Assembly (NCBI RefSeq): GCF_001447785.1 | Contig: NW_015163604.1 | Span: 1,961,613-2,025,285 of the forward strand | Source: Gekko japonicus | Lineage: Eukaryota | Length of the DNA: 63,673 nt | Reading direction: 5' to 3' | Part shown: in pieces, positions 1 to 63,673 of the stretch | How the letters are laid out: every line of letters begins with the position of its first letter | How positions within the stretch are numbered: position 1 is the stretch's first letter | The notes under the pieces: model-generated | Told to the model about the DNA's origin: nothing | The model's database searches: none | What the model saw: the letters and a program-made list of their open reading frames with translations, nothing else | Program-made: the position numbers and the translations under genes

Positions 1-254
1 CCGCCCGGGTGGGGGGAGGGGGGAGGCTTGGCAGGCCTCGCTGCCACCGGTGTTGGGGGGGAGGGGGAAGGCTTGGTGGGCCTCAGGCCTCACTGCTGCC
101 GGGGGGGAGGGAGGAGGCTTGGCGGGCCTGCTGGGTCTGCCTGCTGGGCTCACCTACTGCCAGTTCCTCCTCCTGCGGAGCTCCTCCTTGCTTCTGCAAG
201 CTGGGAGCTGTGGGGAATACTCCCCCCCACGAGTATCGCGGGTACCCCTTCTTG
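1..254 (+). mobile_element. 3' end of a GC-rich Helitron-like element
   Basis: Subterminal hairpin CCCACG-AGTAT-CGCGGG, then CTTG|T about 9 nt later (degenerate CTAG|T). Internal G-rich repeats. Confidence 0.45.
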
Positions 255-339
255 TATTCATCTAATTTTAAAATTGCAATGCAGTTCTGACTGCAGCCAC
301 TAGGGGCTCAGGAAGTTAGAGCCTTTCTGCAAATAGCTC

Positions 340-468
340 AGGGTGGGTAGCTGTGTTAGTCTGTCTGTAACAGCGGAAAAGAGCAAGAGTCCAGTAGCAC
401 TTTAAAGACTAGAAAAATATGTGGCAGGGTATGAGCTTTCATGAGTCACTGTTCATTTCTTCAGATAC
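340..468 (-). mobile_element. Penelope-like terminal repeat arm with hammerhead motif (partner arm at 1246-1290 and 1615-1638)
   Basis: gtccagtagcactttaaagact...gtatgagctttcatgagtcactgttcatttcttcagatac; same family as the palindromes at 39427 and 61505. Confidence 0.75.
429..468 (-). ncRNA. Minimal type I hammerhead ribozyme motif (Penelope type)
   Basis: Minus strand reads GTAT-CTGAAGA-A-ATGAA-CAGTGA-CTCAT-GAAA-GC-TC-ATAC: CUGANGA and GAAA cores, helix I GTAT/ATAC, helix II with one mismatch, palindromic AGCT in place of helix III. Confidence 0.65.
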
Positions 469-1243
469 AGGTCACCTCCAGGCTGGACTACTGCAACTCA
501 CTCTTACGCAGGGCTGCCCTTGAAACTGACTCAGAAGCTTCAGCTGTTTCAAAATGGAGCTGTGCACCCCAAAGAGCACACGTACAACCATAGCTCTGTC
601 AGCTGCATTGGCTCTCAACTGAGTAGTGAATCTAGTTCAAGGTGATGGTATTGACCTATAAAGCCCTGTGTGGTCTGGGACCAACATATCTGCAGGACCA
701 TCTCTCCCAGTATGCCCCACACAGAGTGTTACGCTCTGCAGATCAGTATCTGCTGCTGGTCCCCGTCCCAAAGACCATTTGTGTAGCCTCTGGCCTGGAG
801 GAACACTCTCCTGAGTGAGATCAGGTCCCTGCGGAACTTGTTACAGTTTCGTGGGGGCTGTAAAATGCAGTTGGTCTGCCAGGCCTACAGTTGAGGCAGC
901 GAGTGTCCAACCACACTGGGCTCCCCCGCTCTGCCTGGCATCATTTATTATGTGCTGCTATTCGCGGTCTACCTACGTGCCCAGGATTCGGTTTATTGAG
1001 CATTTATGTTGGTAGTTTTCCTATGGAATCTCAATTGATTATGCTGACTGCCACCTGGTTTATTATAGGTTCTATATTTGTAATGATGCTTGTAACAGTT
1101 TGAATTGTTGGGAATTGCATGAAACTGTTTCCTTGCCACCGAAGTCAGTATTGTTGGGAATTACTGTTGTTAATTATTGTTGTGACCCACCCTGAGCCCT
1201 GCAGCGCAGGGGGAGGGGAGGTTATAAATCCAAATAAATAAAT
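469..1243 (+). mobile_element. L2-clade LINE 3' fragment
   Basis: VTSRLDYCNSL and KLQL ORF2 motifs; tail caccctgagcc...ggttataaatcc(aaat)n. Confidence 0.85.
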
Positions 1244-1297
1244 TTGTATCTGAAGAAGTGAGCAGTGACTCAGGAAAGCTTATACCTTGCTATATAT

Positions 1298-1614
1298 GAA
1301 CTGCAGGCTGTGGAAGGTCAGTAGTTCAGCAGTTTGAGACCCGGGTGCCGCACGATGGAGTGAGCTCCCATCTCTAGTTCCAGCTCCTACCAACCTAGCA
1401 GTTTGAAAGCAAGAAATTGCAAGTAGATAAATAGGTACCACTTCGGTGGGAAGGTAACAGCGTTCCGTGTGCCTTGGTGTTTAGTCATGCCGGCCACATG
1501 ACCACGGAAACGTCTTTGGAGAGCACTGGCTTTTCGGCTTTGAAACAGAGATGAGCACCGCAACCCTAGAGTTGGACTCGACTGGCTTTCGAGCAAGGGA
1601 ACCTTTACCTTTAC
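1298..1614 (+). mobile_element. 5'-truncated Sauria SINE
   Basis: Near-identical to 3667-4020; ACCTTT tail. Confidence 0.85.
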
Positions 1615-1638
1615 TTAAGGTGCTACTAGTCTCTTGCT

Positions 1639-2033
1639 TAGGGTTGCCAGACCCCTGGTCCGGGTCCAGGTGATCTTTTGGGCTTCTACCTGCCGCTGAC
1701 CAGGTAGCCAATAGGGGAAGCCCCGCCCCGGACAGGGAAATCATGCCACAATGCCCCTGACATGATGACATCATGCGAAAGTGATTTTATCACGTTGGGA
1801 CATTGCATGGCAATGCTCTGCTTTTTGAGCAAAACTCTATGGTTTTAACCCCAAAAACCCATAGAGTTTTGCCCAAAATGCAGAGCATTGCTGCTCGATG
1901 CCCCAACATAATGACATCACTTCCACATGATGTCATCGCATTGGGGACATCCTGCAACATCCCCCCCCCCCCCCAGCCCTGAAACGCCTCCCCAATCTCT
2001 CCACTGGCAAGCTGAAGCGACCTGGCAACCGTA
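1639..2033. mobile_element. hAT-type MITE (TAGGGTTGCCAG termini)
   Basis: TIRs tagggttgccag / ctggcaaccgta; 8-bp TSD ctcttgct / ctcttgcc. Confidence 0.85.
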
Positions 2034-2651
2034 CTCTTGCCCTTTGCTTTCTGCAAAGTTCACTGGGAGGCTGAGGGAAACCATTTGGTGATCAAAACCT
2101 GCTAAACCCATCAGCCAAGCCAGCACTGGAGCCAGGACAAGCTAGTCATTGCCAGGATGCAGACTCCACACAAGGTCATTATCTATGGTTTCCCTCTTTC
2201 TTTGGTTTCGCCCTGCTCCTGCACAACCAGATCTTGCAAAGGAACAGTCCTGTTAGAGTGTGTGGTAGGAGCCCCCCCCCCCTCAACCTTTCATTGCGTT
2301 TTTCTGCATTTCCCTAACTCTTTCCTACACTTTCTCCTCCTTGGTTTTGCTCTCTTCCTTTCATGATCTGCCATTCGTCTATCCCTACTTTTAACCCCCC
2401 ACCCTTTGTTTTCCAGTCTTGGCTCTTCGTCTATCCTGCTTGGCAACTTAGAATGCATTTACTAGTAGTATAGCAGTAAACCTTTGTTAATATTATGAAC
2501 AGATGGGGGAGTTAGGGCGGGGTATAAATCTGGTAATAAATAAAATAAAAATAAAAGTACTAAAAGCATACTTCCCCTCCACCCTTTACATGCATAATAA
2601 TAACATATTAACCTGCTTTAATCGTAACAAATGAGGAACAGAAGTTAGAAT

Positions 2652-2872
2652 ATTTATTTATTTACTTTATATCCTGCCTTTCTTCCCAAAGGGGACTCAA
2701 TGTGTCTTATATATCATTCTTGTCTCTTCTGTTTTACCCTCACAACAACCCTGTGAAGTAGGTTCGGCTGAGAGTGTGTGACTGGCCCAAGGTCACCCAG
2801 CCAGCTTCCATGGCAGAGTGGGGATTTGAACCTGGGTTTCTCAAATCCCAGTCCAACCCTTTAACCACTACA
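2652..2872 (-). mobile_element. tRNA-derived SINE (Squam3-like)
   Basis: Minus-strand head tgtagtggttaa...ggttcaaatcccc; L2-like tail. Confidence 0.75.
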
Positions 2873-3666
2873 CAAGCTTAGCTTCAATTGCAAATAGCAT
2901 GGAGGGGGGGTTATCTGGAGATAACCTGGGCCAGGATATTTCAGTTCCTTTCATTTTTGGTCCTGAAGTTGGTAGATAATTTTGAGATGCTTAGTTTTAT
3001 ACCTGCCTCAAATGGACAGACAGATGGACATGCCGATCCTTTTATTATTATAGATGTATTGTAAGAGCCGGCTAAGTTATTTGTTTTGTTCTGATATTTA
3101 GTTTGGATCAGGGTCATATGGGGAGAGGGGCAGATGTAATCTTTGTCTGGGGGCCCGGCGTGGCTCTCAGCAGCCCCGTGAAGGCCTCCACCAAAGATAC
3201 CTAGAATTTCTTCAAGTCCCATATACTAGTGGGACTGACAACAAACACAAAATATTCAAGAAGGACCTGACATCCTGGGATGTTTCACAAGAAGCCTGTT
3301 GTGGCAGCAGGAGAACTGGATTAGCAATGAAGGTCGACAGATGATATGGGATTTGGAAAACAGGCCAGGAGCTAGCGAATGAAGCCTGTTGCTTAGATAA
3401 ATGGGTGTGTCAGGAATTCTGTATGAATAGGACTTAAGGTTCTCACTCACTTACTTAGTAACTCCACCTTCTCTCTTTGATAGCTGTGTAATAGGTAGAA
3501 ACCAACAGAAGAAACCTTATCCTTTACTCAGCATTTCTGGGCTGTGGAAAGTTGGATCTGTTGAATTTCTACTTGTCACGTTGCTGTTAAAGGCTCAGAA
3601 TACCTGAATGTAGTGAAATGACCACTATATTTATATTCTTATTTAGCACCGAGCACACTAGCACTA

Positions 3667-4020
3667 GGAGCTGCGGTGGCTCAAGTGGTTAAGACGCTGA
3701 ACTGCAGGCTGTGGAAGGTCAGTAGTTCAGCAGTTCGAGACCCGGGTGCCGCATGATGGAGTGAGCTCCCATCTCTAGTTCCAGCTCCTGCCAACCTAGC
3801 AGTTCGAAAGCAAGAAATTGCAAGTAAATAAATAGGTACCACTTCAGTGGGAAGGTAACAGCGTTCCGTGCACCTTGGTGTTTAGTCATGCCGGCCACAT
3901 GACCACGGAAACGTCTTCGGACAGCGCTGGCTCTTCGGCTTTGAAACGGAGATGAGCACCACAACCCTAGAGTCGGATTCGACTGGCTTTCGAGCAAGGG
4001 AACCTTTACCTTTACCTTTA
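3667..4020 (+). mobile_element. Full-length Sauria SINE
   Basis: Pol III A box tggctcaagtgg, B box gttcgagac, (ACCTTT)n tail, 11-bp TSD acactagcact at 3655-3665 and 4020-4030. Confidence 0.92.
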
Positions 4021-4339
4021 CACTAGCACTCCCATCATAGGCTGGAGGGTTTGACTATCTGCATATAAACACCTATACTTTGTTTCCTTCTAGAAGCACT
4101 GTCTGCATACATGTATCTTCCTGCATACACCGGCATTCACAGCAGCAACAGAATCTCCATATGGGGATTTTCTCTGTGGGGATTCTCATGTGGGGATATC
4201 CCCTTGTGCCTGCTATTCCTCCTGCCCCCTTTGCTGGCTTTGTAAAAAAATATTAGTAGATATATTGCTATAATATTATGATGCTGTAGTGACATGCCTA
4301 CTGGTGGTGGAAAGTGCCATCAATTTGGGGTATGGTGAC

Positions 4340-4545
4340 CAATGTTCCCTCTAAGCTATGGAGTCTTGTGAGCAAAAATTCTACTTTGTGAGCTACTGGC
4401 ATTAAAGTTGTGAGTGAGCAATTTGACTACTGCATAAATTAGTTTGCTCTGGAGCCATTCTTCCTGAGCTAAGACAAAAATGTGTGAGCTGGAGGCTAAA
4501 AAACTGTGAGCTAGCTCACAATAACTCAGCTTAGAGGGAACATTG
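4340..4545. mobile_element. hAT MITE (about 205 bp, CARTGTTCCCTCTAAGCT termini)
   Basis: TIRs plus perfect TSD atggtgac; inserted in the tail of a 5S-derived SINE. Confidence 0.92.
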
Positions 4546-4553
4546 ATGGTGAC

Positions 4554-4730
4554 TCCACTGGGTTTTCAAGGCAAGAGACGAACAGAGGTGGGTTGCCATT
4601 GTCTGCCTCTGTTTTCCAACCCTGGACTTCATCGGTGGCCTCCCATTCAACTACTCACCAGGGCAGACCCTACTTTGCTTCTGTGATATGATGAGATCAG
4701 ACTAGTCTGGGCCATCCTGGTCAGAGTGAC
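4554..4730 (-). mobile_element. 5S rRNA-derived SINE
   Basis: Minus strand resembles the 5S internal promoter region (gatctcatc...gaagcaaagtagggtc...ttgaatgggaggcc). Confidence 0.7.
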
Positions 4731-5036
4731 AGACCTACTACTACCATTTTAAAAAAAAAAAAGTCCAAAAGCCTGGTGGTGTTGGGGAAACGGTGCATGT
4801 AGGGGGAAATGGAAAGGAGATGGCATCAGATTTGGGTGGGGGAGGAATGGAAATCCATACCTGTCATGTTTGGGAAACGACACAGATTAGTTGGAGAACA
4901 CCCAGAAGATGAATGATGTCAAGGAGAAGCCAAAAGCACCCCCCTCCCCCCCAAAAAAACCCCTGCTACAATTGGGTGGGTGAGGGGACACAGAAAAACT
5001 CCACATGGAAACAACCTTAATAACTCAATGCAGATT

Positions 5037-5650
5037 ACCCTACATGGCCAGGGTCCAACCTACCTGAAGGACCGCCTTTCCCCATACGTTCCCCCAAGAG
5101 CACTACGGTCGGGGCCCCAAAATTTGCTGGTCATCCCGGGCCCCAAGGACACCAAACTAGTTGCGACCAGGGCCAGGGCTTTTTCGGTGGCGGCTCCTAC
5201 CTGGTGGAATGGGCTCCCGGGGGAGATCCGAGCCCTGCGGGACCTTCTGCAGTTCCGCAGGGCCTGCAAAACGGAGCTCTTCCACCAGGCTTTTGAGTAG
5301 GAGCCACCGCCCTTACTATACCATCACCGTCATGGTTTGATGAGGCCCTGAGGAAACACCTGAAACATCTAGATACTGCAAAAAGATCTAAGCCTTTCTC
5401 CTGTGGACGCAAACAGCTTTGGAAGTACCACCGGAACTGCACTGATGCCATCTTTGGATCTATAACATTAGACGTTTGAGCACCATTGTTTTTAAGTATT
5501 GGATGTTTTTAAATTGTATTATTATGTTTTAATCTACTGTGTATATTATGTTTTAATTATGGCATGGTTTACCTTGCCCTTGTTAGCTGCCCTGAGCCCA
5601 TTGGGGAGGGCGGGGTATAAATGCGAAAAATAATTTTTAAAAAATAAATT
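5037..5650 (+). mobile_element. L2 LINE 3' end
   Basis: YLKDRLSPYVPPRALRS...APTWWNGLP...FRRACKTELFHQAFE; tail gccctgagcc...gggcggggtataaat. Confidence 0.88.
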
Positions 5651-5987
5651 AATTTTTTTAAGGTTGAGAAAATAGTGGCTTTCTTACTTCATTACAGTCC
5701 ATGCTTATGGATGAAGTGGGCATCCTAACTAAACACAATACTTGAAGTTGTGGTACATTACAAAAGTGTTGTCTTATGTATATGGCATGAAACATTGCAA
5801 TCCACAGCCAACTCTCTCTGGAACGGTCCCATTGCCGACAGCAAATCCCCAAGGAGGTATAGATGGAAGCCAAATGGTGAACAATGAATGTGGTATTACA
5901 ATTATACTTTAATCTGAGGATGTTACTAGTAAGTCAGGGCATGTATTTTTAAGGAATTCAAGCTAGTCAAGAACGCTATTTGTGTTA

Positions 5988-7381
5988 CTCTTCATTCTCT
6001 TTATAAATGATGTGGTAAAGCTGTTTAACATAAGTAGACCTCCTCCTCCTAAATTGACTCATAAACATATTTCAGTACTGCTTTATGTGGACGATGCTGT
6101 TCTTCTTTCAAGGAACTCCAGTGGGGCTAAAAAAAAGCTCTATGTAGCTTTGCTACATATTGTAATGAACAGCAGCTTGTAATTAATTACAAGAAAACCG
6201 AGGTAATGTCCTTTAATAAGAACCGTAAATTGAGACGCTGGTTAATGAATGGAAAATGTCTGCCACAAGTCTCTTCCTTTAGATATCTGGGGATGGTGGT
6301 ACAAGCCTGTGGCCCTAGCGTGGTCCATAGTAATTATGTGGCGGACAAAGGAGAAAAGACAGCTCTAAGCATAATAAAGTTCTTTAGGTCTAAGGGGGGG
6401 GGACTTTATTCCAGCTGCCCTTAAACTTTTCAAATTTAAGATTATACAACAATTGCTATATGGAACCTTTTCAGGCCCTTCTGAGTCTCGCTTTTTGCCA
6501 TTAGAATGGGTTCAATTTAAATTTCTAAGGGCAGTATTACGGGTCCCAAACTCTGTCTCAAACGCCATGATTCGATTATAAACGGGGATGGTGAAAATAA
6601 CTGCCAGAATAATGATCTCTTCTTTAAACCTTTGATTTAAGATAAATAAAAACTCTTGTGGTCTTGTTTCGTTAATTTTGCAAGATGATTTTCAATAAAG
6701 CAGTCCATACAAAATTAGCTCAGGTTGGATTTTCCCAATTCAGTTCTTCATCTGGGTTATGATACAGCTAGCAAGCTCCTCAGTCAGAGAGTGGAAGACA
6801 TAGAATGCCAATCCAACATTTCCAAAGTACCAAATTTCATTGCTGCCCCTCAAAGACGTTATCTTCTCCAACTGGCCTCTTACTTATACAGCCTGGAAAA
6901 TGCTAACCAAAGAGCCTTTTATCTTGCAAGGCTAGCAGTATTGCCATCAGCAGTTGTTGAAGGTAGATATAAAATCCCTCAACTGAGAGAGAATGTCCTT
7001 GTAACATTGATGCGATAGAGGCAACAACAAACATCTTACTTCACTGCTCAATATACAATGAAATTCGACTGACCTTTGTTTTGCCGATATTACCGAAAGG
7101 TCCCGAAATCTCTGAGAAAGAGATTGTTAATAAATTTCTTTCTGATGAGAACACGAAAATATCAAAATGTTGTGGTCAAGCAATAAAATTACGTTCCATC
7201 TATGTTTCTAAAGGAATAGTGGGAACTTGAGATGCATGATCGTCCTATCAGAGTTTTAAATTTGTGCATTCAATTTTTTACTATTTTTAATTATGTTGTT
7301 GTTTTATCGTCTTTCTTATGTGCGATTGTTGTAGTATTTATTTATACACTGGCCGTGGGCCATTAGTAAAATCTGACTGAC
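5988..7381 (+). mobile_element. Degenerate non-LTR retrotransposon 3' half (RT C-terminus plus CCHC; RTE-X-like)
   Basis: LFILFIND, LLYVDDAVLLS (YxDD), FRYLG and a terminal CPC...HC remnant; (CTGA)n tail; possible TSD tgtgtta at 5981-5987 and 7382-7388. Clade assignment is tentative. Confidence 0.75.
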
Positions 7382-7849
7382 TGTGTTAAAATTTATGCTT
7401 ACAGTGGTTTTGCTGGCTGGTGCATTGGGGCTGTTACTCTGCAATTGCCAAGCTGCTTCCTTTGGAAACATCCTGTTGATTCAATTTTAATAGATGATGG
7501 GATGTCACCCATTTGAAAGATATTTGTAGCTTATGGCAGTTCAGCAGACATCTTAAACCATGATGACTTCGCTTGAGCAACCGGATGCTTCAAGTGGCTA
7601 TTACTGGGACCTCCTGGCGCTTAGTTCATCTCTCATAAGTCTCCTTGAGGATCAGCACTGAAGTGCTGGCAATTGAACAGACTGCTTAACAAGCTAGCAA
7701 AGATGTAGAAAAAACCAAGAGGAAGAATGCCTAAAGCAAGGTCTGGACTCCTAATCAACAGCTAGTGAGGGGCATATGATGAGGAGGGATAGGCCATTTC
7801 CATACATGTCAAAATGGTCTTATCCTTTATCAAAGTCACTATATATGTG

Positions 7850-8009
7850 CTGTCGGTTGACTTATGGTGACCCCAGCAAGGGTATTTCAAGGCAAGCGAG
7901 AAGCAGAGGTGGTGTGTCATTGCCTCCCTCTGCAAAGTCTTCCCTGGTGATCTCCCTTCCAAGTACTGACCCTGCTCAGTCACCAAGATTTGATGAGATC
8001 AGGCTATGG
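7850..8009 (-). mobile_element. 5S rRNA-derived SINE, interrupted by a MITE
   Basis: Minus strand gatctcatcaaatcttggtgactgagcagggtcagtacttggaagggaga matches 5S rRNA. Confidence 0.7.
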
Positions 8010-8507
8010 CAGGGGTGGCCAAACTGTGGCTCGGGAGCCACATGGGCCTCTTTTACACATATTGTGTGGCTCCCGGCAGGGCGGCTGGGGAAGCGAAGGA
8101 GAGGCATGCCTCCCTAATTGGTCTTCCCTTCCGCAGCCAGTGTTCCCCTCCCTGGGTAGGCTTGAGGTGTGTGGGAGGGAGCAGAGAAAGAAAGTAACTT
8201 TAAATGCATTCTCAAAGCCCCCTCCCCCTGCCGTCTGGCTTGGGAGAAGACATCTGTCTCTTTAAATCCCTTTGCCAAGCCAGCTGGCGGGGGAAATGGG
8301 TGGCTGGGGTTTGAAGGACGTATTTAAAGTTATATCTGTTTTTACCCCTTTTGTTTTTATTTTTGGCAGTCTCATTTAATGTTAATAAAAAGCAAATTTG
8401 CATACTTTTCAATAAAAACATGTAATATTTGTTTATGTCTTGCGGCTCTCAAACATCTGACGTTTATCCTATGTGGCTCTTATGTGAAGCAAGTTTGGCC
8501 ACCCCTG
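8010..8507. mobile_element. hAT (Charlie-like) MITE
   Basis: TIRs caggggtggccaaact / agtttggccacccctg; TSD ggctatgg / ggctatag. Confidence 0.9.
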
Positions 8508-8520
8508 GGCTATAGGATAT

Positions 8521-9468
8521 CATTCCTGAGGGACCGCCTTTCTCCACATGTTCCCCAGATAGTACTACAGTCAGGGTTGCAAAATCTCCTGGTTCTCCCT
8601 GGCCCTAAGCACACCGGGCTGGCTATGACCAGGGCTAGGGCTTTTTCTGTGATGGCTCCGCGCTGGTGGAATGAGCTTCCTGAAGACATCAGGGCCCTGC
8701 AGGATTTACTACAATTCTGCAGGGCCTGCAAGATGGAGCTCTTTCACCAGGCATTTGAATGAGGAATCACACTTAACAGTCCATCATAGACGTAAGAGCC
8801 TGCAACCTGGAATCCATCAGTGACTGCCTGTGCTATGCCTGCATTAATATGTATTGCTGACTGGATATCCATTATGGTCAGGGCTTTTTGTTGTAGAAAA
8901 AGCCCAGCAGGAACTCATTAGCATAACAGGCCACACCCAACAGCAGGACCTCATTAGCATATTAGGTCACACCCTGACAGTGCAGTGTATTAGCATATTA
9001 GGCCACACCCCATGCCTTCCCTTGGCTTGCCCGGGCGCCCCTCAGCTGTGGAGAGCCCGGGCAAGCCAGCCCTTGGACAGGCCGGGGAAGGCACGGGGAG
9101 GAATTAAAATGCCTCCCCGATCCTTTCAGGGACCACCCCCGGCCCACTCGCCTTGGAGTCGCCAGGGGGGTCGCTCTCCAGGCCTTCCCTCTGTAGCCAC
9201 GCACACAGAGGTTTGGGCTGTAGTGGGCATGGCCAACTCTGAAGCCAGCCGGAACTCCGTTCCTGTGTGTTCCTGCCCAAAAATAGCCCTGATTATGGTG
9301 ATATCAAACTGTGTTCTCACCATCCTATATTTTTGCACAGAACTATGTAGCACCTTATAAATTTTTTATGATGTCTTGTTTTTAATCTGTTTTACCTTTT
9401 AATGTAAGCCGCCCTGAGCCTGCCTTGGCAGGGAAGGCAGGGTATAAATCTAATAAAATAAAATAAAT
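8521..9468 (+). mobile_element. L2 LINE 3' end, interrupted by MITE 8879-9291
   Basis: FLRDRLSPHVP...WWNELPEDIRAL...ELFHQAFE; tail at 9403-9468. Confidence 0.85.
8879..9291. mobile_element. hAT MITE, CTCATTAGCAT-motif family
   Basis: TIRs cagggcttttt / aaatagccctg; perfect TSD attatggt. Confidence 0.9.
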
Positions 9469-10084
9469 CCCCATTAAAGTTGCTATTCCCTCTATATATC
9501 CTTCTTGTCTCTGTGTTGGCAATCAGGGACCAACTATCATTCCATAGGGACTTGGATTTGGTCCTGGGGCTTCCAGTTGTTGATCCTTAGTCTAATTAAT
9601 TTTGATTCTAAAGTAGACTGGTAGTTTGTCTTCAGTTTTCTCAGATCCAAAACATAAGTGCGATGTGATATTAATTTTAAAATCCTTTATGGCATTGTGT
9701 CTGTTTGCTGAGCACTCTTTAGCTAAGTAAACTGCTGGATAATAATCCAAGAAGGTGGTTGGTGTTTCATCAGTGATGCTAATGACAAGAGGCTGGATTT
9801 TCCCTTGTGTTCGCCATGACCCCGGAAGAACAGCACCAGTGTGGCAGAAGAATATTGGTGAGCAGGTGTACTATATTTATCTGTTTATTTAAAAGTTTGT
9901 ACACTAATTTGTTCCACTTTTGGGAGCAGCTTGCAAAGAAAATAAACACAAACACAGCAATCTCAACACAAGCAGAACAGTAAAACTGAAACACCCATAA
10001 AATGTCTGGTGTTCGCATACAAAAGCACAGTTTAAATTACCCATTAAATGTCTTCTGAAAAAGCATAGCTTTTCTTTCTGATGA

Positions 10085-10400
10085 AGAAAGACAATCTAGT
10101 GCCTCTTTCTTTTCTGAATTCAGCTTGAACATCTGGCATTTCTTGTTCCATATATGTAACAGTTTTTGTTGTAAGTTTTTGAGCATCAGTTTACTTGCAT
10201 GAGAAATTAATGTAATGGTCCAATAGTTGCTTCAATCTTTGACATGCCCTTTTAAAGAATTGGAACATAAACTAAGCATTTCCAGTCTGCAGGCCATTGT
10301 TTTGTTTTCCATATTTGTTGGCTCACTGCTGTTAAGGTTTTGACGGACTCCATTTCTGTGGCTTGGAATAGCTCTATTGATATCCCATCTACTTCTGGCA
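10085..10400 (-). mobile_element. RTE-BovB LINE fragment
   Basis: DGISIELFQ...QQIWKTKQWPADWK is the BovB/RTE pre-RT motif. Confidence 0.85.
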
Positions 10401-10776
10401 ATTTGTTACTCATCACAGGGTTTTTGATGTAAGGGATGATGAGTAGTAGTTTGCTATTACCTTCTTCTGCACAGTACTGAAGTGAAACTGCCATTGTCTA
10501 CTAAAGATCTACTACCTGTGTCACTTTCCACTATTGCTGCAGCACAGTAGCTGCCCTTCAAGGATTCCTCTGCCCCTGTTGGTTCTGTTCTGCTGATGTG
10601 GCCATTGATTCCTGAGGGGGGAGGGAAATGCATCACAGTCTGGTGTCTCAGCTGTGAACTCTGTCTTGAGTGACTCTGGTAGGAGTTTAGCCACTTAACA
10701 GAGTCTAAACCGGCAACTCTAAGTTTATGATCTTATAAGAAATATTTGAATGATTTTGCCTCGTAGATCATCATCT

Positions 10777-10861
10777 CCATGCATCCATCCATGCATCCAT
10801 GCACCCATCCATCCATCCATCCATCCATCCATCCATCCATCCATCCATCCATCCATCCATC
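10777..10861. repeat. (CCAT)n microsatellite
   Basis: Direct tandem repeat. Confidence 0.98.
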
Positions 10862-11092
10862 TGGCTTCACCTCCTCTGAGTCAATAAACAAAGTCTAATT
10901 GTAAGTTTAAGTTTCCTGGTTTCATGCTGTTTATTACATCTGTCATTTTCTTTTAAGAGCTAGGTATTCTTTCTCCAGATTTTCCACAGTACCAGTGTTG
11001 TCCTAAGCAGAGTTACACCCTTCTGATCCCATTGACTTAGAAGTGTGTAACTCTTCTTAGGGTGGCACTATGAATTTCATAGCAGTATTAAC

Positions 11093-11660
11093 AGGATTGC
11101 CAACTTCTAGGTGAGTTCTGGAGATCTCCTGCAGAGGTCATTTCGGGGGAGGAACGTGGGGGATCGCAGTTCCCGTGGGTGAGGTGTGGGTGGGCGGGGC
11201 ACACGATGAAGCCCCGCCCCCTGCTTCCGGCCGCCCCACCTCTCCCAACCCTCATTCAGCCAGGAGGAGGCAGGAGAAGAGGGAGGGTAAGTTGCTTCCT
11301 CCCTGCCTCTCCCCACCCCTGCCTGCCTGGGGCCAGGGAGGGCCTTGGTGGGGCTTCCTCGCACTCCTGCCGGCCTTGCAGGTCCACCGCAGGGCCCCTG
11401 ATGTCAGGGTGTGTGGCATATGCTAATGAGTTATGCTAATGAGTTTCCCTACCTCTTTTTCTACAAAACAACCCCTGATCTCCTGGAACTATAACCAATC
11501 TCCAGACTCAGAGACCTTTCCCACTGGATAAAGGGCTGCTTTGGAGGATGGACTTTATGGCAGTATAACCCACTGAAAACCCCCATTCCTAAACCCTGCC
11601 CTCCCCAGGCTCCTCCCACAAATTTCCAGGAATCTCCAAACTTGGAATTGGCAACCCTCA
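11093..11660. mobile_element. TAGGGTTGCCA-type MITE with a nested CTCATTAGCAT-family MITE (about 11133-11477)
   Basis: Outer ends ggattgccaac / ttggcaaccct. The inner element ends atgctaatgag...ttctacaaaacaacccctg and is flanked by atctcctg on both sides. Confidence 0.75.
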
Positions 11661-11979
11661 GTGTAAACAGCTAGATTCAAGTCCAGTAGCTCCTCAAAGA
11701 CCAACAAAATTAGCTTTTGAAAGCTCCCTTCATCAGATACAAATTGGAATGGAGATCTCTGAGTCTTTATATCCTGGTCAGAAGGTGCGAGGAGTGTTGC
11801 GGACAAGGAACTCAAGATGCAGAGGTTCAATCCACACTGTAATCCACTAGATTTGAGCAGAGGAAAAATGTTTAGGGGCAGAAGATTAGCAATAGCATCT
11901 GTAGTGAAATAATAATCCTTTGTCCCCATTCCACCCCGAGGGACACTCTTATGTCCGCATGTTCTTATGTGTCGAAACT

Positions 11980-12180
11980 GGTTGGACTAGGATCTGGGAG
12001 ACTCAGGCTCGATTCCCCACTCTGACATGGAAGCTTGCCGGGTGACCTTCGGCCAGTCACATACTCTTGGCCTAACATACCTCACATGGCTGTTAGGATA
12101 AAAAGGAGGCAAGGAGAGTGATGTAAGCTGTTTAGGGTCCCCACTGGGGAGAAAGGCAAGGTATAAATGAACAAATAAAA
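11980..12180 (+). mobile_element. tRNA-derived SINE (Squam3-like), truncated
   Basis: ggactaggatctgggagactcaggctcgattcccc...aggtataaat. Confidence 0.7.
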
Positions 12181-13199
12181 CACACTGAATTACTTTCTGG
12201 AGATCCACTGTCTGCTTTAGAAGAATGCCTTTGCCTTTCCTTTCCCCTCGATATGTATATTTGTCCATAAAGCAAATACTACAGACTCATAGACTCTCAG
12301 TCCTCCCAAAGAACTAAAACGGGAACTGCCTGGAAGTTCCCTATAACAATACTAATATTTCCTTTGCTATGCCTAGGACTGGATCTAACAATAAAATTCC
12401 TGGATCCTGTGCCGATGATGACAACAGCAAAACCAGGCCACTCAAGTCAAGTTTCAGTCATGTGAGGGACACACCAAGGTAAAAGTGAATGTTAATAGTT
12501 TATTGCCAAACCAATACAGCACTTTCCTAGCTTCTTTGAATGCTCTCCAAGTCCTACTGCCTGCAACTCCTCCCTGCTAGTCTGCAGAGATCCTCTGGAA
12601 ACTCCCATCGCTCTATGTTCCCATAAGGACGTGTCTCTAAATTTCAACAATCACTACCAGCTAGGTAGGGATTTCTACCTACTCATTGGACTTCTCAGAT
12701 ATACAGATTAATATGACTTCATAAATTAAGCCAAACGAAAATGCCCCTCCCAAACAGCTTGAATACGTTTCAGAAGAGACAGAACGTCGACAGCAGCATT
12801 TTCTCCCCCCTTTCCTCTGTCATATGCCTTTCACTTTTGAAAACATTACAAATAAAAATAGAGATTACTGGCGTGAAGTAAGATGTACACTGCCCTAAAC
12901 TGTTTGAAAGGGCAGAGTAAACAGGTACTGGATGTAAAGTTTGGGATGTTGCCAAGTGGTAGGTTATAATTTACCACTGACAGGGTAATGGGCCTGGAGA
13001 AAAACATTCTGTCTCTTTAAAAGAGGCTTAATGTATAGAAATGGGCAGCGGAAGCTTTTCATGGCAGGGAGGTATGTAACATCACCTGGTATAATTTCTG
13101 CAGGAGGTTATATCCAGGATCAGTCTCACATCAGCTGCTAATTTAGATTTCATAGCCAATAATCTAATCCTATGATATATGCCAACTCTATGGGCACTC

Positions 13200-13612
13200 T
13201 CGTAATACCACATATTTTGGATCCAAAGACGAGCTTTAGTTGCTAAAGGAATCATTTTACAACACTGGAAATCTCAAGTATCTCCCTCTGTAGATGTCTG
13301 AGTCAATGATACGTTAAATATTTATACAAAAGAGAAAATAGCATATAACAGACGAGAAGCTCCCAGAAACTCCACCTCCATTTGGCATGACTTCTGGTAC
13401 CTATTCAGGCAAAGATATCTCCTCATGTTTATTCCCTGTTTAATTGAATCCATAATGCTGCACCTTACTTTCCTATCCTACACGCCTGCCCTCCCCCACC
13501 CCTGTCTTTCTCCGCTAATAGGACACATTAGGGAAGAGGGAGGGTGGTGGGTTATATGGGGTTTGTTTGCTGTTTATTTACTCTATGACCAGAGTGCCCA
13601 TTTTTATAAATA
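13200..13612 (+). mobile_element. L1-clade LINE 3' end
   Basis: ALVAKGIILQHWKSQVSPS...EKIAY...IWHDF resembles the non-mammalian L1 ORF2 C-terminus. Confidence 0.65.
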
Positions 13613-13614
13613 TG

Positions 13615-15170
13615 TGTTTATTATTTATTTGATTTATACCCTGCCCTCTCTACCGAAGCAGGCTCAGGGTGGCTTACAAAAGATAAGAACAATTATAACA
13701 TAAGTAAAACCATCTAAAAACAGTCTGATATCATAAAGTGCTAGCTGCTTGTAAGCTAATACAGTAGGGATGGCAGCAACAGTTGGTCTCTGGCCTGCTT
13801 TGTTCACCAGCTTCTTGATCTTTATCATATACTAGAAATAAGGCCCGTTGTGGAAATAAATACAACGAGATCTAGAAAGAGGCTCTGGGAGAGTGCTCTG
13901 GCTTTGGGCAAACAGTGTCAGTCTGCTTTTAAAACATGAATCTGGGACCTGCACACCACCAGAATACAGCAGATTCCATATGCAACTGACATTCCAACTG
14001 CCTTCCGAGGGGGGGGGGGAGTTTGAGGTGTGGAATGGAGTGAAGTCCAATCAGCTTCCATATGCAAAAGACCAGGTTGTCGCAGCAGTTGTGGTGTGGG
14101 CGGGACCCGGGCTTTGTCTTCTGATTGGTGGCGATATATGCTGAGGAGCAGTGCCATCAGCCATACACTAAGGGAGTGCATTTTAGAATTAGAACTTTGG
14201 CACCCACTATTCAATTATATATAAGGAGAGATATGTGGCTGGCACAGGCTGTAATGGTGGAGTCAAGCACAGGGCTCTGTCTTTCTTTAGTGATGTTGTT
14301 GTTGTTGGTGGTGGTGGTCCCTCAGGTATGTCGGCCCCTGACCATAAAGGGCTTTAAAGGTAAGAACCAGCACCTTGAAGCAAACTCGGAATGCTATCGG
14401 CAGCCAGTGTAATGCCTTTAGCAAAGGCTGGATGTGCTCCTGCATAGGGAGACCCATCAGGAGCCTGGCCACTGCATTTTGCACTAGCTGCAGCTTCTGG
14501 ATTTGTGACAAGGGCAGCTTCATGTAGAGAGCATTACAGTAGTCCAGTCTCGAGGTGACCATTGTATGGATCACTGTTGCCAAGTCATTGTGGTTGAGGA
14601 AGGGAACCAACTGCCTAATCAGCCAAAGATGGTAAAAGGCTGACTTGGTGTTGGCTGCTACCTGGGCCTCCATTTTTAGGGAGGCATCCAGGAGCACTCC
14701 CAAACTCCTAATCTCTGGTGCTGGCACCAATGGCACCCCATCGAAGGTTGAGAGTGGGATCCCTACCCTCGGACCGCCCCGACTCAGGCACAGGACCTCC
14801 ATCTTTGTTGGATTCAATTTCAGTCGGCTTAGTCTAAGCCACCCAGTCATGGCTTGTAGTGCCCAGTCCAGATCTTCTGGTTTAGAGTCAGTTCAGTGGG
14901 TGCCTTCGGGACAGCTGTTCCCCTAGTGCCACCCTTTGTCCCCGACCTTGGAGAAAGGAGGCAAGCCCTTGTAAGGCAGACCCCTGAACTCCCATGTTGG
15001 CAAGGTGGTGGATCAGTAACTGATGGTCAACCGGGCTGAATGCTGCTGACAGGTCCAACAGTAACACTACTGTCAGTCCACTCCAATCCAGAGTGCCTCT
15101 GGAGGTCATCCATGAGGGTGACCAGTGCTGTCTCCGTCCCATGGCTGAGGTGAAAACCGGACTGGAAGGG
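13615..15170 (-). mobile_element. L2 LINE (RT region and tail), interrupted by a Helitron
   Basis: LLDLSAAF and WLRLSRLKLNPTK...VTSRLDYCNALY...LHWLPI motifs; L2 tail at 13615-13680. Confidence 0.85.
13832..14231 (-). mobile_element. Non-autonomous Helitron (400 bp)
   Basis: Minus strand A|TCTCTCCTTATATATAA ... hairpin CGTTGT/ACAACG, then CTAG|T; inserted between A and T with no TSD. Confidence 0.75.
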
Positions 15171-15202
15171 ATCTAAGATGGAAGTGTGATCCAAAAAGCT
15201 CA

Positions 15203-18134
15203 ATAATACTAATACTAATACTAATACTAATAATAATAATAATAATAATAATAATATACTTTATTGTCATTGTACATAGTACAACGAAATTAAAGATGCA
15301 ATCATTTCGGTGATTTACAACAATATTTACAACACACCATTCGCAACTGTCCCATAACAACTTAAAACCACCAATGTCACCCAATTCCAATTTCATACAG
15401 CATTTAAGGCAATAATAGTTCTTGAATAAAAACTATTTTTTAATCTATTTGTCCTTGCTTTAATTGTCCTATATCTTCTGCCCGAAGGCAGCAGTTCAAA
15501 CCGGGAATGTTCAGGATGTGACAAGTCCTGCAAAATGTTCTTTGCTTTTTTAAAACATCGAGAACTATACAATTCCTCCAGGAATGAGAGAGGGCAGCCA
15601 ATGATCTTCTGGGCTGTAATAACAACTCTCTGGAGTGCTTTCCTCTCCACAGCCATACAACTGGCAAACCAGGCACAAACACAATATGTTAAAATGCTCT
15701 CTATTGAGCAGCGATAGAAGGACATCAGTGTTTCCTCACACAAGTTATTTTTCTTTAAAAGTCTGAGAAAAAAGAGCCTCTGCTGGGCCTTCTTCACCAG
15801 AGCAATGGTGTTAGCGCTCCAGGTCAAATTTTGCTCGATAGTCACTCCCAAAAACTTAAAAGTAGCCACCCTCTCCACTTGTTCTCCACTAATAACCAGT
15901 GGCTGGATGTCCGTTTTATTCTGCCTATAGTCCACTACCAATTCCTTGGTCTTGGTGGTGTTGAGGATCAGATTATTTTCCCTANNNNNNNNNNNNNNNN
16001 NNNNNNNNNNNNNNNNNNNNNNNNNNNNNNNNNNNNNNNNNNNNNNNNNNNNNNNNNNNNNNNNNNNNNNNNNNNNNNNNNNNNNNNNNNNNNNNNNNNN
16101 NNNNNNNNNNNNNNNNNNNNNNNNNNNNNNNNNNNNNNNNNNNNNNNNNNNNNNNNNNNNNNNNNNNNNNNNNNNNNNNNNNNNNNNNNNNNNNNNNNNN
16201 NNNNNNNNNNNNNNNNNNNNNNNNNNNNNNNNNNNNNNNNNNNNNNNNNNNNNNNNNNNNNNNNNNNNNNNNNNNNNNNNNNNNNNNNNNNNNNNNNNNN
16301 NNNNNNNNNNNNNNNNNNNNNNNNNNNNNNNNNNNNNNNNNNNNNNNNNNNNNNNNNNNNNNNNNNNNNNNNNNNNNNNNNNNNNNNNNNNNNNNNNNNN
16401 NNNNNNNNNNNNNNNNNNNNNNNNNNNNNNNNNNNNNNNNNNNNNNNNNNNNNNNNNNNNNNNNNNNNNNNNNNNNNNNNNNNNNNNNNNNNNNNNNNNN
16501 NNNNNNNNNNNNNNNNNNNNNNNNNNNNNNNNNNNNNNNNNNNNNNNNNNNNNNNNNNNNNNNNNNNNNNNNNNNNNNNNNNNNNNNNNNNNNNNNNNNN
16601 NNNNNNNNNNNNNNNNNNNNNNNNNNNNNNNNNNNNNNNNNNNNNNNNNNNNNNNNNNNNNNNNNNNNNNNNNNNNNNNNNNNNNNNNNNNCAGCAAGAG
16701 TTGGTTTATAGTTAGTTATATTCTGAATCCCCTGCCACACCTGCTGCATGTCATTCGTATAGAAATTATCCTCAATCTTCTGTTTATAGCCCAGCTTAGC
16801 CTGTCGAATACCTCTTTTCAGGTTGGCTCTGGCAGAGCTATAAAGGTTCATATCTCCAGACCTAAAGGCCATATTTCTCTCCTTCAAAAGTCGCTGTACC
16901 TCTCTAGTCATCCAGGGTTTTTTATTAGGATAGACCCGTATGCACCTATCCACAGTAACACTGTCTATGCAGTGTTTAATATAGCCCAGGACTGCCCCTG
17001 TGTATTCCTCCAGGTCTTGATGATCAAAAATATCTCAGTTTGTCCTCTCAAAACAATTTTGCAACTGATGAGAAGCATCCTCAGGCCAAGTTTTTACCAT
17101 CCTTCTTTTTACAGGAGCTTGTGACCTGAGGGTAATATATGTTGGTACTAAAAACAAGGACATACGGTCCGACTGGCCCAAATGTGGAAACTGCATGGCT
17201 CTATGTTTTATGTTAGAATAGACCTTATCTAAGGTCTTATCTCCTCGGGTGGCACATTTCACATGCTGATAAAACTTAGGGAGCACAGTCTTTAATTCAG
17301 CGTGATTAAAACCCCCAGCAATAATATGCACTGCCTCAGGATATTTATCTTGGTTACTACTTATAATTTTATACAAGTGTCCCAGTGCCGATTTTGCATT
17401 AGCATCTGGTGTTATGTAAACGGCAGTTGCCATAACAACAGTAAACTCTCTCGGAAGGTAGACAGGTCTACATTTAACAGTCACATACTCTACATCCAGG
17501 GAGCAGTGACTGGCAACAATCTTTGAGTCCTTGCACCAGTTGTTGTTTACATATATGCAGAGTACCCCTCCTTTGCTCTTGCCAGAGTCCCCGCTCCTGT
17601 CACAACGATGTATGGTGCGACCCACCAATTCAATAGCCGCATCCGGTATGGAAGAATGAAGCCAGGTCTCAGTAAAAAACCAAGACACAACAGTCCCCAA
17701 CAAGCTTATTCATTGTCACTTGAAGTTTTAGTTCATCCAATTCATTACTAAGTGAACATACATTCGCAAGAAAAATGCTAGGAAGTGGTAGCTTGTTTTG
17801 GCTCCTTCGTAGCTTTACCAACACACCAGCCCGACAGCCTCGCCTTCGCCTTCTATCCCTGCGCCACCTCCTTCTCCTCCTCCTCGTGGGGGTGGTAATC
17901 CACGTGGAGCCCGGCGTCCTAGATATCTCCACCGGGATATCGTAGGAGTGGAGAGAGTCAGCTGTAACTGCTTTTTCACTCCGCATTCCCATCATTAGAA
18001 GCTCCTGCCAGCTGTAGATATTATTTGCCCAGCAGAGTGTAACACAAACAAGTAGTAACTCAAACAAAAACAGCCATACAAAACACCGAAAGAGAGAGCA
18101 CAAAGCCGCTGCGTCTATGCGCACCGCCATCTTG
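15203..18134 (-). mobile_element. Near full-length Rex1/Babar LINE (APE endonuclease plus RT), frameshifted, 707-N gap
   Basis: 5' end caagATGGCG; Arg-rich tract, then PLPSIFLANV, FTETWL, RCDRS...GG, YPNKKPWMT and LNTTKTKELVVDYR...FKFLG...KKAQQRLFFLR...FYRCSIESILTY; (TAT)n/(TATTAG)n tail. Confidence 0.9.
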
Positions 18135-18602
18135 GATAGCAATGAAAAAAGTACTGGAGGCAGCTTGTTGTTGTTTAAGTTAGTCTTTCTCCTCTCTGTT
18201 AGGAAAAAAAATTAACTTTAAAATGTTTAATTTCTGCTGTTGAAGCGGGATCTTTAAAAAAGGTGGCGACCCATAATAAAAGTCAGAAGATAAGCTATAG
18301 CAAGAAAATAGGGATTTTAATGTACATTTCATTAGAAATTAATAAAATGCCAGATTTCTTGTATGTGTCTTTTACAATGGAACAGACACATCCTGAACCT
18401 TAGCACACTTATTTGGAAGTAATTCCATTTATTCTAGTGGAATTTACTTTCATGAAAGAATATATAGGATCAGAGCCTTTTTTAACTCTGAAACTATTAC
18501 TTTAATCCTATGTACACCTGAATCGAATAAGTCCCACTTTGCTCAGTGGGGTTTATTGCCAAATAGCTTTATGTGGGATTACAGTCATAGTTTCACAAGC
18601 AA

Positions 18603-18606
<4 letters not shown>

Positions 18607-18664
<58 letters not shown>
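18607..18664. repeat. (GA)n microsatellite
   Basis: Direct tandem repeat. Confidence 0.98.
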
Positions 18665-18667
<3 letters not shown>

Positions 18668-19238
18668 CACATATGACTGATAATGCTCTGTGTTGGAAGT
18701 TCATTAATGTAAAGCTGTCATTTAGATAGGATTTAAATGGGCGGGTAGGTAGGTGTGTGAGACGGCTACAACAGTAAGCTTGTAAAATAAGCTTGGTGAA
18801 TCTCTTTCATCAGTTTTAATTGAGCAGCCCAGCAGTGAAGAGCATCTAAAGGACTCCCTTATCCAGATTTATCAAGAGGTAAGAGATTTTAATTTTTACT
18901 TCTTGAAAAAGATTTTGGGAAATATTTTCCCTTACATTTGGAAATGTGAAGATTCCTCCCCCCCCAAAAAAAAGAAAGATATGGGATCTCTCTCTTTCTT
19001 TTGTTTCTAAGAAGAAATATGCATGCAGCATCATGCATTTTTCTCCCTCGAGAGAAATTGTTTAGAATAGAATGAGGAACATTTCTGGCTGTCTGGAGAA
19101 ATTTGTCAGTCTCTAATTAATATCTGTTAAACAAACGGAGAAAGAATGTATTTGCAGTTTTGATGGTATTGGTTCCCCCTTCTGTCTGGTTTTGTATTTC
19201 TGCTTAGTTCAGTGTTCTGTCTTTAATTGGGCAGTGAT

Positions 19239-19443
19239 CAATGTTCCCTCTAAGCTATGGAGTGGGTGAGCAAAATTTCCACTTTGTGAGCTACTGGCAT
19301 TAAAGTTGTGAGCAGGTGATTTGGCTAGTGCATAAATTGGTTTGCTCTGGAGCCCTCCTTCCTGAGCTAAGACAAAAATGTGTGAGCCGGAGGCTCAAAA
19401 ACCGTGAGCTAGCTCACACTAACTCAGCTTAGAGGGAACATTG
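19239..19443. mobile_element. hAT MITE (CARTGTTCCCTC family)
   Basis: TIRs; perfect TSD gcagtgat. Confidence 0.92.
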
Positions 19444-19577
19444 GCAGTGATATGTGTGAAAATAGATTTAGAGGCAGCAGCCCACAGGCGGAAGCCAAGA
19501 TTTATATGGGTCAGATGGGATTTTCTTAACTCTCACTGAGAGTTTGGGAGACCTGCTTTACAGGAAGGCTCTGGAGA

Positions 19578-19794
19578 TAGATCCAGGTGGGTAACTGTGT
19601 TGGCCAGGAGAAGCAGAACACAGTGTGAATCCAGTGGCACCTTTAAGACCAACAAAGTTTTATTCAAGGTATAAGGTTTTGTGTGCATGCAGACTTCTTG
19701 AGATACATATGAGTATATCTGAAGAAGTGTGCATGCACACAAAACCTTATATCTTGAATAAAACTTTGTTGGTCTTAAAGGTGCTACGGGGCTC
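19578..19794. mobile_element. Palindromic Penelope-like terminal repeat pair with decayed hammerheads
   Basis: Inverted arms across about 19634-19787; CTGAAGA-A-GTGTG-CATG-CACAC-AAAA on the plus strand. Confidence 0.78.
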
Positions 19795-20221
19795 AAAAGA
19801 ATACTCTGGTATTTAATGCTGTCTGAGCAGAAAAGGATGGAGAGGAGACTCTAGGTTATAAGGTCTATATGGGGAGCTTTATGCAGGCTTATGTTGATCA
19901 GACATCTACATTCTAGAACTAGGGAACCAAGTCTAAGAAACAAAATGTGTACCAGAGGTTTGGCGGCACATATGCTGTTTGAATTATGTGGCTATTGTGG
20001 GAGCACATTCACCACATTCTGTTCAAAATGAGCCATTTTGTTCTCCAGGACTGAGCTCAGGGGAAATTGGTTCTGTGGCTCTGTAGCAGAAGCCAGCTGC
20101 GCACTGCACTGATATCCTGGCACTTATAACATACTCCATCAGACCGTAGCCAAGATGGGGCCCGTGGGTGAACTGCTTTATTGGAAGTACTGGTTTGCCC
20201 CTCAAAAAGTGATTTTAAAAG

Positions 20222-20440
20222 CCCTGACCTGGATAGCCCAGGCAATTATGATCTCATCAGACCTTGGAGGTTAAGCAGGGCTGACCCCGTCAAGTACTTG
20301 GATGGGAATCCTCCAAAGAATACCAGGGCCATGATGCCGAGGCAGGCAATAGCAAGCCACCCCTCTGAACGTCCCTTGCCTCCAGGCCTCACGAGGGGTC
20401 ACCAGAGGTCAGCCATGACTCCCAGGCATGCACACGCAAA
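20222..20440 (+). mobile_element. 5S rRNA-derived SINE
   Basis: gatctcatcagaccttggaggttaagcagggc...gtacttggatggga...gaataccaggg follows the 5S rRNA sequence, then an RTE-like tail. Confidence 0.78.
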
Positions 20441-21145
20441 TACCAAAAAATGGTTTTTAAAAGGCTTTAAAAAACTTGGATATTGAACTTTTCTTTTTAA
20501 AGAATGACAACTTTTTCCAAATAGAAAAACTTCTGTTTTTTGAGTGGGTGCCTCCCAAATAGGGTTGGAGATCTCCCAGAATTACAACCAATGTCCAGAC
20601 AACAGAGGTCAGTTCCCCTGGAGAAAATGGCTGCTTTGGATGGTGGACTCTATGTCATTATATACCAATCAGGTTCCTTCCCTTTTCAAATCCCACCGTC
20701 CCCCTGGTTCCACCCACTAAATCTCCAGGTATTTTCCAACCCAGAGTTGGCAACCCCACTCCCAAAGTAGCAGTGTGACAAAATTGACCCATTTAATCCG
20801 CCCACCCCCTGTCTCAACCTGCGCTTTTCAAGAACCCCTTCAGCCCATATCCTGTTTCCTACATAAATATTTCCCTTTTAAGAACTGTCACAGTCAACAT
20901 GGCAAGGCTGTTAAGGAGTAACATTTGCTTAAGTTTAGTAGGAGACCTGAGTAGTGATTTTAAATTTTGGTTTTATGCTTTTAATCCATTTCATTTGATA
21001 TGTTTAATCTATGTTTGTAAGCCATCTTGAGTTCCGTACGAAAAACAGGTGGCCAATAAATGTTTTAAACAAAATAAATAACTTCAGAATGACCTTTATG
21101 GAATGCTTTCAATCTGAGCAGGTAAACTTTTCTGAGAGTAAAATA

Positions 21146-21784
21146 AGGGTTACCATATTTTAAAAAGCAAAAAAAGAGGACATATTTCCTGACTGACTAC
21201 TAGGCTTGCCAGCCCCCAGGTCCAGGCGGGGGATCCCCCAGTTTCGGGGGCTCGGCTCCCCCACGGACCAACTAGTGGGCAGGGGAAGCCCTGCTCCTAA
21301 ACAGGGACGTCGCTGTTCAACATCCCCGATGCAATGATGTCACCCAGAAGTGACGCCATCATGTTGGGGCCATCGCAGGGGATGCTCTAGTATTTGGGCA
21401 AACTCTATGGTTTTGAGGGCGAAAAAACCATAGAGTTTCACTCAAATACCATAGCGTCCCCATGCAATGTCCCCGACATAACTTTTGGGTGATATCATTG
21501 TGTCAGGGATGTCAGGCAACATCTCTGCCCATCCTTGGAACACCCCCCCCCCCAAATCCCCCTGCTGAAGTAACGACGGGACCTGGCAACCCTGCTTCAA
21601 ACAAGTGGTCACTATTACAAATCTCATTTTAAATACCTCTACTATTTAAGCTGTGACAATTGTTACTAACTAGGAATATTCCTAACCTTCCAGCCCCCAA
21701 AGAAGACATTTTCATTAGCCCAAAAGAGGATGGACACACAAAAAAAGAAATGTCCTTTAAAAAAGAGGACATCTGGTAACCCTA
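21146..21784. mobile_element. hAT-type MITE (AGGGTTACCA termini) with a nested TAGGSTTGCCAG MITE at 21201-21594
   Basis: Outer TIRs agggttacca / tggtaacccta with flanks gtaaaata / gtaaaaca; the inner element resembles 1639-2033. Confidence 0.75.
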
Positions 21785-23628
21785 GTAAAACAGCTATTCT
21801 TATTCGAATTATATTTTTCTAATGCCAACAAATTCTGGGTACTAAGGCTGCAATCCTTAGTCATTTCCAGGAGTAAAATAAAATGGAACTTTGCTTCTGA
21901 GTAGATTTGCATCAAATTGCTTCCTAAAATACTGGAACTGGTGTCATTTATAAAATTGAACCACTAAATGATTCTCCAGTAATTTTTTTGCCCATCTAGT
22001 AAAAAAAAAACATGACAACAGTCTTCCCACCCCCTATATCACTGGAGCAATTTTGCAACTCTTAATTAACTGGTAATTAATGTTTAATTACAGATTGCAT
22101 TTTTAATAACAGAAAGGAACACATGCTTTAAAATACCTGAAATATGGAGAGGGGTAAGTCCGATGACTGAATCTCGTTTGGATTTTTGGTATGTACACAT
22201 GTCTTTTACATAGTGAAGGTGACAATAAGCTAGACCCACTGGAAGACAAAAAGATTATGATCTTTGGTTTAATGTAATGCTTATCCACAGTATGTGCTGC
22301 TGCTCAGAAGCCTTTTTCAGTTGACACAGCTTTGGCACTCAAATGGCACATAACGGGAGAATGCACTACACATTATCTTCCTGATGCACGTGGTTGCCAT
22401 TTTGTATAAATAGGGCAACATGCATATTTTCAAGCTTCAGCACACATAATTAGCTACCCATATCTTTTGAGGGCCCACATTTGAACTTTTTAAAGCTATT
22501 CACACAAAATGGCCATCACTGTTTAAAGTGAAAAGGGCTAGAGACTAAATATGATGTTTAATCAATAGTTGAGGTATTTCAGCTCCTATCTTCCCACTCA
22601 CTGAGCAGCAGACAGTCTTCCCTTCTGAGGCAACCATCAGCTGTTCTGAAGGGAAAAAACCTCTCTCTCTCCCCCTCTCTGACACACACACTCAATTGTT
22701 AGTACAGGGGTAGGGAGAATCTATGTCTTTTGAGCTTACATGGGGGGAATGTATACATATGTTGCCATTTCAATTAAATGAAACATTCAGAGAGAAAAAT
22801 TGAAGTTTTCAGTTTTTGAAGGGAGCAAGAAAACATTCAGCTTGAGTTTCCAGTACTTAGTCAGCTGAAATAAATGTTAGTGGGTGCCCTTATGTGAAGG
22901 TATTCTAGTTATGGAAAGTGCTAGGAAGATATGGTGGGTGGGTGGGTGGCTGGGGGCTGAGAGTGATGGAGTATAAATCTTGCCATTCTCTTCCTTTCCT
23001 CATATTTTGAGACTCTTATGTTTCCATTCCCTTGATAGGGAGAGCAGTTCTTTCACCCTTCCTTTCTTCTGGTAGTGAAGTTTTGACAAAGTAGTTTCGG
23101 GCAAATAACACAACCCCAGTGCACAAACATAGATAAACCGTGAGCTTAGGAATCCATTAAATTTTAAACTGTGATTACTACCTGGAATTTGCAGGAAGTG
23201 GCTGGAATTTGGCTCTTCTCTATAACTAACACTATCTTTCTGTCCCTCCCATCATCTGTAGCACACCTCAGAGCTGTCTGAGAACCAGCATGGTGCTAGG
23301 GATTAAGGACAGAGGTCAAATCTAGACACTTAAGAGAGAAAGAGGCACTGAGAAAGGAGAGGGAAAGAACGTGAAAGACAGAAAAGGCAAAGGGTAGAAA
23401 AGTAAGGAAAGTGAATGAAATGAAGGAGGAAATAAGAGAAGCAGGATTAGGAAAAAGTGTGGAAGGGGTTAGGAAGCAAATTAGCAAAGAAGCAAGCGGA
23501 CGTTGAATTTGCTCACAGTCCAGTTAGAGTATATGAGTATCCCAAGGGATAAATAGAGGTCTCTCCATGTGCCATTTAAAAAACACAAATGGACGAATGC
23601 TACTCTGACTTCCTGGTGTGCTTGCAGA

Positions 23629-24044
23629 CAGGGGTCATTTTGTAGAAAAAGAGGTGCAGGAGCTCATTAGCATACCTCATTAGCATAACTTATTTGCATA
23701 TGCCACACCCCCTGACATCACTGGAAGTGTCAGAAGGCAACACCCACCGCTCAGGCTCCACTGGACTGTTTTGGATTGCTAGCTTTTTTGGGGGGGGGAC
23801 GTGCAGATCTGCCCTAGAAGAGTAGGGAGAGCTTGTACCTGAATAAAACTTGGTTTTAAAGGTGCCACAGGACTTTTTTGGACTGGGGGGCTGGGGGGGG
23901 GGGCTCTGCAACTTACCTGGCTGCTTCTTGCTCTGACTGAGGGCTGCTGGGAGCAGGGGGTGGGGCTTGTTGTATGTGCCCGCCCCTTGGGCTCTTTACT
24001 GCCGGAGCTCCGCTCCTGTGCGCTCCGGCAGGATATGACCCCTG
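23629..24044. mobile_element. hAT MITE, CTCATTAGCAT-motif family
   Basis: TIRs caggggtcat / atgacccctg; perfect TSD cttgcaga; close relative of 55689-56144. Confidence 0.92.
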
Positions 24045-26163
24045 CTTGCAGATATGATGACTACCATGCAGAAGTTGCCAAAAGGCATGGGATTTGTATA
24101 GGCACTCCATTTGGATGCTATAACATTGAAAAGCCTCTTTGCTCATGTGCAAACACCTTACACATTAATTTGCACATAAATGTGCTAGTGCACACTTGAA
24201 ACATCTGTCTTTATGCCAGGCTTACACAGTGCTTTTTGTAGACTTTGTAATGTTTACATTTTCTCTGAGACTACAGCCCTAAGTTCTTGGAGTGGGAAGC
24301 AGCTTTTACTGTAATTAAAAGAATTTTGGATTTTGAATATACATGGGACAATCTTGTCAACAAAGCTAACTTTAAAATTTTTAAAAACAAAACAAAAAAA
24401 AACAAAAAGACAGGCAGGCAGACATATTGTGTTTGATATAATTTTTACAATGTGCTTTTGTTTGTCAGTTTATCTAACATGCAGATCACAGATTTATCTG
24501 TAAAGGAATACTGGCTGATGTTCTGTGAACTGTTAATATAGATTCTATTGCTGCTCTGGAAATGTTAGTATCTCTCTTCTCCACGCAATATTAGTAATGA
24601 ACAAAACTCATGTAGGTGGAGGCCCTGGGCTGCACCCATCAGTAACAGTGTCAAATATAAAGGCTGCTTAGGCAAGCTGTGTCTTGGTTATTGCAGAAGA
24701 AAGCCTGTCAGTGGCTGATTTGATATATTTGAGATTGTTCTGATACTAGTGGTTTTCTTGGCTTCCATGGTGTAAGACACAAAGGGTGCCTCTGGTTGTG
24801 TTTCCCAACCCAATTTGAGAAACACACGACACAGTCCTATAGAGAGGAATTCACTAGAATATTTATTAATTAATAAAGGAAGAGTACAGATCTCAAGGTT
24901 TTGGAACCTTGAATACCCAATAGACTCTTCGAGTGTTACAATGGGTGACATAGGATTTTATACCCAAGATGACACACACAAATAAAACAAGATCATTGGT
25001 TCCATCAAACATCAGCACTTTGACCTTACAGATCTCTGACTGGCAGAAAAGCTTTTGGGCTAGGCTTTCCCAAGAAAAGTTTTTTCTCTTTAGTTAAACA
25101 ATGAGCACTTTTTCCTTCTTAGGCTATGTAGCTCTAAAAGTATCCCTATAGGTACAGGGTAGTATTGTTCTTTATTCAGCTAGGCAGACATGCGCAGTTA
25201 GGCTGGGCTGTCAAGGCCGAAAGCCTCAGCAAAGATGGCAAGTTAACATTTTGTTCTTTCAGCATTTTACCCTCCCAAACAACAGTCACAACTGAACCAA
25301 AGTTAATACCTGAATATATTCATGATGTTAGACTCATAAATGGCACTTAACATATGCACCATGGAAGTGCTAAGTGCACCCACCAAGTCAAACCTGTTAG
25401 TCAGTGGCAGAGTATAAAGTGATTCATAAACTGTGTGTACAACAATGATAACAAAGATATGCTCCATACTACTTTCATCAGTTGTGAATATTAGAAGAAT
25501 TTGTGTCATAAGGAGACATGTAGGGCATTTCTCTGGGAAACATTCAGTTTGGATCGCTAGTTGTACCAATTGATCTAAGTAACTTGTTGCAATTTAATAT
25601 TGTGATGATGAAACCAATGTCCTGGAGCAAAGATGACTTATTTATCTGCTTGTTTATTTATGTGCTTATTTGTCTGTTGCAAGCACATTCATCCAAGAAG
25701 ACTGGAATGGTACAATATTTATGGGTTCAAAAATCAGGTTTTAAGCCATTTCTTGTTCTGGTAATCAACTTTAATGTGAAAAGCAACTAATCTATCTTGT
25801 ACAACCGTGTTTATGCCATGTTCTGGATCTGAGATCTTGTGAGGACAAGTCCACAAGTTACCAGTTCCATAATATAAGGGAATGCCTCTAAATTATAAAT
25901 TATATCACTACAAATGTTATGTCTAGGGCATTCCATTTTATCAAACAAAGACAAAAAAGGGGAAAAATAAAACTCAACCCAAAGTGTACTGAAGATGCTA
26001 CTAGGGTCAGGCTACAACAGATAAAATATAATCAAAATAAGTATTTATTATATGGTGTACACAATAATAAAATTAAAAACATAGGGCCCGAATATCAGGC
26101 TGCAGTAAGAATAAGAGCAAGCTTTATATAAGCTGTAATACTGCCCAAACACACTTGATGATT

Positions 26164-26430
26164 CAGTTTGGTGTAGTGGTTAAGTGCACAGACTCTAATC
26201 TGAGAGAACCGGGTTTGATTCCCCACTCTTCCACTTTTACCTGTCGGATGACCTAGGGCAAGCCATAGTTCTGACAAGAGCTGTCCTTGACAGGGCAGTT
26301 CTGGAAAGAGCTCTCTCAGCCCCACCTACCTCACAGGGTGTCTGTTGTGGGGAGGGGAAGGGAAAGGAGTTTGTAAGCCGCTCTGAGACTCTGAGTGAAG
26401 GGCGGGGTATAAATCCAATCTCTTCTTCTT
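26164..26430 (+). mobile_element. tRNA-derived SINE (Squam3-like)
   Basis: A box tggtgtagtgg, B box ggtttgattcc, L2-like end gggcggggtataaatcc and (TTC)n tail. Confidence 0.85.
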
Positions 26431-27159
26431 CGACCAACCATAAGCGTTTCGTCCTCAGTGGTCAATAATACACACTTTTACACCTGGGTTGTTTGCAGGT
26501 TTGAATGCTCTTAGGTTTAATTGTTCATTTATATAATATTTAGCTCATATATAATTTTTGCTTTATAGATTATAACATCAATGAAGAGCTTTGTGTGAGT
26601 GCAGTTACCATGTGAAGAAATCCATGGCCTGAAACTTACACCATAGTGCACAATATATGAGGTAGAAATTTTTCTGTATTTTTGTGCTTTTTTAAAAAAT
26701 TAGTACAGTATACTAATGTTAATTATTGTAAAAAATTGATTTTTTCTCTTTTTTCCATTTCTATCTCTACATAACAGAATCTGGTCAGAATTGATATATA
26801 GCAGTTTATGGATGAGTGGTTTGTCTTTTTGTAAAAGTGTGTATTATTGACCACTAAGGAAGTTGCCTGTGGCCAAAACACATATAGTCTTGTGTTGGTC
26901 ATTTGATATGTTCATCAACTGTGTTTGGAAATATTAGAACTTCTATAAAGCTTGCTTATATAAGTAACCTATTAAGCAAAACACAGATTAACAGCCATGC
27001 ATAGTGGCTAGTTGGAGGTTTGATGAACCTCCTGGCTTTTTTGCAGCCTGAAAGGGTGAGGCTGGGGACCAGAGCACCTGGCATGTCACAGTATTTCTGT
27101 CAATCTATTCTTAGTTTGGTAAAAGAAAGTTGTGCAGGTTTGGATCAGGGTTTGTAAAA

Positions 27160-27423
27160 GCCAGTTTGGTGTAGTGGTTAAGAATGGTGGACTGTAATCT
27201 GGAGAACCGGGTTTGTTTCCCCACTCCTCCACATGAAGCCAGCCAGGTGACCTTGGTTCAGTCACAAGTTCTCTCAGAGCTGTTCTCTCAAGAGCAGTTC
27301 TCTCAGAGCTCTTTCAGCCCCACCTCCCTCACAGAGTGTCTGTTGTGGAGAGAGGAAGGGATTGTAACACTATGAGACTCAAAGTGGAGGGCGAGGTATA
27401 AATCTAATCTCCTCCTCCTCCTT
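27160..27423 (+). mobile_element. tRNA-derived SINE (Squam3-like)
   Basis: Same structure as 26164-26430. Confidence 0.85.
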
Positions 27424-27642
27424 CGTATAGGGGTAATATCTCGTTAAGGACAACTTCAGTTTGGTATTGTTCTACTTACTTTCTGATTGTTGAGAGCTCT
27501 GCTGTGCTGTAGGGTGCATATGCCTTAGGGAAAGGGCCATGGGTCAGTGGTAGAATATCTGCTTGGCATGCTTGGCATCCCAGATTCAACTGCTAATCAG
27601 AGTAGACAATACTAACCTTGGTAGAACAGTGGTCTGACTCAG

Positions 27643-27906
27643 GAGCTGTGTTCACATGTTACAGCGAACACACATACAACCTGCATATATGTGCACATAC
27701 CTGCTTGTAAGAAAAAGCCACCGCCTATTTGCTTTACAAATGAAACTGGGGATCAGTAAATGGATAAATGTGGGGTTTCAATCACATGTTCAGCTGTATG
27801 TGTGTTGAATGCAACACAGGAATTACTCAATACACATACAAAGGTCAATCAAGTGTATAATGTATACGGATTGTCCATGTGTTCACTGTAGATTGTGAAG
27901 AGGGCT
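27643..27906. mobile_element. Palindromic MITE (second copy at about 47428-47678)
   Basis: Inverted ends tgttcacatgttacagcgaacac / gtgttcactgtagattgtgaaga; a homologous copy sits in an NMD3 intron. Confidence 0.65.
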
Positions 27907-28231
27907 TGTATATGGCAGTTTTGCGTGTTCATGAGTGTGTGGCTGTGGCTTTCTCTTGAACAGTTTGTGCTGTATCTTTCTGCAAGTCACCTTCTTGTGG
28001 GAACATGTTACAAAGTGATTTGAAATGTCTGGGAGGGAAGGGCAGAGCTGGGTGGCCAGTAGACTGGATGATCCCACAAGTCTATATATTGATGCAAGGC
28101 TTGAAGGCAAGGGTGGCTTTATAAATTTTAAAAAACCTTGCAGTAAGAGAAACGGGGGGCAATTACAGGCCATGCCAGTAAGGGGAACAGGGGTCCTTTA
28201 ACATACACCTTGACTCGTTGAATCTTGACGG

Positions 28232-28770
28232 CATACCTGAGGGACCGTCTTTCCCCATATAGGCCCCAAAGAGCACTTCGGTCAGGGTCACAATTCCATC
28301 TGGTGACCCCGGGCCCTAAAGAGGCCAGGCTAGCTACCACGAGGGCCAGGTCCTTTTCGGTGGCGGCTCCTACCTGGTGGAATGAGCTCCCGGAGGAGAT
28401 CAGGGCTCTGCGGGACCTTTTACAGTTCCGCAGAGCCTGCAAGACGGAGCTCTTCCGCCAGGCTTTCGAGTAGGAGCCGCCGCCGCCACTACCACCACCG
28501 CATAATTGTGGAGCAGGACCGCCGGGTTGGGCTGATGAAGTGGAACATCGTGGCTCATGGCGTCCCTCTTCTGACCTCAGACCCCCTCCTGATATCCAAT
28601 GGAGAATATGTAATTTTAGCCTTTCATGTATCCAGTGAGCTGTGAATGTTTTAGCTTAGTTGTTTTAATCTATTTATTTTTATTGCACTTGTGCCTTGTA
28701 AGCCGCCCTGAGCCTGTGTGTGGGGAGGGTGGGATATAAATGGAATGAAATAAATAATAAATAAATAAAT
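28232..28770 (+). mobile_element. L2 LINE 3' end (young, CpG-rich)
   Basis: YLRDRLSPYRPQRALRS...ELFRQAFE; (AAAT)n tail. Confidence 0.9.
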
Positions 28771-31554
28771 CTATACCTACAGTTCTGATGCTTCAGTTTC
28801 ACTGCCTAAATTATACTGTTTGTAGACTTTTTTGCTTCATCCAGTTTCTCTCCACATTCATAAGAATCTTCTTTTTCTGGAACAAAACTTCCTTCCAGAC
28901 GCATGGTAAACTTATCAATCATTCTTTTTTTTCCATACTGAAAAACAGGATCAGCACAAAGAAACCACAGGCCACCAATTAAGCATGCCTGCTTGAGTAT
29001 TCCTCAGTTTGTGTGAGATAGGATTGCTGACTCCTGTTTGGGGATTTGGTGGGTAGTGCATAGGAAAGGCAGAATTTGGAGGGGCATAATGGCGAGAAGC
29101 AGCTATTTTATCCAGGGGTGCTGATCTCTGTAGTTTGACAATGAGTAGTAATTCTGGGAGATCTTCAGGTCCCACTTAGAGGCTGGCAACCTGTGTATAT
29201 GTTTTGAAAGAGAGATGTATAATGTAAATCAAGTGTCGTTTCCCCTCAGAATTCATTTTGGAGTCACTGCATACATTCAGGTACAGGGAATCAATCCAGC
29301 CATCTTGAAACTGGCAAAGCTGGATTGCTGACTGCTTGCCATGTCCTAAGAAACATTGCTCTCTCTTTCTAAAAAGGAATGATACTCCTCCCCTTTCTAA
29401 CAAAATGTCCATACACTGAGGTAGATTTCTCCTCAGTCCAGGAATTTCGCAACAGCCTGGCAGAGCCCAGGACATTGCTTGTAGATGAGACATGTGACTC
29501 TGAACGGCTCTTTCCGATTGGACAGCAACCTCCAGATCCAGCCATACATTTTATAACTAGCTCAAGCCAGTTTTGCCTTAACATTGTCTGACTGTGCCAG
29601 GCCCATTGTCTGATTTAAAGGTACAGACTATAGAGTGAGCCCCTCCCCCAGCAACAATCAAAAGCTTCAGGCCTACTTGAAAGTTTTACCTTTCCTGACC
29701 AGAGAAGATCTTCAGGTATGTATAATGGAGATGTGTGTGCATGGGGGAGAGGTGACGGGGGGGGGGGAGGCACTTTGCACATGCTCAGGGTCACTGCTGG
29801 AAAGTAGTATGATTTTTAGATGTCAGGAATTGGAACAGAATGTGGGATAAACTAGTCAACACTGAAGTCTCTCTTCTCCCCTCAGATAATCTATCTTGTT
29901 CTCACTTTTGCCTTTGGCAGCAAAAAATGTAAAAGATATTTAGACACCCCATTTCAAGCTTATTTTTTAGCAGTGATGTAAATTCAAGAAGGGGTTAGTT
30001 CACAGCCAGGTTAAAGGGCCTGGTCTTGGGATTGCAGGGATTTATATTGCCAAAAAAGCAATATGTTTCTGTGGATTTTTTAATCCTGCAAAATAATCAG
30101 TAGTATGGGTGTTTTCAGTCACATGTGGTGACCATCTACTTTGGTGACATTCTTCTTTAGGTGAATGGTGTTTTATATAAAAAGGTGTGTGTGTGTGTGT
30201 GTAAACTGAATTGTGCTTAGCCACACCAAGATTTAAAACAGAAGACAACAAAGATTAAAACACAGATTAAAAGTGGGAGCAAGTATTGGCCCAACAGATG
30301 AGGTTATAAACTTTTTACAGCTAAGAAAAGAGATGAAAATGAAATACAGATAAAATCTAACACTAATTGTGCAGTCCTAAACAGAGTTATATCCTTCTAA
30401 TCCCTTTGACTCCAATAGCATTAGAGTGCTCAGCATTGCACTGTAAATGGCTTGCCATTACTCCTCCATGTGTCTCTTTCTCATCATCTAATTTTCTATT
30501 TTCTTCCTTCCCTTCAAGCCAAAACTTGTATCTCCTCCTTTGCAGTTTACTCCTGCACTACTACCCTTCTATCGTCTTCTATTCCATAAATTCTGTTCTA
30601 TGAATAGTTTGCCATAGAATTGCCAATTCCGGGTTAGGAGATCCCTGGAGATTTGGGGTGGATCTTGGGGATGGCACAGTTTAGGGAGGGGAGGGAACTT
30701 TGGACAGTATAATGCCGTAGACTGCAGCCCCCAAAGCAGCCATTTTCTCCAGGAAATCTCCGGGCCAGGATGAAAATGTAATAAGTACAGAAATCAATCT
30801 GATGGCAGCTGCAGTCCTAAATATATATTTTTTAAATATTTATTTTTTTAATTGTTTTACACAAATTTTACATATTATCTTTTAACCATGCGTTTACATA
30901 GTAGTTTTTCCCCTCCCCCCTATGCTATCCCGGTGCTTTAGTCCTATATTCCCAGCCACGGGCAGCTGCAGTCCTACTTTGAAAAAGCACCTTCCTGGGA
31001 ATGAGCCCTAATGAATACAGCAGGACTTTCTTTTGATGCCTGCTCAGGATTGTTCCCTGAGAGCTTCAGCATACATCCTTTCTGCAAAACAATTTTGCAA
31101 CTTGCTTTCTGGCTCACACGTGGCTGTACTAGTCATGTTGTGGCTTCAAAGGAAACAAACCGGCACCTGTGCTTGATTGCTGGGAGTGATTCTCATTTAC
31201 TGCAGATGACCAGATAGATGACTATTTAGGTGTGTGAAAATTCCCTTTTTCTATATAAAGTTTTATTGTCCTTCATTCCAGCTGAGTAGTTCTAGTATTC
31301 ATAGTACACCATAGGTGTGCAGCAAGGGGGACTTGCTGCTGTGTTGAATGGAACCGTAAATTGCCATTTTACTGTATAAAAAGGACTATTGGTTCTGGCT
31401 TTCCTTCGTTGAAAATGATTTGTTATAGAAATAGCCTCACTTTCTGGTTTGTATACAATTCCTTAGCCATCTTGCTTATAAATCTGGACAGCTGTACTGT
31501 ATTGAAACGTTTCCATTTCTCGTACAATTGCTGTGCTTCTCCATTGTTTCCTAG

Positions 31555-31600
31555 GAGTGGTGAGAATGACTAACCTTCATGAAGTCATAACTGGATACAG
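31555..31600 (+). other. Candidate upstream exon of SPTSSB (46 nt)
   Basis: Pyrimidine tract tgcttctccattgtttcctAG before it and donor CAG|GTAATA after it. ATG at 31566 is in frame with the CDS if spliced to 34300. Confidence 0.35.
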
Positions 31601-32948
31601 GTAATAAAGAATGAGTTACTAATGTGAAGTTGGCTTGCACAAAGCACATGGAGCATTTATGAACATCTGCCAATTAATTTGGTCTGTAGGTATAAATGCA
31701 CAACTTCTCCTGTTTGATAAACCTTTTGTGTCTTTGCTTATATGTAGCAGGAAACATTAAAGGATGGATCCCATGGATCTGTTTTGCTAGAAAGCAGGGG
31801 CGCTTTCCTTTGGCACCAGTAGCCTTCCTTCTGATGTATGAAGCCTCTTGTGGGAAGGCTCCTTACACCAAAGGAAAGCGCCCCTGCTAGTGGGCTGGAT
31901 CCACAGGATCTAACCCAAGGCTGATATATGAATACCCATCTTACAATGCATTCTATCATATATTTTACAACACATCTGTCCCTGAGGCTTGCTATGGATG
32001 GGTCTACAAAGAGCATATTGCACGGAATGTACTTTTTAGTAAACCTATTCACACAGCATCTACACTTCTGCTGTGATGTGTCAGCATACAACTAGAAGTG
32101 CAGGAAGTAATGAGGATGATGACATTTGAGTGACGTTTTGCCATAGAGACAATAGCATATTAAATTGACGTCTAACCCTGAATGTCTAGTATCAAAATTA
32201 AAGGTGCCACTTGGATGACACAACCGTGATAAATGCAGGAAGTCACCCTGTTCCCATTATCTCTATGATAGAAGACTTTTTTGCCTGGCATGAGACAGAC
32301 CCTGAATGGCTGGATTCGAATGGAATCCAGAAATGGCAATCTGATTTAAGTGGGACCAGAATAGCTCTCATAACTTTCCTCATATAGATTCTGCCAACTG
32401 TGCTGACCCTGTTTGCCTTGGTGCCACATGGGGGTTGAAATATTGTCAGGGACTCTTGGTTAAACTCTTGGTTCTTTAATGTAGCTAGTTTGATGTATGA
32501 TAAGGTAATACAGAATCCTAAAACAGGTATTGTTATGTCCTTTAGACTTTAGTGACCTTTCAACACCTCAGTAACTGGCCTCAAGTTATAGAGGTGCAAA
32601 TAAACTAGGCAGCATAGCCTTTAATGGCCTGGGGCATGAACAAATCCGCTTTGTATGCAAACAAAGCTGCTGTATTCACTTTGCTTGCAAAAAATGTGCA
32701 CTAGTATTGCCTGTGCCCTTCACGTTTCATTACGATTTCACACTTAACTAAAAACATAGGGTTGAGTCCAACCAGCTCTTCAGCTGGTGACAGAGGAGGG
32801 ACCATGAAAAAAGACTGGCCATCTGGGACAGAGGCTGTAGTCAGAAGAGGAATTGGGGGGGGGGGAGAAACTGATTGGATACAACTCATGTCTCACTGAG
32901 GAAACACTGGTGCCATATTAATTTACACGTCTAAGCTGTGCTGATTTG

Positions 32949-33555
32949 GGCTGCTGTCACACACACTAAATAATCCACTTTCATTCCACTTTCAGTGCAC
33001 TTTCCAACTGGATTTTTACTGTGTGAACTGGCAAAATACAGTTGGAAAGTACATTGAAAGTGGATTATTTCGGCTGAGTTCAGACTGGCAGTTTGAAGCG
33101 GGAGGGAGTCGTGGCAAAAAAGAGCCGGAACAAACTGTTCCAGGTTTTCCCTTTCACACTGCAGCGACTGATGCGGGAGCATACCGGGAGGAGGCGCAAG
33201 GGAGTGTTCACACTGTTGGCCCGGAGGCATGGCTGTGAGGCGCAGCTTTCTTTTTTTGTAATCTGGAGATATGTGCCGGAGCGCATGAGCGCACAAGAAA
33301 AATGCGGCTTTTGGCGTTCACACTTTGTTGGTGCGGGATAATCGCGCTTTCCAGGGTTTGCTCCCACTTTCACCAGGTATCTTTTAAACTCAGGAGCGAA
33401 GCGTTACAAGATGGGTTGAATACGGGTGTGGAACGCCGGACAGATGTGCCTGTGTGAACGGCCCATTTAATCCAGTTATGGAACGTTTCTGAAACGTGTG
33501 TATATCGGGGCAAACTGCCAGTCTGAACTCGGCCTTAGAGTGTGTGACCGCAGCC
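32949..33555. mobile_element. Nested PIF/Harbinger-like palindromic MITEs (inner element 33072-33534)
   Basis: Inner 24-bp TIRs ggctgagttcagactggcagtttg / caaactgccagtctgaactcggcc with 3-bp flanks ttc / tta. Outer TIRs ggctgctgtcacacac / gtgtgtgaccgcagcc. Confidence 0.8.
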
Positions 33556-33763
33556 TTTTTTTGTTTATGGGGGGGAGGACTGCCTTAAACTGGCTTTTCA
33601 CATAAATTGTTATCCATTTCTTCTTTCTGTTTATGTGTTCCATCTCAGTTTTGTTCTTAGAGGGCCAGTTGGTGGGAGGGCAACTAATTGAGTGTGGCAG
33701 TTCAAAAATAGAGTTCTTAGATGTTTTTGCACTGGCTATAGATCACCATCCTAGCATTGGCAT

Positions 33764-33969
33764 CAGTGTTCCCTCTAAGCTGAGTTAGTGTGAGCTAGCT
33801 CACAGTTTTTGAGCCTCTGGCTCACACATTTTTGTCTTGGCTCAGGAAGGATGGCTCTAGAGCAAACTAGTTTATCCAGCAGCCAAATCTCTTGCTTACA
33901 ACTTTAATGCCAGTAGCTCACAAAGTAGAATTTTTGCTCACAAGAGTCCACAGCTTAGAGGGAACATTG
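33764..33969. mobile_element. hAT MITE (CARTGTTCCCTC family)
   Basis: Perfect TSD attggcat. Confidence 0.92.
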
Positions 33970-34324
33970 ATTGGCATGTGTCTTTATTTGTCAAAGTATT
34001 GGAGAATCCAAAAGCCCCTGTCTAGTTGATGGGAATTCATCGGGCCCCCATTAACAGGAAATACCCAGAACCAAAGAATCTCAGCTATGTCAGGAGATCA
34101 GTTTGTAGCACTCTGTAAACTTTGTAAATCTTTGCTTGAGTTCAGTTCTCAGTCTAGCTTTTGTAGTGGCTGGTTCTGATGAATTGTGCTCACTGTATAT
34201 TATTGGTAGTAACATTTTTTTAAAAACCCAAACAATGTTCTACCTTACTCTTTCCTCAGCTTGGTTTAAACTTTCTTTCATACTTTGTTGATGTTATAGG
34301 ACAAACTTCCAGAAGCAACGATTA

Positions 34325-34546
34325 ATGGCGATGAAAGCAGCAAAGCGTATAAAGGATTCTTGTTACTGGTTTTATTTTCAGTACCTGCTGATCAGCTGCT
34401 GTGTTGACCTGGAGCCCTGGGAACAAATAGTGATACATGTTTTTTCTGCCACTACTATTACCATGTTGGTCTTCACAGCTTATGTGTTCATTCCAATCCA
34501 TTTACGTCTGGCTTTTAGGTTCTTCCTGCAGCTACTGGTCAAGTAG
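34325..34546 (+). CDS. SPTSSB: Serine palmitoyltransferase small subunit B-like protein (73 aa, single coding exon)
   Basis: ORF MAMKAAKRIKDSCYWFYFQYLLISCCVDLEPWEQ...MLVFTAYVFIPIHLRLAF carries the ssSPT motifs W-x-Y-x-QY, ISCC-x-x-LEPWE and TAYVFIPIH-x-RLA typical of SPTSSB. Acceptor ttatag at 34298-34299 precedes it. It lies tail-to-tail with NMD3, as SPTSSB does in other amniotes. Orthologue versus divergent paralogue is unresolved. Confidence 0.88.
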   Translation: MAMKAAKRIKDSCYWFYFQYLLISCCVDLEPWEQIVIHVFSATTITMLVFTAYVFIPIHLRLAFRFFLQLLVK

Positions 34547-34921
34547 CCAGAGACAACAGTTCTCAGTGTTTGCCATGATGGTCCTGGGGGTTCTCTATGT
34601 AATTTTGATGTGTTTGTGTAAATAGAGTTATTTAGAAGTCTGAGCCTGTTTCCCACCCTTTGTAGTCCCTTGGAAATTGCTAATTTTGACAACAGATTTT
34701 TGCAACAGTGAGTCATGGCGGCAGGAAGGAAGCCACAAGTCACTAGTCTTCCACCATTTTATTTAAAAAAATTACCCACAGAATTGTTATGGGTAGAAAT
34801 TCCAACCGTCACTGATGTAACATGGGAATAGGGAAGTTCTATTGCGGCCCAACTAAACTTAATGGTCTTTCTTTGAGCCTACCGAAGTAGTAACAAAAAA
34901 AACTGTGCGGGAGTTTGTGCT

Positions 34922-34927
34922 AATAAA
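34922..34927 (+). terminator. Candidate SPTSSB polyadenylation signal
   Basis: AATAAA about 375 nt after the stop codon; no transcript evidence. Confidence 0.4.
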
Positions 34928-37062
34928 TTTGAAATATTAATCAAAATGATTTCATAAAAAAGAGTGTACAATATTTGCATCACATATCAAATGCAAGTGA
35001 AGACGGTGATCTCCGGAATGTGCTGCCGTTTCAACACAAGTCTTCTTCTGAACAGTGATGTATACATGTGGTGTCTCTCTATTTCATTTCAACTGATTCA
35101 TCATCAACAATTTCATGGATCTCTCAGGATTGTCTAATACATTGTAGAAACAGTTTCTAGAAAAGCCTTGTTGTTGGGACTGGACCACTTATGACTAAAG
35201 ATGGGGCACTGCTCGTTTGCATGCTTAACTATCTGCCCATCAGAAGGCTAGGCTGGACCCTCTTCCCTGGGATGCTTGCCGGTCTGCAGTAGCAGGGAGG
35301 AAGAGCAACAACACTTGCCACTTCTGGCCATGAGAAGTGCCGTTATGCAACCAGAATATGCCATTCAACAGGCAAAGATCACCTTTGGCTCTGTAAATTA
35401 ATCTACAGCTTAACTTCTGTACCCTGTAAGGGGTAAATTAACACAAGTTATACTTTCTTTCAGATGAGGCTCCTTGCACTCATGCCTTGCCTCGGTTTTC
35501 AGCTTCACATTGGGGTCAGGGGATGTTCATAAACTCTGCATTCCTATGGAACAGATCCCTTAGTTAATCCAAAATTGACATATGTGTTGGCTCATGCCCA
35601 GGTTCATCTTGTTTATTGGCATAGTGTCTTTGGAATTCATTGCTTCCAGATATTTGTTGGATCCAGCTCATCTTGCTCTTTACGGAGTGTCTCAAGGCAT
35701 GTTTATATGTGTACGTTTGTTCCAATTAAAGTAACATTTCATGGAGATTCCAGAGAGGTGGCTGTGTCAGTCTGTCCCTGCAAAATTAAATAGGAGACTT
35801 GTGGCACCTTAAAGACTAACAAAAATGTATCTTAGCTTAAGATTTCATGGCCTTGAATCTACTTAAACTTGTTGCTTGTCTTTAAGCTGCTGCTAGATTT
35901 CTCTTAGGTCTTATTTTACTTCTCTTCTTTCACTGGGTTGGATCCCCTGAACCTGTTTGCTGGCTGTTATGCTTTTTGTCAACACAAAGGGGCCTTCCCT
36001 GATGCAAGAAAGAGCTTCTTATGTCAGTGAATGGTTTCTTGCACTGGATGAAAACACCACTAGTGGAACTGCCCTAAGAAAAGGTAGTCCTTGGCTGAAC
36101 TACAGTGACCAACAGCACACAATGATCAGATACATCAAAAAGAGGCTTTCCTGCTAGAAAATTGTGCATTTTGCCTTTGAGATTGACATCTTATGCCCAT
36201 GACTTCTGAGCACCTATTACCTGAACTTCCTTCCCCTTCTGACCCCAGAATGTTATATGCAATTAATTCTGTTGCTGGAAGTTGTGTTGATCACAATGGG
36301 TACTTATCCAGCTCTTGGGCTCTGGTTGGTTTGTTTTGGGAGGGATGAGTGGCCAGCAAGTACCATTTAGTGGATCATATATCTGCTAAAGCAAAAATGT
36401 CCACAGCCTGAAAATAAACTCTGGAAATTGTGTCACTTTCCTGTGTTTATACCAACAACTCTGAGACGGCTTACCAGTCATTCTCAGAACTTGGCAGCTG
36501 CGGGCGCCAGCATACATTTTGGGAAATGGCATGCACCCTAGGCTGTCTGGATGCCACAACACACCCTACATTTTGCCAGTTTTCCTTCTGGGAACTATAG
36601 GCAAATATCTAGCAAAAATAAACAAACAGGAAATGAAGGATGGGAGGGAGGAATGAAAATCGTCTCAAGTTTTATGAGTAAATAAGCTTTTGAACTTTAA
36701 CTACCCAATATATTTTACACACCAAACTAACAGCTTTTCAAAAACATGCATAGGATATTACAGAAAAAATGGCCAAGGCAGCAAGAAGTGTGGCAGTTGT
36801 GCTGCGAGTGTATAAAACTGCAACATCAGTGCCTCGGTCAATCTTCAGTAGGTGTAAGAGATTCAAATCAGTCCTCAGCTCTTAAGCATGTTCAACTGTA
36901 CATGTAAGCAGTTCCCAAATGTGGTGCTTGAGGGTGCCATTAAAACATAAGACAAGCCCTGCTGGATCAGACCAACAGTCCATCTGGTCTAGTATTCCCA
37001 GTCTCACACAGTGGCCAACCAGTTACTCTGGAGGGTCAACAATAAACCCTAATAAATAGACT

Positions 37063-37340
37063 AAGCATGGATGACTTTAAAAGGGAATTAGATAAGCATA
37101 TGGAGCAGAGGTCCATCAGTGGCTATTAGCCACAAAGTATAGATAGGGGCTCTAGGGCAAGTGATGCTGTCTTCTTGGTGCTTGGGGAGGGGGGGGTCAA
37201 CAGTGGGAGGGCTTCTAATGTCCTGGCCCCACTGGTGGACCTCCTAATGGCACTGGTATTTCTGGCCACTGTGTGACACAGAGTGTTGGACGGGATGGGT
37301 ATTTGGCCTGATCCACCATTGGTGTCTCTTATGTTCTTAA
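37063..37340 (+). mobile_element. CR1 LINE 3' end
   Basis: SMDDFKRELDKHM and cttatgttctta tail; near-identical to the reverse complement of 59130-59405. Confidence 0.9.
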
Positions 37341-38454
37341 TAGGGCACAGAAGCTGCGGCCTTTCCCTGATGTTGCTTCCTGGCACTGATATTTAGAAGT
37401 TTACTAGTTGTCAGTATGTTTCCTGATGTCTATTTCTTGCTTGATGGTCGTGAACAGAACAGAAAAACAAAACGGGGAACAAAACAAAAAATCAATGCCA
37501 GCTTTTCTTTCTCTANNNNNNNNNNNNNNNNCCTAAGAACCAGAGATATTTCAGAAGAACCAGGAGGTTTCACCATCTCATTTAAAGGAAGTGCCCATTC
37601 AGAAGCAGCTGCCTCCATCACAGGAGGACTCTTGGCTTGGAACCGTCTGTTTTATGACCCCCCCCCCCCCAAAAAGGAGCCATTTTGTGGTGTCACATAC
37701 TTTTTCTTTATCAAAATCACCAAAGCAGTAACAAGGTTGGGAACACCTAGTTCAGAACTTCTCCATGGAACTGGTAATCTATCAAAGACCCAGGTACCAT
37801 CTCCATACTTAGTTATATATACAGTCTTAGAGGGTCCACCTCATAGAAAAAATGGTTCCCACTTGGCTCAGTGTTTGAAGGGCACTTAAAAGACATCGCA
37901 AAACATCTAGTATTACATTTCTGGGAGAATTCATGGCCAAGTATAGATCTGAGTCCATTCCCAGAGCACTCTACGATCTATTGGCCTGCACTACCCTTCT
38001 GGTTTAAGGTGAATTCTTTGGTCAATATAATTTTAGTCACTCACCACCTTTCTTGAATTGGTCAACACATAGGAGTTTGAGTTCTTTGAGCACTGTGGAT
38101 TCCTATATACGCAGTTTACATCAGCCTTAGATTATGTGTAATATATTAGAGAGGCATGCTATTGTGAGGTTAACAAGTCACATGGAGCTTACAAAAATAA
38201 GAACATTTCACGATGCAAGATACTGGGCCAGACCATTGATCACCTTTTGATTTTATTGTCTACTCTGACTCTTCTGCAGTTCTCCTGTTTATCTGGAGAT
38301 TCTGCATTTGAATCTAAACCCATGCATATTTACCATACTGCTCTACCAGCAGAGCTCTGTTTTCACACGGAATTTTGAACACTTCGCCTCAAAGTACACA
38401 AAGGATCCAGAAACAAATTTGAATGGATGACAAATTCAGTGATAGTGTTACATA

Positions 38455-38591
38455 GAGATTCAGGCGGACAGCCATGTTGGTCTGAAGCAGCAGAACAAAG
38501 TTTTGCATCCAGTGGCACCTTTAAGACCAACAAATGAAAGCTTATACGCGGAATAAAACTTTGTTGGTCTTAAAGGTGCCACTGGATGCAC
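38455..38591. mobile_element. Penelope-like palindrome (internally deleted)
   Basis: tgcatccagtggcacctttaagaccaacaaa and its perfect inverse. Confidence 0.75.
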
Positions 38592-39424
38592 TAGTGTCAT
38601 ATCATGACAGCTTGTTAGACTGGGACCTGGGAGACTCAGGTTCAAATCTCTGCTCTACCATGAAACTAACAGAATGACCTTGGGCCAGGCATACTCTTAG
38701 CCTAACCTACCTCACTGGACTGATCTGAGGATACTATCTAATACTTCAATACCTGGTATTAGATGGCACACCTTTTAGAATATCAGTTCTACAGGTACAC
38801 TGAAATGGGAGTTACCAGTCCATACTAATACTTCAATACCTCATATTAGTTGGCACACCGTTTAGAATATCAGAGTCCAAGCTAGAGGCTTAAGCGTTGT
38901 CTATGTAGCAATCTATCGTGATGGGACTTGGCATAGAGCCACTGCCCAGTGGAATCATGAAGCTAGTCTTTAGCCATCTGGCACCAGGTAGTCTCCTCAA
39001 CCTGATCAGAGAGCTCGCTTGATGGAACCCTCTAGAAGATGATGACATCTCCTGCTTCCCCCCTCCCATCTAGTTACAGAACTGAACACAGGTTCTCATG
39101 ATGGCCAATGTGGTAACATTCTTGAATCCAGCCTTGAAGGCGATAAGGATGGTGCAGGCAGGGAGGCCCAATTATAGACACCTGCAAGCCAGAGCAGGCC
39201 TGCTAATATTCATGCTAAGCCGGAAGGTGGGAGGTGGGGAATCAGGGTGCTTAGCCTCACATAAGTCCTCCAGTTTTCACCCACAGGGTAAGAAACTGAA
39301 GGTGTCTTGGTTTGCAGTTAATCGCAGTTTGCTGACAGTGAGCAAAACAACTACTTTGGTTTGTTCTCCTGCCAGCAGGTCAACATGCAAGCCAGGTCTT
39401 ATTTCCAGCAAGATAGATCAAGAT

Positions 39425-39615
39425 GGGTAGCCCTGTTAATCTGTCTGTACCAGCAGAAAATAACAAGAGTCCACTAGTGCCTTAAACACTAACAAAATTT
39501 GTGGCAGGGTATGAGCTTTTGTGAAGAAGTGGGCAGTAACTCTCAAAAGCTCATACCCTGCCACAAATTTTGTTAGTCTATAAGGTGCTACTGGACTCTT
39601 GCTCTTTCCTATTCT
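39425..39615. mobile_element. Penelope-like palindrome with decayed hammerhead
   Basis: Inverted arms across about 39461-39601; tgaagaagtgggcagtaactctcaaaagctcatac. Confidence 0.78.
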
Positions 39616-40715
39616 TTCCAGCAATGTGTGAAAGGAGAAGGGGACATTTTCCATTGTGAACAGAGCAAGGAATGCAGCCACAGAGTAAACACTTTATGAA
39701 AGCCGGCTCATCAAGACAGAAGTGAAATTTTTAACAAACAATGTCACCAAGCAAGCACCTTTTAGTGCTGTGGCATGGCTCTTTGCTACAGCCATATGAT
39801 GACTAGGCATTTAAAGACTGATTTTTTAAAAAGGTTTGGCATACTGCTTTGATTAGATGTCCCTAGCAAGAAAGCTGCAGCAGCTAAATCAGCTCATTTG
39901 TGGCTTTTGCCCAGGCCACATCATGAATTCATGGCTGAAGTGAATTTTGAAATGGCACAATTTAACTTACAATATATTGGATTTCAATAATTATGCAGAA
40001 TGAGACAATGTATGCACTGAACATATTTGCACAAGTTATTCAGCCATTGAATTCTGCTTTGGTGCCAAATTTTATAAGCTTTTTAAAGTGGAACCCTAAA
40101 TATTTCCCAGTAAATTCTTATAGTAAAAAAATAATAACATCACTATCCTCTTACAGCCCCTTTAAAAATGTGGACACTGCTGAAGCACCTAAAATAATCA
40201 AGGCTCACTTGGTTTTAATTGTGTACAACATGGTGTGTTATCCCATTTGCTATGCTGCCCTGTCAAGGATATCAATAACCAACTCAAAAATGCACAAATG
40301 CCAGATGGAAGGAGAGACAGAAATATGGTTGCAATTCCTACCACAGGGAAAGATTAACAAAATGTGCTACTAAACAAGATTTGTTGATTCAAACACACAA
40401 AATTAACATTTTCAATCATGCAGGTATAGAGACATTTTAAAGGCATATTGAGCCATTGTTTACTGGGGGCTATAACTTGTAATATAAAATCCATATTTAT
40501 TGCCAGCATAACCAACTCTTTGTACCATCCTTGCTGTCTTGCAAAAAAAAAAAAAAAATCAAGCATCAGCATAAATTTGGTTTTAAGGAATCTTCTGTTC
40601 CAAAAGCAACGAAAGGCTGCTGCTCTTATAAGAAGTATAAAACAGTTCAGTAACTTTAAATTTTATAAGGTTTTTCTAGGATGTATGCAACACATTTCCA
40701 AGTAGTAGTGATGAC

Positions 40716-41170
40716 CAGGGTGTGTTTGGATCTACCGGAGTTGAAAATAGACCCCAAAAAAACCTTATTGATTTTTTGGGGGGTATATTTTGGCATCCCA
40801 AAGTTATCCGAGATTTTTTGGGAACCCCTCCCCTAAATCTTGAAAAAATTCTGGATATATTTGAGAATTACTGGGTAGAAATGAAAAACAGTGGAGAAGC
40901 AGTGCAGACTGCTTATGCCTCTCAGCTGTGTCAGGCCAGCTGGCAGAAGCCAGCCCGGGGATCAGCTCTCCCAGCGGGGAGCGGATTGCTCCTTGCTGGC
41001 ACAGCTTTGGATGTGCAATTCCCCCCACCCATTTTTTTCTTCTAGGGTTTATTGGACCCTCAGAATTCAGTATTTGGAACCAGGATTTTTTTTTAGGAAT
41101 CCAGACCCCCCCCCCCCAGTCCAATAGAACCAAACTGAAAAATACCAGGGGGGGGGATTACACACCCCTA
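40716..41170. mobile_element. hAT-type MITE
   Basis: Termini cagggtgtgt / acacaccccta; perfect TSD gtgatgac. Confidence 0.85.
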
Positions 41171-41184
41171 GTGATGACCACAGG

Positions 41185-41445
41185 CATTGATGATTTTAAA
41201 AGCAACTAGAAGGGTTAATGGAGGATAGGTCTATCAGTGGGTACTAGCCATGGTGACTGAAGGGAATCTCCATGGTCTGAGGCAGTCAAGCTCTGAATCC
41301 CAGTGCCAAGAGGCAACATCAGGGGAAGGCCTCAGCTTCTATGCCCTGTTGCTGGATCTCCAGAGGGTTGGCCACTGTGTGAGGCAGGATGCTGGACTAG
41401 ATGGACCACTGGTCTGATCCAGCAGGGCTCTTATGTCCTTATGTA
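41185..41445 (+). mobile_element. Old CR1 3' end
   Basis: ttttaaaagcaactagaagggttaatggaggatagg...cttatgtccttatg tail. Confidence 0.75.
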
Positions 41446-41700
41446 CATCTTGATACACGGTGAAAGCTGGCTTATATAGATCCTGTGTGGTAGAGAAGAC
41501 AGTGTTGAGTCTGGACCCATGAGAAAGTGTTAGTAGAGGCAGTACGCACTGCTTTGGACTCCATGGAAAACAGGATAACAATGTATGGGACAGATTGGTA
41601 AAAGAGTGGTATCACCGGGGCATACCACCGCAGAAAAATGCTTCAACTCTGTGGGGGGAAATGACAGAAATCCTTTCAGATCGATCACCTATTCCAGAAG

Positions 41701-41706
41701 TTTATT
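41701..41706 (-). terminator. Candidate NMD3 polyadenylation signal
   Basis: AATAAA on the minus strand, about 150 nt after the stop. Confidence 0.5.
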
Positions 41707-41854
41707 AACCATTAATGGTACTTTCCTGCAGAATTCACTGTTCAAAACTAATTATTTTCAAACTCAAGTCTGTATGAATGCTTGTGATAGATGTCTGCAG
41801 GGACGTTTCTTTTCTTACAGGAGAACAATGTTCACATTAACAAAATCCACCAGC

Positions 41855-41988
41855 TCATTCCATTAACATATCAGCACCCTCTCCACCAGTAGCATCTTGA
41901 GATATCTGGAGATCCTCCAACATCTCTGCAAGGCTAATCCGGGGAATACCCTCGTCGTCTGTGTCACTCTCCACTGGAATGACTGGAT
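41855..41988 (-). CDS. NMD3: NMD3 terminal coding exon (NPVIPVESDTDDEGIPRISLAEMLEDLQISQDATGGEGADMLME*)
   Basis: Acceptor ctgtag|. Contains the leucine-rich CRM1 NES LAEMLEDLQI. TGA at 41857-41855. Confidence 0.97.
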
Positions 41989-42585
41989 CTACAGAACCAA
42001 AAGACAATGTTGAGACTTCCACAAATAATAAGATGACTTCCCCCTATAAATACACAATCAAATGACGCATCCCTTCCTGTATTGCATGGAACCTTGTATA
42101 GTATACTGAGAAACTTGTACATGAATTTTTATTAGAGGTATTTATAACACATGACCATGAAGGAGCTTCTTTCACTACTACAGTATACGTGAGATTTTAT
42201 TTTTCATTAAATGATGTAAACTAGTTGGATTTTTTTCCTCAACCGTTTAATCTACTTTGGCTTAGTCAAGACAAGGTTCGCTTAGGAATGTGAATTAGTG
42301 ATCAGTGATGTATTAAAGCACAAAGTTGGTCTGATGTCTCATCTACAAAGAAAGCAAACATCACAATTGTTATGAACAGGTGCCTATCATGTTTTCTTGC
42401 ACCTTCTTCTCCTAAAATTGGTTTAGAGAATTTAGCAACAAGGGCCAGAAAATAGGTTACACGCAGCCTTTCTCCAGAGTCAGTATCACCAATTGTGCAT
42501 TACAGACACTACAGTGGAGTTTCACAGAACGAGTATATTAATATATACAGAAAAGTGCCCAAGTTATTTCAGATTGGAAACTTAC

Positions 42586-42656
42586 TTTTAAATATATTGA
42601 CATTTTTTCTAATGGCCTCATCTTCTTCAAGATCTTCCAAGAACTCCTGGTACTGC
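42586..42656 (-). CDS. NMD3: NMD3 exon 11 of 12 (QYQEFLEDLEEDEAIRKNVNIFK)
   Basis: 71 nt, ttatag| ... |gtaagt. Confidence 0.97.
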
Positions 42657-43659
42657 CTATAAAATAATCATATTGGGAATAAAGGCGTTAATCTTAATAT
42701 TTTTTTTTTTAGGAATAATGTAAATCTTAGGTCCTTATACACAAATATCTTTTGGTCTCTGTCTACCCCGCAAACCAATATCCAGCTCCTATTGAAGATT
42801 TTCGAGGACATACATGATAAAATCTAAACAGAGCTACACCCTTCCAATCCCTTTGACTTCAATAGGATTTAGAAGGGTGTAATTCTGTTTAGGATTATCC
42901 TGATAACTGGTTTCAAGAATTCAGGATTAGAACATGGTTAAACAGCTCTAACTAAACCAATCAAACTCTGTGGCATCTCATTCATTATTGCACACATCAA
43001 GCACATTAGGAGAGGCCTTAACTATAACCCAAACTTTCACCTAATTAAGACTGGCTGGTTGAAAGACCAGCCCTCACCTACATTTCACAACACACCTATG
43101 AATTCAATTACTACCTGACAAGTCTATCCTGTTAAGAAAGAACAATACACTGGGTGGGCACAGAGAAGCACTGAGGTGACCTCATGCAAAACAAGGTACA
43201 AAGCAAGCATCTGCAACTACAGACAACAAGAAAAACCTTCAAAAGTGTCAGCAGGCACCACTGGGGAAAGGCCCTGGCCTCCATGCCATGTTGTTGGCCC
43301 CCCAGAGTGACTGGCTGACCACAGTATGAGACAGAAAGCTGCACTAGATAGACCACTGGATCTGATCCAGATTGGTTCTTATGCACCAGCTTGCCTTAGG
43401 GTTTCTTTCACAAGAGATGTTCTCTTAGCACTTCAGCCCTTGTCCAACTTCCTATGTCAAGTCAAGGCAAATCCCTGCTGACAGAAAGACTCCCCAAATC
43501 CTCATGGGAGACTATAACCCTGAGTTTAGTGGAACCAGACTAAAGGTTTTAACTTCCTCCCTACACTGATTTTTCAAATGAGTTTCAGACTTTGGTGCCC
43601 ACAGAGCCATACTTGGAACCTTAGTGCTTCAGAATATAAACCACCTTGTGATTAAGGAA

Positions 43660-45005
43660 ATAAGAAAAGCCTGCTTGATCAGACCAGAGGTTCATCATCC
43701 TGTTTCACAAAGTGGCCAACCAGTTGCCCTGGAAGGCTACGCTAACAGAACACAGAAGCCAAGACCTTCCCCGATGCTGACTCCTAGCACTGGTATTCAG
43801 ACATCTGCTGTCTCTGTATATGGAGGTTCACTTTAGTCACTGTGGATAGTAGCCACTGATGAACTACTCTTTTCCCATGAATCTGGATAATCCTCTTTTA
43901 ATGCTATTGATGCTCACAGTCATCACCACCTCTGCTGACAGCGAATCCTAGTTTACGTATTCGCTGAGTAAAGAAGTATTACCTCTTGTCTATTCTGAAC
44001 CGATCTGCCAACTATTTCACTGGGAGCCCTTGAGCTGTCCCTCCATTGCGAGAGCTGTCCATTTATTCCTACTCTCTGTTTCCTGCCACTTATTCAACTT
44101 CTAACCCATGAGAGGACCCAGTCCCTCTTATCCCATGACTGCAAAGCTTACTCTGGAAGTTTTGGGGAGGTACCTTGTCAACAGCCTTGGTGAGGCTACC
44201 TTGTCAACAGTCCATGGTGCCTACTGGATTGCCCTTGATTCATATGCTTGTTAACCTGCTCAAAGGATTGACTCCAAGAGGCTGGGGTGAAGCAGAATTT
44301 CCCTTTGCAGAAGTCATGCTGAAACTGAATGAATTCTTTACGTTTCTCAAACAATCCCCTTATTCTATTGTCACACAAAGGCCCAACTGGTTTCTTGCTC
44401 CTGATAGATCTCAAGGAATGCTTATTGTTTGTCTTAATATGGCTGCCCATCCACTCCTCAAGTTCTCTTTTTACTCTCCTTATTGTCAACTTACATTTGT
44501 TCTTCCAGAACTTGTGCTGATGTGCACCTTCAACTGCTAACTCCTCCCCTGCACTAACTAGACAGTGCATGAGGTCTGCAACCTTGGCATGAGGCAGACA
44601 TGTCACCATGTGGCCAAAATACCTGTCACAAACCCTGCTCTGCATATTCCTAACAACCAAATCTCCCAGTAGCCCACCTCTCCCCAACTCTAAAGAAGTA
44701 TCCTTGGCATGAGAGACACTGGTTCATCCTGCAAGGAAGATGTCCATGCAAACGGATTATTTTCACTCTCCTCAGCCTGATGTTCTCCTGCCTTGAGACT
44801 CTCACTCTTCACAAAAGCAGAAAAGAGCTCCAGCAGATCCCAAAGTGTCTGGTCCACATACACCTCTCTGTCTCCAGGTCGGCAACCCTAGCCACACGGA
44901 ATGAACCTAGTCCCTGAGAGCCAAGAGTGCCACACATCAAGAATATACCCACAATTTCTCAAGTTTGTGACACTCTTTGCAAAACACTGGATAGCCCCAC
45001 CAAAC
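43660..45005 (-). mobile_element. Old, internally deleted CR1 (ORF1 Zn finger and SGNH esterase remnants plus 3' end)
   Basis: GDLVVRNM...VTCLPHAKVADL esterase-like motif; ORF1 start gcaaaacactggatagcccc shared with the 60300 copy; CR1 tail at 43660. Confidence 0.8.
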
Positions 45006-45319
45006 CCTCCTGAATTTATATAGGTTCGTATAACATTGACATATCTCTTTGTCCTCTACCCACCCAGTTTTGTGAAGTCTGTGCTGTCATATTTGATTCA
45101 AAAATGAGAATATGCCATGGCTTTAGTATATTTAACATTTATAAAAGACGTATCCCGCTGGACACCTACTGCTATACTACCCATGAGAATTCCGGTATTA
45201 TCCTGAACACTGCATGGAAAATTCCAACAGGGCCCCTCTTTCTCAGCAACTTTATTTGCTCATGAACAATTCCAATATTCTGGGCTGATAAGGCAGGGAA
45301 ACAAAGAAAAAGCATGAAC

Positions 45320-45426
45320 CTTTCATCATCTGTATCCATGCCTTCTCTGTCTCTCTCTAGTTCCTTCAGTTTCCAGTTCCTACAACGCTGGCGCTTTGTG
45401 CGATCATAGCTCTTCTTGATTAATAC
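45320..45426 (-). CDS. NMD3: NMD3 exon 10 of 12 (VLIKKSYDRTKRQRCRNWKLKELERDREGMDTDDER; basic NLS region)
   Basis: 107 nt, ctctag| ... |gttcat. Confidence 0.96.
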
Positions 45427-46464
45427 CTAGAGATGGAAGAGAGGGGAAATGACACCAGGCTAGAAATACCACTCGCAGAACATATACAATGATCTCTTAC
45501 AGCATGAATCTAAATGAATATTTGTGAAGGCCTTAAGCTGAAGCAAAGGCAAAAGTGTCCTATATGGGATAATATGTACAAGGTGGGATAATATGTACAA
45601 GGTCAAGAATAAAGTTTGTCAGATAGTTTACAGGAAATCCAGTTTCTAAAATAAGATGCAAGGAAACTATAATGGACAGTAAATGGTTAATGCTTTAACC
45701 CAGTCTGAAAACACTGAGTGACAAGATTCAAATGAAATTCTACAGTTGAGTGTCAGCTAGGAGTGGCAGCTGAGAAATGACAGTTGATTGGGAAGGAATG
45801 TTATAAGAGTGAGAGGATCGAGAGGGATTCCCACTCAAGCATGAAGGATATAGCTCCTTGAAAAGGGGGGGGGGTTGATCCCTATCAAATGGTTAAGAAG
45901 GGAAACTGGAACTTGTGTGAATGTTTCTGCCTTCACCAGCTTAATTGTCTTTGAAACAAAGAAGCTTATGCTTGCTTATTTAAGCAGAAACTGCCAAGAA
46001 ATCTCTCTCCTCAGTGTCTAAAGACAACTAAATACCTTTGTCTATTGTTTACATTTATACAAAGTTACCTCATTCCTGTTGCCTGGTCACCTTCTAAGTC
46101 CTGAACCTGATATCTACATGACCATTTCCTCTCATAAGTCAAATAAAACAGTTCGTTAGTTTTGCATTACCATCTGCCTCTTGTTTGTCCTTATCAATCA
46201 AAGACAAAAGAAGGGTTTTAGCTGGTCCCTCAGATCCCTAGATTGGGTCAGCAGATATCTCTATACATTTAAACTGGGTGGGACAGACAGAAAAAGAAAG
46301 AAAATGGACTGCCCAGCCAAGAAGATGATAAGGGGATCATGGGGAAATTGTTACAGAAACCTATTTGGAGGAATATCCCTTAGACACTTCTGCTTCAGCG
46401 TAAGAGGTGCATTCCATTTGTGAAAGGCTCCAGGATGGAAGACACCACGCTTAATGGATCCAAC

Positions 46465-46670
46465 CACTGTTCCCTCTAAGCTGAGTTAGTGTGAGCTAGC
46501 TCACAGTTTTTTAGCCCCCGGCTCACACATTTTTATCTTAGCTCAGGAAAGATGGCTCCAGAGCTAACTAATTTATGCAGTAGCCAAATTGCTCGCTCAC
46601 AACTTTAATGCCAGTCACTCACAAAATAGAATTTTTGCTCACAAGACTCCAAAGCTTAGAGGGAGCACTG
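46465..46670. mobile_element. hAT MITE (CARTGTTCCCTC family)
   Basis: Homologous to the 4340, 19239 and 33764 copies; TSD degenerate. Confidence 0.88.
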
Positions 46671-46747
46671 GATCTGTAGGTTAATGGGTTTATAAACTTG
46701 CCTGGACAGTGCCTGAGTACTTAAGGAAAGAAATGCCAGACTCTTAC

Positions 46748-46820
46748 CACATCAGGAACTGTCTGGGGATTCATCTTATTTGCAAATTCATCATTTAGGT
46801 TGCAATTGGCCAAGTCAAAT
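46748..46820 (-). CDS. NMD3: NMD3 exon 9 of 12 (FDLANCNLNDEFANKMNPQTVPDV)
   Basis: 73 nt, ttctag| ... |gtaaga. Confidence 0.96.
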
Positions 46821-46974
46821 CTAGAAGATATAAAGAACAGAGAATTTTGTTGCAATTAGCCAAGTAAAATCTAAAATACAACTATAAAGAAGAGTGTGTT
46901 GTCTAACAAATCAGAGTATCAACATGGAGACTTGTAGTGTTTTATAAGAGGCATGAAATCAGGGAAGAAAATGT

Positions 46975-47287
46975 AGAAGAAGAAGAAGAAGAAAAGAGAT
47001 TGGATTTATACATCGCCCTTCACTACCCAAAGGTGTCTCAGAGCGGCTTACAAACTCCTTTCCCTTCCCCTCCCCACAACAGACACCCTGTGAGGTAGGT
47101 GGGGCTGAGAGAGCTCTGACAGAAACTGCTTTTTTTTCAAGAACAGCTCTTATCAGAACTACAGATTGCCCAAGGTCACCCAGCCAGGTGCAAGTGGAGG
47201 AGTGGGGAATCAAGCCTGGTTCTCCCAGATTAGAGTCAGCGCACTTAACCACTACACCAAACTGGCGCACTTAACCACTATACCAAA
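46975..47287 (-). mobile_element. tRNA-derived SINE (Squam3-like) with duplicated head
   Basis: (TTC)n tail; head gcgcacttaaccactacaccaaa repeated at 47239 and 47265. Confidence 0.88.
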
Positions 47288-49563
47288 ATGTAAACCAAGC
47301 TGGTCCAGGGATTACAAGCATGATGCAAATGTCCCCTTTAAATACACCAAAGTAACAACAGTTCTAACAAGGAGACTTACTCCTTCCAGAAACATCCCAA
47401 GTCCTTCCTATGTGGGCTGGTATTTATACCCTGTTCACACGTTACAGTGAACACACATACATCCTGCCTGTGTGTAATCTGTTTGTAAAAAAGAGGCAAT
47501 GTGCAATGCCTTTACAAATAAGAATTGAGAACCAGCAACTGGGTAAATGTGAGGTCTAAATCACGCATTCAACTGTACAAACATGAAAAGTAACTTAAGA
47601 GTTACTCAGTGCACATATAATCAAGTGTACACCATACACATATTGTACATGTGTTCACTTGTAATTTCTGAACAGGAGTAAAGTGAACTTCAATCAGGCT
47701 AAAGATCTGTATTTACTGCAATATTAATATATCTATTTTTATGGCCTAATTTCAAATATTCTGTCATGCATCTCAAGGCTCTGAGAGCTTTAGCCGTAGA
47801 CCACAGGTTGATATATATTTGGAATGGTCTTACTAGGAAGCTATTGCTTGGATCTTCTGGACCACAAAGTCTCTTCACCTGCCACTGCATTAGGACAAGG
47901 GGATGATTCTTGTTTCATTTCAAGTGGGGATTTTGCAAAACCCAACAGAAATTAATCCATTTATTACAATGCCTTGTTGCTCACACCAATCCATAAGGCA
48001 CAGTACCTCCACTAAGAGGTTGGGAAGATCCACTGTAAGGGGCTCAGCTTGAATTCCCAAGAGCTCTACTTCCTTCAGTGGCTCTTGCCATTTACCTCCC
48101 CTACATGAACTATCATGGGGAGGAGGGAAGAGATGGAGAGAGGTAAGACATAACTGGGCAGAAAAAGGAGGGCACAGGGCAGGAAAAGTGGTTATCTTCA
48201 GGTAATAAGGAATGGAGGAGTATTACAAAGAAGGGCCCACATGCAGAGGTACAGTGCAAAACCCAGCATGCAAAATGCACAGAGATATGCAGATGGGTGA
48301 AATGCAGAAAATAAACATCTGTCAACGAATAATAATCATATGCCCATGTGCAGCCTGGGGGTTGAACATTGACCTGAACTTGTTAATGAATATTAGAATT
48401 ATTGAATATTAGAATTCACCCCCTCCTTCAACGAAGACCCATTAGATAGTAGGGTTCCCCTCTTATTTTGGACTTAGTTGTTTTAATAGGCACCTCCTTT
48501 TACAACCTAAGTGTCAAGGGGATCTGAAACTTGGAGAGTCTCACAAAGGCAACTTGGGTTCAGCCATGACATTGGAAAATCCCAAGAAAGAAGAGGAAGA
48601 GTGTGCTGGAATTAGAAACTGATTCAGTGCAATCTACCCCAGCTCAGCGGCACATCGTTCTCAATAACAAAGGACTTTTCAACACTCGAGATATGGCCCA
48701 ATATCCTGACATACCACAGAGGTGTCTGCCCAGTCCAAGGAAGTTGCTATTTCATTAACCAATTCCCAGTTCTTCTTTTCCATTTTTTACTCAATCAAGA
48801 AGAGCCCTCATTAATTTGCCCTCCATTCTGTTTCTGGAGCTATCAACTCATCCAAACTTTTGTGCCCATGCTCACTTCAACCTAATTAAAGTATGCTAAT
48901 TAAAGTATGCTGCCTCACCCAGGTTCTTTATGCCCATGCAGATTTGGCTCAGTTTGACAGCAGTTAACTTCAAACCAGCCAGTGAGAGACAAACTTTTTT
49001 ATCCTGACCCAATCCAAAGCCAGGATAGCCAAACACCACCCACCCTGGGAATCTTCAGTCCATAAAAGAAGAATCCCATGCCCTAGCAAATTGTTCCTTA
49101 GATCTCAAGTCAAGATTTCTGATGGTCAGAACTCTGGTTTGCTTCTGAGAAGCCCTGATACACTCTGCAAGATCCCCCCTCCCCTTCCTCCTCAATATTC
49201 TGCCTCCTTGGACTTCAGCTGCATCTGCCCCCAGACCACTCCAGGCCTTAAGCCCCGGATTTAAGGCTGTGTGTCCCTTCCTCTGTATAGTGACCTGGAA
49301 CTCCTTGGTGGACTCCCACCTAAATACTAACCAGGGCTGACTCTGCTTAGCTTCCAAGATCTGATGAGACTGGGCTAGCCTGGGCCATCCAGGTTGACTC
49401 CCTAGGTTGGCCTTTCATAATTCTCAGTTTCACAGTTCCTCTCTTTGAGAAAACCCTTTCCATCAGTGATCAAAAACATAGGCCTCAACTGAGACAATTA
49501 TTGAAAGCAACACACAAACATTTAATTGAACATCAACTGGAAGTAGCACAAAACAGTACAAAC

Positions 49564-49676
49564 CCCAACACAAGGTCGCCAGGATTTAAAAGATGCCCCA
49601 GATGAGTGCGACAGAAATACTGCTGATCTGTATTCAGTTCTGATGTCTTCTGTACCCAGGCTTCAGCAAGCATATG
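49564..49676 (-). CDS. NMD3: NMD3 exon 8 of 12 (HMLAEAWVQKTSELNTDQQYFCRTHLGHLLNPGDLVLG)
   Basis: 113 nt, cctaag| ... |gtttgt; contains the conserved RTHLGHLLNPGD. Confidence 0.96.
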
Positions 49677-50544
49677 CTTAGGAAAGACAAAAGGGAAAGT
49701 ATACACTGTTTTTTAAAAATATGACAGATAAGTTATGAACCAAACTGAAACTGCTTTCAAGGTTTGTTTTGTTTTTAGCTTTAATCTTGTTTTCTTGCAA
49801 AATGCTGAAATTTTTACAAGTTATGTTTAGAGGCTGTTCTTGGCTCAGAATATGCAGATTTTTGACCTCTAATCTAGACTGTTTCCCTGAGCCAAATCTG
49901 GCACTGCTTTACCAAAACTATCACTGGTATCACTTTGCACTATTTTATCTTGTATACAGGAATGCTTTCCACTTGTGAGAGCAACCTTTTTATCAGCAGC
50001 AAAAGCTGGGCTACTCCTAAATAACAGTCCAATTAAAATCCTAAGGAACAGCAGATGAAGATCTTTCAATAGAGCTTTCATTAAGGCAGACACAGCTAGT
50101 GGGGATCATGCTTTTGAGTTCATCCATCTAAATGCTATCTATATGGATAAGTGACAAGACCTTCTTAATGATGCCACCCAACTGGAAAACCTCAGCTCAA
50201 ATAAACTGCATTAAAACTCATTCAAAGAACATAGAACAATGGCTTACTTGTATACTGGCCATCTGAGACTAGCCAGTGCTTAGTGGCAAAGCATATATTT
50301 TGTACGTCAAGAGTTCCCAGGTTCTGGAGAGGGCCCCTGAGAAGGAGCTACGGCTCAATTGCAAAGTATCTGCTTCACTAACAGAAGGTCCTAGGTTCAA
50401 TCCCCAACACCTCCAATTAAAAATGTCTTAGGTAGTAGGTGATGTGAAAGACCTCTACTTGAAATTCTGGAGAGATGCTGCCAGTCTGAGCAGACAATAC
50501 TGACCTAGATGAAGCAGTATAAGGCATGAAATCTACCTCTGAGA

Positions 50545-51256
50545 TAGGGGTGTGCCCAAAAAAAAAACAATGGCATTTTTTTTAGTTCAGGTCTACTGGA
50601 CCTGAAAAAATTTCAGTATTTCCAAAAAAAATCCAGATCCCAATGCCAGTGTGGTATTCGGATCCAGGATTTTTTTTGGAAATCACGATTTATTTATTTT
50701 TGGTCCAATAGACTCAAGAAGAAAAATGCTTATTCAAGAGGGGGGGAAACCCCAGCCTGACTCAGGGGCTGCCTTGGCTTCTCCTGCAGCACAGTTTAAA
50801 CCCTGCTGCAGGAGAAACTGTCCCCAGGATCTGTGTGTGGCGGGGAGGTCTCTCGCTGCCACATGCAGACCTGAGAGGATCAGCTGGGGCAGCAGGGGCT
50901 GAGACCTCTGCACTGCCTTGGCTGGGGCTGGCTCCTCTTGCAACTCAGTTTAAACCAAGCTGGAAGAGGAACCAGGCCAGCCCCAGCTGAGGTGGGGCTC
51001 TCAGCTTCCTCTACCCCAGCTGAAAAAAGGATCAGCAGGGGAGGTGGGAGTTGAGAGCTCTGCACTGTCTCGGCTGGGGCTGGCTCCTCTTCAGTATAAC
51101 CGAATATACCCAAATAAAAGCCAGAAAAAAAATCGGCTTTTGGGTTCAGCTATAGTGGTAGCCAATTGATTTTTTGAATCTGTATTTGGCTTCAATAATA
51201 CCCTAATTCTGGTAAGGACTTTTTCCAGTTCGGTTTATGCCGAATATACAACCCTA
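50545..51256. mobile_element. hAT-type MITE with internal direct repeats
   Basis: Termini taggggtgtg / tacaacccta; TSD ctctgaga / ttctgaga; relatives at 40716 and about 51615-52220. Confidence 0.8.
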
Positions 51257-52765
51257 TTCTGAGACTAAACAGCCATCACCAGTGTGAATAGGTAATATTT
51301 TGCTACATGAAACAATGGTATAAGCCAGCTTCTTATTTTCTTATTTAGGATATTTTGGCACTGCTTCTTCAGAGTTCTGTTTGAGGCCATTTACAATTAA
51401 AACAATGTAACAATATAAAAAGAAGCAACTGAACATAAACAGCATAAAAAAACAGAAGCAGACCATTAAAAAAGTTGGGAAAATTGCCCCCCCCCCCCCA
51501 TTAAAAACCTGGGTAAAAGTATATGTTTTGACCTGGTGTCTGAAAGAATGTAAAGGAGACACCAAGCAAGGCACTTACACAAGCCAACTCAGCAATTCTG
51601 TACTTAATTATGACTAGGTTTCCCCCCACACACTTTTTTTGGATTTGGGTACATTGGATACATTTATTTTTTTTGTGGATTTCAAAAAATCCTGGATCCC
51701 AGTACTGGCAAAGTATTCAGATCCACGATTTTTATTTTTTTAAATCCTGAATTTTTTTGGGTCCAATAGACCCAAGATGAGAAGAAAACCCAGGGAGGAC
51801 CAACCCAGGACTACCAAAGTTGCAAAACACAGTTCAGCAGTGGCTCCCACCTCTTAGCTGTTTCCCCAGTCTTTTCTGCTGTCCCTTTAAACCAGCCTAG
51901 TTTAAATAGACTGCAGAAAAGGGGTGGGGGACAGCTGATAGGTGGAGAGCAGATGCCCAGCCTCTCAGCTGTTTCCTGGATCTTTTCTGCACTCCCATTA
52001 AAACAGCCTGGTTTAAATGGACTGAAGAAGTGTGTGTGGGGCAGCCTCCCTGCCTCTCAGCTGTTTCCCCAGTCTTCCTGGTTCCTGAAAATATCCAGGA
52101 TTTCCCCCCCAGTTCTCCGAAAAATCCTGGATACTTTTGAGATGCCTAAGTATAACCGAAAAATACTGATAAGGTATTTTGGGGTATATTTTTCTCTTGG
52201 GAAGATCCAAATGCACACCCACAAAGAGATCTTTTTGTTTGGACAACTGATTCTCATTGGGTAGTAAAATCTAGAAGCGTCTAGTGATGGAATACATCTA
52301 GAATATTAAAACAAGAATTTTAAGTGAAGATTGTATACCAGTGAGGTTAGGATTTTGAACAGAAGGGGAAAACATGGACTGGGAGAAGATATAGATGCTC
52401 TGGGAGAAGAGACAGATGCTCAGAAGTTGTATCTATATGTTCATACTTTTATAAATAAATAATCTGAACACGCCTAAACTGGACCTAAACTTTTTATGCA
52501 AGAATAAGGACTCAAGATGAAATGGTTCTCCTTGTGAGGTGCTTACTCAGAATTCTCACTGAATTCACTGGTGCTTAGTAAGCACTTCGTTGCAGCCTTA
52601 AGCAGACCCAACCAAGAAAACCAGGCTTCTTCTGATGTGGCCCTTTCTTTTACTGATCTGCACCTCCTACAATATATTCACATACCATGATATAGAACTA
52701 AAAATCCTGCAAAATAGCAAGATTCGCCCAAACGCCTTAAAGGAAAACAAAGAAGTAACTCTTAC

Positions 52766-52911
52766 TTTGTTTGCTTGCATTCCTGCACCAGCACTCTGCT
52801 TTTTGTTATGGACTCTGCTGATATCCATTACAATAAATTCCTCTAACTGCTTTGGCTGGAACAAGCTGTTGAAAGGATGACGCCAGTAGGTGCTTCCATC
52901 AATTTCAGCCA
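52766..52911 (-). CDS. NMD3: NMD3 exon 7 of 12 (MAEIDGSTYWRHPFNSLFQPKQLEEFIVMD...AGAGMQANK)
   Basis: 146 nt, tctcag| ... |gtaaga. Confidence 0.96.
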
Positions 52912-54485
52912 CTGAGAAAGAGCAAGGAAAGCAGTATGGATTAAGTGGAAGACATCTGCAAAGCAATTTTTAACTTGGCCAACTTGATGACAAAACAGGG
53001 ATATTGCCTTATTAATACTCCATTTTGGAAAAACTCCATAAAGCATGAACTGGAGATTGGGAGATGCCTGCCATTTTCTATGCAGCTGCATATCTCTGGC
53101 ACAGAACTAACACTATCGTAATTAAAGGCAGTTTCTGCTGATTTGACAAGACGAAGCTGCCTTATGCCAAGTCAAACCACTGCTCCATCTCACTCAGTAG
53201 AGCTTGCCTTGAGTAGCAGTGGCTCCCCAGGGTATCATACAGCCCCCTGCTACCTGAGCTCCTTCTGCATGCAAAGCATGTGCCCTACCACTGAGCCACA
53301 GCCCCTTTCAAAATGTGCTTCTTGAAAACCAGAGGAGCGTGCCACTGCACTAAGTATGAATGAGCGCTTTTTGTATTTTGTATGACTGGGGCAACATGCA
53401 GAGCATGCTGTTCCTCAAATCAGGAGCACATGCATTTAAACACAGCTCTCTTGCCTTCCCAATTCCCAGGAACATGCAAAAATCAACTCGGAATCAACAT
53501 CTCAGCTTTCCTAGATGTTCTGTTTTACAATTACCACACTGCTATAGTGTCCCCACTTCAAAATTTGATAATGTCAACAGCAGGAATTCTGCAAAGTTCA
53601 AAAACTTCCAGGCTTTCCCTGTGATCAGTGATTATTTCTACATCAGAATGACATATGACGCATGACTGTACTGACTAAGAAGCCAAATTTAGGCAGTGTC
53701 AGAAACTGAAGTAGCGTGCTCCGCAGCAGACAAGCAGAGCTGTGGGGTTTCAGTGCACAGATGAGAATAGTTTTCAGGGAGAAGAATTTTGAACTTTATT
53801 TTTTAGGCTTTGGAGAATGTTTTGGGTTGCACCTGAACTGCAGCCAACATCAAAAATTAACATCAGTGAGTCTCAGCAGCATATACCCAGGAGTTTTTAA
53901 AATACTACAAATATGAAACTGGTGATTTTATAAAATAAAAAAATGCAAATCGTCACTAAATCCAGCCTGCTTATTGCAGTATGCAGTGTCAAGCTAGGAT
54001 CTGTGAGACCCAAGTTCATATCCTTGCTCTGCCACTGAATTTTTCTGGGTGACCTTCGACCAGACACACACTCTCAAGCCTAACATACCTCACAGGGCTA
54101 CTGGGAGAATCAAATGGTGAAGGGAAGAATGCTGTAAATCACTATGGCTCCCCCTTGTGGAGAAAAGTGGGGTACACATGAACGAAGTAAATAAAAAAAA
54201 GTACTGAAATGAACACCAGTTTTTTTAAAGGGGGATTTAGAGGCAAAAACATTCATACCTACATTTCACTAAAATGTGGCTTGGCTTGCTCTTTGCTATC
54301 AGGAAGTACACTCATGTTACAAACATTAACTAATAGATGTAAAAAAAAAGTCCTGCAGTGTTCAGTATTATTCAAAATTTGTATTGTGACATCTTACCTA
54401 AATGGAACATTTAAATCAATGCCAATGGAGTACTTAATACTATTCAGTGAAAAGATTAAGAGGGAAAAATCCAGAAAGAACTTAC

Positions 54486-54603
54486 TCTGTAGCGTATTAG
54501 GATCAATGATGTGAATGGTGCTGGTTACCCGGATGCAAACACAGATTTGGCTCATATTTCCAAGGCTTTGAGCCAGTTTTGGAGACAGACATACAACATT
54601 GTC
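54486..54603 (-). CDS. NMD3: NMD3 exon 6 of 12 (DNVVCLSPKLAQSLGNMSQICVCIRVTSTIHIIDPNTLQ)
   Basis: 118 nt, gtgcag| ... |gtaagt. Confidence 0.97.
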
Positions 54604-55073
54604 CTGCACAGTAAATACATTTAGAAAATGCTTCTATAAATTACTGTTAGCAGAATGTATTCTTTGTGGGGGTTTTTAAAAGAAATTTTCAGGACCAGGC
54701 TGGCATTTTCCTATTTATACCGTCAGGCAATTCGCCCCTTTCCTGTCCCACCCTGACCTAGCCACAGTGATCCATGCAATGGTCACCTCCAAGCTAGATT
54801 ACTGTAATTCGCTCTATGCAGGGCTACCCTTGAGACTGACCCAGAAACTTCAACTGGTCCAGAACACAGCAGTGAGAGTCATTACAGGTACCCCTATTAG
54901 AGCAGATATCTAACCAGTGCTCCGCTAGCTGCAATGGCTCTAGTTTGAGTATCAGATCACGTTCAAAGTGCTGGTTTTAACCTTTAAAGCTCTATGCAGT
55001 CTGGGACCAACATAGCTGCGGGACCGCTTCTCTTAGCATACCCCCGAAAGAGCATTACAATCTTCTAATAACA

Positions 55074-55415
55074 TAGGCTTGCCAAGTCCCCCCGGGGGGC
55101 AGGGAAACCCCCACCCGAGAGCCCCGTTACCCGCCGCTGGCAGATCGGGCCCTGGGGGGAACCCAACCCCCAAAGCACGCAACGTGCCCGGCGTCAGCAC
55201 GTCACCCAGAAGTGACGCAGTTGCGTCGGGCGCGGGGCCGCGGTCATCTGAGGAAAAACTCTGTTTTTCCCTCGGATGATTGTGGCCCCCCCACCTCCCA
55301 GCAGGACCGACGTGGTTGCGTCACTTCTGGATGATATAATTGCGGCGCGCACACGGTCTCCTGGAGCAGCGCTGGAGTCCCCCACTCTACATACAGTAAG
55401 GACTTGGCAACCCTA
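55074..55415. mobile_element. hAT-type MITE (TAGGSTTGCCA family)
   Basis: TIRs taggcttgccaagtcc / ggacttggcaacccta; perfect TSD taataaca. Confidence 0.92.
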
Positions 55416-55688
55416 TAATAACAGCACACTGGAGATCCCAGGACCAAGGAATATTCACCAGGCTTCGACCAGAAACAGAGTCTTTTCAGTGATGGCTCGA
55501 ACTTGATGGAATGCACTCCCAACTGTGATCCGGGGCCTGTGCGATTTGGTACAATTCTGCAGGGCCTGTAAGATGGAGTATACTGCCAAGTGTATGGATG
55601 AGATCAGGGGAACTTCCAGATACATGGTTCCACTAACCTTGCCCCTTCCCTTTCTCTCCCTGGGGCAACAGTATAGTGAACATACGGG

Positions 55689-56144
55689 CAGGGGTCATTT
55701 CATAGAAAAAGAGGTGCAGGATCTCATTAGCATAACTTATTAGCATAACTTGTTTGCACATGCCACACCCTCTGACATCACCGGAAGTGTGTCAGAAAGC
55801 AACACCACCGCTCAGGCTCCATTGGACTGTTTTGGATTGCTAGCTATCGGGAGGGGGGCATGCAGATCTGTCCTCGCAGAGGAGGGAGAGCTTGTACCTG
55901 AATAAAACTTGGTCTTAAAGGTGCCACTGGATTGTTTTGGATTGCTAGCTATGGGGGGAGGGAGAGCTTGTACCTGAAGGCGGGCTGGGGGGGGCTCTGC
56001 AATTTACCTGGTTGCTTCTTGCTCCTCATGGCCTGACTGAGGGCTGCTGGGAGCAGAGGGTGGGGTTTGTTGCATGTTCCCACACCCTGGGCTCCTTACT
56101 GCCGGAGCTCCGCTCCTGTGCACTCCCACAGAAAATGACCCCTG
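55689..56144. mobile_element. hAT MITE, CTCATTAGCAT-motif family
   Basis: TIRs caggggtcattt / aaatgacccctg; perfect TSD catacggg. Confidence 0.92.
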
Positions 56145-56850
56145 CATACGGGCCATCATGAAAATTGTTTTTCTGGAATTGTTTTAATTGAAATGTTTTA
56201 CTTTTATGTATGTTTTACTTATTGTGTTGGAACCCACTCTGAGTGCCACATTATTTATTTATTTTATTTATTTATACTTTCAATTTGTACCCCGCTCACA
56301 TTAGTGGGGGAGAGTGGGATACTAATGGAAAAAATTATAATTGATATGCATAGCAACTCTTTATGATTTCCTTGCCTCTCTGGCTTGAAAGATTTTAAAA
56401 GCATTACAAAGAAGATACAGGAAAAAGGCCATTTTATGTTCAATACAGTCCTGATTAAATAAGGCTGAATTTGCACTTTCTCCTGTCCGAATGATACACT
56501 GAAAATGTCTCAATCCAATGGCTAAAGGTTTTAAAACTGGAATTTCAAAAGAATAAGGCCTTTTTTTGCTCCTTAACATTCCATGCTGCAGTTGGATCTT
56601 GAGGTTCAGGGCCATAAAAAGGGGAAACCTGATCAGTTTTCATTTGGAAAATTTCTAATGCTTTGAACACCATCACTGTATGCTACTGTGAATGATGAAT
56701 ATGCATGCCTGAACAAGCCCCTTGAAACCACATTTTATTATCTATGCTAAAACCTGTGAAAGTAGAACTAGTAACATGTAAGTCAACAATTCACTTAGGA
56801 GGCAGTCCCCAAACTCTTTTTTTTTTTAAACAAAGAAAGTCATGACATAC

Positions 56851-56947
56851 CTTGCATATGGGAACAATCTCCAGTGAGAAAGTGCTTTTGTAGTTGTAGA
56901 TATTGCTATGAATGTCATGAGAGATCAAACGCTGGGATGATTTAGAC
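56851..56947 (-). CDS. NMD3: NMD3 exon 5 of 12 (SKSSQRLISHDIHSNIYNYKSTFSLEIVPICK)
   Basis: 97 nt, ttctag| ... |gtatgt. Confidence 0.97.
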
Positions 56948-57727
56948 CTAGAAATAAAAAAAAACAACCCAAAATCCAGTCAAGGGAATGCATATTAATA
57001 TACTCAAAAGCAAAGCTCTGTAAGGGCAGAAGCCCACCAATAGAACTTTCAGATGTCACAACACAAACTGGGTGAAGGATGAATTAAAACACACAATGAC
57101 TGATAAAGCAGGGAACTGAAAACATTTTTCCTGTTTCCTAAACTGTTCGTAGGATTTCAAAGTGCATGGAAGGGATGACCTTAAACGGAGGGATGGTCCA
57201 GGGAGGGTTAACGTCCTGGGGCAGAACAGCTGCCCTCCCTCACCAGCTGTCTGTTCTCTGCTCCTGCCTTCCTGCTATAGAGAAATTCCCTGGTTTAGGG
57301 GAGTTGCTATTGTATCCTATACCTCTGCTTCTTCCAGTATGCATCTCAAGCGCTTTTCCACTCTTCTAGTGATCTCTATAATCAGGATCTATTCTGATAG
57401 CAATTCTCTTCTTTCCCAGGGTGGGGAAAGGAGAAGATCATTTCAATACAATATATAATATAGAGATTTTTGAGAAATGAGTGGCTTTTGGGGTGCTAAT
57501 TATGCACATTCAAGTGAGCAATTTAATACCTTATTTCTGTACCACCAGGGGATAAGGTGGACAGAGCTGGTTTCTAGTGCATCAGAAACAGGACTGAATT
57601 GAAACGGAGAACAAACTCATAAGGGTCTGAGGGTCAGCTATGCTGTTTCTATCACACTGGCTTTAAATGGGACTTAAATATCTTAAGGAAAGAGATATGC
57701 AAAACATTTTGTTCTTTATATTCTTAC

Positions 57728-57806
57728 CTACAAGGAACTGTACACTGAAGAAAGTCCACCATCTTCTGAGCATGCTGTTTTGAAGCATAGTAGAAATCCA
57801 GGCCAT
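57728..57806 (-). CDS. NMD3: NMD3 exon 4 of 12 (DGLDFYYASKQHAQKMVDFLQCTVPCR)
   Basis: 79 nt, tttcag| ... |gtaaga; phase consistent with neighbours. Confidence 0.97.
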
Positions 57807-59129
57807 CTGAAAACACATGGAATTAAAATGTATGATATTTCCTGGCAATATGCATCAGAGGTCCCCAATCTTTAATTCTGAGAAGTGTGTGTGTGTGTGG
57901 GGTTGACACTACCAAATAGCTATGTCTATGGGAGGGAGGGGAGAATCACAAAACACCTGCCACAGGATACTGGGGTCTATCACAAATTGTTGAGAGGTTG
58001 CAAGTCACGCATCCTCCTACAACAAAGGCAACACTTTCTTCATAGACACTCACTGAAGATGTCTTTGGAATACTACTGAAGTCCTTCTTAGTCCAATGAG
58101 ATACAGGAAAGGTGGGACTGGCTCTTCCGCTTTGAGGAAGAGATGTTTTGTCAAAGAAACTAATGAGCAATGGGAAACTCATTTTTCATACAAGGTCCGA
58201 GATTATTTCCCCTCTGTTAGCAACATGTCCTGTTCAAAGTGATTTTTCTCTCCTTTTGTTTACAACCGTTACAAAAGACAATTTTTCTCTTACACGAAAA
58301 GCACAACCCCATAACATTTTTAACGTATCTTTCTTTGGCTGATGTGTATTATGAAGGAATGCTTGATGCTGCACTTCTGCTGAGGCTCTGAAAATGATCA
58401 GTTTTTGTATTGAAGACCACTGTTAGCTTCATACAGCAGCAGGACAATAGTACTAGGCAGTATGGTGTTTGTGTGGTGTTTTGTACAGAGAGAACATTTA
58501 AATCATCCATATTTTAAATATGGACCTCTCCATGCAAAATAACACATGGCTATCGTATATCAAACCCTTCAATGTTTTGGCCCCTCTTATTTATGGGACC
58601 GCTCATGTCGGCTGGGGCTTCTTCAGGTGCCAACCTGCAAATGGGCAAATTCAACAGCTACCTGTACACATGCTTTCTCCATTGGGGCTCCCACCTTGCC
58701 AGAAGAGGTCTGGAAAGCTCCCACTCTCCTGGCTTCTGCAAACTATGCAAACTGAAACTAGTCAAGAGAGCTTTTCTGCGCAGGTAAATAAGGCTGCACA
58801 GTACAAAATACTTTCACAAGCCTACTTTAATAAATAATCAGGACTTGTGGTCTTTTCTGCTGTATACAGCATATCGTAAAAAAGATACTATTATGTCATT
58901 TCTGTGATGTTTCATGTGTTATGTTAATACTCAGGCTATGCTCCTGTTCTTTCTGGTGGCTCCAGTCTTCTAATATCCTAATGCATTAGTTACTGAATAT
59001 TCCATCTTGTTGACTGTACTGACAAATTATGTGGATTCACTTTGATTCCATATAAGAAAGGCAGACTATAAATAAATAACATAGTATGAGCTATACCAAA
59101 GCATCACATCCAAAGCCTGGCATATATCC

Positions 59130-60870
59130 TAAGAACATAAGAGACGCCAATGTTGGATCAGGCCAAAGGCCCATCCAGTCCAACACTCTGTGTCACACAG
59201 TGGCCAGGAATACCAGGTGCCATCAGGAGGTCCACCAGTGGGGCCAGGACATTAGAAGCCCTCCCACTGTTGACCCCCCCCCAAGCACCAAGAAGACAGA
59301 GCATCACTTGCCCCAGAGCCCCTATCTATACCTTGTGGCTAATAGCCACTGATGGACCTCTGCTCCATATGCTTATCTAATTCCCTTTTGAAGCCGTCCA
59401 TGCTTGTAGCCGCCACCACTTCCTGTGGCAGTGAATTCCATGTGTTAATCACTCTTTGGATGAAGAAGTACTTCCTTTTACCCGTTCTAACCCGACCACT
59501 CAGCAATTTCATTGAGTGCCCACAAGTTCTTATATTGTGAGAAAGGGAGGAAAGTACTTCTTCCTCTACCTTCTCTATCTCATGCATAATACTGTAAGCC
59601 TCTATCATGTCACCCCTCAGTCGTCATTTCTCCAAGCTAAAGAGCCCTAACCTCTTTAACCTTTCTTCATAGGGAAAGTGTTCCAACCCCTTAATCATTT
59701 TAGTTGTCCTTTTCTGCATCTTTTGCAATGCTATAATATCTTTTTTGAGGTACAGTGACCAGANNNNNNNNNNNNNNNNNNNNNNNNNNNNNNNNNNNNN
59801 NNNNNNNNNNNNNNNNNNNNNNNNNNNNNNNNNNNNNNNNNNNNNNNNNNNNNNNNNNNNNNNNNNNNNNNNNNNNNNNNNNNNNNNNNNNNNNNNNNNN
59901 NNNNNNNNNNNNNNNNNNNNNNNNNNCAAGAGCCCCCCCGCCCACCCTGCCCAGGGATGGTTCCTTGGTGCAAAAGGATACCTGCTCACCAGCTGGGGAA
60001 AAGGTCCCTTCTGAGAGCACATTCCCCTTATCCTCAGCACGGTGCCCTGTTTCTCCTTGACTCCCATGCTCCCTGACAGCGGCGGGGCTGCCAGATCCAG
60101 AGTGGGACATATCTAACAAGTCCCCGAGAGTCTTTTCTGTGCGCCTAACTGACTGTCTCTGCTTCTCCACGTCAGCCACCTTGGCCTCAAGGGAGCAAAC
60201 ACGTTCCCTGAGAACCAGGAGGTCCTTGCACCGAGCACACCCCCAAGACTTCTGTCCAGTGGGCAGATAGTCATACATGTGACACTCTGTGCAAAACACT
60301 GGATAGCCCCCAACCCCCTGCTGGCATTCTGGCTTCATAATTCTTTTAAAATAAGTAAATATAATCCCCCTTTTTAAACCCTTTGTATTTATGTGGTTTT
60401 TCTTGTCGAAGTCAACTTACCTTACGGGGAAGACAAAGAGCCTAGGGCCTTGGCTTTCTGGCTCTTCTTGGGCTTCTTACAGAACCCCTAGTCTAAGAGT
60501 CCCTAGGCTAAGAGCCACAGGCAAAGAGCCCTTTAGCTCACCCTTCGGCTTGTGCTTCTGGCAAAGTGCTTCCTTAAATAGAGGCCTCCCCCAGCAGAGG
60601 GCAGGGCACCAGCTATTCAAATTCACCCAGGCACTCAATCACAGGCAAACAATGCCCCTTCCTCTTCCTCTCAATCACAGTCTAACAATGCCCTTTCCTC
60701 TCCCTCTCTCAAGCAGCCAGGACTCTGCAACAACTCTAATCACTTTCACAAACTCCGAAACAGTCCTGCCACACAATATCCTCAGCTGAATCCCCTCAGT
60801 TGAAAGCAAGTAAAAAAACACTCACCCCTCTAGCAGCTCTGTCTCTTGCTCCTGCTCAGACCACAGAGCT
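59130..60870 (-). mobile_element. Probably full-length CR1 LINE, middle lost in the assembly gap (59764-59926)
   Basis: ORF1 start MKPECQQGVGGYPVFCTECHMY...CARCKDLLVLRERVCSLEAKV; ORF2 end [15 protein letters not shown]...RTCGHSMKL...FFIQRVINTWNSLPQEVV; cttatgttctta tail. The 5' boundary is approximate. Confidence 0.9.
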
Positions 60871-60962
60871 CGTCTGTGTTAGTATTTACTGCTACAAAAC
60901 TTGCTGCCAGTTCAACTAATACCTACAGAATTACATAAAGATCAGTAAAAAGCCTCACTTAC

Positions 60963-61053
60963 CATGAATCTCTTTGATCCGAAGTGTGTTCTGATGAAGC
61001 TTATGTTTCAAAATCAACTGCTCCAAGTAGTAGAAAGTCTTTTTATGCACGGT
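60963..61053 (-). CDS. NMD3: NMD3 exon 3 of 12 (TVHKKTFYYLEQLILKHKLHQNTLRIKEIH)
   Basis: 91 nt, ttttag| ... |gtaagt; contains the conserved KKTFYYLEQLILK. Confidence 0.97.
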
Positions 61054-61499
61054 CTAAAATTCAGAGTGAAAAAAGAGACATATTTCAAAGTGATTTTATG
61101 TTTCTATAGAGGCCTTCAGGGCATCTGGAAATATAGCTGATCAATACTACAGCCAACTTTGACCAAAACTCAAAAGCACCCCAAGGTCTATAAAGCAGGT
61201 ATATGTACCTTTACAAAAGCAACACAAAGTCTATCTAGGGAGAAGCTCCACTGAGCTCAGTGGTACTTATTCTCTACTTGATATGCTTGGGATTGTAGAC
61301 TTTTGAATGGAATATAGGGAAGAAACAGTATAAGAATGCTGAGGGAAATCTTTGGAAACACCCTGAACTAAGCTTAATTAAAACAAGAACAAGATAACTA
61401 TTAAACAATTCAATTTACGTTTTCGACTTTTCAACTGAAATTCCCATGCAATTTTAATAATGTCTTTTAAGCCAAACTCTAAAACAGCTTCTATCCAGA

Positions 61500-61705
61500 C
61501 AAGAGCGTGAGTCCAATAGCACCTTAAAGGCTAACAAAATTTGTGGCAGGGTATGAGGTTTCATGCGTATTTGAAGTAGTGAGCAGTGACTCACGAAACC
61601 TCATACCCTGCCACAAATTGTGTTAAGTCTTTAAGGTGCTACTGGACTCTTGCTCTTTTCTACTGCTACAGATGGACTAACACGGCTACCTATCTTGATC
61701 TATCC
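61500..61705. mobile_element. Penelope-like palindrome with decayed hammerhead (61567-61606)
   Basis: Inverted arms; gtat-TTGAAGT-agtgagcagtgactcac-GAAA-cc-tc-atac. Confidence 0.8.
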
Positions 61706-61860
61706 AGACAAGAGATAGCATGTGCAGAGTGGAGTTTTGGACCACCTGTACCTAGCACAACTTGCCTTTTAACAGAAAACTTTTGTAAGCACGTGGCTTA
61801 TACTGCTTATAGCACAAGAGGCAACCATCCCGCTTTGATGGGTCAATCTTGTGAATATAC

Positions 61861-61989
61861 CTTCTGTCTGACTTGAACCACTGCTTTCCAAAAGTCCTTA
61901 GCTTCAACTCGATGGCAGTCATCGCACATTTGAGAATGAACAACATACTCTATCACAAAGACTTGTTGAAGAATTGCACCGTTCATTAC
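61861..61989 (-). CDS. NMD3: NMD3 exon 2 of 12 (VMNGAILQQVFVIEYVVHSQMCDDCHRVEAKDFWKAVVQVRQK)
   Basis: 129 nt, cctag| ... |gtatat; contains a Zn-binding CxxC. Confidence 0.97.
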
Positions 61990-62497
61990 CTAGGAAAGAA
62001 AAAAGCACAACAGTAAGTCTTCCCTGCTAAACTGCTTCCAGGAGTGGCTTTTTCTGGTTTATCTTCCCACCACCACCACCCTGAAACTGTTTGCATACTA
62101 CATGGTGCGCATTATCTGAAGGACCATTTATTCCCTATGAATTCACTTATACTTTTATTTCAGAGTCCATGTTTCATAGATTGGAAATAAGGCCTACTTA
62201 GTAGTGACACTCTGTGATTCCCCAGGGACATTCATAAGTCAACCACTTTGCCAGCTTCTAGCTTGAAAAAAGTTTTATTCTTTCGGACGGATATATTTTT
62301 GATGCATCTTCTGTTTTTATCATTTGCTTAATGCCAGCCTGGTAACAACATACTCCTGTATTTTTCTGCTCTGTTCACCTTTAAGGTGCCACTGGACTTC
62401 TGTTTTATTTTTCTGCAACAGACCAACACGGCTATGCCTGAAATTATTTTCCTGCTAAAAATGCAGGTTTACAAAAACTGCTTTCAAGTTTACTCAC

Positions 62498-62578
62498 CTC
62501 TTTTTGCACAGTCAACTTTACTTTAAGTCTTTTGGAGTGTGGTTCAGTCCATACAAATCCGGCTTCGATTAACCGTAC
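62498..62578 (-). CDS. NMD3: NMD3 coding exon 1 of 12 in window (VRLIEAGFVWTEPHSKRLKVKLTVQKE)
   Basis: 81 nt, ttccag| ... |gtgagt; near-identical to the vertebrate NMD3 60S export adaptor. Confidence 0.97.
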
Positions 62579-62739
62579 CTGGAAATAGTAAGTGTGATTA
62601 TTCACCTTGCTCAAACTTAAGACCAGCAAAAGAAATAGCTGCGTGCTACTGCCTTAAGCATCCATGCTCAAGTAACTTTAACACAAAGTATGAAAATATA
62701 AAGATATTCACAAGGCATTCACTTCGTTTCAGAGGACAG

Positions 62740-62925
62740 CCGTGTTGTTTTACAGTGGAACAGCTAGAATTGAGTTCAGTAGCCCCCTAGAGACCAACAA
62801 GATTTTGGGGTATAAGCTCCCAAGAGTCAAGGCTTCTGACAAAAGGGAACTCTGACTCTCAAAAGCTTATACCCAAAAGATCTTGTTGTAATCCAAGGTC
62901 CTACTAAACTTGAATCCAGCTGTAC
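62740..62925. mobile_element. Older Penelope-like palindrome
   Basis: cagctagaattgagttcagtag...ctactaaacttgaatccagctg; relatives at about 11667-11740, 35750-35900 and 62375-62440. Confidence 0.65.
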
Positions 62926-63206
62926 TCACTTAATATTTTAGGAAATACATACATCATATACAGAAAAAACCAAACATAATGACCATAATCGTTTAGTGAC
63001 TGGAAACATTAACTTTTTTCCTTCCTAAAGCACAGCCACAAACTGCTTCCAAAGTAACACCCATGCAGTGCTGTGATGCCCTTCGAAAAACCTTCTAGGC
63101 CCAAATGAAAAGTACATACTGCATCACATCTAACACTGGCCTGTATCAATTTGAACTTCTAAAGGAAAAGTGTATCTGGCAAATACATACAGGACACTTT
63201 TGCTTG

Positions 63207-63673
63207 TGTAATGTATTCAGCCTGACATGCCCGGACTTGCCCGGGCTGGCCAGGCACAACTCTTCAATAGCTTCATGTCCAAAGACAATGGGTCCGTAGG
63301 ATCCTAGCCGGCCCAATTAAAGGGCCAGCTTCTCAGCCGGGAGACCAATGGTCGCCCGGTTACTGTAAATAGCCTATCGGGAGTAGGGGGTGTGTTTAGG
63401 TGTACTTGGTGGCGGGTTTTCTGAACATATATAACCAGCCTGCGAGCTGGTCCCTTCGTCTTTGTCCTGAACTAAATAAAGGTATGCTTAGCTGAAATCA
63501 CTCTCCGTCTGCATACTTTTCACTGGCGACGAAGGTGGGATTCACGACCCCATGAACAAAGACCCGGACGCCAACGCGAGCACCGCACCGAGCCCCGACG
63601 CCGAGACCTCCGGGAACCGCGCCGCTTCGCTTCCCAGCTCTCCGGCAACCGCTCATCGCGCAGCTCCCGGCTC
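63207..63673 (+). mobile_element. 5' LTR, PBS and gag start of an LTR retrotransposon (Gypsy-like), antisense in an NMD3 intron
   Basis: TG...CA LTR (start 63207, alternatively 63106; end 63522), TATATAA 63428-63434, AATAAA 63475-63480, PBS TGGCGACGAAGGTGGGATTC 63524-63543, ATG 63552 open to the window end; CpG-rich. Confidence 0.88.

What the first reader, a model, noticed from the sequence alone, without database searches (positions are those of the whole stretch)
34406..34408. SPTSSB-like protein has Asp at the acyl-CoA chain-length selector position
Seen: the codons AGC TGC TGT GTT GAC CTG GAG CCC TGG GAA give SCCV-D-LEPWE. Established: the residue just before LEPWE (Met25/28 in SPTSSA, Val25 in SPTSSB) plugs the acyl-chain tunnel of serine palmitoyltransferase and sets the C16- versus C18-CoA preference. 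Inference: an acidic residue here (GAC, one change from Val GTC) could redirect SPT to unusual acyl-CoAs and give atypical sphingoid bases, for example for squamate skin or gecko pad lipids. It could instead make a non-activating subunit. The His of PIH (mouse Stellar site) and the Thr of TAY are retained, so the ORF does not look decayed.
Basis: partly seen in the sequence, partly recalled or inferred. Interest (0 to 1): 0.8.

Follow-up and report, generated by a model that had tools for sequence, protein, structure and literature searches.

The report
Squamate SPTSSB paralogue with acidic selector
This gecko gene is a second, reptile- and bird-only copy of a small subunit of the enzyme that starts sphingolipid synthesis, and in every lizard and snake checked it has an acidic residue at the one position known to set fatty-chain length, a variant I found no functional study of.

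Summary
GAC at 34406-34408 is codon 28 of an intact 73-aa ORF (34325-34546, +). The ORF matches Pfam SPT_ssu-like, and Asp28 aligns without gaps to Met28 of human SPTSSA.

It is not an assembly error. All 16 other squamate relatives fetched (geckos, skinks, cordylid, teiid, lacertid, varanid, agamid, snakes) have Asp there, or Glu in Pogona. The neighbouring residue varies freely.

The gene is not the species' SPTSSB. Geckos and other squamates also keep a canonical 80-aa SPTSSB with Val25. The window gene belongs to the automatically annotated "SPTSSB-like" (chicken symbol SPTSSBL) group, also found in birds and turtles, where the selector is Leu. It lies on the same chromosome as SPTSSB in several species. 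I found no functional study of it.

The squamate form also has a conserved N-terminal extension from an upstream exon (31555-31600) and usually lacks the C-terminal tail.

Most likely it is a working third SPT small subunit whose carboxylate changes acyl-CoA selection; the direction of change is unknown. The link to skin or toe-pad lipids has no support.

The parts
31555..31600 (+). Upstream coding exon. ATG at 31566. It encodes MTNLHEVITGY plus the first two bases of an Arg codon. The acceptor AG is at 31553-31554 and the donor GT at 31601-31602.
   Evidence: tblastn of the Heteronotia model P0002 gives 16 of 16 identities at 31554-31601. The sequence and splice signals were read. The same extension is found in models from geckos, a skink, a cordylid, snakes and Pogona.
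31601..34299 (+). Intron between the two coding exons (GT...AG, phase 2).
   Evidence: Donor CAG|GTAATA and acceptor ...gttatAG|G. The frame runs AG|G = Arg, then TNFQKQRL, then Met1 of the ORF.
34300..34546 (+). Main coding exon up to the stop. It holds the 73-aa ORF 34325-34546 (SPT_ssu-like core), preceded in frame by RTNFQKQRL.
34406..34408 (+). GAC = Asp28, the chain-length selector position (equivalent to Met28 of SPTSSA and Val25 of SPTSSB).
   Evidence: The column is 12 D + 1 E in 13 squamate sequences, while position 27 takes 5 different residues.
34409..34423 (+). LEPWE motif (residues 29-33), the kink between helix 1 and the membrane helix.
   Evidence: E30, P31 and W32 are nearly invariant and E33 invariant across 47 family members. 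The AF2 model has helix 2-27, a break at 28-30 and helix 31-72, mean pLDDT 93.
34475..34501 (+). TAYVFIPIH (residues 51-59), including the His equivalent to the mouse Stellar site.
   Evidence: T51, Y53, F55, I56 and P57 are invariant and H59 is present in 12 of 13 squamates.
34544..34546 (+). TAG stop. It sits where canonical SPTSSB has the Gln of its C-terminal tail (..GSQPEST..), so the protein lacks that tail.
   Evidence: Most squamate copies end at the same place (..QLLVK and similar). Podarcis P0010 has Gln there and keeps a tail.
34547..34570 (+). The in-frame stretch after the stop reads PETTVLSV, which resembles the canonical tail PESTVSLMN. It is a possible remnant of the lost tail.
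   Evidence: One search compared. The resemblance is short and could be chance.

Best explanation
The codon is real. It belongs to the gecko copy of a second SPTSSB-type gene, annotated automatically as SPTSSB-like (SPTSSBL in chicken), which squamates, birds and turtles carry in addition to canonical SPTSSB. The gene is intact and conserved. It has two coding exons and keeps all family-defining residues. It codes for a helix-kink-helix protein like SPTSSA. Shown: its identity, its paralogy, and the fixation of a carboxylate (Asp, or Glu in Pogona) at the selector position across Squamata. Inferred: it binds SPTLC1-SPTLC2/3 as SPTSSA and SPTSSB do, placing residue 28 at the far end of the acyl tunnel of the large subunit. 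A carboxylate cannot pack against a terminal methyl group as Met, Leu or Val can. My best guess is that it turns aside to pair with a polar or basic group of the large subunit. That would leave the tunnel end at least as open as with Val, giving C18 or longer acyl-CoA use, or a different chain-length spectrum. The fact that only D and E are tolerated, never N, S, A or G, says that the charge itself is used. The direction of the specificity change is not known.
For: GAC and the ORF are confirmed. Pfam PF11779 hit above cut-off. Gap-free alignment to human SPTSSA puts D28 opposite M28. Seven of seven word-search hits are squamate SPTSSB-like proteins with Asp. An exhaustive HMMER search gave 87 representatives, with D or E only in squamate copies. 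Canonical Val25 SPTSSB is present in seven squamates including four geckos. Squamate SPTSSB-like proteins form a clade (98/95*) and bird plus turtle copies another (99/91*). Both nest within amniote SPTSSB after the mammal split. All copies form one clade at 85/83 when hagfish is left out. Three derived states are shared by all three groups: position 35 Ser to hydrophobic, 65 Glu to Gln/Arg, 68 Ser to Leu. The two genes lie on contigs of identical length in Hemicordylus, Bubo, Coturnix, Calypte and others. In chicken both lie in chr9:22-23 Mb (PMC7402339). Site constraint: 12 D + 1 E against 5 residues at position 27, on a clade that is more diverged than canonical SPTSSB. The role of the position comes from PMC6148460 and PMC12376012.
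Against: There is no biochemical, structural or expression evidence for this paralogue in any species. Only two chicken papers in the held library mention SPTSSBL, both in passing. Read laying failed, so neither transcription nor the splice junction was seen in this genome. The runs that hold the exon are only guessed to be RNA. The paralogue evolves faster than SPTSSB, at 60-68% against 75-84% identity for the same species pairs. In turtles and colubroid snakes the LEPWE motif itself is altered, so binding to SPT may not be conserved everywhere. The complex could not be modelled with the tools at hand, so the orientation of Asp28 is inferred by homology only.
Confidence: 0.6

Rival explanations
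1. It is a non-activating or inhibitory decoy subunit. It still docks on SPTLC1-SPTLC2/3, but the charged residue blocks or destabilises the hydrophobic tunnel end. It would then lower SPT activity, or restrict it to short chains, in the tissues where it is expressed.
For: An acidic side chain sits at a site that is otherwise V, M, L or I in 266 of 289 family members. The C-terminal tail is lost, and in SPTSSA the C-terminus contacts ORMDL3 (PMC12376012). Divergence is greater than for SPTSSB.
Against: The 33-residue core is reported to suffice for activation and the termini to be dispensable (PMC6148460). All nearly invariant core residues are kept. Nothing indicates that a charge at a kink near the membrane surface must abolish function.
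Confidence: 0.17
2. It is an ordinary tissue-specific ssSPT isoform, and Asp28 is functionally near-neutral for chain length. The residue would be kept for folding or helix-end reasons, not for substrate choice.
For: The AF2 model places D28 in the three-residue break between the helices, where polar residues are common. Asp is between Val and Leu in size (my own knowledge).
Against: Single substitutions at this position change specificity in SPTSSA. Birds hold Leu here in 107 of 111 copies within an invariant SY-L-MEPWEK context and squamates hold D or E, which suggests the site is selected in each lineage.
Confidence: 0.18
3. It is an artefact: an assembly or sequencing error at one base (true codon GTC), or a decaying pseudogene or retrocopy.
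For: A single A-for-T change would produce it. No reads could be laid.
Against: The same acidic residue occurs in 16 independent squamate sequences. The gene has an intron with good splice signals, so it is not a retrocopy. The frame is open and 14 of 73 columns are invariant across Squamata. Fifteen runs from several studies hold at least half of the sampled words of the stretch.
Confidence: 0.02

Closest known systems
SPTSSB (ssSPTb), canonical vertebrate small subunit B of serine palmitoyltransferase
   Same: Same Pfam family. About 55-61% identity between paralogues. Same LEPWE and TAYVFIPIH motifs, and the main coding exon has the same layout. The window gene nests inside the amniote SPTSSB clade.
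   Different: The selector is Asp instead of Val. FFS becomes FFL, and there are other derived changes. The C-terminal tail is cut by a stop, and an N-terminal extension comes from an upstream exon. Canonical SPTSSB exists separately in geckos, so this gene is not its orthologue.
Bird and turtle SPTSSB-like (chicken SPTSSBL)
   Same: Probably the same paralogue. It groups with the squamate copies in the best tree (85/83), shares three derived residues and is linked to SPTSSB on the same chromosome.
   Different: The selector is Leu, with birds reading SY-L-MEPWEK in 107 sequences. The tail is retained, and the fetched models show no conserved N-terminal extension. The turtle motif is altered to MVPCE. 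A common origin is not proven: the AU test does not reject a separate squamate duplication (p 0.56).
SPTSSA (ssSPTa), solved in human SPT-ORMDL3 complexes (e.g. 7k0i, 6m4n)
   Same: Gap-free alignment over residues 5-67. The predicted two-helix shape with a kink at LEPWE is consistent with what is reported for SPTSSA.
   Different: About 30-36% identity. Met28 plugs the tunnel and limits substrates to C16, whereas here the residue is Asp.
Engineered selector mutants of ssSPTa (M25G and related), reported in the Harmon et al. 2013 work as summarised in PMC6148460
   Same: A single change at the same position re-sets acyl-CoA preference.
   Different: The mutant named in the review I could read is M25G. 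It mentions no acidic substitution. The primary paper was not held.

Membership tests
SPT small subunit family (Pfam PF11779, SPT_ssu-like) | Profile match above the curated cut-off | tested here: met
   36 bits against a cut-off of 29.8, residues 14-62 on profile positions 5-53 of 54.
SPT small subunit family (Pfam PF11779, SPT_ssu-like) | Conserved core residues (W15, Y17, Q19, E30, P31, W32, E33, M47, Y53, F55, P57, H59, F67 in window numbering) | tested here: met
   All are present in the window ORF. They are invariant or at least 90% conserved in a 47-sequence alignment of A, B and B-like proteins.
SPT small subunit family (Pfam PF11779, SPT_ssu-like) | N-terminal helix, kink, and one long hydrophobic helix | tested here: met
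   AF2 model with mean pLDDT 93: helix 2-27, break 28-30, helix 31-72. Hydropathy is highest over residues 40-60. This is prediction only.
SPT small subunit family (Pfam PF11779, SPT_ssu-like) | Binds and activates the SPTLC1-SPTLC2/3 heterodimer | not testable with these tools
   This needs co-expression and an enzyme assay. No complex modelling tool was available.
SPTSSB orthologue | Val at the selector (Val25) | tested here: not met
   Asp28. All 25 canonical SPTSSB proteins in the per-group table have Val, and V is the state in 120 of 289 fetched proteins.
SPTSSB orthologue | It is the only SPTSSB-type gene of its lineage, or groups with canonical SPTSSB of the same taxa | tested here: not met
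   Geckos and other squamates have a separate 80-aa canonical SPTSSB. The window protein groups with the squamate B-like clade (98/95*).
Sauropsid SPTSSB-like paralogue (SPTSSBL) | Groups with annotated SPTSSB-like proteins of squamates | tested here: met
   92% identical to Heteronotia binoei SPTSSB-like. Clade support is 98/95*.
Sauropsid SPTSSB-like paralogue (SPTSSBL) | Common origin with the bird and turtle SPTSSB-like genes | tested here: inconclusive
   One clade at 85/83 without hagfish, and three shared derived residues. With hagfish included the node is unresolved. The AU test does not reject squamate B-like plus squamate B as one clade (p 0.56).
Sauropsid SPTSSB-like paralogue (SPTSSBL) | Linked to SPTSSB on the same chromosome | tested here: inconclusive
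   Seen in other species as equal contig lengths (Hemicordylus, Bubo, Coturnix, Calypte, Neopsephotus, Pezoporus) and in chicken chr9:22-23 Mb. The 63.7-kb window holds no second copy, and its wider neighbourhood could not be fetched.

The most novel reading that the evidence does not exclude
Squamates have used, for roughly 200 million years, a third class of SPT small subunit whose carboxylate at the tunnel end re-programmes serine palmitoyltransferase. It would either accept acyl-CoAs that the Met, Val or Leu subunits exclude (unusual length, or a polar or branched omega end), giving lineage-specific sphingoid bases, or act as a built-in brake on SPT. Birds and turtles would use the sister form with Leu. 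This would make SPTSSBL an undescribed layer of control over sphingolipid backbone diversity in sauropsids.
Probability: 0.3. Interest if true: 0.75.

Novelty: new variant of a known kind. Interest (0 to 1): 0.55.

Why it matters
The residue before LEPWE is the best understood single-residue switch of sphingoid-base chain length, and only hydrophobic residues have been discussed there. Finding a lineage-wide carboxylate at that switch gives sphingolipid biochemists a ready test of how the tunnel end reads the acyl chain. The carboxylate sits in a paralogue that reptiles and birds keep beside SPTSSA and SPTSSB, and I found no study of that paralogue. It also shows that sauropsids have three ssSPT genes, not the two of the mammalian textbook picture. 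This matters when interpreting bird and reptile lipidomes and the automatic gene names, since many B-like proteins are labelled plain "SPTSSB".

Tried and rejected
I therefore have no read-level base call, splice junction or expression level.

I could not get DNA of the other squamate copies, so there is no dN/dS, no comparison of the post-stop stretch or of the upstream exon at nucleotide level, and no synteny.

(3) Foldseek against PDB and VIA-align wide with the AF2 model gave only generic two-helix or coiled-coil matches, not SPTSSA. This is uninformative for so small a fold. The sequence alignment carries the residue equivalence.

(4) Pfam scans of the ten longest other ORFs in the window found nothing, so the window gives no neighbouring gene for synteny.

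(5) The primary mutagenesis paper (PMID 23426370, PMC3617257) is not held. I relied on two reviews.

(6) A literature search for unusual sphingoid bases in snake or lizard epidermis returned nothing relevant.

(7) Assembly error was rejected because of cross-species conservation. Retrocopy was rejected because of the intron. Orthology to SPTSSB was rejected because canonical SPTSSB exists in geckos.

(8) No search or fold was run on the joined two-exon model. Only the single-exon ORF was used, by reference. The joined translation was merely read in a script.

Full report
**Observation.** Window 34406-34408 is GAC. The ORF matches Pfam PF11779 (SPT_ssu-like) at 36 bits against a curated cut-off of 29.8. 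A phmmer search of PDB sequences aligns residues 5-67 without gaps to residues 5-67 of human SPTSSA (7k0i_C, E 7.5e-12; 6m4n_D). This places Asp28 opposite Met28. Met25 of ssSPTa and Val25 of ssSPTb dictate acyl-CoA specificity, M25G shifts use to C20, and a 33-residue core suffices for activation (PMC6148460). In the cryo-EM structures the side chain of Met28 of SPTSSA occupies the substrate tunnel of SPTLC2 next to the acyl tail, and Val in SPTSSB would let longer chains in (PMC12376012).

**Gene anatomy.** The ORF is preceded in frame by RTNFQKQRL back to a good splice acceptor (..gttatAG|G, exon start 34300). NCBI models of relatives carry an N-terminal extension. tblastn of the Heteronotia model finds its first part at 31554-31601 with 16 of 16 identities. 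Reading that stretch shows an exon at 31555-31600 with acceptor AG at 31553-31554. The ATG is at 31566 in a purine -3 context, and the donor is CAG|GTAATA. The joined frame reads MTNLHEVITGY-R-TNFQKQRL and then the 73-aa core (this was a reading in a script only, and no search or fold was run on the joined model). The extension is nearly the same in two other geckos, a skink, a cordylid and three snakes, and is recognisable in Pogona. It is more conserved than residues 1-9 of the core, so it is probably translated. The stop TAG (34544-34546) lies where canonical SPTSSB has the Gln of its tail ..GSQPEST... Most squamate copies end there, so they lack the tail. An AlphaFold2 model built on a 47-sequence alignment (mean pLDDT 93) gives helix 2-27, a break at D28-L29-E30, and helix 31-72. 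The selector therefore sits in the kink, as expected from SPTSSA.

**What the gene is.** The word search with the ORF returned seven proteins. All were squamate, the named ones were called "SPTSSB-like" or SPTSSB, and all carried Asp at the site. An exhaustive HMMER search of 1.84 billion representatives gave 87 hits. Reading the selector column gave V 42, M 27, D 12, L 7, I 3, E 1, A 1 and P 1. Cluster look-ups named the groups.
- The D and E proteins are squamate: Heteronotia, Euleptes, Lerista, Hemicordylus, Salvator, Podarcis, Varanus, Pogona (Glu), Python, Pantherophis, Laticauda, Pseudonaja, Protobothrops and Crotalus.
- The L proteins are bird and turtle "SPTSSB-like".
- The V proteins are canonical SPTSSB.
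- The M group includes the SPTSSA-like proteins (these representatives were not named).

A second search seeded with crocodile SPTSSB showed that squamates also have a canonical 80-aa SPTSSB with Val25. It is present in Gekko, Eublepharis, Paroedura and Sphaerodactylus, and also in Hemicordylus, Anolis sagrei and Pseudonaja, with a shorter 70-aa model in Erythrolamprus. The window gene is therefore a paralogue, not a mutated SPTSSB. A profile search added more than 100 bird copies. Over all 289 proteins fetched the column is V 120, L 115, M 27, D 15, E 1, I 4, G 2, A 1 and P 1, with 2 unmatched. No acidic residue occurs outside the squamate paralogue.

**Origin.** In a maximum-likelihood tree rooted on the SPTSSA-like proteins, the squamate B-like proteins form a clade (98/95*) and the bird plus turtle B-like proteins another (99/91*). 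Both lie inside amniote SPTSSB after the mammal split (98/91*). With the long hagfish row left out, all B-like proteins are one clade at 85/83. Three derived states are shared by all three B-like groups against every canonical SPTSSB: position 35 Ser to a hydrophobic residue, 65 Glu to Gln/Arg, and 68 Ser to Leu. The AU test, however, does not reject a tree in which squamate B-like proteins group with squamate SPTSSB (p 0.56). A single duplication in the sauropsid stem is therefore likely but not proven. The two genes are linked. Both proteins come from contigs of identical length in Hemicordylus, Bubo, Coturnix, Calypte, Neopsephotus and Pezoporus. In chicken, SPTSSB and SPTSSBL both fall in chr9:22-23 Mb with NMD3, OTOL1, B3GALNT1 and PPM1L (PMC7402339). 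The window itself holds only one copy, and none of the ten longest other ORFs scanned matched a Pfam family.

**Constraint.** The paralogue is more diverged than SPTSSB. Identity is 60-68% against 75-84% for matched squamate pairs, and branches are longer. Even so, 14 of 73 columns are invariant across 13 squamates. Column 28 is 12 D + 1 E, while column 27 takes five residues and column 29 takes three. Only the carboxylate is tolerated, which argues that the charge, not just the size, is under selection. In birds the same column is Leu, within an invariant SY-L-MEPWEK context in 107 sequences. Each lineage therefore holds its own selector residue.

**Mechanism.** Shown: family membership, paralogy, intact structure, and lineage-wide conservation of an acidic selector. 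Inferred by homology: the protein docks on SPTLC1-SPTLC2/3 with residue 28 at the far end of the acyl tunnel. A carboxylate cannot pack against a terminal methyl group. I think it most likely pairs with a polar or basic group of the large subunit and leaves the tunnel end open at least as far as Val does. That would change the chain-length spectrum, probably towards C18 or longer or towards unusual acyl-CoAs. The direction is a guess. Rival readings:
- an inhibitory or non-activating decoy (0.17);
- a near-neutral structural residue (0.18);
- an artefact (0.02).

No tool here could model the complex or test activity.

**Expression.** The look-up of sequencing runs lists 15 runs of the same organism that hold at least half of the sampled words of 34290-35100. 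Nine small runs from three studies hold 88-100%, but their RNA label is only a guess. Expression in this animal is therefore unverified. Chicken SPTSSBL is reported as a differentially expressed gene in muscle (PMC10970468).

**Comparison with what is known, and novelty.** The gene exists in databases only as an automatic "SPTSSB-like" annotation, and is often mislabelled SPTSSB. A full-text search for SPTSSB-like, SPTSSBL, ssSPTc or SPTSSC found just the two chicken papers, neither functional. The 2025 review I read states that there are two small-subunit isoforms. An acidic selector conserved across Squamata, in a third ssSPT gene of sauropsids, is to my knowledge undescribed. It is a new variant of a known kind, not a new kind. 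That is confirmed as to paralogy and rate, but the lineage is at least Squamata and probably Sauropsida, not geckos.

**Verdict.** Interest is moderate (0.55). This is a clean, testable natural variant at a well-understood switch, with no functional data yet.

Noticed in passing
window 31555-31600 and 34300-34324: There is a conserved N-terminal extension (MTN[LF][HQ]E[VI]ITGYRT[NT]FQKQR[LF]) encoded by an upstream exon plus what would be 5'UTR in canonical SPTSSB. It is shared by geckos, a skink, a cordylid, snakes and, more loosely, Pogona. It is more conserved than the first nine residues of the core. Its function is unknown.
   Followed up: partly
window 34544-34570: The stop TAG replaces the Gln codon of the canonical C-terminal tail. 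The next eight codons still read PETTVLSV, close to canonical PESTVSLMN, and the frame stays open for 25 codons. This may be a remnant, chance, or a hint of stop read-through. Podarcis has Gln at this codon and keeps a tail.
   Followed up: partly
proteins P0005, P0009, P0011, P0196, P0197, P0198 (colubroid snakes): In colubroid snakes the almost invariant Pro of LEPWE is replaced by His (FEHWE), or by Arg in one viperid contig (FERWE). That puts a basic residue three positions after the Asp. Python keeps LEPWE.
   Followed up: no
proteins P0059, P0191, P0192, P0277 (turtles): Turtle SPTSSB-like proteins have Glu one position before the selector and a degraded motif (SE-L-MVPCEK or LVPCEK; PIH becomes TMQ). 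The turtle copy may have changed function or be decaying.
   Followed up: no
proteins P0182, P0188 (Anolis carolinensis): This is an 80-aa SPTSSB-type protein with Gly at the selector and LLPWE instead of LEPWE (CY-G-LLPWEQ), with the canonical tail kept. Anolis sagrei has a normal Val copy. It may be a further, recent divergent copy in A. carolinensis.
   Followed up: no
window 49282-49392 (-): There is a full-length match to 5S rRNA (RF00001) at 41.2 bits against a gathering score of 38, E 4.2e-05. It could be a 5S pseudogene or a 5S-derived SINE head, far from any rDNA context.
   Followed up: no
I worked beside them and did not send them to any search tool afterwards.
   Followed up: no
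window 15985-16691, 37516-37531, 59764-59926: These are runs of N (707, 16 and 163 bases). They explain the long all-frame ORFs around 15.4-17.7 kb and 59.6-60.3 kb. I left them as they are.
   Followed up: no
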